A program made the position numbers and the translations under genes. The notes under the pieces are model-generated. The model saw only the letters and a list, made by a program, of their open reading frames with translations. It searched no databases and was not told the origin of the DNA. Of a stretch of 64,000 nucleotides of DNA, positions 1-64,000 are shown one piece after another. Numbering within the stretch: position 1 is the stretch's first letter; each line of letters begins with the position of its first letter. This DNA is from Leucoraja erinacea (Eukaryota), in contig NC_073410.1 of NCBI RefSeq assembly GCF_028641065.1, positions 7,254,001 through 7,318,000 on the forward strand. The letters run 5' to 3'.

Positions 1-761
1 CACGCAGGTCACGGGGAGAACGTGAAAACTCTATATAGACAGCAAATCGAACCCGGGTCTCTGGCGTTGTCAGGCAGCAACCCTACCACTATACCACCTT
101 GGTGCCTATTCTACATTGGAAAGAGCAAATGAATGTGGCAGACAAAAGCCACTGTTGTCTTAATCCCCCATGAAAGAAAGAACGACAGCCAGTTTCTAAA
201 GGAGTGCTTCATTCTGAATAACAGGTGCACAGATGGGCTGCAGAGGTACAAGACCGTCTTGCCCTTCACTCAGGCAAAACAAATAAGCACTTCACTCGAG
301 ATCCCCGGAACAAAGAAGCCCTTTTAGCTTGTTTGCATGGCCTTCATTAGGCTGTGGCCCTGTGTGAACCCAGGGTCAGGTCTCTACTGTCCACCCATTG
401 AAACAGGGGGGACACACTCCATTATGAAGTACTGAATGATGATGGGCAATAATAGTGCATGCTTGTGAAAGAGCCTTGCATACATGGCCTGTGTTCAACT
501 GGCATCAATGGCTAGTTTCAGCCATGCTTTTTCCCCCCTCGATTTGGCGAATGTCGCTGGTGCTCTGTTCAATAAAAGCAGCTGCTATTCAGTGAATGAG
601 GGTTGCAGAGGATGGCCGGGAGGGACACACACGAGGCACTGGACAAAGAGGGCCACTCATCTTTCTCCACCTTCTGCAACACGCTGATAAGCTACAGCAC
701 CCAGGAGGGTTTCCACGTATCCCATGGTTTAGAGAAAGACAAGGCTTCATGCAGTATTATG

Positions 762-903
762 TGTGGGAAGGAACTGCAGATGCTGGTTTAAATCGAAGAT
801 AGGCACAAAATGCTGGAGTAACTCAGCGGGACAGGCAGCATCTCTGGAGAGAAGGAATGGGTGACGTTTCGGGGTGGAGACCCTTCTTCAGACTGATGTC
901 AGG
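762..903 (-). mobile_element. Solo PLE terminal-repeat unit (hammerhead-bearing)
   Basis: Homologous to 36290-36425. Similar solos (either strand) lie near 1298-1391, 13790-13940, 15150-15233, 20335-20430, 22995-23075, 23457-23545, 31225-31310, 34472-34560, 38160-38258, 45530-45650, 46352-46467, 48530-48660, 51025-51102, 55027-55157 and 62232-62360. Confidence 0.85.
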
Positions 904-995
904 GGTGACTCAGCATTGTTGTATCCCAGTCATGTCGCTCTTATCGTAGTTAAGGGACGACGGCTGCTAAAATATGCTTTGTCATTTCTCTAAGA

Positions 996-1152
996 TGTTT
1001 AAGAAGGAACTGCAGATGCTGGAAAATCGAAGGCAGACAAAAATGCTGGAGAAACTCAGCGGGTGCAGCAGCATCTATGGAGCGAAGGAAATAGTCAACG
1101 TTTCGGGCCTGAAGAAGGGTTTCGGCCCGAAACGTTGCCTCTTTCCTTCGCT
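996..1152. mobile_element. Inverted (fold-back) PLE terminal-repeat pair
   Basis: Antisense unit 996-1108 is followed directly by sense CTGAAGAAGGGTTTCGGCCCGAAACGTTGCC. Confidence 0.8.
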
Positions 1153-1461
1153 TAAATGTCGGCCTAACAAAGAAGGCCTTGCTCTTTGAAATTCCAGTCA
1201 GGAGATATTTTTAATCCATCTAAGGGAGTTGGTAGGGCTTTGGATTAATGCCTCAACTGAAAGCGTACCTTTTTTTCGCTCCAAACCCTGGGAGTTTAGA
1301 CACAAAATGCTGGAGTAACTCAGCGGGACCAGCAGCATCTCTGGGGAGAAGGTATGGGTGACGTTTCAGGTCGCGACTCTTCTTCAGACTGGTTTAGTTT
1401 AGTTCAGAGATACAGCACGGAAACAGGCCCTGCGGCCCACCGAGTCCGTGCCAACCAGCGG

Positions 1462-2240
1462 AAAGGGAGGGAGGGGGCGCTGCACTGCAGCAGCCTCTAC
1501 CTACAGCCTGTCTGTCCCTCCAATCTTTTTTTTATTTTTAGTTAGTCTAAAGTTTGTTTTAGGGGGAAACTTTAACTTTTCTATGTGGGGGAGGGGGGCA
1601 GGGTAAGGGGGAAACCATTTCCCAGTCTCTTCCTGGCGGGGACGCGACTATTTCTCCGAGTCGCGTCCTCGCCCCCCACCTCGCGGCCTACCAGCTGGAT
1701 CGGAGCGGCCTTTCCTGCCAGGGGACCGGGGACCGGGAACCGGACCAGGGCTGCTACAGCGGCGGCGCAGCGCTGGAGTCACCACGGAGCGGGCGATACC
1801 TACCCGGGTCGCCGTTTGGAGCTCCGGAGCGTTGGGCCGCTGCCCAACATCGTGGAGCTCTGGTGCGGAGAGCTTCCAACACGGGCGGCGCTGAACAACA
1901 TCGTGGAGTCCTGGGGCGCATTGCAGAGGGTCGCCAGCAGCAGTCTCCACCCGGCGCGGCCTGCGGACTTTGGAAGCCGCCGACTCCGGTAGGAGGGGGC
2001 CGACTCTGGTGTCCACGCCGCTGAGGATGTCCCGCAGCCCCGACGTCGGACTTACAACACCCCGGCGAGCGGCCCTGGACATCGGGCCGCCCGTAGCGGC
2101 AACTGCGGAGGGTTTGGGGAGGTCCTAACCATGAGGAACAGTGGAGGAAGAGACTGACTTTGGTGCCTTCCCACACTAAACCAGAAACTTTGATTCTGCT
2201 GTGTGGGGATGTTTTATGTTAAATTCTATAGTGTGCGTTC
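1462..2240 (+). mobile_element. CpG-rich non-autonomous retroelement-like repeat (unclassified)
   Basis: Shares the 5' T-rich / G-run / hairpin block with 41218-41905(-) and the 3' GCCTTCC...TGTGGNGGATGTTT block with 7272-7655 and 41218-41905. The middle resembles the arms of 26363-27316. Confidence 0.65.
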
Positions 2241-4249
2241 TTTATACCCTTTCTGGCTTAATCCCTCCCTTCACCACCTCCAGTTTAAATTCCAGTTGGA
2301 ATATTTCGGAGGACCCAAGAACCAAGAACCCCGCACATTAGCACTACCCTACACACACACACACACACTAGGAAGTGCGGGAGGAAAGTGAAAATCTTGT
2401 AGAATACCATCGCGGGCCATGAGGAGAACATAAAACTCCGTATAGACAAGCACCAGTGGTCAGGATCGAACCGGGGGTCTCTGGCGCTGTAAGGCATTAG
2501 CTCCACCACAACACTGCTGAGCTGCCCAATAACCTGCAAACCTACTGTTTTAAAAGTACAAATACAATCATCTTCCATCACATTCAAGTGGAGCGTCCCT
2601 GATGTCCAGAACTGAAGAAAAAGATTTCTGCCGATCTCATCAAGATCTTTAAATAATTAATAGTTGCAATAATCCCAGTTGTGCTAGTGTTGTGGGGAGG
2701 GGGGAGGGGGCGGTGTCAGGGCTGCTTGCATTCCTGGAAAATGGGCCGTGTTGCAATTTTTAAATAACGCAAATCAGTATCATCTGCGTATGCATGGAGG
2801 AGTCGCAAGTTTATAAACAAATGTTTTACTTCCCTTTCCAACATGAATTCCAAGAGCTGATTTTATTCCGTATCTCCAATTTTTGACGATGGATTCGCGA
2901 ATTCCCGTTTCCCAAGCAACCATATTTCAGGGGTCACGTATGTTGGTCCATAGACACAAGGAGGTCATTCAGCCCTTCAAGTTTTGCCTAGATGTGCAAT
3001 GAGACTATGGGTGGTGCGAAGTTGCATGCACCATAAATAGAGGGGGCTGGGGAAGAGAGGTCGCTAAAGCTCAGCTGGGAGAGGTTGTCTAGAGTCAGAT
3101 GATGAGATAAAGTCATACAGTGGAAACAGTCCCTTCGGCCCAACTTGCCCACAGCTGCAAAACATGTCCCAGCTACACTAGTCCCACCTGCCTGCACTTG
3201 GTCCATATCCCTCCTAACCTGTCCTAACCATGTACCTTATCTTGACAAATTAATTGATTTGAAGCTAACTATTCTTGGCATGTGCAAGCTCGTATCTAGA
3301 TCAAGTACCTGGTTTGCCTTGCTTCCTCCTGCGAACACCTCGTGGTGTGTTCAGCTTGCAGGCCAGTTTCCAGTGAACTAGTTCTGTTCTTATCAGAGGC
3401 ACTGCCCTTGGAATAGGAGTTAAACCAAGGCCACGCGACACTTCCCGCCTCCTCCCAGAGATCCCACAGTCCTATTTCATAGCAAGAATCTCCAGTGACT
3501 TCTCCCTTATTAAACATAATTGAAACAGCTTTTTGGTTCATTTGCCTCACTGCTGCAGATGGGGCATTTTGGTCGACATAGCAAGTTAGGCTGAAGTGCT
3601 CGATTCCATGCTGTACAACTCTTTACTTTACTTCAGTTGAGAGATACAGCGCAGAAATAGGCCCTTCGGCCCACCAGAGGGGGGGAGGGGGGGGGGCGGA
3701 TTACAGATGGGGTTCAGATACCCAAGTTGCAGGGACAAGTAATACGCGATTCCTTCAGTGGGTTTTTCACCTCCCTTACTAACAATCTTTCTCTGCTAAA
3801 TTAGCCTGCGAAACAATGTTCCTTTGAAAGCACGAACAACCTCGCTGTGCTGTGGGCAGCATATTCTTTCTGTGGGTCCCTGCCGCAAGGATGATTGATG
3901 GCCAGTTTCGGGGTTAACTGAGCCATTAGCCGGCCCAGCCTTTTAAAAGTCACTTTCCCCTCCCCCAACCCGAGCGGCAGTCAACAAGAAAAGCTTTTAG
4001 CCATTCCTGCATCTATGACAACGGCTGCCTTTCTATTGTCTCAAGTTTAGAGAAGATTACCGCTATCAGCAGTCCTTATCTGCAGAGTACAGGGAGTCAT
4101 CAGGTCCACTGGTAAAACACATGGCAGGGTGCCCAATACACTGATAGCTATTTCACTGTGCAAACAACATCTGGTCTGTAGAACACCTGCCTCACCGACT
4201 CACCTGCAGGTACACAACAACAATGTACCTTTCACTGTGGCACATTATA

Positions 4250-4990
4250 GACGGGAGACACAGCGCGGAAACAGGCCCTTCGGCCCACCGGGTCCGTGCC
4301 GACCAGCGATCCCCGCACATTAGCACTATCCTACACCCACCAGGGACAATTTTTACATTTGCCAAGCCAATTAACCTACAAACATGTACGTCTTTGGAAT
4401 GTGAGAGGAAACCGAAGATGTCGGAGAAAACCCACGCAGGTCACGGGGAGAACGTACAAACTCCGTACAGACAGCACCTGTAATCAGGATCGAACCCGGG
4501 TCTCTGGACGTATTCACTGTAAGGCAGAAACTCGACCGCTGTGCCACTGTGACTGCCTGACCAGTAATGCAGGGAATTACTTTTAGTTTAGTTTAGAGAT
4601 ACAGTACGGAAACAGGCCCTTCAGCCCAGCGAGTACGTGCCGACCCGCAATCCACGCCCACTCACACTATCCTACATGCACTAGGGTCAATTCCCTAGTC
4701 AATAACAATAAGTCTCCTACAGTATTCCTTTTCTCCAGAGATGCTACTGACCCACTGAGATACTCCAGCTTTTTGTGTCTATCTAGGAACAATTTACAAT
4801 GACACCAAGCCAATTGTCCTACAAACCAGTATGTCTTTGGAGTGTGGGAGGAAACCGGAGCTCCCGGAGAAAACCCACGCAGGTCACAGGGAGAACGTAC
4901 AAACTCCGTACAGACAGCACCCGCAGTCCGGATCGAACCCGGGTCTCCGGTGCTGCAAGGCAGGAACTCTACTGCTGCGCCACTGTGCTG
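4250..4990 (-). mobile_element. Two tandem HE1-like SINEs (4250-4550; 4580-4990 with a PLE fragment inside)
   Basis: Reverse complement of the SINE consensus, including B box GGTTCGATCC. Confidence 0.88.
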
Positions 4991-5328
4991 CCCCAGACTT
5001 GTTTCCTGTTGTTGCATGAACTAAGAATCTCAAGTGCTGTTGGTTTCAGATAAGTGTCCTGAAAAAGCTGTAGTTTAATCATCATGTTAAGACCCTATCA
5101 CTCCTTCACTTCATTTGCTGCATGGAAACAAGCCCTTCGGCCAAACTTGTCTATGTCAAACCAGTTGCCTTGTCTAGTACAAACCTGTGCCTGTATCCAT
5201 GTGGTGTCTAAGTGTCATAAATGTAACTATCTCCACCAATTCCTCTGGCAGTTTGTTCCATATGTACACCGTCCTCTATGAAGATGTTGCTCCTCGGGTC
5301 CCTATTAAGTTTTTCCCCTTTTAACTTA

Positions 5329-5490
5329 TGGGCCTGTCCCACTTAGGCGATTTTTTGGGCGAATGCTGCAGAATTTTCAACATAGTGAAAATGTTTCGCC
5401 AACAGTGGCTGTCGTAGGTTGACGTAGGTGAATTTCATTCAAACTAGTCCCTGGCAGTCTCCTAAAGATCACCTAAGTGGGACAGGCCCA
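5329..5490. mobile_element. PIF/Harbinger-type MITE (internal type B)
   Basis: TIRs TGGGCCTGTCCCACTTAGG / CCTAAGTGGGACAGGCCCA with TTA on both sides. Inserted in a CR1 remnant. Confidence 0.85.
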
Positions 5491-6328
5491 TTAGTCTCAC
5501 ATATCCTGGGGCAGACAGTGGCTCCTCACTTTATCCATGTCCCTCATGGTATAAATTTATCTCCACAGCCTCTTACACTCAAGGGGAAAAAAAGACCCAG
5601 CCTCTTCTCATGGATCTAGCCGTCAGACCCAGTAACATTCGCATAAACCATCTTTGTACCCTTTACCATTCAATGATAATCAATAGTAGTCTGAATGTGG
5701 CCAAGCCAATGTCTTGTACAGCTGTAACACGATGTCTCAACTTGTGACAACTGCATACTGACTGATGAAGGCAAGCTAATGAGATTTAAAAGGGGCTGCA
5801 AAAATGGAAGTTGTTGCAGTGAACTCAAATGACTGGCAAATCTTTATTCCTGATAGACCATCAACCAGCTTCACCACGTTCAATGCAGTTTGCTTTCCAT
5901 CAGAGAGTGCAGTTGTCATCGCTATTTGCTGCATACAAACACTGCATGTGGAAGCTCGGTGAATTGCTTCATCTTAAATTTAATTTAAAGTCTTTCAGAT
6001 TATTGGATGTGACTAAATTGGAAAGGTTAATCTTTCTTTGAGCAATGTTCTTGTCAGTGCTATCTGGATATTTGCGACGTTACAATCTTACCTGGTTGTT
6101 CAGCCAGTCAATTATGAAATCGCTGGAGATTACTGGGGGCCATTCAGCTCGAGTCTGTGCCCGTATTAACTTTCCACATGAGCAGGTGGTTCCAATCTTA
6201 ATTAACCCCAGTATTAGTGAGCTGGAAACTATCTGTATTGTTCCACCCGCTCACATTTTTAAACAACTCTTCCCTGAAGAGCAAGAACTGGGGAGGATGG
6301 AGCCAGTGTGATGACGAATGTGGAGTAA

Positions 6329-6545
6329 AGGGCCTGTCCCACTTTCACAACCTAATTCACGACCTCTGCCGAGTTTGCCCTTGGCTCATACTCACAGCGT
6401 GGTCGTCACGAAGTCGTAGCAGGCCGTGATGTTAGCTGTAGGTACTCATGGCATCAAGTAGGTCGGGCGCTTTTTCTAGCATGATGAAAAATGTCCACGA
6501 GTAAAAAAAGGTTGTGAATTAGGTTGTGAAAGTGGGACAGGCCCC
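6329..6545. mobile_element. PIF/Harbinger-type MITE (internal type C)
   Basis: TIR GGGCCTGTCCCACTTTCACAACCTAATTCAC and its inverse. Flanks TAA / TTA. Confidence 0.85.
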
Positions 6546-6959
6546 TTAAGGAGCCTGGGGCTCGCCTGAATCAGGCACCGCTCATAACAACCAGAGCGTG
6601 GACTAGACTTGGAAAATGGCTCCAAAACAGGGATCCTCTTTCGTGCGGTCTCAGTGGGATATTTCTGTACACTTTGCTAATTGGGGGCTGGACTGTTTGT
6701 TAGCGAATTTCACTGTTCATTTGCACATCTGACGAGAACACACCACTAAACCGTCCAAAGATGGAGACTTTGAACCTCAGCGAGAGGTTGTGTACAAGGG
6801 GATTTGTGAAGCTCATTGGCACTGAAACAGCAGGAGAAAAGGGGCAACATGAAGTGGCATTGAACGATCTCCAAGGCCAGAACAGGCTGCAATGAGATGG
6901 GTCCCTTTGGATTTTTAGCTTGATTCTGGAAATTCTTCTCGTTATTAAGTGCAAGACGT

Positions 6960-7268
6960 GGGTGGCACGGTGGCGCAGCGGTAGAGTTGTTGTAGTACAG
7001 CCTTTGCAGCGCCAGAGACCTGGCTACGATCCCAACTTCAGGTGCTTGTCTGTACGAAGTTTGTACGTTCTCCCCATGACCACGTCGGCTTTCTCCGAGA
7101 TCTTCGGTTTCCTCCCACACTCCAAAAGACGCACAGGTTTGTGGGTTAATTGGCTTGGTGTAAATGTAAATTGTCCCCAGTGTGTGTAGGATAGTGTAAG
7201 TGTGTGGGATCGCTGGTCGGCGTGGACCTGGTGGGCCGAAGGGCCTGTTTCCGTGCTATATCTCTACT
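6960..7268 (+). mobile_element. tRNA-derived V-SINE (HE1-like)
   Basis: tRNA-like head with A box (TGGCGCAGCGG), central GGTTTCCTCCCACACTCCAAAAGAC domain and a CR1-derived tail GGGCCGAAGGGCCTGTTTCCGTGCT. Confidence 0.9.
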
Positions 7269-7271
7269 CCA

Positions 7272-7655
7272 ACCGTGGGGCCTGTGGACTTCAACATCGT
7301 GAAGCCTGCAGTCTCTGGTGAGAAGAGGCCGACTCGGGAGCTCCATGCCGTGGAGAGAGTTAAAACCGACCCGACGCGGAGGTTTTGATCTCCCCGACGG
7401 GGGGCTTCGATCATCAAATGTGGGGGCTTTGATCGCGGAAGGTTTGACTGCCTCGACTGCGGGAGGAAGAGGATTGAACCTTATTGCCTTCCATCACAGT
7501 GAGGAATGTGGAATCCACTGTGGTGGATGTTTATGTTCACTTTAATGTGGTTGTGTGTCTTGTTGCTTTTCACTTAGTATGGCTGTATGGTAGCTCAAAA
7601 TTCCACTGTACCTTAATTGGTACATGTGACAAAAAGCTGACCTTGACCTTGAAAC
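7272..7655 (+). mobile_element. 5'-truncated member of the CpG-rich repeat family with Rex-like tail
   Basis: GCCTTCCATCACAGTGAGGAATGTG...GTACATGTGACAAAAAG plus a (TGACCT)n tail. Confidence 0.65.
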
Positions 7656-8311
7656 CTTGCATTAAACTAAACTATTGGCACTGCTATAAAAACAGAAGAC
7701 ACTGCAGATATTCAGTGGATCAGCTCCCGTTGAATGTGGAGGCTGGTTGTGAGCATGGAGCCTCTCTAATCTTTTTCTTTGTCCCTAATCTTGTTTGGCA
7801 AGGCTCATGATTGCATCTTCCACTCTTCCCCTCTCCTCCCCGCCTGAATGGGATAGAGTTCCCCTTGTCCCCGCCAGCTGCCACATTCAAAGGATCGCCC
7901 GCTCTCTTTTCCGCCACCTTTTTGTGCTTCATGCACTTACTGCAATGCGCAGAGTTGGCAGAGAGCCAATGAATATCTCAAATGCAAAACAATTTCAGAA
8001 GCAGACAAAAAAATGCATCGAAAAAAAAAAATATTGAGCGAGATTGAAATCAATTGTCTACGATATCTACCTTCACCTGAGGCCCAAACAAGCGTTCCAC
8101 ATTACTGAATCCTGCACTGGTTGTAAGAGGCAAGTCAGCTGTGAGAATGTGTCATATCTCTCCCCCAGAATCATCACAGGCTCACACAAATACGCTTTGA
8201 AATCATGAAGGCAAGATCAACTGGATTCAACACATTCCACAGAGATGACTTGAGATAAGACTCAAGCAACTCATGCTGGAGAGGGGACCAGTTAGGTCTC
8301 TCACCGAGGCT

Positions 8312-8621
8312 CAGTTTAGTTTAGAGACACAGCGCAGAGTTTAGGCTCTTGGGTCCACCAAGTCCTCACGGACCAGCGATCCCCGCACAGTTTAAACCAT
8401 CCCACACGAAGGACAATTATCAAAAACATTTTATACCAAGCCAATCACCTTACAAACCTGTACGTCTTTGGAGTGTGGGAGGAAACTGGAGATCCCTGAG
8501 AAAACCCACGCAGGTCACGGGGAGAACGTACAAACTCCGTACAGACAAGCACCTGTAGCCAGGATCAAAACCAGGTATCTGGCGCTGTAAGTGCAGCAAT
8601 TCCACCACTGCGCCACCGTGC
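8312..8621 (-). mobile_element. HE1-like SINE
   Basis: Full-length consensus match. Partial copies at 1-100, 2325-2520, 9915-10030, 10945-11120 and 12820-12940. Confidence 0.88.
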
Positions 8622-9535
8622 AGCGCACCACACTTATTTTAAAATTTTAAATATATAATTTTTTAATTATATGTTCAGTTATTGTGCAGAATCACTTACC
8701 AAAAAGCAATGTAAACCTGGAAAGCTCTAAAAATAATTGTTTATGACCATGTGTTATTGGAGATTACAATAATATCGTCAAGACATTTGGATGGGTACAT
8801 AGACGGGAAAGGTTTAGAGGGATATGGGCCAAACATGAGATGGGGAATTTCAGTCAGCAAGGAAGAGTAGGGCCGAAGGGCCTGTGTTGTATGACTATCA
8901 CTTACAACTTGGGCAAGGGAATGGAAGCAACCAGAGTTTACATATCACCCCACACTGACTGAAACAACAGGTTCAAAGGGTTGAACAGCCTTCCTTGTCT
9001 TGCTCCATCCGATTAGACCGCGTATAGACTTTAGTCCGTATGTTTTCTTGCAAAGTGGTTGCCTGGAGGGACTGAAGCATTGAGCAGAGCACAGGAAAGT
9101 TGGAAAACCACCCTGGGCATGTTGCAGGGCGGGTTAAATAACACTTTATTGGACTCAAACATTCAGATTCATTCAAACCCTGCCTAATTGCTGTGTTTAT
9201 CAGAGGTAACATCAAATGCCTTTGTTCAGAGTCTTGGTGGGGCGAGTGGGTGTGGGTGTGGGTGTGAGTGTATTCTTCACAGGCCACATGTTTACTGCGG
9301 ATTATGCTGTGCCTTTTGCAGCCGGCTCTCCGAAAGAGAATCACAATGTTGTTTAGATCCAGGAATTGTTTGTTGTAGAACATAGAACAGTACAGGAACA
9401 GGCCCACACAGTCTGCTGTGAAAATGATGTCCAAGTAGAGTAATCTCATCTTCCTACACACAATCCATTCCTTGCATATCCATGTGCCCATCAAAAGGCC
9501 TCTTAAACGCCATTTATTTCCTGTAAAGACAGTAA

Positions 9536-9820
9536 AGGGCCTGCCTGTCCCACTGTACAAGGTAATTCAAGAACTCAGATAATTACGGTAATAGCCGTTC
9601 GTAGGTACTCGGGGCTCTCGTGGACATTTTTCACAGTGCTGAAAAATCTTCACGAGTTACCGCGTTAACCGAGTACCTACCGTTAGCGTTACGAGCTGCC
9701 ACGAGACATCCACGAGCTCCATCGTAGCCGCTACATACATTCTACGTACTTACCACGAGTTTGATTTTTTTTTAAACTCGGGAAGCTCTTGAATTACCTC
9801 GTACAGTGGGACAGGGCCCT
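9536..9820. mobile_element. PIF/Harbinger-type MITE (internal type A)
   Basis: TIRs AGGGCC(TGCC)TGTCCCACTGTAC / GTACAGTGGGACAGGGCCCT, flanks TAA / TTA. The paralogous empty site at ~12056 has a single TAA. Confidence 0.9.
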
Positions 9821-10083
9821 TTAAACATTGCTTTGCCCCCCATCTCTCCTGGCCTTGCCCCCAGTATTCATTTCTAATTTTAATTAATAACCTTATATAT
9901 TTTATTTTATTTTATAGGTACAGCGTGGAAACAGACTTTTCGACCCGCCAAGTCCACTCTGACCAGTGATCCCTGCACACTAACACTACCCTACACACAC
10001 ACACACGGGATAATTACCAATGACCTGTATTTGTCTGTAACTCGTTTTCTCCTCGCCCACAGCTAACAATACCCTATTTCCTT

Positions 10084-10260
10084 GTTTAAGAAAGAACTGC
10101 AGATGCTGGAAAAATTGAAGGTCGACAAAAATGCTGGAGAAACTCAGCGGGTGAGGCAGCATCTATGGAGTTGAAGAAGGGTCTCGACCCGAAACATCGC
10201 CTATTCCTTCGCTCCACAGATGCTGCCTCACCCGCTGAGTTTCTCCAACATTGTCTACCT
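10084..10260. mobile_element. Fold-back PLE terminal-repeat pair nested in an older PLE 3' fragment (~10030-10475)
   Basis: Antisense arm followed by a sense arm carrying the hammerhead-like core. ATTTCCTT occurs on both sides. Confidence 0.75.
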
Positions 10261-12729
10261 ATGGCCAATTTCCTTTATCATTGTCACTTTTTTATTTGCA
10301 TACCTTCCAATCATTTGTTCTTTATCTCTCTACATCACCACCTGTATCTCTCATTTCCCTTTCCCCGGACTCTCAGTCTGAAGAAGGGTTTCGACCCAAA
10401 ACCTCATCTTTTTTTTTTCTCCACAGATGCTGTCTGACCCACTGAGTTACTCCAGCTTTTTTGTGTCGATCTTCAAAGCTAAAGATGCATTCTTTCCACT
10501 ATCCCTATGTATTTTCCCAGCTGATTCATGGAAGCCTGGCATCTCTAAAATCTGCAGACCATCAGAGACATGACTGAATCTTTGGAGAGGAAACAATCCC
10601 TTTGAACACAAGGGGAAGACTCAAAGCACTACATACTAACAAGTGCAGTGCCACAGAAACCTGGTGCAAGTCTGTGCGTGCAATTCCCCACAAGTGTGTG
10701 TGGTCTTATGCCAAGAACAACACCTTGTATTGATATAGTTCCCTTAACATAGCAAAACAGCCCAAGGCACTTCACAGGAGAATTATTAAGTAAAATTTGG
10801 CAGTGTGCTGCAAGATGATGCCACAGCAAATGATCAAATGCTGGGAAGAAGTGGAAGATTCTAATGAGGAGGTTAGGCAGAGGTTTAAAATAAGCTATTC
10901 CAAAGTTTGGGGCCATGGTAACTAAACATCTGCCAACAGTGAATTTACCAAAGCTGATTAACCCACAAACCCGTACGTCTTTGAAGTGTGGGGGGAAACT
11001 GGAGATCCCAGAGAAAAACCACGCAGGTCACGGGAAGAATGTACAAACTCCGTACAGACAAGCACTCGTAGTCAAGGTCTTTGGTTCTGCATGTGCTGTA
11101 AGGCAGCAACTCTACAACTGCGTTTCGGTACAAGAAGTTTCTAGGTTATGGGTGCCCCTTTAATGCTTCAAGCAGATGCAGTTATACTTTGTTACTTGCA
11201 ACCCCAATGCAGAGGGCAAGTACAGTTCTTCCAATATCTCCTCCAGCCATAGTCATGCAGCGTACCACACTTATTTTTGCATTTTATATAATGTTTTAAT
11301 TATACGTTCAGTTATTGTCCAGAATTACTTTCCAAAAAGCAATAGAAAGCTCTAAAAATAATTGTTTATGACCTGTGTCGACCAGAAGCTTGGAGATTAC
11401 AATAATATCGTCAAGACATTTAGACGGGTACATAGACGGGAAAGGTTTAGAGGGATATGGGCCAAACATGAGACGGGGCATTTCAGTCAGCAAGGAAGAG
11501 TAGGGCCGAAGGGCCTGTGTTGTATGACTATCACTTACAACTTGTCAAGGGAATGGAAGCAAACAGAGTTTACATATCACCCCACACTGACTGAAGCAAC
11601 AGGTTCAAAGGGTTGAACAGCCTTCCTCGTCTTGCTCCGTCCGATTAGACCGCGTATAGACTTTAGTCCGTATGTTTTCTTGCAAAGTGGTTGCCTGGAG
11701 GGACTGAAGCTTTGAACAGAGCACAGGAAAGTTGGAAAACCACCCTGGGCATGTTGCAGGGCGGGTTAAATAACACTTTATTGGACTCAAACATTCAGAT
11801 TCACTCAAGCCCTGCTTAATTGCTGTGTTTATCAGAGGTAACATCAAATGCCTTTGTTCACAGTCTTGGTGGGGCGAAGTATTCTTCACAGGCCACATGT
11901 TTACTGCGGATTATGCTTTGCCTTTTGCAGGCAGGAACAGGCCCACAATGATGTCAAGGTAGATCTCATCTGCCAGCACGCGATCCATTCCTTGCATCCA
12001 TGTGCCATGTCCATCGAAAAGCCTCTTAAATGCCATTTATTTCCTGTAATGATGGTAAAACATTGCTTTGCCCCCATCTCTCCTGTCCATGCCTCCAGCA
12101 TTCATTTCCAATTTTTATTAATAACCCTAGATATCTTATTTTATTTTATTTTAAACAATAGTAGGCCATTTGGCCCTTCGAGCCAGCACCGCCATTCACT
12201 GTGATCATGGCTGATCATCCACAATCAGTACCTCGTTCCTGCCTTCTCCCCATATCTCTTGACTCTGCTATCTTTAAGAGCTCTACCTAACTCTCTCTTG
12301 AAAATTGGACTCAACTACCTTCTGAGGCAGAGAATTCCACAGGTTCACAACTCTGAGTGAGAGTTTTTCCACCATCCCTATATATTTTCCCAGCTGATTC
12401 TCCGCGGAGAAGCCTGGCATCTCTAATCTCTGCGGACCATCCATGACTGAATCTTTGGAAAGGAAACAATCCCTTTGAACACAAGGGGCAGACTCAAAGC
12501 ACTACATACTAACAAGTGCAGTGCCACAGAAACCTGGTGCAAGTCTGTGCGTGCAATTCCCCACAAGTGTGTGTGGTCTTATGCCAAGAACAACACCTTG
12601 TATTAATATAGTTCCCGTAACATAGCAAAACAGCCCAAGGCACTTCACAGGATAATTATCAAGCAAAATTTGGCAGTGTGCTGCAAGATGATGCCAGGAC
12701 AGATGATCAAATGCTGGGAAGAAGAGGTA

Positions 12730-12815
12730 CAGTGCCCTCCATAATGTTTGGGACAAAGACCCATCGTGTATTTATTTGCCTCTGTACTCCACAATTTGAG
12801 ATTTGTAATAGAAAT
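12730..12815 (+). mobile_element. Tc1-like DNA transposon terminal fragment
   Basis: TA followed by CAGTGCCCTCCATAATGTTTGGGACA, a typical Tc1 TIR start. No matching second end seen. Confidence 0.7.
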
Positions 12816-15800
12816 TTAGAGGGTGGGAGGAAACAGCAGTCACAGGGAGAACGTACAAACTCCGTACAGATAGCACCCGTAGTCAGGATTAAACTCGGGC
12901 ATGTGGCACTGTAAGGCAGCAACTCTACCGCTGTGCCACCCAATACATTGAGGCAAGAACGACTGAAGGTAACTGCAGTGTGAGAGACGGAACAAGTCCA
13001 TGCGAGGGAGAGGGCGAGAACATTTGAAAACACAAGAGAGAATTTAAAAAGATGTGCCCTGTTTAACTGGAAGCAAGTGTGGATCAGCGAGCTCAGACGA
13101 TAAAGGCCGATCTTAACTCTGCTCAAACCTGGGAGAAAATACTCATACGCGCAGTTAAAAAAGTGCAGCCTTGAAATATATCTGCTCGAGCCCTTGGGAT
13201 GAACATAGGCAAGGCAAGGAAAACATCGCAGCGTAATTAACGTTCAAGAACACTCAGGCACAACATAAATGGGTAACAGAGTTATTTTGGTTCTGGGTGA
13301 ATGAGATTCTGTAGGATGGACATGTTGGACAACCAATGAGGGGAGTTTGGAAGAGGGTAGTTGGAGATCATAAGTGGAGGAGCAGAATTAGGCCATTCAG
13401 CACATCAAGTCAACTCCGCCATTTAATCATGCTGATCTATCCCTCCCTCCAAACCCTATTCTCCTGCCGCTTCAATATATCCCCCGACACCCGTAGTAAT
13501 CAAGAATCAAGTCAAGTCAAGTTTATTCGTCACATACACATACGAGATATGCAGTGAAATGAAAGTGGCAATGCTCGCGGACTTTGTGCAAAATAAAAAA
13601 ATCAAAAAAAATCTATCTATCTCTGCCTTAACAATATCCATTGACTTGGCCTCCACAGCCTTCTATGGCAAATAATTCCACAGATTCACCACCAGGTCAT
13701 GTGACATAATCAGCCAGCATACATCCAAGCACAGCAGACACATTTCTTCCCTTATCGTTGATTTTTTTCATATCTTCCATTTGTTTATCCCAAGTGCCGT
13801 CTATCTCTCCCATTCCCCTCGCCCTCAGTCTGGGGAAGGGGGCTCGACCCAAAACGTCACCTGTTCATTTACTCCAGAGATGCTGCCGAATCTGCTGAGT
13901 TACTCCAGCCTTTTGCATCTGCCTTCGCTTTAAACCAGTTCCTCCCGACACGTTTTGACTTTACACGTGATGGGCACAAAATGAGGTGCATGTTGTGTCT
14001 GTGTGCATGCAAATATATGGATGTCACCAGTCTGTCTGAGGATTGGAATAAAGATCTAACTATTAGAACCATGTCAATATCTATGGCAGCAGGGTTTCTG
14101 TATGGCCTAACAAACATTGATCTGTTCAAGATAGCAATTCCATTATTCTACCAACTCACCGTTTAGTCCTCGCCATCACAGTGCAGACTTGGTGCTAGTT
14201 GCCTGCAATAGTACATGATCAAATATTATTTTCTACGTCAAGGCGCAGAAAATGCAAAAAATATTCAGAATCATTTCAAGCGGGTCCAACAAAATGAAGT
14301 GTCGAATCAAGGCTCCATTTAACATGGAGGATTTCCACCCTCTGCATTGTGACAGACACCAAACTGTTCTAACTGGATCGATTTTCTCCCAACGTGATAC
14401 AGTGTTCAAATGGATAAAGTGACATCAAAATCAATGCCACCTTTCACTGGCCTCCAACACAATTCCTGGCACATCATACATATGTCCCACGTACATAGAT
14501 GTACATATTCACACAAATACAGCATTTAAATGACATGGACAGTCAAATAAATAGTTACGGTTTGGAGGGTTACGGACCAAACACAGACAAATGGGACGAG
14601 CTTAGATGAGACATCTTGGTCGGTATGGAACAGTCAGACCCTTGGGGCCTGCTTCCCCGCTTCATGACTCTAAACTTGTGCCTACATATTGAAAAGCACC
14701 AGAACAGTCAATCTGCTGAAACAGGGGATAATTCAATGGATGCATTTACCAAGAGCGACCTCTTCTGCTCACTGCCACAGCCCAAGTTACACTCAAACAG
14801 ACCCAGTATCCCAACCCAACATCATTGCCCCATGCTGGAAAGGGGAGTTTCACAGATGACTTTGTTTGATGCCCACTGCTGTTCTCCCATTGTAGAACCA
14901 ATTGTTTGCCCTTGGGTGGAAGGTAATCACCAAGGCATCAAGATGGATAAAGAGGTTTGTTCCGTGTTACTACGGTGTGTGGTCTGTATTACTGCAGTGC
15001 ATGGGAAGACCTTCAACAAAGGACATGAATGTTTTTGAGTTGAGGCTGCACAAGTATACGAGGGAGGGTGGAGAGGACACGGGTGAAATGGGAAGAGCGG
15101 GAAGAATGGAAATGGGAAGATTTTGAGTGGAGGAAATTACTAGCATGGCCTCTCCAGAGATGCTACCTGTCCCACTGAGTAACTCCAGCATTGTGTCGAT
15201 CTTCGGTTTAAACCAGCATCTGCAGTTCCTTCCCAGACACAAGCATGGACTGGTTGGGCTGAATGTCCGTATAGGATCTTACCCAAATCCAAAGGGGCCC
15301 CATGCACAGTTGCACATCATACTGCATTCATAGAAACATAGAAACATAGAAATTAGGTGCAGGAGTAGGCCATTCGGCCCTTCGAGCCTGCACCGCCATT
15401 CAATATGATCATGGCTGATCATCCAACTCAGTATCCCATACCTGCCTTCTCTCCATACCCCCTGATCCCCTTAGCCACAAGGGCCACATCCCCTTAGCCA
15501 CAAGGGCCACAAGGGCACCATTCACTCTGAATATGACTGCAACTATTTCACCTCTCTAGCCAGGAGGGCAAGGACTGACAACAGTGTCACTGACTCTCTG
15601 GAACGTAGACTTAATTCAGGAACTCCCTCCCTACACTTGGGTGGAAGCTTGAAACATGTACTACTCCATGTATTCAAGAGAGAGTTAGATTTAGCTCCTG
15701 GGGTTAATGGAATCAAGGGATATGGGGAAGAAGCAGGAATGGGGTACTGATTTTGGATGGCCAGCCATGATCATATTGAATGGTGGTGCTGGCTCAAAGG

Positions 15801-16339
15801 AACGAATGGCACCTATTTTCCATGTTCATTACAAACTCCAATATGCTGACTATAGTTCCACTGAGACCAGGCAGTGTTAGATTGATCTCGCCATGATTAG
15901 CATTCAGAAAATTCTCTGCAAGATTAGTGCATTCAATCTTGACTCCTAATAAAGCAGCAACTAAAATAAATGCTTGCAAGGAGCTGTAATTAAGTTCAGT
16001 GTATTTTTATGTAATTCTCCAGAGAGTCAGTATTTAAATGAAATAGCTTGATCATGCAGAATATTAAATTCATTCCCATACTTGCTTTAAACTTCTGGAT
16101 GCAAGGAAATGAAGGGCAATTTTTCTCTTTAAACTCTGTAGGCATGTCAAGAAGTCAAATGCTGATTTTTATTTTTATGGCCCTATCTTTTCAGGAATAA
16201 AGTTTATTCTGGTCAATGCCCCAAAGTCAGACGCAGATTACAGGAGGATCTGGCTCCTGTTCCATAAATTCCCATTCCACTTTTACTCAAATACTCTGCA
16301 TGTGAAATGGTTAGTAGGAAAACCTGGTGTGGATCTTCA

Positions 16340-16657
16340 CCATGTCAACCGAAGATAGATTGTGTGTAAAATCATGAGAGGAATGGATCAGGTATATGCA
16401 CAGAGTTTCATGCCCAGAGTAGGTGAATAGACGACCAGAGGACACAGGTTCAAGGTGAAGGGGAAAATATTTAATAGGAATATGAGGGGCAACTTTTTCC
16501 ACACAAAGGTTGGTGGGTGTATGGAACAAGCTGCCTGAGGAGGTAGTTGAGGCTGGGACTATCCCAACATTTAAGAAACAGTTAGACAGGTACATGGATA
16601 GGACAGGCTTGGGGGAAATGGACTGAACACAGGCAGGTGGGACTAGTGTAGCTGGGA
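16340..16657 (+). mobile_element. CR1 (HER1-like) LINE 3' fragment
   Basis: Degenerate ORF2 C-terminus (TRGH...K, F.Q..VGVWNKLPEEVV). Related pieces near 3105-3235, 5120-5780, 22098-22325, 23105-23310, 28840-29140, 30175-30360 and 31750-31880. Confidence 0.85.
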
Positions 16658-16778
16658 TTCAGAGACTCTTTGTAGGGACTGCCATTAGGTGAGAATGAAA
16701 AGGTTTAGGGGCTATTAGGATGGCCAGTAAATGCTGACCTCGTCAATGGTGTTTTATCCCCATGAGTGAGTTACAAGT

Positions 16779-16919
16779 CTGTTTATTCTAATTCCCACTG
16801 CAAGGATCCCCAATCAAAGCTGCTCCACTCTGGCTTTATCCCTCGAATTAGATAAATAAATCTCCTGTTTATTCTAATTCCCACTGCAAGGATCCCCAAT
16901 CAAAGCTGCTCCACTCTGG
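16779..16919 (+). repeat. 55-bp exact direct repeat (16779-16833, 16865-16919)
   Basis: CTGTTTATTCTAATTCCCACTGCAAGGATCCCCAATCAAAGCTGCTCCACTCTGG occurs twice. Confidence 0.95.
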
Positions 16920-16924
16920 AGCTT

Positions 16925-17053
16925 GTTTAAGGAAGAACTACAGATGCCAGTAAAATCGCAGGTGGACACAAAATGCCGGAGAAACTCAGCAGGTGAGGCA
17001 GCATCTACGGAGAGAACGAATTGGCGACGTTTCGGGTCGAGACAACTTCTTCA
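16925..17053 (-). mobile_element. Solo PLE terminal-repeat insertion with 12-bp TSD
   Basis: ACTCTGGAGCTT at 16913-16924 and 17054-17065. Confidence 0.85.
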
Positions 17054-17145
17054 ACTCTGGAGCTTCTTATGCACGTTGGCTCACAAAAATGATAACGATG
17101 ATTGCAATTCAAGATAATAGTCAAAACATCTCTGCACTAATGCAT

Positions 17146-17550
17146 CGTTCTTCTCCGTGGATTGTCACCTTGTCGTGGTGGAGAAGCTTGGAGAAGCCGA
17201 GATCAATGCCGTCTGGAGCTATGCTCCTGGTAGGGCCACCCATGGCGGTAAGGTTGAGGGAAAGGTCTCTGACAAAGAGCAATCCAACCAAGACCTCAAC
17301 GGTGGAACAAGCAGAGGATGATGGCTGACTTTAGTGGAGCGTCACAACGGCTGGGAAGGCGGATGAAGGCTGCAGCAGAAAAGGGTCTGCGGTCGCCTTG
17401 GGCTCCATGCCACTGGATCCCGACCCAGATCTGTCAAGGACCGTGTGGTGGCTGTCTGTGCACCAGTCTCCCCACGTTAAACAAAGTCACGCACAGGCGT
17501 CCTCCATGAGAGGACACTCATACTCGTTTCGAGTCTCCGCTGATGATGAA
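17146..17550 (+). mobile_element. RTE/BovB-related short non-autonomous element
   Basis: The 5' part CCTTGTCGTGGTGGAGAAGCTTG...ATGCCG...GGGCCACCCA...TCTGACAAA resembles the RTE-BovB 5' UTR. Ends in a (TGA)n tail. No RT coding sequence. Confidence 0.6.
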
Positions 17551-18621
17551 TGTGCTGCATCTGAGCCATTCATCGCTACCCACTGGCACCAGCTGAAGAC
17601 CAAGCAACTTGTTCTACTCCATGCCCCATCACTCGCTGGCTACATTCATGGAGGATTGAAAACCACTCCATTGACTGTCCCTCCACTTACAGTCAGTGGA
17701 TCAAAGTCTCAAACTGTGGACATTTCATAGAAACATTGAAAATGGAGGCCATTCGGCTCTTCGAGGCAGCACCACCATTCATTGTGATCATGGCTGATCG
17801 TACCCTATCAATAACCCGTGCCTGCTTTCTCCCCATATCCCTCGACTCCACTAGCCCCTAGAGCTCTATCTAACTCCCTCTTAAATCCATCCAGTGACTT
17901 GGCCTCCACTGCCCTCAGTGGCTGGGAATTCCGTAAATTCACAACTCTCTGGGTGAAAAAGTTTTTTCCTCACCTCAGCCTGAAATGGCCTCCCGTTTAT
18001 TCACCAGGCAGAGCACTTGGATAACATAGGATAGTGTGGTGCGGGATCGCTGGTCGGCGTGGACTCAGTGGGCTGAAGGGCCTGTTTCCACGCTGTATCT
18101 CTAAACCAAACAAACCTTCCTGTTATTCGATGTTATTTGTCAGCCACATGGGACTACTGGCCCAAAGATCCTCAGGCTCAGCCAATGTCCCAACACACTA
18201 TTGTCATTTCCATTCCACACAACACTTTCTGTTTAGTAACATCAAGTCCATCCTCACTACAACCGTACAATGCCAATGGGCTTCGGGGAATAAATGTAAC
18301 TGGTAGCTGCTTTCATTACACAATGTTTCAGTCATTTATCATACATGCCAGTCATAAACTGATGTGATGTTTCACAAGCAAATACACCTGTTTGTTACTT
18401 CTAATACAGCCAGCTCCCTGCAACATTCTTGTGTAAGTTTGACAGTCACTGACAATTTTTTTATATTTTGCAATGTTGATGACAGTTTGGTACATTTATA
18501 TCTAAATGCCTTGCTCAAACCCAGCAATCATTGCCAACGTCTGTCAAAATATTGGAATAGAAAAGGCAGTACTCTTGTTAATGCTGTTGATATCAGTGTA
18601 GGTTGTGTCAACTGTAGCTCT

Positions 18622-18895
18622 TGGAATAAAGGGGAGGTGATTTATGACTGAGGTGCGAAAAAACGTTTTCACCCAGAGAGTTGTGAATTTATGGAATTCC
18701 CTGCCACAGAGGGCAGTGGAGGCCAAATCACTGGATGGATTTAAGAGAGAGTTAGATAGAGCTCTAGGGGCTAGTGGAATCAAGGGATATGGGGAGAAGG
18801 CAGGCACGGGTTATCAGCCATGATCACAATGAATGGCGGTGCTGGCTCAAAAGGCCGAATGGCCTCCTCCTGCACCTATTTTCTGTGTTTCTACG
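18622..18895 (+). mobile_element. CR1 LINE 3' fragment (second tail family)
   Basis: FTQRVVNLWNSLPQRAVEA... with tail GAATGGCCTCCTCCTGCACCTATTTTCT. Related pieces near 12155-12370, 13365-13695, 15330-15500, 15660-15825, 17726-18000, 39234-39445, 39528-39680, 45655-45780, 49705-49900 and 56775-56960. Confidence 0.88.
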
Positions 18896-19265
18896 GTCCT
18901 AGGATCTCCCACCAGTGGAAACATCCTTTCCACATCCGCCCTTTCATTATTCTGTAAGTTTCAATGAGGTCTCCCCCTCCAATCTTCTAAACTCCAGCGA
19001 GTTGAGGCCCAGTGCTGTCAAATTCTCAGCGTACACTAACCCACTCAATCGTGGCTTAGAGTCAGCGTGGGAGCAGGAAGGTTATGGGTGCAAATTTCCT
19101 TCGGGAGATTAAAGATGGCAATTCCGGCCGAGATTCCCTGACAGGGCTGAGAGAGCGTTGCACTGTCTTTTAGATGATATATTGTGTAAAGTCAAAGCTC
19201 ATGTCGAGCTAAAATAAAATCCCGCAATGCTATTTTGTAATGGTAGAGAGGTTTTGTCTCTATCT

Positions 19266-19558
19266 CAGTTTAGAGATACAGCGTGGAAACAGGCCCTTCG
19301 GCCCAAGTCCGCACCGACCGATGATACCCGCACATTAACACTACCCTACACACCAGGGCCAATTTTACATTTTTACCAAGCCAATTAACCTGCAAACCTG
19401 AACGTCTTTGGAGTGTGGGAGGCCACTGAGGATCTCGGAGAAAACCCAAGCAGGTCACGGGAAACAGTACAAATTCCATACAGACAAGTCCCCGTAGTCA
19501 GGATCAAACCCGCGTCTCTGGCGCTGTAAGACAGTTGCGCTACCGCTAGGCCACCGCC
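19266..19558 (-). mobile_element. HE1-like SINE
   Basis: Consensus match. Confidence 0.88.
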
Positions 19559-20104
19559 CATTCCCGACCATTGCCCTGAGTGTTCTCAGAACATCACAAA
19601 CACGCACAAACACCTAGCTTTGTGCCAAGGACACAGCATGCAAAGGGGAAGTCTCTTGAAGCCAACACAAGTAAATGGCAGCCCATTCTGTCCTTTATAA
19701 GACACCTGGGATCTTCATGCAGGAAGGAACTGCAGATACTGGTTTAAACCGAAGATAGACACAACATGTTGGAGTAACCCAGGCCACGCAACATCTCTGA
19801 AGAGAAGACATTTCGGGTCGAGACCCTCCTTCAGACTGCTGTCCTGCTGAGTTACTCCAGCATTTTGTACCCAATCTGGGATCTTTGGTCAGAGATGCAT
19901 CCCTCAAAAAAAATAACTACTTACATTATAGTGCTGTCAAGGAGCTCCTATTAAACTACAAACATGAACTGATTTCAATAAATATTTGCAGATCAAGCAG
20001 AATTCAATTGCCTGAGAATGGACAGACATGCTTGCAAATTTATTTTAAGGTATACAATATTAAGTGATTGGCTTTCTTTCAATGTTTCAAGATTATTGCA
20101 AGGG

Positions 20105-20325
20105 TTGCACATTCAACTTCCATTTGAGAGATTGGAGTACAAAATCTGAGTTGACAGTCTCTGGCACTGCCAAGGGAGTGGAGCACTGTCAGAGGAGTCG
20201 CCTCTCAATGAGTTACGGCCGGTTTATTCCATCCTGTGGACCAGACATTGTCAGGGCAAACTTTGGAAGAGAAAGGGGTTTATTCCTGCTGCCCTACCCA
20301 ATATTTATCCCTTATAACATAATCT
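20105..20325 (+). mobile_element. Ancient DeuSINE (SacSINE1/AmnSINE-like) remnant
   Basis: Degraded GAGTACAAAATCTGAGTTGACA...GGGAGTGGAGCACTGTCAGAGG...CCAATATTTATCCCT. Similar remnants at ~19135-19260 and ~61745-61950. Confidence 0.6.
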
Positions 20326-20475
20326 AGACATCATCAGCCTGAAGAAGGGTCTCGACCCAAAACGTCACAAATTCCTTCTATCCAGAGATGCCGCCTGTCC
20401 CGCTGAGTTACTCCAGCATTTGCAATTCTTTCCTCACATTGAAACTTGGGGGGAGTTGCTCTGGGCCAATTGATC

Positions 20476-21280
20476 GGGGCGGCACGGTTGTGCAGCGGTA
20501 GAGTTGTGTCCTTACAACGCCAGATACCCAGGTTCGATCCTGACTACGAGTGCTGTCTATGTGGAGTTTGTACGTTCTCCCCGTGTAAGTTTTCTCCGGG
20601 TGCTCCATTTTCCTCCCACACTCCAAAGAAGCACACATTTGCAGGCTAATTGGCTTCGGTAAAACTTGTAACTTGTTTCTAGTGTGTAGGATAATGTTTG
20701 CGTGTGGGGATCACTGGTCTGCACACACTGTGTGGGCCAAAGGACTCGTTCTGTGCTGTATCCCTGAACTAAACCACTCCACCATCATGTTAGAAATGCT
20801 TCACTGGCTGCAAGGTGCTTTGGGACACATTGAGGCAGGGTAGCAGCTCCAACAGTGTGGAACAGTGGCATAGCCAAGAGCAGCAGCTTTCATAGCTCCA
20901 GAAACACGTGATCATTCCTGACCTCTGGTGCTGTCTGTGTGGAGTTTGCACTTTCTCCCTGTGATCACAGATGATGCGGGGGTGACACGATGGCACAGCA
21001 GTAGAGTTGCTGCCTTAAAGCGCTTGCAGCACCGAAGACCTAGGTTCGATCCCGACTACGGGCTCCGTTTGTAGGTACATTCTCCCCGTGAGTTTTCTCC
21101 GAGATCTTCGGTTTCCTCCCACACTCCAAAGACGGACAGGCATGGAGGTAAATTGGCTTGGTAAGTGTAAAAATTGTCCCTAGTGGGTGTCGGATAGTGT
21201 TAATGTTCGGGAATCGCTGGTCGGCACGGATCCAGTGGGCCAAAGGTCCTGTTTTCGCGCTGTATCTCTGATCTAAATTA
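20476..21280 (+). mobile_element. Cluster of HE1-like SINEs (20476-20775; ~20870-20965; 20977-21280)
   Basis: A/B boxes, V-domain and CR1 tail. Confidence 0.85.
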
Positions 21281-21602
21281 AATATCAGCATTGCTTTTTT
21301 TTTTTGCTTTTCCGATATGAATCCATAGCAATGTTGAGAAGGCCCGTATCTACACCACTGACGTTTGTTTCTTTAATCCTGTCCTGTGGGGTGGGATACT
21401 AATAACACTGGGTGATAGACAGCAATGCTGTAGGACAGTAAATCAACCCTGCTTTGTGCTTTCCCCAGGGGATTTGGCAGATCAGCAGAGGAACAGGAGA
21501 AAAAGAATAAGGACTGCCCTCTTATCAATAATAAGTTAATCCATTAGAGTAAATCAGGGAGCACGAAACAAATCATTTCAATGATGTGAAATGTCAACTT
21601 TA

Positions 21603-21935
21603 AAGCCCTGTCCCACGGTACGAGTTCATTCCAAGAGCTCTCCCGAGTTTAAAAAAAAAAATCAAACTCGTGGTAAGCACAGAGAATGAACGTAGCGGGT
21701 ACGTTGGAGCTCGGGGATGTCTCTTAGCGGCTCATAACGCTAACGGCAGGTACTCGGGAAGACTCGCTAACTGCAGGTAAGCACGGGAAGACTCGTGAAG
21801 ATTTTTCAACATGTTGAAAAATGTCCACGAGATCCCAGAGTACCGACGAGTGGCCATTACCGTAAATCTCCGAGTTCGAATCAGGGCAAACTCGGGTGAG
21901 CTCTTGGAATGAACTCTTACTGTGGGACAGGGCTT
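21603..21935. mobile_element. PIF/Harbinger-type MITE (type A)
   Basis: AAGCCCTGTCCCAC / GTGGGACAGGGCTT, TTA on both sides, internal palindrome TTTTTCAACATGTTGAAAAA. Confidence 0.9.
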
Positions 21936-24202
21936 TTAGGCATCAAATGTACGAACAGATAACAGGATGAGATGTGGCCATTTGGGTAATTGCAATTCCA
22001 CTCACAATTCCGGCTCGACTGACCCCACCCCAATGGAGATATGCAATTGCATGGAAAAGGGGCCAGACAAAATAATGGCGTAGTCAGTGTGTGATCCAGC
22101 ATGGAAACAGACCCGTTTGGTCCAACTTGTCCATAAGATGTCCCAGCTACACTAGTCCCACATGTTTGGTCCATATCCCACTGAACCTGTCCTATCCATA
22201 CACCTGTCTAACCGTTTCTTAAATGTTGGGATAGTCCCTGCCTCAACCACCTCTTCTGGTAGCTCGTCCCATACACCCACCATCCTTTGTGTGAAAAAGT
22301 TATCCCTCAGATTCCAATTAAATCTATGGAACTATGAGTCACATTCATATCGTTCTCGGGTGAAGGAATTTCTTTCACACTAAACCACCTTCAGGATGTT
22401 TGATGGATATTTTATAGTTAAGGCCCCTCGTCTTAAAAAATGATTTTACTTAAAAAAAAAAAAAAATCAAGTCCTTGCTTGGCATTCTCCTGCCTGGGGC
22501 TCCAGCCAGATCAATGTTGTATTGTCCTAAAAATTAACCCGATTAAGTTGGTGGGGTTGGGATTCTGATATTTTCTTTGGACATGTTTGGCCTTCAGGCC
22601 TTAATATGATAGGTACCTCTTTCAATTAGCCTCTTTGCCACACGTTACACAGTGGTCTCTTTGGAGGTTGACATTTTACAAAGTGCTTGCAGGTCCTTCA
22701 ACATTATATGTCATCTTATCCTGTCACTGATCAAATTACAGTTTGTTAATTCACTTTGGGTATCGTTTATTCTGCTTCTAACTCACTACCAGGCACCTGT
22801 GGTACCTGTTCGGTGCACTTTATCTGGCCTAAAACCTTACTGTACATCTTTTGCTTCTCATCCTCTCGACCTGCCTTAATCTCTATCTCGCTCCTGCACT
22901 CCTAGACTGCAGGTTCTCTGCTGAACAATGTGCGTCATTGCCAGTGAACCAGGGTGGCTATGAAAGTGGTGCTGAGGAAACACTTCAAAAAGCCTAGGTA
23001 GACAAAAGTGCTGGAGAAACTCAGCGGGCGCAGCAGCATCTATGGAGCGAAGGAAATAGGCAACGTTTCAGGGCCGACATTCTCTTTCCTTTATTACAAA
23101 TTGTGTTCACACATAGGGTGGTGGGTATATAGAATGGGTTGCCAAAGGAGTTAATTGAGGCACGTACTATAATAATTTGGCAAGTACATGGATTGGAAAG
23201 GTTTTCGAATGATATGGTCCAAACAGGGGCAGGTGGGAGTAGTGTAGATGAGGCATCTTGGTCGCATGGGCAAGGAGGACTGAAGGGCCTGTTTCCGTGC
23301 TGAATGACTCAGAGATAGCACATTCTATAACACTCTCTATAACATTCTATAATAGTCACAGAACATGTAGAAAGGTTGGCAAACGTCATTCATCTCAACT
23401 CTCAGTTGCCATGAGGTTGTCTGATCAACCAAGTCAACTTAAATATAGATATCCTATGTTTAAGAAGGAACTGCAGATGCTGGAAAATCGAAGGTAGACA
23501 AAAATGCTGGAGAAGCTCGGCGGGTGAGGCAGCATCTATGGAGTTGGAGATGTGAGCATGGGTACAAAGTAGCAAGATAAAGGACCAGCATGGTAGACTC
23601 TGCTCGTGAAGCAGTTAATGTGTGTATTTGATCAATTAATCAACACCTACCTCAGCCTCTGTGGGCACACACCACTTACTTTCCCTTCACTTTTCTTATT
23701 AAAGCAACTTCTCTGCCAAAGGAGGGAATTCAAGTCTCCAGATCAAGCTTCCCTCTCCCACTATTCACTCCTGTCACCATTCAAATACAACATTACTGCA
23801 TTGAGAGCTGTTCAGCAGCATTTTTACTTTATGACCTCAAGGTCTCCTGGTGGTGATAGAACTATCTTAAAGACACAAAGCTAAATAAAAACCCAGCTTT
23901 GTAACAAATCTGGAAAATGTCTGTATTTTGTTGCTAGAGAGCTCCACACTTCCAACAACTTGGGAGTTTTCTTTTCCAATCTGCAGTCGAAGACACGGAA
24001 TTTATTTCCATCATTTCATCCTTGTCATAAAGAAAATCTGTTCTATGACATGATGGCAATCTCAAGCTGCTCTTAGCCCAGGACTCAGAGCCCAGGAACT
24101 GTTGAAGGGCCTGCTGGTGCTCTCATGCTGGGAAACGGTTTGCACTTCCCGCCGACATGGGGCTGGGATCTGGGATCTGGGTCAGGGCAGGAGCACTAAC
24201 TC

Positions 24203-25079
24203 GCAAGATAGCCCACTCGACGAAACAGTCGTAGTACGGTCATGGGCAGATTCATGGGTCATTTTCGGCCCCATTTCCGTAACCGGCTTCCGTCTCCGCA
24301 CCCAAGATCCCGTAGCGCAGCAAAGATACTAGTGCGGAGACGGAAGCCGGTTACGGAAACATCCTCGTAAAAATAAAAGTTCTTTGGTAAAAATCTTCTC
24401 CTCATTTTCAGAATTATAATTTATTAACAGAAACTGTTCCCCCGCAACGTTGATTACACTGCGAGTCGGGTGGGGTTACTGAAATGGATGAAAAAAAGGC
24501 CCACGTTCCGCTCCGTTGTGTACTACACCTCAGCCCATTGCAGTATCCTGACCACCTGCTTCACGGTATGGTACAGCAGCTGCACTGCTGCGGACAGGAA
24601 GGCACTACAACGGGTGGTGAAAACCTCGCAGCACATCATCGGTGCCCCGCTCCCTGCCATGGATGCCCTCCACCGAAAACGTTGTCTGAGACGGGCTGGG
24701 AAGATCATCAAAGACCCCTCACACCCCAACCATGGACTGTTTGCCCTCCTCCCATCAGGGAGGCGGTACAGGAGCCTCAGGTCACGTACTAGTAGGATGA
24801 GGAACAGCTTCTACAATAATACAATCACATTGCTGAACTCGGAGTCCCGCCGATAGATTTCTCCGGTCCCTCCGTCCCCATTGTTTAATTATTCTGTATT
24901 TTTTGATTATTCTGTATCTTCTCTCTTTCTATTTTTTTTTAATTCTTTATGTACAACTACTACGGACTGACGCAAAACTGCATTTCGTTGTACTCATACT
25001 TGTATTTGTGCGATGACATTAAAGTTGAATTGAGTTGAATTGAATTGAACAGGAGTGGTCCATCTATAGGATCTTTGGT
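24203..25079. mobile_element. Probable non-autonomous DNA element with an internal 28-bp perfect hairpin, interrupted by the Rex fragment
   Basis: Imperfect inverted ends AGATAGCCCACTC (~24206) / GAGTGGTCCATCT (~25053). Hairpin TTTCCGTAACCGGCTTCCGTCTCCGCAC 24274-24301 with its inverse at 24332-24359. Confidence 0.5.
24541..25048 (+). mobile_element. Rex1/Babar LINE 3' fragment (young, frame intact)
   Basis: SILTTCFTVWYSSCTAADRKALQRVVK...HPNHGLFALLPSGRRYRSLRSRTSRMRNSF, stop at 24856, 3' UTR and a (TTGAA)n tail. Confidence 0.9.
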
Positions 25080-26232
25080 CAAAACCCTTCTTCAGACTTC
25101 AGCTTTGTGTGTCCATCTTCGGTTTAATCCAGCATCTGCAGTTCCTTCCGAGAGGCTCCAAGTTTGTTAATAAATTTCTTGTCGCTCGACAGCCAATAAA
25201 TAAAAACTGAAGCATAAATGCAACTGTTCCAGTCCGTAAATTATTCAGAACCCGAGCGCTGCTAACTCCACAAGGCAACTAAAAATTATTCGCAAATCAA
25301 CAGGGAACTTGCGCAACCAAGTAGAATAAAAAACGCATTCAATCCGAAACAATCAATGAAGTGAACAGAATAGTGGCAGAAACAAGTTGGAGAGAAACCT
25401 GATACAAGCTGATCAGAGACCTCGTTTGTTATTTAAAATTCACTTGGGAGAGGAAACCCTATCAGATTTGGAGTCCCACACCCTCTGCTGTGTACAAAGA
25501 CATGGCCACATTCAAGGGTAATCATGTCAAACATGCCTTGTGCATCAAATATGATCAGACAGCAGCAGCTTTATTTGCAAGGTCCTTTCCTGCTCCTTTC
25601 TCAAACCTGACATTTAAAGACTGATGCCTATCAGGCAAATCCCTAGCTTTCATTTCACAATGCCCTTCCCTATCCTCCAGCCTTCCATCACCAGAAACCC
25701 AGACCAGCCCTGATTTAGACACCATTCACCCCCAAGGCTGCAGCATTAGACAGCTTTTGATTTTTCTCACCGAGATACAAGAAACTGGAGATGCTGGTTT
25801 ACAATAAACTCACAAAAGTGCTGGAGTAACTCAGCGAGTCAAGCAATATCTCTGGAGAGCATTAATAGGGGACATTGAGTTGGGACAATTCTCTTTTCCT
25901 CTGGCTTCACAATTGACACCTCTTCTATTCTTGTCTCACACCTTTGGTCTTTTTAAACTCCCTGGGTTTTGTCAACATAGGGAACGTGCCAATCACCCCC
26001 CCCCCCCCCCCCCCCCCCCCCTGTATCCACCTAAAAGGATACAAACGTGCTGGGAAGGAAAACAATGAGGACGGCACAGTGGTGCAGCGGTTAAGAGTTG
26101 CTGCCTTACAGCGCCAGAGACCCAGGTTCGATCCTGACTACAGTTGCTGTCTGTAGAGAGTTTGTGTATATATATCAGGCTATTAAACTCAACTCAAACA
26201 AAAACTCTGATCATTATATATATTTATATTTA

Positions 26233-27443
26233 CAGGTGCACAACCTTTTATCCGAAAGCCTTGGGACCAGACACTTGTCGGATTTCGGACATTTTCGGAT
26301 TTCAGAATGGAAGATTTTTAACGTAGATTAGGTAGGTAGCGCGGGCGGCTTGAAAAGTCTGGAGCAGCTGCCTCCTCCCCGGAGACTCATTGCATAAATG
26401 TTAGTCAGTTAGTTTGGCAGGATTTTATGTGGTGGTGGTGGTGGTGGTGTAGGGGTGAAGGGGGAAACTTTAATTCTTAGTCCCCTACCTACCTGGTCGG
26501 CGACTCCCAACCTCGCGGAGCTGGGGGCTCCGTCCGGCCGCGGGCGGTGCCGGTTGTAGCTCCGACCCCGGCAACTCTACCCCTGGCTGCGAGGCTCCAA
26601 ATCTAGCGCGGCCCGCGGCCGGACGCCCCAGCTCCGAGAATGTCGGGAGTCGGCGACTTCGCAGCGCTGGGATACCAGCGGGGAGCGGGCAATGCCTTAC
26701 CGGGTCGCCGTGCGGCAAGCTCCGGAGCGCTGTGGCCGCCGACACACAACATTCGCGGAGCGTCGCTGGATTTGGAGCCGCGGAGCTGGGGGCTCCGTCC
26801 GGCCGCGGGCGGCGCCGGTTGTAGCTCCGACCCCGGCAACTCTAGCCCTGGCTGCGCGGCCCCAAATCCAGCGACGCCCCGCGAACGTGTGGGTCGGCGG
26901 CCACAGCGCTCCGGAGCTTGCCGCACGGCGACCCGGTAAGGCATTGCCCGCTCCCCGCTGGTATCCCAGCGCTGCGATGCCGCCGACTCCCGACATTCGC
27001 GGAGCTGGGGCGTCCGGCCGCGGGCCGCGCTGGATTTGGAGCGCCTCGCAGCCAGGGGTAGCGTTGCCGGGGTCGGAGCTACAACCGGCGACGCCCGCGG
27101 CCCCACTGGCCACAGCGCTGCGGAGTTTACTGCACGGCGACCCGGTAAGGCATTGACCGCTCCCCGCCTCTCCGACCAGGTAGGGGACTGAGAATTAAAG
27201 TTTACCCCTTCACCCCCCCCTTCACATAAAAGCCCTCCAAACTAACTGACTAACATTTAAGCAATGATTTACAGATGTTTAAGCGTCTCCCGGTCTCCGG
27301 GCAGGAGGCAGCCGCTACAGTAGTACAGACCTGGGTTGACCGTGGGTCGTTTTGGGTCAGGTTTGGCGCCAAACGCGAGCTTTGGTGCGCAGACGACATC
27401 TGGAAAAAATGGCCGGTTTTCGGAGCTTTTCGGTTTCTGGAAC
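26233..27443. mobile_element. pogo/Tigger-like (Tigger4/MER46-like ends) non-autonomous element with internal GC-rich palindrome; right end falls in the gap
   Basis: TA-CAGGTGCACAACCTTTTATCCGAAAGCCTTGGGACCAGA...TCGGATTTCGGA...TTTTCGGATTTC resembles Tigger4/MER46 termini. TTTTCGGA/TTTTCGGT subterminal motifs recur just before the Ns. Confidence 0.7.
26363..27316. repeat. ~950-bp GC-rich inverted repeat
   Basis: Outer arms 26363-26500 and 27170-27316 are imperfect inverses. Inner arms ~26550-26780 and ~26855-27085 are near-perfect inverses. The spacer repeats ~26514-26590 directly. Confidence 0.9.
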
Positions 27444-27634
27444 NNNNNNNNNNNNNNNNNNNNNNNNNNNNNNNNNNNNNNNNNNNNNNNNNNNNNNNNN
27501 NNNNNNNNNNNNNNNNNNNNNNNNNNNNNNNNNNNNNNNNNNNNNNNNNNNNNNNNNNNNNNNNNNNNNNNNNNNNNNNNNNNNNNNNNNNNNNNNNNNN
27601 NNNNNNNNNNNNNNNNNNNNNNNNNNNNNNNNNN
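27444..27634. other. Assembly gap (191 N)
   Basis: Run of n. Confidence 1.
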
Positions 27635-27965
27635 CACACTATAATAGTATATATATATATATATACTATAATAGTATATATATTAATGATCGGAGTTTTG
27701 TTTGAGTTTAGTTTAATAGCCTGATGGCTGTGGGGAAGCAGCTATTCCTGAACCTGGATGTTTCAGGTTTCAGGCTCCTGTACCTTCGACCTGAGGGCAG
27801 CGGGGAGATGAGTGAGTGGCCAGGATGGTGTGGGTCATTGATGATGCTGGCAGCCGTTGAGGCAGCGACTGTGGTAGATACCCTCGATGGTAGGGAGGTC
27901 AGAGCCGATGATGGACTGGGCAGTGTTTACAACTTTTTGCAGTCTTTTCCGCTCCTGGGCACTCA
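27635..27965 (-). mobile_element. Rex1/Babar 3' fragment
   Basis: Minus strand ...SIINDPHHPGHSLISPLPSGRRYRSLKPETSRFRNSCFP, followed by a TA-rich tail. Confidence 0.8.
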
Positions 27966-28202
27966 AGGAGGGGCTTGGCAAGACCAGACTTAATATGCCA
28001 AAGTCAGAGACACAAGTTAGAGGGGAAGAGTTTTACTGCATGCTTGTAATTGCATCAATTAAAGTCATTCATCAGGAATCATTTCTGATTTATGTACTGT
28101 AATTGCCACTCTAAAAATTGACCATGTAGTTGTAGATTGTAAATAGTTCCTTGTTGCTTACTTTGTATTCCATCTTCCTTCCTGACTGCACAAGCAGATT
28201 TA

Positions 28203-28508
28203 AAGGCCTGTCCCACTGTACGAGCTAATTCAAGAGCTCTCCAGAGTTTAAAAAAAAGAACTCATGGTAAGCACGTAGAATGTACGTATCAGGCACATCG
28301 GAGCTCAGGACGTCTCTTAGCGGCTAATAAGATAACGGTAGGTACTCGGGAAACGCGGTAAGCTTGAGAAGATTTTTTAACATGTTGAAAAATGTCCACG
28401 AGTGCCCCGTGTTCCTACAAGCGACTATTACCATAATTCTCCGAATTTGAATCAGGGGAAACTCGGGAGAAATCTTGAATTAGCTCGTACAGGGGACAGG
28501 CAGGCCCT
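28203..28508. mobile_element. PIF/Harbinger-type MITE (type A)
   Basis: Same TIRs and internal sequence as 21603 and 55188. TTA on both sides. Confidence 0.88.
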
Positions 28509-30585
28509 TTAGCCAGTTAGACGCAGCAGACACAAACAGTCACCAGAATCTAATGTTGATCAGAATTTGCCCATTCTCGCTAATCCCACCCTTTTATTCT
28601 CCCCACATTCCCATCAACATCACTCTCCCCCTCGCCCATCTCCATGTTACTAATCATCTGCACACTAGCATTAAATTGCAGAGCCAAATTAATTTAATAA
28701 CCCACATTTTTTTCGGATGGGGGAAGGGGTCTGGTGCACCCAGAGAAGACCTCCCCACTGCATACTGCCTTCTTTTGTATCAAAAGTATTGGTCAGTCTT
28801 TCTATCTTCCTCTCCTGGAGTCAAACACTGATAGAGCCACAGAGTCAGGCAACAGACCTTTCACCCCACGCAACCAAATGCCCCATCAAATGTAGTCCAA
28901 TTTGCCTGGAGTTGACCCACATACCTCAAACGTTCCTATTCATCTGCTTGTCCAAGTGTCTATTAAATGCTCCTGTAGTCCCTGCCTCAACCACTTTCAC
29001 TGTATAACTAGTTCCACAAACATACCACCCTCGGAATGAAGAAGTTGCCCCTCAGGTTCCTATTAAGACTTTTCCCCTCTCTCCTTAAATCTATGCCCTC
29101 TGGTTCTTGATTCCCAACCATGGGTAAAAGGCTCCGAGCATTGCCCCGTGGATGCATTGCTACCTGAAGGCGCTATTTCATTTCTATCAAGGCAGCAGTG
29201 TTAAGGAATTCTTATGAAAATACTTTATCACCTTGTCAGCTCTCCCGAGGTTGCTGTTGCATTGCTCTGACAAACTGGCTCGCACCTTGGGCTGTGTAGC
29301 TTAAATTAATCATTCTGGGAAGGAGGATTGTCTGTAGACCCTGTGGCTCAGTGGGCTGTACCCTCGGCCCAGGATTAGTAGGTTGTGGGTCCAAGTCTTG
29401 AGCTCCATTGAAATTCAATATGGTGGTAGACCCATAAATAATGCATTAACTCCAATTACAGGTAGATCTGCTCAAACGCAATAATTGCATTTCGAAGAAA
29501 CCGTATTTTATAGAAATTGATGTTATATAAACAATTGCTCCAAGAAGGAAAAGTGTGTTGGGGGGGCCAGAGAGTTTCAGACTCACAATAACAAAGCTTT
29601 TTTCTCCCCCACAGGATTTTCAAAACTAATGGCATTTTTAATGGTTGCAAGTTTAAATTTGTTGCTGCAAGCTAAAAATATTAAAAGCAGTATGTTTCAT
29701 TGATTAATGGAGTATCTCGGCACATGCCAATAGACGCAATTACATGACAATTACAACGGCCTGCTGCAACAGAATGGACAGGCCATGTTCTTAATAGGGT
29801 GATTACTGTGGGGAGGCTACATGGAAACATTTCTTTTCCAAGACAGCTTTTTTTTACTGCTTGCCAATTTCCAAAGTAACTTTTAAGTGGGTCTCTCAGT
29901 CCTGATCTAAATCGTCCTGTAAACTAATTTGGTTTGTGTAATGCAAATAGTGTTTCCCAATTCATGAACCATGTTGTATCTTATTCACATTGAGGATTCA
30001 CGCACTATAGCAGAACTGTCTCTAGTAGGTTTATCGCAGGAGATGTCTGTGGACAAATTGGGTGCCAAATTTCACAAATGATAATGCCAACTATGTCTCA
30101 GGAAGGAATTCCTTAGCTTTGAAGTGTGTTATGCCTAAAGCATTTCCTATTCACACACCAGTCCAATTGTATTTTAAGCAGTTTCTGCCTCAAATACCTC
30201 CTCTGGTAGCTCATTCCATACACCCACCACCCTGTGTGAAAATGATGCCCCTCAGGATCCTATTAAATCTTTCCCTCGCACCTAGCACCTTGGTCTCTGG
30301 TTCTTGATTCCCCTACTGGGTTAAAGACTGTGTGTACCTTTCTCTATTCTCCTCACGGTGTTATGCTGCAGGAATATTGAAATTATTGTATGTTTATTCG
30401 TTATAATTATTTGAACAGGCTCTATTTGGTCACAAAACTTCAAGACATATGGAAAAATAACAGTTTGACTGGGGCAGGCCCAGCAGTTATATGACCAATC
30501 CTCCGGGAATATCTTGGTTGAGACAAGTGACTGAAGTGCCAAGACTTCAGATACTGGCATTGCCCAGAAGGCACAGTGCCAAGGA

Positions 30586-30745
30586 AGACACAAAATGCTG
30601 GAGTAACTCAGCGGGTCAGGGAGCATCTCTGGAGCAATGGAATAGGTGACATCTCTCAACCCGAAACATCACCTACTCCTTTGCTCCAGAGATGCTGCCT
30701 GACCCGCTGAGTTGCTCCAGCATTTTGTGTCTATCTTGGGTGTAA
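30586..30745. mobile_element. Fold-back PLE terminal-repeat pair
   Basis: GACACAAAATGCTGGAGTAACTCAGCGGGTCAGG...CCTGACCCGCTGAGTTGCTCCAGCATTTTGTGTC inverted arms. Confidence 0.8.
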
Positions 30746-30836
30746 ACCTGTGCCTGCACATAGTACCAAGAAAGCTTGGGAGTGCTTCGCACCAACAGAT
30801 GAGCTAAACATCACATAGGAAATAAGCCAACGTTAC

Positions 30837-31001
30837 CGAGCAGTCGTCAAGATCCTTATCCTCTCCGCAATCCTGCAGGAACGCGGCTCAGTATGCAGAC
30901 TGCCGTTCACCAGATAATCCCTTGCTATCTCATTACCACAGCACATAGCAAACACTAGGAAGATAAAGCACGTTGCACTTACCTGAAAAACAAAGAACAA
31001 A
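30837..31001 (-). other. Candidate recursive splice site (3'SS immediately followed by 5'SS) with a 146-nt RS-exon-like segment
   Basis: Minus strand TTTGTTCTTTGTTTTTCAG|GTAAGTG (junction 30983/30982) and a downstream donor-like TCG|GTAACG at 30837/30836, in unique, repeat-free sequence. Confidence 0.5.
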
Positions 31002-31335
31002 TTGGTTATTCACTCAGATACAGTTATTCCCAGAGCAATTCAATATAAAGCACCAGCCTCCATACAAGAACATTTCAAACATTCATTCATACACCACCTG
31101 TGGGGAGCCGATGTGCATTTTCATTTGCAAAACCTGGGGTATTTGACAGCAGGCGGTATAGCGTCAATGTATTTTTTGGGTTCAGTCATAGGATGCGGAG
31201 GTCATCAGCAAGGCTAACATTTCATCAGTCTGAAGAAGGGTTTCGGCCTATTTCCTTCGCTCCATAGATGCTGCTGCATCTGCTGAGTTTCTCCAGCATT
31301 TTTGTGTACCTGGCATTTCATTGTCCATCACAAGC

Positions 31336-31620
31336 AGGCACAGTAGCGCAGCAGTAAAGTTGCTGCCTTACAGCACCAGAGACCCGGGTTTGATCCTGAC
31401 CACGGGTGCCGTCTGTACGGTATTTGTATGTTCTCCCCCCGACCGCTTGGATTTACCCCTGGGTGCCCTGGTTTCCACCCACATTCTAAAGACGTACATG
31501 TTTGTAGGTTACTTGCCTTCGGTAGAGATTGTCCCTAGTGTGTGTGTAGGATAGTGTTAGTGTACGGGAATCACTGGTCGGCATGAACTCGTGAGCCTAA
31601 GGGCCTGTTTCTCAAAACTA
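31336..31620 (+). mobile_element. HE1-like SINE
   Basis: Consensus match. Confidence 0.85.
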
Positions 31621-32454
31621 CACTAATTGCCTAACAAATAGCTTGTTTGGCCATTTTAGAATCAACCACATTGGTTGGTATGGAGTCACATATAATCCAA
31701 GGGATGAATATTGGCCAAGATGAGGATAACTTGGTTGGATGAATATCTTTACATGGATAGGACAGGTTTGGAGGGATATGGACAAAGCACAGGCAGGTGA
31801 GACTAGTGTGGCTGGGACATGTTGGCCGGTGTGGGCAAGTTGGGCTGAAGGGCCAAAGTTTCCGCACAGTATCACTCTATAACTTTGCTTCTCATTAGAT
31901 TAGACAGATGAGATCGTAAACTTCCATACCATTGTGTGAAATGGGACAGGACAAGCTGGTGTACTGACCCAGATACATCTGTAACCTTGAAGAAGGGAGT
32001 TAAAGTCTGCATTTGTTATGCTGTCATTATCCACACTCTCTTTCCTCCCCATTTGAGGAAATCCCAAATCCCATGAAAACTAGACGCAATTACTTCCAAG
32101 TATTTCCCTTCCTACATAAATTGGAAGATGGCACATTGGAGGCAAACGTTTCTCCCTTCATTCCCTTTGATAAAAGGTCTCCCCTATAGTGTGTTGTGAT
32201 AATTGTGCTAGACTATACATAAAAGTGAAGTTCACCGTACCTCGGTACATGTGACAAACAGAGTCCCATACCATCAACAATCACACTAGTTACCGAAAAC
32301 TTGGACCTCTCCAAGTGCAGGGAAGCCGCCAATACACCCCTGGCCAAGTTGACTTGATATTGCTCCTTGCTGCTGTAAAGACTGATGACTGGGAAGGAGG
32401 GAGTTGTTTTACTGTCTCTGAAATAGATGAAAGCTAAACTCTGCTCCCATTCCA

Positions 32455-33146
32455 ATTAGTCTTAGATTAGGTTAGTTTATTGCCATATGCACCAGAGTGC
32501 AATGAAATTCCTAGTCCGCATGAAGCGCCTAGTAAATAATAAATGCAATATGTACGATAAATGCAATGAACAATGCAAATTAGCAGAAAGGTGCGAAGAT
32601 TGCAGGGCAATCTGAAATATTAAGAAAATTAAAGTGCAATAATGGTGCAATAAAATGCAGGAAGAGCGAGCCTTATTTGGTAGCACCTCAGGAAAAGAAG
32701 TTAGCAAGCGATGATCGCTCAACAGATGGGGGAAGAAGCTGTTCTTTACGTCTGGAGGTCTGTTTTTCAAACTCCTGTATCTATTCCTAGACGGTAGAGA
32801 CAGCACACACCCCACTCACCATCAATGGCAGTGCAGTGGAGTCTGTGAAAAGCACCAAGTTCCTGGGAGTGCACATCACAGATGATCAGACATGGTCCAC
32901 CAATACCATCTCCCTAGTCAAGAAAGCACAAGCAACGCCTCCACTTCCTTCGACGGATGAGGAGAGCCAACCTCCCCCCTTACTACATTCTGGCACACTG
33001 TGAATATTTTAAATAACGTATATTGTCTATCTTATTGGTAGATTGTCGGTCTGTGTTATAAATATTACTTGTACATTTGGAGTATGGGGAAACGCAATTT
33101 CAATCCAATTTATTTGAATTGACAATAAAGTTTACTTTGAACTTGA
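32455..33146. mobile_element. Two divergent Rex1/Babar fragments (minus ~32455-32800; plus ~32800-33146)
   Basis: Minus LPSRNRYRSLK...NSFFP with tail. Plus HTPLTINGSAVESVKSTKFLGVHITDDQTWS joined to a GACAATAAA tail. Confidence 0.75.
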
Positions 33147-36100
33147 AAAGAAGAGGCAATGTCCTTGCTGATACCTCCGACCTTCCTGATGGTGAAGATG
33201 GACTGGATGGAAGGAAGTAACTTTTCGATCCTAGGAAAATGATTCTGACAGTCCATCCTAGCTAGACCAGACCTCATAATTGTATACACTTTTACCAGAT
33301 CTCCCCGCTACCTCTGGGGTACAGAGAAAACAATCCAACTTCTCCACGTAGCAAATACCCCCTAATCCAGGCATCAACCTCAATACCAAGGATGAGAGCA
33401 GTGATGGGAGAAAGGGTTCAATAGCTTCCTCCTATACTGCAGAATTCTCCATAACAACATTGCCTTGAAGATTGTTCCAATCGAATTATAAAAGCACTTC
33501 AGTTTCGGTTGACATGCTCTTCAGGTGGCTGAAACACAGGCCCGAGATGATTTTTACGTTAAGTGCCAAATGGCCATTTTGCATCATTTAAGAACAAGTA
33601 ACGACTGGAGGTCTGTACACAAACCACAGAGGCCATGAATCACAGCTCAAGTCATCACTGGCTCCAATTGATCAGGCTGTTGAATATTTACATCAGTGAT
33701 TTGTGTCAACAGCTGGTATGGGCCTAGTTTAGGTAATTACATCCATTATAGTCCAGCTCGTCACTCCGCTCAGCACAAGGGGAAATATCATTTGAGCGTT
33801 GGCAAAGCCCAGGTGGATTTAGACACTGCTGCTCAATAATACACAAGCTTCACATTCTCACTTCTTGCATACAGAGCTGGGGACATATGGCCAAGAAGAT
33901 GGGCACAAAGGTGTCCACACCCCATACGCCCACTTTGCAAGGCTTTCAGTGGGCTAGTACACCTCCAATAAACTACCAACACTCAATTGACCCCAGGGTC
34001 ACCAGGAACTGCAGGTGCTAGTTTACAAAAAAAAAGTGCTGGAGTAACTCAACAGATCAGACAGCATTTCTGGAGAACGTGGGCAGGTGATGTCCTCAGA
34101 AGAAAGTTCCATTTTATTTTGTTTGCTCAAGACAGGAACAATACGAGTCTGTTACTCAAAGGCTATTTCAGCGAGGTCTTGTATTGGATGGGCAAAGAGG
34201 TTCACTGCATTGAATCTTAAAGAAGGGTCCAGACTTGAAATGTTACCTCTCCACGCTCTCCAGAGATGCTGCCTAACTCACTGAATTATTCCAGCACTTG
34301 GTGTATTTTTTCACTCTATTGTATTGATGGTATACAAGGGGGGGGGGGGTCACACTCAAGGGACAGGCAATGGTTTAATATAAAGAGCTCCCCTGAGAAA
34401 TAAGCAAATTCCTTCTACATGAGGTGTGCTTAGTTTCCTATTCCCCCACTTTGAGAAAGGGCCCCAAAGAAGGACACAAAATGCTGGAGCAACTCAGCGG
34501 GTCAGGCAGCATCTCTGGAGGAAAGGTGATGTTTCGGGTCGAGATCCTTCTTCAGACTGAGAGCTTAAATTGTTCACGACATGTATTTTAACTTTAATTG
34601 CTATTTATTTTGTAACGAAAACTGAATGGACACTGGTTGAGAAACGTTTTTTTGTTTCCTCTGAGTATGCGAATACTCAGGAAATGACAATAAAGATTTA
34701 CAATTACAATTACAATTACAATTAGGGAGAGGGAAACTAGAGGTATGAAAAGGTTCTGCACAAAATGAAAGTCGGCACTGACGACCAAGGCAAGGTGGAG
34801 CACATTCCCTGTGAGAATTGCCCCACAGAACATGTATTCTTCTCCAAGAAGCTCGACATTATCTGGGCATCTTACAAAAAGCACGCTGCATTTTCTCCTC
34901 GTCCTCAACCAATCTGTGCTCAATGGGACAACTCAATAACAGGCAGCCTTCAAACAACTGACATCCTCTTGAAAATCTGCCTGTATTGAGATTGCGTTCC
35001 GTACCTCAACTAATGGCAAAGCATTAAAACAAAAGGACTGCTCAAAACTGAAAAGAAGCATCAACATATCTGGTTTTCAGACTGAAATATGAAGCAGGAA
35101 CTCATTCCGCACATCGGAGGGGTCACAGGCAGAGGTCACTGTGGTGACAGATGTCTCTGCCCAGTACGTGCAGGGGCTTCTCCATAACTGCTGGCTTGTG
35201 GATTGCCCGTCCATTCCTTCCATGGATGCTATCAGGCCTGTTGCATTTCTCCAGCAATGTATTTTGCTCAAGATTCCCAGCCTCTACACAGTCTCTTGTC
35301 TATGCTTTAAGGCTCCACCTTGAAATCTCCCCAGAGAATGTAGGGAGGAAAGGTTTACACCAAAGATAGATACAAAATGCTGGAGTAACTCAGCAGGGCT
35401 GGCAGCGTCTGTGGAGAGAATGACTGGGTGACGTCTCAGGTCTGAACAAGGGTCTCGACCCGAAACGTCACCCATTCCTCTCCATGCCGACTTTGACGAA
35501 TTTCTCCTCTTTTCAACAATGGGGCTGAAGAAAGGTCCCGGCCAAAGATGTTGTCTACCCATTCCCTCCACAGACAACCTACTGATTTCCTCCAGAACTG
35601 TGTTTTATCCAATTATATGTTTACCCAATCGGATATGAATCACCTCTTACACTTGTATGGGATGTTTTGCACTAATGTTTTTTTTTTTTTAAATAATCTT
35701 TTTTTCTTCTTATTGTCTTGCAGAATTAAAATTGGTGTTTTTGTATGTTGATTCAGTCTGTTTGCCCGTTGTGTTGTTCCAATAGCCAGACCAACCTCTC
35801 CCTATAGTTCAGCTCCTCAAGTCCTGGCAACATCCTGGTTTGCTGGCTCTTTGCTGGTAGCCAAAGATCACCCACGTTGATCGGGTATAGATTAAGACAA
35901 CAAACTATCTTCCTTCCTTCTTGATAATACAGTTCTGATAACAGAGCTGCATTTTTTTTTTTACAAACTAAATTTCATAATTCAGAGCTACTAAATTCAA
36001 ATTCACCAAGAAGCTTCCATTCACATAGCACCTTCCCCCTCCTCTGGGCATCACACAGGGCAAAGTGATATACTCACTCTTTTTAAAGTGGGATAGATAT

Positions 36101-36289
36101 TGGCTTGAGGTCAATAGTTTCCAGTTTAGTCTATTGTCACGTGTACTGAGGTACGGAGAAAAGCCTTTGTTGCATTCTAACCAGTCAGCGGAACGACAAT
36201 ACAATCGAGCCATTCACCATGTACAGATATATGATAAGGGAATAACGTTTAGTGTAAGGTAAAGCCCAATCAAAATCAGTCTGTTAGTA

Positions 36290-37879
36290 TTTAAGAGGGA
36301 ACTGCAGATGCTGGAGAATCGAAGGTTACACAAAAAAGCTGGAGAAACTCAGCGGGTGCAGCAGCATCTATGGAGCGAAGGAAATAGGCAACGTTTCGGG
36401 CCGAAACCCTTCTTCAGACTGATCGGGGGTGGGGGTGGGTCGGGACAAGAAAGGGAAAAGGAGGAGTAGCCAGAAGGCTGGAGGGTGGGAGGAGACAGCA
36501 GGGGGGCTGAGGAAGGGGAGGAGACAGCAAGGACTAACAAAATTGGGAGAATTCGATGTTCATGCCCCCGGGGTGCAGACTCCCCAAACGGAATACGAGG
36601 TGCTGTTCCTCCAATTTCCGGTGCTGCTCGCTGTGGCCATGGAGGAGACCCAGGACAGAGAGGTCGGAGGCGGAGTGGGAGGGGGAGTTGAAGTGCTGAG
36701 CCACCGGGAGGTCAGCTTGGTTATTGCGGACCGAGCGGAGGTGTTCGGCGAAACGATCGCCCAACCTCCGCTTGGTCTCACCGATATAGATCTGCTGACA
36801 TCTAGAGCAGCGGACGCAATAGATGAGGTTGGAAGAGATGCAGGTAAACCTCTGTCGCACCTGGAACGATTGCTTGGGTCCTTGAACGGAGTCGAGGGGG
36901 GAGGTGAAGGGACAAGTGTTGCATCTCTTGCGGTTGCAAGGGAAAGTGCCCGGGGAGGGGGTGGACCGAGAGGGAAGGGAAGAATTGACAAGGGAGTTAT
37001 GGAGGGAGCGGTCTTTGCGGAAGGCAGATATGGGGGGAGATGGGAAGATGTGGCGAGTAGTGGGGTCACGTTGGAGGTGGCGAAACTGACGGAGGATTAC
37101 TTTTTGTATGTGACGGCTGGTGGGGTGAAAGGTGAGGACTAGGGGGACTCGGCCCTTGTTGCGAGTGCGGGGATGGGGAGAGAGAGCAGTGTTGCGGGGT
37201 ATGGAAGAGACCCTGGTGCGAGCCTCATTTATGGTGGAGGAGGGGAACCCCCGTTCCCTGAATAGTGAGGACATTTCAGATGTCCTGGTGTGGAACGCCT
37301 CATCCGTGGAGCAGATGCGGCGTAGACGGAGGAATTGGGAGTAGGGGATGGAGTCCTTACAGGAAGCAGGGTGGGAAGAAGTGTAGTCCAGATAGCCATG
37401 GGAGTCAGTGGGTTTATAGTGTATGTCGGTTAGAAGTCTATCACCTGCAATGGAGATAGTGAGGTCAAGGAATGGTAGGGAAGTGTCGGAAATGGTCCAG
37501 GTGTATTTGAGTGCCGGATGGAAGTTAGTGGTGAAGTGGATGAAGTCAGTCAGTTGTGTGTGGGTGCAGGAGGTGGCACCAAAGCAGTCGTCGATGTAGC
37601 AGAGGTAGAGGTCGGGGATGGGGCCCTGGTATGTATTGAACAAGGATTGCTCGACGTAACCTACAAATAGGCAGGCATAGCTGGGGCCCATGCGTGTGCC
37701 CATAGCTACGCCTTGTATTTGGAGGAAGTGGGAGGAGTCGAACGTGAAGTTATTGAGGGTAAGGACCAGCTCCGCTAGGCGGAGGAGAGTGTCAGTGGCT
37801 GGGTATGGGTTGCTTCTCTGGTCGAGGAAGAACCGGAGGGCTGTGAGACCATCGTGGTGGGGGATGGAGGTGTATAGCG
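36290..37879 (-). mobile_element. Penelope-like retroelement (PLE), 5'-truncated, young copy
   Basis: Flanked by the direct repeat AGTCTGTTAGTA (36278-36289 and 37880-37891). Contains an RT+GIY-YIG reading frame and a 3' terminal region with a hammerhead-like motif. Inserted into a Rex1/Babar remnant. Confidence 0.95.
36390..36417 (-). ncRNA. Minimal type-I hammerhead ribozyme-like motif in the PLE 3' terminal repeat
   Basis: Minus strand reads CUGAAGA-A-GGGU(UUCG)GCCC-GAAAC-GUU: CUGANGA and GAAA boxes, a 4-bp stem II and a palindromic ACGU stem III. PLE terminal repeats are known to carry minimal hammerheads. Stem I is only about 2 bp here. Confidence 0.65.
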
Positions 37880-37880
37880 A
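36534..37880 (-). CDS. Penelope-like reverse transcriptase + GIY-YIG endonuclease (N-terminally truncated, frame uninterrupted)
   Basis: The ORF 36534..37703 extends 59 codons upstream without a stop (SLYTSIPH...LTLNNFTF...QIQGVAMGTRMGPSYA). Motifs: YIDD catalytic motif, Cys linker PCNRKRCNTC, GIY-YIG motif NLIYCVRCSRCQQIYIGET..R..EH. The Cys-rich linker suggests a Neptune-type PLE (tentative). Confidence 0.93.
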   Translation of the reverse strand, partial: SLYTSIPHHDGLTALRFFLDQRSNPYPATDTLLRLAELVLTLNNFTFDSSHFLQIQGVAMGTRMGPSYACLFVGYVEQSLFNTYQGPIPDLYLCYIDDCFGATSCTHTQLTDFIHFTTNFHPALKYTWTISDTSLPFLDLTISIAGDRLLTDIHYKPTDSHGYLDYTSSHPASCKDSIPYSQFLRLRRICSTDEAFHTRTSEMSSLFRERGFPSSTINEARTRVSSIPRNTALSPHPRTRNKGRVPLVLTFHPTSRHIQKVILRQFRHLQRDPTTRHIFPSPPISAFRKDRSLHNSLVNSSLPSRSTPSPGTFPCNRKRCNTCPFTSPLDSVQGPKQSFQVRQRFTCISSNLIYCVRCSRCQQIYIGETKRRLGDRFAEHLRSVRNNQADLPVAQHFNSPSHSASDLSVLGLLHGHSEQHRKLEEQHLVFRLGSLHPGGMNIEFSQFC

Positions 37881-39939
37881 GTCTGTTAGTAGTTCAGGGC
37901 CGCCCTCTGGTTGCTGTAGGATGATTCAGTTGCCTGATAACGGGTGGGAAGAAACTGTCCCTGGATCTGGAGGTGTGCGTTTTCCCATTTCTATACCTTT
38001 TGCCCGATGGGAGAGGGGAGAAGAGGGAGTGGCCAGGGTGCGACTCGTCCTTGATTATACTGCTGGCCTTGCCGAGGCAGCGTGAGGAGCTCCCTTAAAA
38101 CAATGGTGGGGAAGTCTCCAGAGAAGGTAGGTTAAGAGTCTGATATGAAGTCCCACTTTGAAGACAGACACAAAAAGCTGGAGTAACTCAGCGGGACAGG
38201 CAGCACCTCTGGAGAGAAGGAATGGGCGACGTTTCGGGTGGAGACGCTTCTTCAGACTCAGTGTGAAGGTTTACAGTATTTATGTGATTGCAGCAAAGTG
38301 CTCTGTTCCCAACAGGGGGTCTACATTTCTGAAGGGGACAAATCTTCTATCGTTTATATCTATTGAACATTCTCCTGCATTATTTACAAAGCTTAATTCA
38401 ATTCACAAGGCTGTTGGATCTTCTTTTAAGGCACAAAACTTCTTATCAAGTCACTGGGGATATTCAGCAGTGAATAGAAAACAACCCTGTTATAAACGAT
38501 AAGGGCTTTGATCACAGCTGTCAATGTTTCTCCGAGTTCAATGTTACTACTGAACTGAGGCAGAGGTTATTTAAGGACACTTGCAACTTTTTTTGCACAT
38601 GAAATATGATAGAGAATAAGGATTTAAAAAAAAAGCACCACAGTGTTATCAAAAATGCTCAACGCCAAATCACATATCGAACCATATTCATACATCACAC
38701 CCATCAATTGCAGGCTAATTGGCTTGGTATACTCAGAAGATCATAAGTGTCAGAGCAGAATTAGGCCACAGGGTTCATCAAGTCTACTCGGCTATCCAAT
38801 CATGGCTGATCTATCACCCCCCCCCCTCCCCCCCCAACCCCATTCTCCTGCCTCCTCCCCATAATCTCTGACACCCGTACTAATCAAGAATCTATCTATC
38901 TATCTATCGCTGCCTTAAATATATCCACTGAATATGATGACATTGAATGGCGGTGCTGGCTCGAAGGGCCGAATGGCCTACTCCTGCACCTCTTGTCTAT
39001 TGACTTTGCCTCCAGTCTTCTGTGGCGAAGAATTCCACAGATTCACCACCCTCTGACTAAAGAATTATAAAATATATAAATTGTCCCTAGTGGGTGTGGG
39101 ATAGTGTTAGTGTGCAGTGATCACTGATCAGCACAGACTCGGTGGACCAAAGGGCCCCTTTCTGCACTGTATGTCTAAACTAAACTACCCATATACAATA
39201 ATCCCACTTTGTCCACCTTGGGGTTTGTCTTGGACATAGACATAGAAAATAGGTGCAGGAGGAGACCATTCGGCCCTTCGAGCTAGCACCGCCATTCATT
39301 GTGATCATGGCTGATCGTCCCAAAACAATAACCCGTGCCTGCCTTCTCCCCATATCCCTTGATTTCACCTTCTGCTAGAGCTCTATCTAACTCTCTCTTA
39401 AATCCATCCAGTGATTTGGCCTCCACTGCCCTCTGTGGCTGGGAATTTCCCCAAATGAGTCTTGATCTCAAAGAGTCAAGAGGACCTGAACTCAGCCCGC
39501 CCCACCATCAAAAGTGAGCATATGAGATATATTCAAGAGAGAGTTAGATTTCGCTGTTAAGGTTAAACGGAATCAAGGGATTTGGGGAGAGAGCAGGAAC
39601 GGGTTATTGTTTTGGGACGATCAGCCATGATCACAATGAATGGCGGTGCTAGCTTGACGGGCTGAATGGCCTACTCCTGACGCTACCTCAAGAAGGCAGC
39701 ATCTATCACCAACCAGGCTATGTCCTCCATTGCCGTTACCATTGGGGAAAGAGGTACACAGGCCTGAAGTCGCACACCATCAGATTTAGAGTAATCATCT
39801 CGTTTTCTAGAACTACCAGGTTCTTGAACCTTCCCACAACTTGGTCAAAGAGGGAAAAGTGGAAGTTGAGGACGAGACTGGAATTTCCACAACCGACAAC
39901 TTAGTGATTAATGTCAAGAATGGGCAAGAATCAGAGTTT

Positions 39940-40220
39940 AATTTAGTTTAGAGATACAACTCGGAAACAGGCCCCTCCAACCAGCGAACACTGAACACTA
40001 ACACTATGCTACACACACTAGGGACAATTTTACAATTATACCATGCCAATTAACCTACAAACCTGTATGGCTTTGGAGTGTGGGAAGAAACCTGGAGAAA
40101 ACCCACACATGTCACGGGGAGATCGTACAAACTCTGTACAAATAGCACCCGCAATCAGGATTGAACCCGGGTCTCTGGCGCTGTTAGGCAGCAACTCTAC
40201 CACTGCCCCACCATGCCGCC
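39940..40220 (-). mobile_element. HE1-like SINE
   Basis: Consensus match. Confidence 0.85.
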
Positions 40221-40402
40221 CAAGTGGAAGGAGGCCAGAATGTAGGGGTTTCATGACTGGAGGAGGATTTCAGTGCTGGATGAGGGACTTGAAATCAAGG
40301 ATAAAGACTTTTACTTCAAGGCGTTGGCAAGCCAGTGGCAATGCCTGCATGCTATTCCCCATCAGCTACCTAAAGCTTCCACCCAACCTCTTGGAAATAA
40401 TG

Positions 40403-40609
40403 TTTAAGAGGGAACTGCAGATGCTGGAGAATCGAAGGTTACACAAAAAAGCTGGAGAAACTCAGCTGGTGCAGCAGCATCTATGGAGCGAAGGAAATAG
40501 GCAACGTTTCGGGCCGAAACCCTTGGGTTTCGGCCCGAAACGTTGCCTATTTCCTTCGCCCCATAGATGCTGCTGCACCCGCTGAGTTTCTCCAGCTTTT
40601 TTGAGTAAC
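40403..40609. mobile_element. Near-perfect palindromic PLE terminal-repeat insertion with 16-bp TSD
   Basis: Arms of about 85 bp invert around ...GAAACCC-TT-GGGTTTC.... CCTCTTGGAAATAATG at 40387-40402 and 40610-40625. Confidence 0.9.
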
Positions 40610-41217
40610 CCTCTTGGAAATAATGATGGCAATGTGCTGAAAAATAAAGCAGCAATGGGCATAGTTGGCCTTCACAATCTGGCCCGTCTCCCCATGCAGC
40701 CCAATCGAGATCCATTAGCAATTGGATTTTTGCTTTAATTTAAATATACATAAACCAAGCCAGCAGACTTTCCCGTAACTGAAGGCTATAAAGCTGCTGA
40801 GAGACAGTATGCTGGAGTGCAGCAAGCAGGGGAGAACATCAGTAATGCTGAGCACAAGGAGCCTAATGTACTCTGAGCTGAAGGAGATGAATGGCTCATT
40901 CAAGAGGCAGCAATAAAATCTCACAACGCAAGAGTTAAAAGCCTCCAGCTTACCTATTTGATAACACACTGTGCAACTGCCTGTTACACTCCTCCACAGA
41001 GAAAGGCCTTTCTCATTCCCAAAAATACAAGGAGCATTCATGCTAAAACCACAGTAAAAGTTGTCCGTATATGACAAGGGCCAGCGTCTCTAGTCTGTGC
41101 AGGTTGTGCCTCAAGGTGGAGATATTTTACATTCAGTCAAATTTCTCGCTCGTTACATGAGCGGGCACTGGTTTTTCTGTATGGTAGACAATGCTAGATG
41201 ACTATGACCTTGGGTGG

Positions 41218-41905
41218 CATCTCACACAGAATCAGAGTCACACTTTATTTGGCAACTATGTTTTGCAACATTCGAGGAATTTCATTTGCCAAGTCAGTCA
41301 TACAAATAAAAAGCAACAGATCACCCAAAACACATTCTAACATGAACATCCACCATAGTGACTCCGACACATTCCTCACTGTGATGGGAGGCGAAATTAA
41401 GTTCAAGTCCCTTCCCTTTGTTCTCCCATGGTCGGGGGCCTTGAGCCCCCCGTTAACGGGACGATCTTGACTCCCGTAGCCGGCGGCGTTCGGGCCCTCT
41501 GCGTCGAGGCGATCCGCTCCCGCGCTGGGCGATCGAACATCGCGTTGGGGCTGGACGAACCTTCTCCGTCGTTGGAGCTCCCGACTCAGCCTCACCCATG
41601 ACTGCGAGCTCTTGATTGTAAGTCCGCAGGCCGCGGTGGGAGCGATCCCAGGCAAAGGGTCAGCTCCGATGTTAAGCCCGCGCCCCTCACGACAGTCCGA
41701 GGAGGCCTCCAGCTCCAGCGATGCAAGGCCGCAGAGTGCCCAGAGAATGCGATCCGAAAATTAATGACATCTCCGGCAAGGGAAGAACCTGAAGAAAAAG
41801 TTCTCCCTGATCCCCTCCCCCCACATAAGACAAACCGGAGAACATTAAAACAAACTTTTAACAAACACTAAAAATTAAAAAAAGATGAAAAAAACAAACA
41901 GTCAC
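41218..41905 (-). mobile_element. Member of the CpG-rich repeat family
   Basis: The reverse complement contains GCCTCCCATCACAGTGAGGAATGTG...GGTGGATGTTCATGTT, AATAAA and a short tandem tail. The 5' block resembles 1520-1700. Confidence 0.7.
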
Positions 41906-42042
41906 TGTGACTACTCACAGATCCATATATTTCCTCTGGATTACAAATTCCGCACCAATCTCAATGAATTAAAATAAAATTACAGACAAGGGTTAGTGCT
42001 ATTGCATTGTAGCTCCAGCAAGCTGGGCTCGGTGCTGTATTA

Positions 42043-42243
42043 AGGGGCTAAGTAAAAAAAGGTCGCCATGGGGAAAAAAAACCCACAAAAAAAAGCTATA
42101 CTATTTTTACTCGTATGTTTAGTGGTAGTAGGTCGGCATGTTAGATGTAGGTAATCGAGGGTAGTCGTAAATAGTCTTCTACATGACATTTCTTCACACT
42201 CTCCTAAACTCGGCAATTAGGTCACCCAAGTGGGACAGCCCCT
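42043..42243. mobile_element. PIF/Harbinger-type MITE, internally deleted
   Basis: TTA-AGGGGCT ... AAGTGGGACAGCCCCT-TTA. Confidence 0.7.
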
Positions 42244-43044
42244 TTAGGTTGTGTGTGGAGTTTGCAGTTTCTTTCTGAGACCTTATAATTCCCCACAAGT
42301 GCTCCACCATCTTCTTTCCACACCTCAAAGACAAGCTGATAATGGGATAATGGGCAACGATAAACAGTGTCTGAATCTGAATTACTGAATTGTCAGAGTC
42401 CGAAGACCCAAAACATCATCATCTATCCATTTTCTCCAACTCTCCAAGGATGTTGTCTGATCCGCCGAGTTACTCCAGCATTTTGTATCCTTCTTTGGTA
42501 CAGACCAGCATCTAGAGTTCATTTGTTATAGTCTAACATGGTGGCAAGCAAGACAATCAGAGGGAAGGAGCTGGGGGGGGGGGGGGGGGGGGAAAGAAAG
42601 AGTTACTCCAGCATTTTCTGTCTGTCTGAGCTGAATGCAGGTGGATGTTTATAGGGACTGGAGGGACCTTTGGTGCTATCCTCCGACAGCAGGCTGCTCT
42701 GGCTATAAACAAGAGCTCAGATGGAGCGACTTAATGCTTTGTAATAAACATGCACACTGCAACATCTTCAGCAGTCAGCTGCAGGACACGTCCCATAAAA
42801 GCTGCAGCAATGGTGTCACAGCCAATAATCCCATTGTGAGCCCGTCATCACACATCAAGTATACGACCCTTGCAGACATCTGTTGCGGCCTCACTTGCCG
42901 ACCAACTTGCGCATTTAACACACCCACAGTAAAATTAAATGAGAGTGCAGCCACAAATCATTGCTTAGCCATCATCTGGACTCGGGGCTCGCAGTTTACC
43001 TCAAGGTGCATTGGGGCATTGAGAGAAGTAACATCCAATAGTCT

Positions 43045-43348
43045 GCACGGTGGCGCAAGAGTAGAGTTGCTGCCTCACAGCGCCAGAGACACGGGTTCGA
43101 TCCCGACCACGGGTGCTTGTCTGCATGGAGTTTGTGCGTTCTCCCCGTGACCTGCGTGGGTTTTCTCCGAGTTCTTCAGTTACCTCACACACCCCAAAGA
43201 CGTACAGGTTTGCAGGTAAATTGACGGCAAACGTAAGAAACAAATGGCCCCAAGCGTTTGTAGGATGTTATTAATATGTGGGGATCGCTGGTTGGCACGG
43301 ACCCTGTGGGCCAAAGGGTCTGTTTCAACGCTGTATCTCTAAACTAAA
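43045..43348 (+). mobile_element. HE1-like SINE
   Basis: Consensus match with B box GGTTCGATCC. Confidence 0.88.
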
Positions 43349-44409
43349 GTCTGAAAAATCTTAAGAGTGTTGAACTGAAGCAGTCAAACGGGAGTAGTAT
43401 AGATGGGCATCTCAGTCAGCAGGGATGAGTTGGGCAGAAGGGCCTGCGTCCTTGCTGTATGAATTAAGTCCCAAGCTGTTGGATTAATAAAGGTTTGCTC
43501 TAAAAGCTAATAAAATAAAAAATGGAAGGCAGGTCCTGATTTGTGTCAAAGATCGAACCAAAATGCTGGAGTACCTCAGCAGGTCAGGCAGCATCAAGAG
43601 AAAATTGATAGGTGACATTTTGGGTCGGGACCCATTTTTAGACCTTACTGTAAAAACTGCCTGGGTGACCAGAACACACACATACTTGGCTCATGTACTT
43701 GGGCAATATAGTTCCTTGTGGAAATATATGAATGGCATGGGATGCATTGAGAAAGGTGTTGAATGAATAGATGAGATCTTGTGTACGGAAAGCTGCAGAT
43801 GGTATAGTACCTGCTCAATACAAATGGCTTAATGTGCTCAAATGTGCAAGAGATGAATGGCTCCTTCAATGAAAATGGCAGAGTCTGGGCGCTGAGTTTA
43901 CCCAAAACATTTGACAGTGAGTTGCTCTGTGCTTGCAAATATTTATTAAACCCGAGCACAGGGGAAGCACTATCTATAGCAGAGTGATATTGCAGTCATA
44001 TCTCAATAGAGCTGAAGGCTGGAGTTTAATTCAGTGAGAGACACAAGAAACTGCAGACTGTGGAATTTCGAGCAAAACACAAATTGATGAAGGCAGCATC
44101 GGTGGCGGGAATGGACAGACAATTTTTCAGGTCGGGTCTGAAGGAGGTCCAGCCCCAACTCGAAACGTTGCATGTCCGTTCCCTCAGCAGATGCTGCCTG
44201 ACCCGCTGACATGCTCCAGCACTTTGTGTTCCCCTTTTTAATTCTGTGAACCGTTTTATACTATGAATGAGCAAAAATCTGGCTCGAAGCTCATCCCTCA
44301 ATGTGCGGGCCATGGCAAGTTGCTGCTTAATCGAGTACTAGCCCTCTGGTGTTCAATTCCCCATCACTCGTCGGAATCATTAAATCCATCATTTCCCAGT
44401 TTGCAAGAC

Positions 44410-44898
44410 CTTTAGTTTAGAGATACAGCTGGGAAACAGGCCCTTCAGCCCACCAAGTCCACACAGACCAGCGATCACCAACACAATCCAGGCCCCATAG
44501 CAGCGTCCACGTCACGGGACTGGAAACTGGAAGTATCCAGAGCTAATTCTGCTACCACCATCATCTAATGTAACAAGCGATGGCTTCCACTGATTGTCGC
44601 CGGAAGCTTGCGTTCTCTTCAGGACGGCCGATGACAGCGATGTCAAACAAGAAGGACACGAAAGATGAAGAACACTATCCAACACACTCTAGGGACAATG
44701 TTTCTATATTTACACCAAGCCAATTAACCTACAAACCTGTATGGCTTGAGTGTGGAGGAAACCAAAGGTCGAGGAGAAAATCCACGCAAGTCATGGGGAG
44801 AACGTACAAACTCCATACAGACAGCACCCATAGTCAGGATCAAACCCGGGGCTCTGGGGCTGTGAGGCAGCAACTCTATCACTATCCCACCAAGCCGT
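44410..44898 (-). mobile_element. HE1-like SINE with a ~190-bp unrelated insertion
   Basis: SINE tail at 44410-44484 and body at ~44670-44898. AACAC occurs on both sides of the insert. Confidence 0.75.
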
Positions 44899-47800
44899 CA
44901 CCTTGCAAGAAGCAAATTGACAACTGCATAACCCCACCTGACACTTCAAAAGTATTCACTGGTTTCAAAGAGCCCAGAGATGTCTCAGTATTATGACATG
45001 AAAGCTTTTAGTTTCCTTTCGTGCGTTTCTTAAACCCCACGAAGAGAACAAAACGACTTTCTTTCCAAAGGCTGCGAGCAACATTGTGGCTTTGACAGGA
45101 AAGAGTATTAACTGTAATTGCATCATTAAAGGATTTGCTCCGTGCCAACATGCAGGGATGGTCCTCGTCATGCTGCTGCAGACCTTTTTATAACAACAGA
45201 ATTCATTCTGCTTTCCTGCCTGCAGTGAGAAGATATCTTTCAAGAAAAGTTTCCCTCCAACGAGTTCTGTGATCTCAGTTTTGAAGCAGAGGAAAGATTG
45301 TGCCTTTACGAAGAATAAAGGAGCCACAAAACTTTTGAGCAGAGTACACCAGCCATTCATGGCAGTGCTGTAACTGGTTAGTGACAGGGTCAAGCTTAGG
45401 GTTATCGGAAGGGCAAGGGTCAAGGGTCGCAAGTCAAAACTTCTTTGAAATCCAGCCAAGAGCTTTGGCAATAGGTGGCACCTTATGCAACTATTGAATG
45501 AGATAAACAACGAGTTTCATTTATATGCTAAAGAAGGAACTGCAGATGCTGGAAAATCGAAGGTAGACAAAAGTGCTGGAGAAACTCAGCGGGCGCAGCA
45601 GCATCTATGGAGCGAAGAAAATAGGCAACGTTTAGTGCCAAAACCCTTCGTCAGAGTCAGGGGATATGGGGAGAAGCAGGAACGGGGTACTGATTGAGTA
45701 TGATCAGCCATGATCACATTAAATGGCGATGCTGGTTCAAAGGGCCAAATGGCCTACTCCTGCACCTATTGTCTATTGTTGTAGTGAGTGAAGCGCGTAC
45801 GTCAGTTCCCCAGTCTGTGCTCCAACATTGATCCATTTCACAGTCATGCTATTTCACCGAGATAATAATTTAAGCAGTAGGTAATAAATTAAGCATTAGG
45901 TAAGTATGTTACATAACACTTAAAATGCTGCTTGGCTCACTCAACGTAGCTTTGGGTGATAACATTACAGGAGGCAGACCAGTCGGAGCAAAGGTCGATA
46001 GAAAAGTTCACTTATTGCAGCTAATAATAACCCCCCCCCCCAAAAATAAAAGTTGCCCTGTTCAAAATGCAAACCTTGGCTCAGTTGACTACAGAAATTG
46101 AGACCGAACATCGACACAAAATGCTGGAGTAACTCGGTGTGACGGGCAGTATGTCTGGAGAGAAGGAATGCAGTTTAGCTTTTTTTAAGTTTAGGTTTAG
46201 AAATGTGGAAACAGGCCCTTCAGCCCACTGAGTCCGTGCCGACCAATGATCCCCATACACTAGCAGTACCCTCCCTACACACTAGGAACAATTTGTAATT
46301 TTTTACCAAAGTCAAATTAAGCTGCAGTTCCTTCCTACATAAAGCATAGACAAGTCTGAAGAAGGGTTTCAGCCCGAAACGTTGCCTATTTCCTTCGCTC
46401 CATATATGCTGCCTCACCCGCTGAGTTTCTCCAGCGTTTTTTGTCTACCTTCGACTTTCCAGCATCTTTAAACATTTAGCATAGACAAGTAATTGGTTCG
46501 CATTGACATGGTGGCTTGCTCTCTGCTGTAAGACCATGAATAACTCCAATCTTTGCACCACTGGAGACTCTTCTCCAGCATTGACCATGAAGCATCTCTT
46601 TGCCACGGATGTTTCTCTACCCTATGATCCCAAGACAAAGGGAGTGAACTGGATATTTCTGCCCAGGGCATCAAACCTCAATGGTAAGAGCAGGTCAACT
46701 GGAAGTCCATCTTGACCTTTGCAACTGCGTAATCATTTGGCAATGGTAACCCGGGCTCCAGAGAAGACATTTAGACCGAGACCGAGGATTGTTTGCTGCC
46801 TATTGATCTTGTGCAGATTTGACGGGTCGGGATGGAAAATGTGAGGTGTTATTTCAGCAATGCAGCAGCACTAATACTGGACCAGCTCCCCATTTCACAG
46901 CTGTGTAGACTTAACACTAAGATCATTCAACAGTAGCAGCTATTCAACATCAAGGAGCGTGGCTTGCTAAATTTGAGTAAAACCCACATCTCATTTGCAG
47001 GCAATTAATTGTGTTGGCTGTGGAGTCATCTCCAGGAGCAGCTTAATGATGTGATTTACCAGTGAATTATGACTACCTTGTGTTAGCCAAATGCTGACTT
47101 TGGTTCTGCTGTTGACAGTTGCCTGATTTGGCTACAGTGCATTCTCCTCTGGAAACCAATGCTGATGTTAGAGATGCTTCATGCTTGTCATGAAGAAATA
47201 CGATTCATGTTCAGGTTAGGGATCCTGCCCTATTTATTTTTTCCCCAGATGCTTGTCTAGCTTAGTTTAAATTAAAGTGCAGCACCAGGCCCTTTGGCCC
47301 ACCGATTCAAGTGAGCTTATTGTCATGTGTCCCTGTATAGGACAATGAAATTCTTGCTTTGCTTCAGCACACAGAACATAGTAGGCGTTTATTACAAAAC
47401 AGATAAGTGTGTCCATATACCATGATATAAATATATACACACATGAATAAATAAACTTCTGCACAGACCAGCGATCCACGTGCACCAGCATTAACCTGCA
47501 CAATTGTCTTGACAATTTACTATTTTTAAATCAAAGCCAATCTGCACCTCTTTGGAGCATGGGAGGAAACAGGAGCACCTTGGGAAAATCCACGCAGTCA
47601 CAGGGAGAATGTACAAATTCCGGACAGTCAGCACTTGTAGTCAGGATCAAACCCAGGTCTCTGGCACTGTCAGGAAGCAACTCTACTGCTGTGCCACCCA
47701 GTCCCTTTAAAATATCATCCAACACTCTGCTGAAGCACAAGAGATATTTCCCAGTGGTCAACATTTATCCAGGAGACATCTCCAAGAATTGTGCTTGGCA

Positions 47801-50637
47801 ACAAGGTGCCAGTATGGACATCAATGACAAAAATAAGCTACAGTCAATTTTTTCCATCAATATAACCCCCCTCATCCATTTTTGATTTTGTGACAAATCA
47901 ACTTCTAATTAAATAAACAACTAAAAAGTATGATATCAACTTTTTGGTTAACTAAAAAGTAAAGCTCAGGAACATTTTGTTTTAAAACTTTGTAGGAGTG
48001 CCAGGACACCGCACATAAAGACAATTGACCAAGACTAACATTGCCATTCATGCAACTGTTTATGAGAGAGTGCAGTGGGTAAATTAGCTGCTGCATTTAC
48101 CAATGCAACAGACTACGTTTCAAAAATAAACTTTTATTGCTTATGAAGTGTTTTGGAACAGAGGCTCTTTTGAGGGGAGAGGAATGTTGACCGTTAATGA
48201 AGTGCAGTTTGCCACAAACTGTTATACCTTGAGCTGTGGTACCTCTCAGAGAGTGGCACTTAATATTCAAGGAACCACGGCAGCAATACGAATGCCAGCT
48301 TCCAATCAGTACCAGGTTTTGATTTGATGCTTATCACAGCACAATAATCCTTTGGACTATTCGCAAGGGCATGTCACAACTCTGCTGCGATGGGTCACAG
48401 AGATATACCTCCACACCCCCAGCTTTTGACATGAATCCACCATTGCAAGTTCCAAACACGTACCACAGGCATATTCGAGTCTCTCTGAGAGTCGCTTCAA
48501 TGGATCAAGCAGTGAAATTCATTCTTGCTTATGAACAAGGGTCTCGACCCGAAACATCACCCATTCCTTCTATCCAGAGATGCTGCCTGTCCCGCTGAGT
48601 TACTCCAGCATTTTGTGTCTATCTTCAATGTAAACCAGTATCTGCAGTTCCTTCCTACATGTTTGGTAGGAATGACAACAGGTCAACATTTGTCTTTTCC
48701 TAGTTTGTTAACGTTTCTTGAATTTCTACACAGCTCAGAATTCCCACACTGCTTGTGCATCAGGCATTCCTAGTTGAATGTGCACCGGAATACAATTCCT
48801 CAACAGCAACTTATTTCTTGTTAAATTCACCACTTTTTAAAAACTAATGCAAGACTTGGCTAGACAAGTACGGTGATTATGGGCATGCTAAGATAATTAA
48901 ACAAACTTTTGCATTTCATAGACGTATTAGTGGCAAAATGTACTTCAAAGGAGGACACTTGGCAGTAGATAATTCCGTTTAAATTAAGGACCCACACTAA
49001 TGTAGGAAAGTTATCTTTGTCAACAATCAGGGGAAAGCAGAAAAAAAATATTGACGATGCTTTGATTTTATTAAATCAGTGGAATTAATACAGGACCGAC
49101 TCTGAAAGTTCTCAGGCAAGGCAAGACACTTCCAAGAGACCTGGTTACGATTAAATTGCCACAGTTTTGCAATCCAATTAAAAAAAACAGACTAAATGCA
49201 ACCCACCCATGCAACGAGTGAAACTCCTGCCAATTGCCGCGCCCATACTTGCAAAGGGCAGTGCCAGCTATGTCAGCGGGAACAGCAATGATTACACAAG
49301 ATTTTTATCTGACATATGGCACACCTTACAGGCTTGGCAAATTACATATCAAATTTTGCAAGGCATTGTTTGGTCCATCAGTTAGAATGCAGAAGTTGAC
49401 ATCCCAATAGTATCAAAACATTGACGTTTCCAATTTCAAGTCACCCCTGCATTTCCTCTCTCTCCCCATCCCCTTATCCTGATCGTACTACCAGTTCCAC
49501 TGTTTGCATCACTGCATCCCATCGTTATCACCTCTTCCCCAGCCAACAACAGACCATTATGGGCACCACCACCCCCCACACCCCCACACCACCACACTCC
49601 AGTAACGAGTCACACCTTGTGAAAAGTCAACAGCATTCAAAGGGCCTGGCTCCTCAGAGGGTTTGAAGCATCCTGGAATCCTTAAAATAGAAAAGAGGGA
49701 ACCATGCACAGTCGGAGAAGGCTGTGGAGGCCAAGTCCATGGATATTGTTGAAGCAGACAGAGCTAGATTCGCAATTAGTGCGGGTGTCAGGAGTTTTGA
49801 GGAGAGGGCAGGAGAATGGATTTGAGGTAGAGATGGACTATCCATGATTGAATGGCAGAGTAGACTTGATGGGCTGAACGGCCTAATTCTGCTCCTATAA
49901 CCTTTTGAGAGTGTGGAGTCAGTTATGACACCAGACCATTAATGAATACACTGATGCACACACACACGCAGGAAGCTGCACTCACCAGATGGGCTTTATA
50001 TCTAGAGACTAACAAGAAGGTCTTGAATAATCCCACATCTTTTTCTCTCTCCTTTCCCCCCTCTGGGCTCCAGGGTTTAGAAGGGGTAGGTCAGTTGCTT
50101 CAGGTTAATCAGTACAATCAACCTTAATTGGACTTGGCTGTGGCTTGTTTACCTGTGGCCAGGAGGTGAACACACCTGAAAGGGTACATTGTCATCACAA
50201 GAGTAATACTCTGTACTGAACAAGTGGCAGAGTAAATGGACTGCTAAATCTTCCCAAACATTTTGCTACATTTTAGCTACCACATTCAGCTCAACATCCG
50301 GTTTTATCCCTTCCACTACAACCATTTGTTCCAGCCACTAATTGGACAATCACACACAAGCAGGGCTGCAGAGAACAGTATCTACCCCCCTCATATGCAA
50401 TCCCCCTATAGAGAAATCTGCCAACTTGAAAGTCCCCTGTGCCACAGCATGCGACCAGTTTATACATTCACCATATGGCCATTTTGCCTGTCCACACTGG
50501 ACACTGTTCTCACCCACAGACGTGCAAAGAAACCTGATGGACAAGTACGAGGGATAAGGCTCTCAAAGCCAGCTGTAGATCCCGATACACCCCACCCTTC
50601 TTCCTTCCCCACCACCACCCAAACGATTCAACACTTA

Positions 50638-50976
50638 AGGGCCTGTCCCACTGTACGAGGTAATTCAAGAGTTCTCCCGAGTTCTCCCCTGATTCGAGCT
50701 CGTGTAATGTACGTAGCGGGTACGTAGCGGCTCGTACGAGTAAAAAGTAACCATTTTTTTCGTCACGAGTATCTTTTAACTCGTGGGGATTTTTCACAGT
50801 GTTGAAAAAATGTCACGAGTTTACTGGATTTCCCCGAGTGCCTACCGTTACTCGTACGAGCCGCTACGTGACATCCACGAGCTCCTACATACCCGCTACG
50901 TACATTACACAAGCTCAAATCAGGGGAGCTCGGCAGAATTAACTCTTGAATTACCTCGTACAGTGGGACAGGCCCT
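50638..50976. mobile_element. PIF/Harbinger-type MITE (type A variant)
   Basis: TIR AGGGCCTGTCCCACTGTACGAGGTAATTCAAGAGTT and its exact inverse. Confidence 0.9.
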
Positions 50977-51777
50977 CACAAGAGCACTCACTGCCTCCTG
51001 GACCACCATCTCCAAGTAACTTTTAAGATAGACACAAAATGCTGGAGTAACTCAGCGGGACAGGCAGCATCTCTGGAGAGAAGGAATGGGTGACGTTTCT
51101 TCAGATCCAATCCCTCCCTACCTATGTCCAAACCTCACACGCCCTTCGTCTCTTCAACAACTTCAGTTTTCCAAGCCCCCACTCCCTCATCTTTACCATG
51201 GATTTCCCCCTTACCTCCATGTAACTTTACTTCATTCTGCTTTATGCATTACAGTGTCCGAATTTCTCTCAAATGGCAGACACTTACTGCAAGAGTCAAG
51301 ACAGTTTTATTGTCATATGTTCCAAAGCAGGGCAATGAAATTCTTACTTGGTTGCCATGGATCCCAGTAGCTTTATCACCTCCGACGTGCGAAACTTGTT
51401 ATGTCTAGCTCGGAGCATTTATCAAGCCAATTTCATTAAATCCATCACCTTTACCTCAACAATATCTATATTGTGCATAAGTGTTTTAACTGGGACCCTC
51501 AAGTTTATATTACCAGGTCTAAGTACCTTTTGTGCTCCTGACTTTAATTCACCACCTCAGGCTCGTTATCCAATTATGAGAAAGACTTAATTGTTTATCA
51601 ATAATTGTAATTTCAAATTGTACAAGTTAAGAGAATTTAACTGCGTTAAAAATTAAACCAAAACACATTTTTAAATGAAAATCTATTCTATGGTTCTTGG
51701 GGAGCGATGCACCGTTTGTGATGCCTAACAAACACTGTGACAATTGAATTAAACATAAAACTGTGCCGCTTGTACCC

Positions 51778-52276
51778 CTAAAGACTGCTGGAACTATACC
51801 CTATGAATACACAACAGAATATCTTTGTGCCTCAGAGCGCCCATTTCCATCCTGACTACGGGTGCTGTCTGTGCGTAGTTTGTACATTCTTCCCGTGACC
51901 AGCGTGGGTTTTCTCCAGGAGCTCAGGTTACCTCCCACAGTCCAAAGACGTACAGGTTAATTAGTTTGGTATAACTTGGTGTCCCTAGAATGTGTTAGTG
52001 TGCAGGAATGGCTGTAGTCGCCGGGTACTTGGTGGGCCGAAGGGCCTGTTTCAAATGCCTTTCTCTAAACTAAACTAAACATTGCTGGAAATCGAGCAAA
52101 GGTTCCTCCAATATTCTGCCGTGACTTTGCTGGGAGGTGAATGGAAACCATTGCTGCTGGGTCTGCACTGACCTTCTGTCAATGGAATGAGGGGGTTTCG
52201 GTGGGAGACCATGCCCCATGCACCACTAAAGAGTGCTGGGACCTAACGCTATGAATACACAACAGAATCTCTTTGT
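51778..52276 (+). repeat. ~50-bp imperfect direct repeat (51778-51828, 52226-52276)
   Basis: CTAAAGA.TGCTGG...CTATGAATACACAACAGAAT.TCTTTGT occurs twice, bracketing a SINE. Confidence 0.8.
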
Positions 52277-53940
52277 TTGTCACTTCATCGCCATGTCAAC
52301 CCACTTATTTATTTCATGTGAAGTTTGGCACAAGTTCATTATATTAATAGCAGAGTTCACCACCTAAGCATGCAGTGAGGAGACATAACTGGTCACACAT
52401 GCCTCATTGAGAAGTGTAAAAAGTCTGGATTAAATCACCTTTTTTTATTAGTTTGAGTCATTCAGGCAAAACTAACAGTGAGCTAATGCAATTTAAATAG
52501 CCTACATCGTGTAAGGTGGAGAAACGAGGAACTGCAGATGCTGAAGATTCAGGAGGGTCCTGACATGAAACGTCGCCTGTCCATATTTTCCTATGATGCT
52601 GCCTGACTCGCTATTTAAATGACTCTCCAACTTTGTGTCAGTGTAGGATGGTAAACTGGGTAAACCTTTGGTGCTGTTCTGCAAATTAATCCCATGGGAT
52701 TTCATCCCAACATGTGGGTGTGCAGTCTTGGTTCTTGGTTTCAGATCTCATCCATGTGATGACATTGGTGCTGCTGTGGGGATGTTTGTGCAGTGGACTA
52801 TTGTGTTGTGTGGTTTTTTTTAATTTTATTTTTTGGATGACTGTAAGAGAAAGAGGGACTAAAGATGGACATTAGCTACTATGCTATAATCTTGCATATT
52901 TACATGCAAATGTCCATTAATATGCAGTGTCCATGTTCAAAAAATAACCAAACATGCCAATGGGTGTTTCACTGCTGCTGTGCCACACAGTGGTTCATCC
53001 TCTGCAGTGGGACCCGAATATGCGACCTCCTGGATTAACAGTGAGTACATGATTCACTCCTTTAGAGATACAATGGGGAAACAGGCCCTTCGGCCCACCG
53101 AGTCCGTGCCAACACACGACCACCCTCACTCTTGTTCTATATACTACAGACTAGGGACAATTTACTTACAAACCTGCGCAACTTTGGAATGTGGGAGGAA
53201 TCCGGAGCACCCGGAGAAAACCAACGCGGTCACGGGGAGAACCTACGTCCAAACTCCGTATAGACAGCACCCGTAGGCAGGATCAAACCTGGGTCTCTGG
53301 AGCTGTAAGACAGCAACTTTAGCACTATGCCTCCCTATTGGCACTGCTAGAATGCCAACATTCAAATGCACTGACACTTTGTCAATCCTTCAGCGGATGT
53401 CTCTAAGGTAACTGGTAACACCTTATGAAAAGTCAATAACATTCGCAGGGCCTGTCTCCTCCGAGGTTTAGTAGCATCCTTGAATCCTGAAACTAATAGG
53501 CAAGAAGGAAGGCACACAGGCAGAACGGTGCACACGTTGAGATCAATACTACATGAGTACTGTACTGAGCAAGTGGCAGAACAAACATAAATGAGTCTGA
53601 AGAAGGGTCCCGTCCTGAAACGTCACCTGTCCATGTTCTCCAGAGAGGCTGCCTGGCCTTCTGAGTTAATCCTGCACTTTGTGTCCTTTTGTATCTGCTG
53701 TTCCTTGTTTCTCCAGAGTAAATCGACCGACTGACTGAGACCACATCATCTTTCTTTTCTTAGATCAGCAAACACATCCAAGATTCATCTAGATTTCACA
53801 CTGGTGAGACTCAATGTCTCCCTGGTCAGGGGAATGACTCGCTGAGACCCTGTGCCAACTGGTAGACCTGATTTAGCTTCAGTGGGAAATGCATTGAAAC
53901 AGCGTTTAGGAAACACACCCAGAGAAAAGGTAAGAGTGAG

Positions 53941-54248
53941 CGTGGGGTGGCACAGTGGTAGAGTTGCTGCCCTACAGCGTCAGAGACCCAGGTTCGATCC
54001 TGACTACGGGTGCTGTCTGTATGGTGTTAGCATGCACTCCCCCGATACCGTGTGGATTTTCCCCAGGTGGTCCAGTTTCCTCCCACACTCCAAAGACGTA
54101 CAGGTTTGTAGGATAATTGGCTTTGGTAAAAATTGTAAATTGTCCCCAGTGTGTGCAGGACGTTGTCAGTGTATGGGCTGATCGCTAGTCTCCGTGGGCT
54201 CGATGGGCCGAAGGGCCTGTTTCTGCGCTGTATCTCCAAACTAAACTG
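53941..54248 (+). mobile_element. HE1-like SINE
   Basis: Consensus match. Others at 47260-47700, 51830-52080, 53060-53330, 56060-56357, 58795-59092, 62075-62420 and 62585-62810. Confidence 0.88.
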
Positions 54249-55187
54249 AAGAAAAACCGATGGAAAGAGATGGCGAATCTCAACATTTCATTGATTTCTG
54301 TGTTTGAACTTCTCCTGCTGATCAAACGGAGCCATGCCACGCAGCTTGGAGTCTTCTGGGTACGCCAGCAATCTGCGGAATGCAACCATCCATCCTCACA
54401 TCATCTGACCACTCCTCAGCCTTCAAAATACGGCTGCTATTTATCTTCAACCGCAAGAACAATAGGCTCCTGTTCACAAACAAAATAAGCTGATCTTTGT
54501 TTTATTCATTAAGTTATAGTTTCCTCATGGGGGGCCTTGTCTTGGCAAAGCTCACATCCAGTTATCAAGTCAGCAGATTTCTGGGATTTAATAATATTAT
54601 TGCTTCCTGTATTTGTGCTACTTCACCGCGACGTGACTGACAGCATGGCAAACAGAACTCTGTGGGTCAGGCAGCATCTGTGAAGGGAATTGGACAGACA
54701 GACCATGTTTAGGGTCTATTCCATGTTGAGTCTGAAGAAGGGTCTCGACCCAAAACGTCACCTATTCCTTCTATTCAGAGATGCTGCCAGACCCACTGAG
54801 TTTGTGCTGAAGGGCCTGTCTCCGCGCTGTATCTCTAAACTAAACTAAACTAAAATTAGCCAAAGTTCTTATGCTGCAGCCTCTTAAGTCGGATTATCAC
54901 AACTGCAGCTCATGAGCAAGAGGGATATCAACTGAGAAACAGCTGGCACTTATTCTAGGGTGGAGTGAAAAGCATCTGACCAGAGTTGGGATCTGAGAGA
55001 TCTTCATCTTGCCCAATGGTCCTATTGTGTGGGAAGGAACCGCAGATGCTGGTTTAAACTGAAGATAGACACAAAAAGCTGGAGTAACTCAGCGGGACAG
55101 GCCGCATCTTTGGAGAGGTGGAATAGGTGATGTTTTGGGTCGAGACCTTTCTTCAGTATCCTGACTGGAAAGCTGTTTAACATCTAA

Positions 55188-55505
55188 AGGGCCTGTCCCA
55201 CTGTACTAGCTAATTCAAGAGCTCTCCCAAGTTTAATAAAAAATCAAACTCGCGATAAGCAGGTAGAATGTACGTAGCGGGTACGCCGGAGCTCGGGGAC
55301 ATCTCTTAGCGGCTCGTAACGCTAATGGCAGGTACTCGGGAAACGCGGTAAGCTCGGGAAGACTGGTGAAGATTTTTCAACATGTTGAAAAATGTCCACG
55401 AGAGCCCTGAGTACCTACGAGCGGCCATTACCGTAATTCTCCGAGTTCGAATCAGGGGAAACTTGGGAGAACTCTTGAATTAGCTCGTATAGTGGGACAG
55501 GCCTT
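55188..55505. mobile_element. PIF/Harbinger-type MITE (type A)
   Basis: Same TIRs. Flanks TAA / TCA. Confidence 0.88.
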
Positions 55506-57254
55506 TCAAGCCCCTAGCAGAAACAATGCTTTGCTTCCAGAAGTCTGGATATATATTAAAACTACAGAGCACACGGGTACCTCCCTGACAGCCCATTGCC
55601 ATCTGTTAAACTTTGAGAGCTATCTGAATCTATTCCGCATTAGCGAAACTGCTATAGTGATGATGTTGACAAACCAATCCTTGTGCCTTCAGGGAGCACT
55701 TATGTTAATGGCCATCAAGATTACGCAGCTAATATACCATCGAGCACTTTGAATACTCATTCCCACGTTCTTCAGATTCATTAGCTTCTTCCCGATGCTT
55801 TTGTTGAAAGGTTGGTGGGGGTGCACAGCAGACAGGTGTCGGTGTAGGGTGGTGGTAAGAAATGCCATGTTAATGCCATCTGCACCAATCCATGTGTCCA
55901 CTTGTGGGGAAGGTGCCATCAGTGACCATGCTGTCCGCTCCTAACCAAATGTACCCGGTTTGAACTGTGCCAGATACAGGTGGACAGACTGAGGGATGGT
56001 GCAATCCCAGGATCACCCCCAAGCTAAGACTAGAGACTGGAGACTTTAAAGACACAGACTTTAAAGACACAGCGAGGAAACAGGCCCTTCGGCCCACTGA
56101 GTCTGTGCCATCCAGCGATCAGCTCATACACTAGCGCCATCCTACACGCTAGGGGCAATTCACAATTTACGGAAGCCAATTAACCTTCAAACCTTAATGT
56201 CTTTGGAGTGTCGGTGGAAACTGAAGCACTCGGTGAAAACCCACCTGGTCACAGGGAGAACGTACAAACTCCGTACAGGTAGCACCCGTAGTCAGGATTG
56301 AACCCAGGTCTCTGGTGCTGTAAGGCAGCAACTCTACCGCTGCACTACTGTGCCATTGAGATAAGGTTACAGGATTGCACAACTTGTAGAGCTGCTGCCT
56401 CACAGCTGCAGTGACCTTGGTTCAACCTGAACTCCAGTGCTATCTGTGCGGAGTTTGCACGTTCTCACAGTGATCGTGTGAGCTTCCTCGGTGCATCAGT
56501 TTCCTCCCACATCCTCTAGACGTGCAGGCTAATTAACCATTGTAAATCACCATTAATGTATAGACGGGGAAGGAATCTGAGGAGATCTGAGGGGAATGAG
56601 GGGACAATTAGAATGCAGTTCATGAAGGTTTAGTGTAATTGATGGCGTGTGGTCGGTGCAGACTCAGTTTGGCCTGTTTCTGTGATATGTGTCTATGACT
56701 CTAAAAGGCTGGTACACCAGTGCAAGATCGAGACACAAGAGACTGCAGATGCTAGAATCTTGAGCAGAACCGCAGGAAAAATGTTCTCGATGTTGGGGGA
56801 GTCGAGAACCAGGGGTCGCAGCTTAAGAATAAGCGGAGGGCCATTTAAGACTGAGATGAGGAAAACCAGTTTCACCAAGAGAGTTGTGAATCTGTGGGAT
56901 TTTCTGCCACAGTAGGCAGTGGAGGCCAATTCACTGGATGCTTTCGAGAGAGAGTTAGATCCTCTCTATTGGATTCAAATCTCAGTCATTACTCCAGTTC
57001 TGTGTACTAAGTGGGAAAGCTCCAAGGCATATTGATTTTTCACTTTGGGTGATGGCTGCAAAACGTTCCCTTCCTTCAACAGGGTCAACAACTGCAAACC
57101 TGTGTCCTTCCTCCCAATGCAAGTCAACTATAGACTCAAGGAACTGCAGATGCTGGTTTACAAAACAAGAACAAGCAAAGTGCTGGAGGAACTCAACGAG
57201 TCAGGCAACATTTCTGGAGAACATGGCTAGGTGATGTTTCGGGTCAGGATTGTT

Positions 57255-58017
57255 TACAAGTGGTCATGCAGATGGCACGCAAAGATTTTGTACATCCCAA
57301 AATCCTGGGGCGCCGTATGCAACTGCGCGTCACTGCCTACGTCACCACGTACTATGCGCGCGTAATGTGCACCATGCGTGACGCATAAATGGTGTCGCGT
57401 AAATGACGTGCAAATGGCGTCCAAGTCCTTTAGGGAATTTTACATTTGCCCAAAAATGCAAAGTCTAGAATTTGCCGTCTCAAAAAGGCATTGAGACAAA
57501 AACTCTTTGCACATTGAAGGCCTGCTCGATGAGCTTTGATGTTCTAATGTAAAGTTTGTTTTGCAAATTAAAAAAAATATCTACAGGGTCATAGAGAGCT
57601 TGAAAGTTGGATGAGTCTGAAAGGCTACACTGAGCAGTGGAATATGACGGGATGAATAGGTTCTTTTCTGCTGCAAATTGCTTATACTCCACGAGTCCCT
57701 TGGAATGTACTGCCGTGGGGGAACATAGCAGAACTTTCTCACTCTCCCAAAGGTGAATAAAGTTATGCACAAACATAAAAGCTCTTTTATTCCATCTTCC
57801 AGGAAAAGTTGCATCTTAAGTCACAAAGCGAGTTAAGAAAACAAAAAGCAGGAGGTAGTTGTTTAGTTTAGTTCAGAGATACAGGAAACAGGAAACGGGC
57901 ATCGTGGCGCGTACATGATGCACCGTCGCGGGCGGCAAACCAGGATTTTGGGATTCACAAAACCTTCGCGCGCCACCTGGGTGACGTGCAAATGACGCCC
58001 AAGTGGGACAGGCCCTT
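57255..58017. mobile_element. Two partial MITE copies (type D; ~57255-57430 and ~57897-58017), internally inverted relative to each other
   Basis: CCAAGTGGGACAGGCCCT-TTA end near 58017. TCCCAAAATCCTGG in the first copy versus CCAGGATTTTGGGA in the second. Confidence 0.65.
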
Positions 58018-59534
58018 TACTCCACCACGTTGTGCCTATCTCATTGTTTACCAGCACCGGCAAACCCACCAAAGCCCTTGGAGTAAATGAAATGCCTTGC
58101 ATGTCAATGGATTATCAGGCATTAGCTCTCAATGCCCACCCACCCCCCACTCCAGGCTCGGAAGAAGGCCTGATACTGTCCCGTGACCGTCAGCTGTGTG
58201 TGAGTCACTCCTCCTGCAACAGGCAGGTCCAGGAATGCTTTGTGTTTTAACAGCGTGTCTGGGCACAGGAGGCAGAGTCTGGCAGGAGCACCAGAGAACA
58301 ATCGAACCCCCCCGCAGAGTGTTTTTTTTTTTCCCACCCCGTCCCTCTTCCAGATGCCTGCTGAAACAAAAGGCCAAAAGAATCTTTCGCAAGGGGGGAC
58401 TTCACTGCACAAAGCGACCTCATGGGGTCGGAGGACAAAACTGAGTCGCGCCTCCAGCTGACTCAAACAGCCAGGAAATCACATGATGCTGAATGAAAAC
58501 CAAAACACGAAAGGTTGACTTTTCAAATTAGCAGCTGATAGAGCGAGAGGGAGCGAGAGAGGGGGCAAGATCTCCGTAAAGTGCTGAAATGTGATATGTG
58601 CCTTTTGATGCCGAGATTCTGTGTTGCTGAGGTTTACTGAGACAAACACCTCATGAACATTGGATGTCGGAAGAAAACTACCAGAACAGGATTTACGTTC
58701 TCTGAATTCCATGAGGCACATTCGCTGGGAATGCAATTTTCCTTTTAGCACAAGAAAACAGACTTTTAACAACCTCTGGGCTTCCGAAAGACTTTACTTT
58801 AGATGAAAGTTGTACTGGAGGAACCCTGTTGAAACAGGCCCTTCGACATGAGACCGTGCCAACCCTGTACACTAGCACTATCCTACACACTAGGGAGCAA
58901 TTAACAATTTTATACCAAGCCAAATAACCTACAACCCTGTACGTCTTTGAAGTGTGGGTGGAAACCAGTGGATGCAGAGAAAACCCACACGGTCGCAGGG
59001 AGAACGTGCAAACTCCATACAGACAGCATCCGCAGTCAGCATCGAACTAGTATCTCTGGTAGTGTAAAGCAGCAACTCTACCGCTGTGTCACTTCATACC
59101 TATTAATGTACTGTACTTTAGAACTGCAGTCACTGTATTAACAGATTCCACGAAATGTTGGAGTAACTCAGCTGCCTGTTCCGCTGAGATACTCCAGCAT
59201 TTTGTGTCTATCTTCGGTGTACACCAGTATCTGCAGTTCTTTCCTAAACAGATCCGCTGACATCAGCTCATACATGGGTTGCTGCCTAAAAGAACAGCTT
59301 GCATCAGGTCTCCTTCACAGACCAGCTCGTTCCCAGTTAAGCAACGTGTCAGTCAATTATCAGTCCTGGAATTACCACCCCGATTCAGATTCAGATGAGT
59401 TTATTGTAATATACACCAGGGGGCAATGAATTGCTTGTTCACATGAAGCTCACAAAGTCAATAGCACACAGTGGTGATAGACTGCGAAACAGAGGCAAAA
59501 CAGCAGAATGATGCAAAGATATTGTGCAATAGAT

Positions 59535-59825
59535 AGTTTAGAGTTTAGATACAGCGCGGAAACAGACCCTTCGGCCCATCGAGTCCGCACCGACCAGTAA
59601 TCCCCGCACATTAACACTATCCTACACATTTACATTTATACCAAGCCAATTGACGTACAAACCTGCACGTCTTTGGAGTGTGGGAGGAAACCGAAGATCT
59701 CGGAGAAAACCCACACAGGCCACGGGGAGAACGTGCAAACTCCGCACAGACAGCACCCGTAGTTGGGATTGAACCCGGGTCTCCGTCACTGTAAGGCAGC
59801 AACTCTACCGCTGCGCCACCATGCT
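59535..59825 (-). mobile_element. HE1-like SINE
   Basis: Near-consensus full-length copy. Confidence 0.9.
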
Positions 59826-59869
59826 GAACGAAGTAGGGTGAAGGCAGGGAGTCTTTTACCCCGGGTATG

Positions 59870-60580
59870 ATACCATGGCGGTGCTGGCTTGAAGGGCTGA
59901 ATGGCCTACTCCTGCACCTATTGTCTGTTGTCTATTGAGGAACCAGAGGTCACAGGTTTAAAGTGAGAGGAGCAAGATTTAATAGGAACCTGATGGGCAC
60001 CATTTTCCCACAGAGGGTGGTAGATATATGGAATGAGTTGCCAAAGGACAGCACAGTGCCAAAGGTAGAGTTTTTGTGCGCCAGAGATCCAGGTTCGATC
60101 CTGACTATGGGTGCTGTCTGTATGGAGTTTCCACGTTCTCCCATAGACTGCATGGGTTTTCTCCGGGTGCTCTGGTTTCCCGTCACATTCCAAAGACGTA
60201 CAGGTTTGTAGGTTAATTAGCCTCTGTAACATTGTCAATTGTCCCCAGTGTGTAGGATGATGCTAGTACTGCTCACGGGATGATCGCTGGTTGTCACGGA
60301 CTATGTGGGTAGCAAGGCTTGTTTCCACGCTGTATCTCTAACGTCTAACATCTAAAGGAGATAGTTAAAGGAGGTAAGGATATGGAACGAGCTGCCAGAG
60401 GAGGTAGTTGAGGCAGATACTATAACAGCCTTTACACAACACTTGTACAAGTTCATGGATAGAAAACGTTTCGAGGAATGTGATTCAAATGCAGGCAAAT
60501 GGAAGTAGCTTATTTGGTGTGACTTGGTTGGGCTGGACAAGTTGGGCTGAAGGGCCTGTTTCCGTGCTGCATGACTCTAT
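59870..60580 (+). mobile_element. CR1 3' fragments interrupted by a SINE (~60045-60350)
   Basis: TRGHRFK...QRVVDIWNELP resumes after the SINE with WNELPEEVV and a GGGCTGAAGGGCCTGTTTCCGTGCTG tail. Confidence 0.8.
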
Positions 60581-60666
60581 GCAAATCTGAAGTGGTGGAA
60601 AAAACAAATACTGAAGCAATAACAGAATAACTGAATGAGTTTATAGTTGCCTGAGTTTATAGTGAA

Positions 60667-60764
60667 AATAGACTCCAAATGCTGGAGAAAATCAGCAGGA
60701 GAGGCAGCATCTCTGGAGAGAAGGAATGGGTGATGTTTCGGGTCGAGACCCTTCTTCAGACTGA
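60667..60764 (-). mobile_element. Solo PLE terminal-repeat insertion with 18-bp TSD
   Basis: GCCTGAGTTTATRGTGAA at 60649-60666 and 60765-60782. Confidence 0.85.
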
Positions 60765-61108
60765 GCCTGAGTTTATGGTGAATAGTTATGTATAGGATGG
60801 CTCCCCTGCAAAGCTTTCTGGTGCCTATTGCTATTTTAGAGGAATTTTACAAATGGGAGCTGTTGTTACAGACTGCAGTTGTGGAGCAATGGGAAACACT
60901 GAGTGATTTATCTTCTGCAAGGTTCACCATTGTGGCTTACCAGAAGAATTAGGTTGTACTGCAGTTGCTAATCAAAGTTACCACAGGTTGTAAATTCAGA
61001 TCCTCTACATAAGACAAGAGTCAATGCTCTGGAATTGACCTGAGCAACAGAGCTCTGGCCTACACAGTCCATTATAAACTCGAAGAAAGACACAAAGTGC
61101 TGGAGTAA

Positions 61109-61406
61109 AGGGGCTTTCCCACTGTACGAGCTAATTCAAGAGCTTTAAACAAAAATCAAACTCGTGGTAAGCACGTAGAATGTACGTAGCGGGTACGTCG
61201 GAGCTCAGGACGTCTCTTAGCAGCTCGTAACGCTAACGGCAGGTACTCGGGAAACACAGTAATCTAGTGAAGATTTTTCAACATGTTGAAAAATGTCCAT
61301 GGGAGCCCTGAGTACCTACGAGCGGCTATTACCGTAATTCTCCGAGTTCGAATCAGGGGAAACTCGGGAGAACTCTTGAATTAGCTCGTACAGTGGATCA
61401 GCCCCA
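61109..61406. mobile_element. PIF/Harbinger-type MITE inserted into a PLE terminal-repeat unit
   Basis: Interrupts the consensus GCTGGAG-TAA-CTCA. TAA is duplicated at 61106-61108 and 61407-61409. Confidence 0.9.
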
Positions 61407-63843
61407 TAACTCAATGGGTCAGGCAGCATCTCTGGAGAAAAAGGAATAGGTGGCGTTTCGGGTCGAGACCCTTCTTCAGACCCGACCCGACCTGAATGGT
61501 CAGCCATCCTTTTTGTCCAGAGATGCTGCCTGAACCACTGAGTTATTTACTCCTGTACTTTGTGTCTATCTTCAGTATAATCTGTAGTTCCTTTCTGCAC
61601 CCATTATAAAATAGGGTGGGGTAAAAGCAATCTCCAAATATAATCGCATTACAGCCCTGAGCAACCACACAGGACTGTAGTTACACCCTCTGTGATGCTG
61701 TATCAGATAGCCAATGTTAAATTTAATGGGTAATAGGCATGTCCTACAGCCAGAAGATGTGGTGTCTAGTTTCACTCCAGAGATTTAAGCACAATGTCTA
61801 GGCTGACACTTCCTTTAGGTATTGCAGCAATGTTACACTGTCAACTGCACCATTCAATGGGCGTATTATCATTCTTTGGGGCAACAGCACCATTCTCATG
61901 GAGTTATTTCAAAAGGTGAAATAGAATCTGGGTTAATATTTATCCCACAACTGAGATCAGGAATCAAAATGGGCAGATTTTCAGCTACTGGCGACAAAGA
62001 GACCCAGCCATGAACTGCCAAAGAAATATGTCAGTATTCAAAGCAAGCAACTCATTGTACAAGAAAGAATGTGCGGCAAGGTGGCACAGCGGTAGAGTTG
62101 CTGCCTTAAAACGCCAGAGACCCGGGTTCGATCCTGGCTATGGGTACTGAGTTTGTACGTTCTCCCCAGGTTCTCCGTGGGTTTTCTCCGGGGATCCTCC
62201 CACTTTCCAATGACGTACAGGTTTGTATGTTGTGTGTAAGAAAGAACTGCAGATGCTGGTTTATACCGAAGATAGACACAAAAAGCCAGTGAAACTCAAC
62301 AGGTCAGACAGCATCTATGAGAAAAGGAATAGGTGACGTTTCAGGTCGAGAACCTTCTTCAAACACGTTATTTGGCTTCTGTAAATTGTAAATTGTTAGT
62401 GTATGGGGTGAAGTGGGTTGTCGCAAACTCAGTTCACACGGACAACTCCCGAGGTCAGGATTGAACCCGGATCCCTGGCGCTGTGAGGCAGCAGCTCCAC
62501 CCGCTGCACCACCGTGCAGGCCTAGATAGATAACCGGAAACAAAGCATCCCACATCCACATTAACGGGACGGAGGTGGAACGTGGCCCCCGCACATTAAC
62601 ACTATCCTACACAATAGGGACAATTTTTCCCCCCATATATACCAAACCAATTAACCTACAAACCTGTACGTCTTTGGAGTGTGGGAGGAAATGATGTCGG
62701 AGAAAAGCCACACAGGTCACGGGAGAGCGCACAAACTCCATGCAGGCAAACACCCGCAGTCGGGATCGAACCCGGGTTTCGGGCGTTCCACGGCTACGCC
62801 ACTGTGCCGCCCATTCCTGGGTATTTGAGTTGCCGAACCAGGATGTGATGCGACCACTGAACCAGGTAGTGTATCTCAATCACCGGTGCCTTCCTATTCT
62901 CCACATTTCCGGTTCTCCCTTAGAAAAGACTCCCCCCCCCCAATAAAAGCAAGGTGATTTCCAATGACTGAAATGCAGTTAATTGAGTGCACGAGTCATC
63001 AAATTCTGTGCACAAAGTCAGAAATGTTGCCGCTGCCTTTGACTGCGCGCGGAATGATCAAATCATCTCAGTGGGAGATCTGCCCTCAGTTGTGGCCTCC
63101 ATAATCCATAAGAGGAACGTGCAAAGATTTGCAGAGAAGAAACTAAATTTAATGTATTCCACCTGGAGCCTAAACACATTATGGATCGTTTTTTTTTAAC
63201 AAAGAAAAAACAAGAGAGACTGTTAAATGTTATAAATAGGGTTGGCATATTAAATGCTAAATTGCTACCAGGGATGGGAGAGTATGAATACAGCCATAAC
63301 TGTAATACATTTAGTGATTAAGTAGGAAATTCTGGAGTTTTATTTCGCCCAGAACTTGCTCATACAAGGGCCATTCAGGCGGATGGCATGGGTGATCGGA
63401 GAGTAAGCTGGAAGGAGAAAGGAATGGAGGAACATGATGAAGCGGGGGTGGGGGTGGGATTTTGGGGTGGGGGGTGGGGGATAGAGAGTAGGAGGGTTGA
63501 ACAAAGTTCTACACACTGCCACCACACCACTGACTTGCCCTTTCCTGGTCTTTTGCAAACCAAAATCAGACTTTTCAGCGACTTGAGAGGTTTAAGATAG
63601 GGTCGGAGTTTAGATTCATAGATATAGAGTATGGAAACAGGCCCTTCGGCCCCCCTTGTCCATGCTGAGCAAGATGTCCCATCTAATCTAGTCTTGACAA
63701 CTCTCTATGAGCTGTTGCAGAAGACCTACTCTTATTCACTTCAGCTCTGTATGATTGTACTCATGGCTCGATTTGACTGGATAGCATGTAAAACAATGCT
63801 TCTCACTGTACATCTGTACATGTTACAACGATAAACTAAACTA

Positions 63844-64000
63844 GGGCGGCACGGTGACACAGCGGTAGAGTTGCTGCCTTACAGTGCTTGCAGCACCGGA
63901 GACCCGGGTTCGATTCCGACTACGGGTGCTACAACTACGGAGTTTGTACGTTCTCCCCGAGTGACCTGCATGGATTTTCTCCGTAATCTTCAGTTTCCTC
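63844..64000 (+). mobile_element. HE1-like SINE (runs off the window)
   Basis: GGGCGGCACGGTGACACAGCGGTAGAG...GGTTCGATTCC head. Confidence 0.88.

Follow-up and report, generated by a model that had tools for sequence, protein, structure and literature searches.

A candidate recursive splice site in the first intron of unc5b in Leucoraja erinacea

The closest described systems are the recursive splice sites of mouse, where a set of twenty saw-tooth sites includes members in Cadm1, Cadm2, Opcml, Ntm, Lsamp, Pde4d, Ank3, Robo2, Hs6st3, and Ncam1 (PMC8797253). As set out in that study's text and supplement, the sites are highly conserved and lie in introns longer than 51 kb, within genes that exceed 294 kb, with three of them in Pde4d. 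The first intron is involved in 75 per cent, and the RS exon measures 42–348 nt. Fifteen of the twenty have AGGTAAGT, with a pyrimidine share of 0.75–1.0 among those fifteen. The rebuilt donor CAGGTAAGT has a MaxEnt score of 10.86, as in Cadm1, Opcml, and Hs6st3, and downstream intermediates accompany strong downstream donors (PMC8797253). For vertebrate RS exons, the available accounts describe a model in which the rebuilt donor and the downstream donor compete (PMC5126111; PMC8797253).

Human collections are also available. In one of them, which draws on 70 billion reads, junction reads were present at 60 per cent of the putative sites (PMC6110456). A set of 100 human lariat sites is described as modestly conserved among primates and not at all across vertebrates (bioRxiv 10.1101/2022.12.22.521701), and a further human list contains 3,022 recursive sites (bioRxiv 10.64898/2026.09.10.750672). 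Human UNC5B intron 1 (66,756 nt) has four putative AGGT sites of modest strength (5.4–8.3), and Tables S1–S3 contain no junction-supported or saw-tooth site for this gene, while UNC5D has one site among 342 candidates, with five reads, three of them unique (PMC6110456). Unc5 is absent from the eight supplement files of the mouse study (PMC8797253), and the main texts of the two bioRxiv preprints contain no mention of UNC5. A search of article listings for recursive splicing of UNC5 genes, and of sharks, yielded no paper on either.

We analysed 64,000 nt of Leucoraja erinacea DNA, C34:7254001–7318000 (the window; positions without a contig name are counted from its first letter). A preliminary description had reported a candidate recursive splice site with an RS exon on its minus strand, and the motif and layout it described are confirmed. 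On that strand TTTGTTCTTTGTTTTTCAG runs up to 30983, GTAAGTG starts at 30982, and 146 nt further on a weak donor, TCG/GTAACG (a slash marks the cut), is cut at 30837/30836. The elements of the site, all on the minus strand, are as follows.

31005–31010, minus strand: branch-point-like AATAAC, picked by eye, with the predicted branch A (31006) 24 nt upstream of the cut
30983–31004, minus strand: CAG acceptor and pyrimidine tract (16/20 pyrimidines), read from the sequence
30977–30982, minus strand: GTAAGT abutting the AG, either a recursive donor (RS model) or an ordinary donor
30837–30982, minus strand: putative RS exon, 146 nt, non-coding, delimited from the sequence
30831–30839, minus strand: weak donor TCG/GTAACG, matching 5/9 consensus places

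AATAAC resembles the branch-point consensus. No second AG lies within 30 nt of the acceptor at 30983. The downstream end is less distinctive. The donor at +146 exists as described, though it is one of two equally weak options, since a donor at 30936 would give an RS exon of 46 nt and is an equally possible end. Because the +146 donor matches only 5/9 consensus places, has this rival at +46, and is equalled at 31 per cent of 5000 random intron positions (G/GTRA 40–250 nt downstream), it is uninformative.

The segment had also been called unique, and this was borne out by a single genome match at E ≤ 0.001 (in a search that skips common words) and by zero self-matches over 30760–31216 within 464 kb. 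Contig depth is about 40 at the site against millions in the flanking repeats, and short repeats lie on both sides of the segment. Its CpGs are retained to a modest degree: the count (8 per 191 nt) is reached by 7.8 per cent of 3039 single-copy windows and the observed/expected ratio (0.87) by 4.4 per cent, which puts the segment in the top 4–8 per cent. An Rfam scan of the window returned no families.

Searches with the I-set and C2-set families located neither the host gene nor the hosts of other motif matches. The host was found through open reading frames in 400 kb of neighbouring DNA, which contain a netrin receptor gene on the minus strand.

C34:7333884–7333812, minus strand: unc5b exon 1, 73 nt, encoding the signal peptide, within single-copy DNA rich in CpG
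C34:7333811 down to about 7198890, minus strand: unc5b intron 1, 134,921 nt by exon mapping, with the whole window (1–64000) inside it
from C34:7198889, minus strand: unc5b exon 2, from protein and domain matches

Exon 2 has UNC5B as its best PDB match (E = 1.5e-29), matches the Pfam family Unc5_NetrinR_N, and is 89–92 per cent identical to UNC5B of shark, ray, and chimaera. Exon 1, which ends in CAG in phase 1, matches the Mobula UNC5B N-terminus at 65 per cent (E = 2.6e-7 in a within-region search); comparisons with the UNC5B N-termini of two other species gave no detectable match. From the start codon to the last coding exon the gene spans 195,115 nt, and the site lies 48,829 nt from the 5′ end of intron 1 and 86,092 nt from its 3′ end (36 per cent along). 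The 16/20 tract is comparable in strength to the real acceptors of unc5b, which have 13–19/20 in 14 exons. Mapping the window thus gave what had been expected of it, a long intron of a minus-strand neural gene of a cartilaginous fish, with the motif in sense orientation. For the host gene, the earlier statement that the window contains no coding exon is correct: UNC5B had zero tblastn hits there.

We considered the GC-rich stretch 26260–27440 as an unc5b promoter and rejected it: the stretch consists of a repeated element with internal inversion, and the window stops 16 kb short of exon 1. The GC- and CpG-rich repeat proper (26359–27320) has nested inverted arms of 155 nt that are 97 per cent complementary, sits between a 30-nt inverted pair (26174–26203 and 27696–27725), and is probably a foldback-type transposon. 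Downstream of unc5b, at C34:7.089–7.098 Mb on the minus strand, are open reading frames resembling an equilibrative nucleoside transporter. These are probably SLC29A3, and in human the two genes are likewise adjacent on chromosome 10.

Within 464 kb, on both strands, this is the only instance of YAG/GTAAG with at least 15/20 pyrimidines. Under independence, the chance expectation per strand of a 135-kb intron is about 0.010 for YAG/GTAAGT, 0.054 for the GTAAG form, and 0.15 for GTRAG; 150 order-5 Markov simulations gave 0.013, 0.04, and 0.15. Genome-wide, the same rates amount to roughly 330 chance sites. A pattern fitted to the site had six matches across the genome (the site included), against eight for the pattern read backward and five with the non-donor GTATGA, and a 12-pyrimidine pattern had eleven against twelve in the control. 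The motif class therefore shows no genome-wide excess, although these counts are compatible with a few real sites in each set. For the loosest pattern (194 matches) we set aside the backward control (509), because its control word is probably common in repeats. Further strong matches to a tract with CAG/GTAAGT lie at C32:363407, C32:3744570, C3:22711935, C3:68784961, C2:76592630, and C30:6219679. Four of these six follow an open frame of 57–112 aa and could mark the ends of ordinary exons; the remaining two, C32:3744570 and C3:68784961, lack such a frame and could be recursive candidates.

A PDE4 gene provided a comparison within the same genome. Two tract-TAG/GTAAGT motifs, at C1:52051950 and C1:52297067 on the minus strand, are in sense orientation to this gene, lie 260 and 505 kb upstream of its UCR exons (C1:51.755–51.792 Mb), and have AG-free zones of 59 and 36 nt. 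Among the first 100 listed of the 194 looser-pattern matches, two motifs upstream of PDE4 compare with 0.027 expected (P ≈ 3.5e-4). A PDB search with the gene returned only PDE4B; judged by its residues, it is probably PDE4D. The motifs are likely counterparts of the mammalian PDE4D recursive sites and, judged by sequence, are better candidates than the unc5b site. This control suggests that real recursive sites exist in this genome.

To assess conservation, contigs of four relatives (92–98 per cent alike) were compared over 29150–33950. In the piece of about 490 nt that holds the site, substitutions numbered 22/509, 15/489, 29/486, and 30/365, 96 in total, where the 26 flanking pieces (547/10465) predict 88.5. 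Two of the 32 pieces listed (20/127 and 19/134 differences) were dropped as likely copies of other repeats; there were 684,285 further pieces. One relative was more divergent at the site piece than in its own flanks (p = 0.032). Had a 150-nt core evolved at 30 per cent of the neutral rate, about 70 substitutions would be expected; constraint confined to some 40 nt would escape a count over 490 nt.

Closer to the motif, the contig-position columns place a net deletion of 17 nt (relative X7) and one of 3 nt (X15) inside 30953–30997, the 45 nt that contain the tract end, AG/GTAAGT, and the segment's initial 30 nt. That column behaves as record coordinates in the two pieces where it can be checked, and the placement of the deletions is arithmetic on it. 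CAG/GTAAGT would be spared by 8/29 placements of the 17-nt gap and by 32/43 of the 3-nt gap; both deletions may lie within the T run or the body of the exon. The other two relatives have indels in 31000–31145. Of 478 difference rows, none of the 40 listed is a substitution within 30953–30997, the nearest being at 30998–30999, where all four relatives have CT on the minus strand against TG here, and thus a tract of 17/20 instead of 16/20. The TG of this genome alone is, by the comparison with these relatives, a small weakening of the tract on its own lineage. Against one relative, the 146-nt segment body has at least six differences among the rows listed. Conservation had been proposed as a check on the site. 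With flank-level divergence in four close relatives and deletions within the 45 nt in two of them, the outcome is unfavourable at the available resolution, and the comparison leans against conservation above that of the neighbouring intron.

Several readings treat the motif as part of an exon. Frame 0 of 30837–30982 is open for 48 aa and the other two frames have stops, as had been described, but the open frame is irrelevant to translation from exon 1, whose phase 1 end leads into a frame with a stop. Joined to exon 1, the segment gives a stop at codon 41; this is a weak test, as most random segments would give one. An ordinary coding exon that happens to begin with GT, an alternative raised at the outset, could draw on the open frame and is effectively refuted: that frame fits the phase of neither exon 1 nor exon 2, 146 is not divisible by three, neither blastp among 120 UNC5 proteins (E ≤ 1) nor Pfam gave a match to the 48 aa, and UNC5B in ray, shark, and chimaera passes from the signal peptide straight into exon 2. 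GTAAGT might instead serve as an ordinary donor: 30983 would then be the last base of a cryptic or non-coding exon entered at a weak upstream acceptor. CAG/GTAAGT is a perfect donor by itself, AGs at 31134 or 31098 would yield exons of 151 or 115 nt, and some of the other genome-wide matches, with upstream frames of 83, 112, and 61 aa, resemble ordinary exon ends. These acceptors, however, have short tracts, and the branch-like motif and AG-free zone favour use of 30983 as an acceptor; we consider such an exon quite improbable. All three frames are stopped within 7–10 codons upstream, so it would not be a coding or signal-peptide first exon; these stops also led us to reject an alternative signal-peptide exon with its 3′ end at 30983. 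Very little weight falls on a regulated poison exon, in which the 146- or 46-nt segment would be included in some cells and reduce UNC5B by way of nonsense-mediated decay. The codon-41 stop would suit this role. Regulated poison exons are usually strongly conserved, however, and the body of the segment is not. The rebuilt donor (9/9) also stands far above the downstream donors (5/9 and 6/9), and the mouse study describes downstream intermediates where the downstream donor is strong (PMC8797253).

The account that we favour, with slightly better than even confidence, is that the 30983 site is an incidental, unselected acceptor–donor motif in unc5b intron 1 that the spliceosome could use as a recursive site, probably in no more than a small share of transcripts, if at all. 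Joining of exon 1 to 30982 would rebuild CAG/GTAAGT, because exon 1 ends in CAG. The rebuilt donor should prevail over the weak +46 and +146 donors, so that cutting again at that junction would excise the other 86 kb and yield a normal mRNA, while rare inclusion of the segment would lead to nonsense-mediated decay. Since such use would leave no mark on the mRNA, the site would be free of cost, might originate by chance, and would not have to be conserved. The incidental account is likely because divergence around the site matches that of the flanking DNA in four relatives, with deletions among them, and it agrees with the chance expectation and the lack of excess. It is also consistent with the human and mouse tables searched, which have no used UNC5B site, and with the human sources, in which low-level use is common; the modest conservation of lariat sites and the share of putative sites with some junction reads make low-level use of an unselected site ordinary. 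Against it are the rarity of the motif per intron (about 0.01), its position as the sole strong one in 464 kb, in sense orientation within the longest intron and behind an exon ending in CAG, the occurrence of recursive-type motifs at PDE4, the core free of substitutions among the rows listed, and deletions that may spare the site. The main rival is a genuine recursive site, in regular use and with an RS exon: after exon definition between the acceptor and a weak downstream donor, exon 1 would be joined to 30982 and re-spliced from the rebuilt donor, and intron 1 would leave as pieces of 49 and 86 kb. Motif, tract, intron, rebuilt donor, and exon length match the mouse set as described (PMC8797253), the tract is as strong as the gene's real acceptors and purer in the relatives, and the PDE4 control points the same way. 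Regular use is nevertheless unlikely, given that the comparison with close relatives shows no conservation peak, that all four relatives have indels in or beside the site, that the gene measures about 195 kb against more than 294 kb, that the human and mouse tables searched hold no used UNC5B site, and that the tract is at the low end of the mouse range (PMC8797253). Our weighting is a judgement, starting from a roughly even prior, raised by the CAG exon end and lowered by the indels, the flank-level divergence, and the missing mammalian counterpart. What stands of the recursive-site reading in the preliminary description is the host context and a rebuilt donor of the strongest kind; conservation among relatives is unfavourable to it.

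If the site is used, its mechanism would be the one already known, and a netrin receptor would join the short list of recursively spliced neural genes, as a lineage-restricted example with which to ask if recursive sites evolve in response to growing introns. It is doubtful, though conceivable, that cartilaginous fishes gained a working unc5b site as intron 1 reached twice its human length (135 versus 67 kb). If they did, recursive sites would be born and lost with intron size, and that of unc5b would be young and turning over among relatives.

Compared with known systems, the unc5b site is a candidate recursive site and is not to be filed as a member of the class, because five sequence features fit, gene length fails, conservation leans negative, and use in RNA is putative. 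Unlike the mouse hosts, all over 294 kb, unc5b spans about 195 kb, which is a difference from a trait of that set and not from a strict rule; also unlike the mouse set, the site shows no conservation peak among the four close relatives, and its tract is at the low end of the range. The human UNC5D site lies in a different intron of 87,889 nt and has a weak acceptor (6.28); any kinship to the unc5b site is putative. Low-use human sites resemble the unc5b site in being intronic AGGTs with a good acceptor, but those sites have read support and this one is a candidate from sequence. As in vertebrate RS exons, inclusion of the segment would give a premature stop. The likeness to the mouse saw-tooth sites extends to CAG/GTAAGT, the tract (0.80), a first intron over 51 kb, and a neural gene, and, as in that set, the rebuilt CAG/GTAAGT would exceed the donors downstream, with 9/9 consensus places against 5/9 and 6/9.
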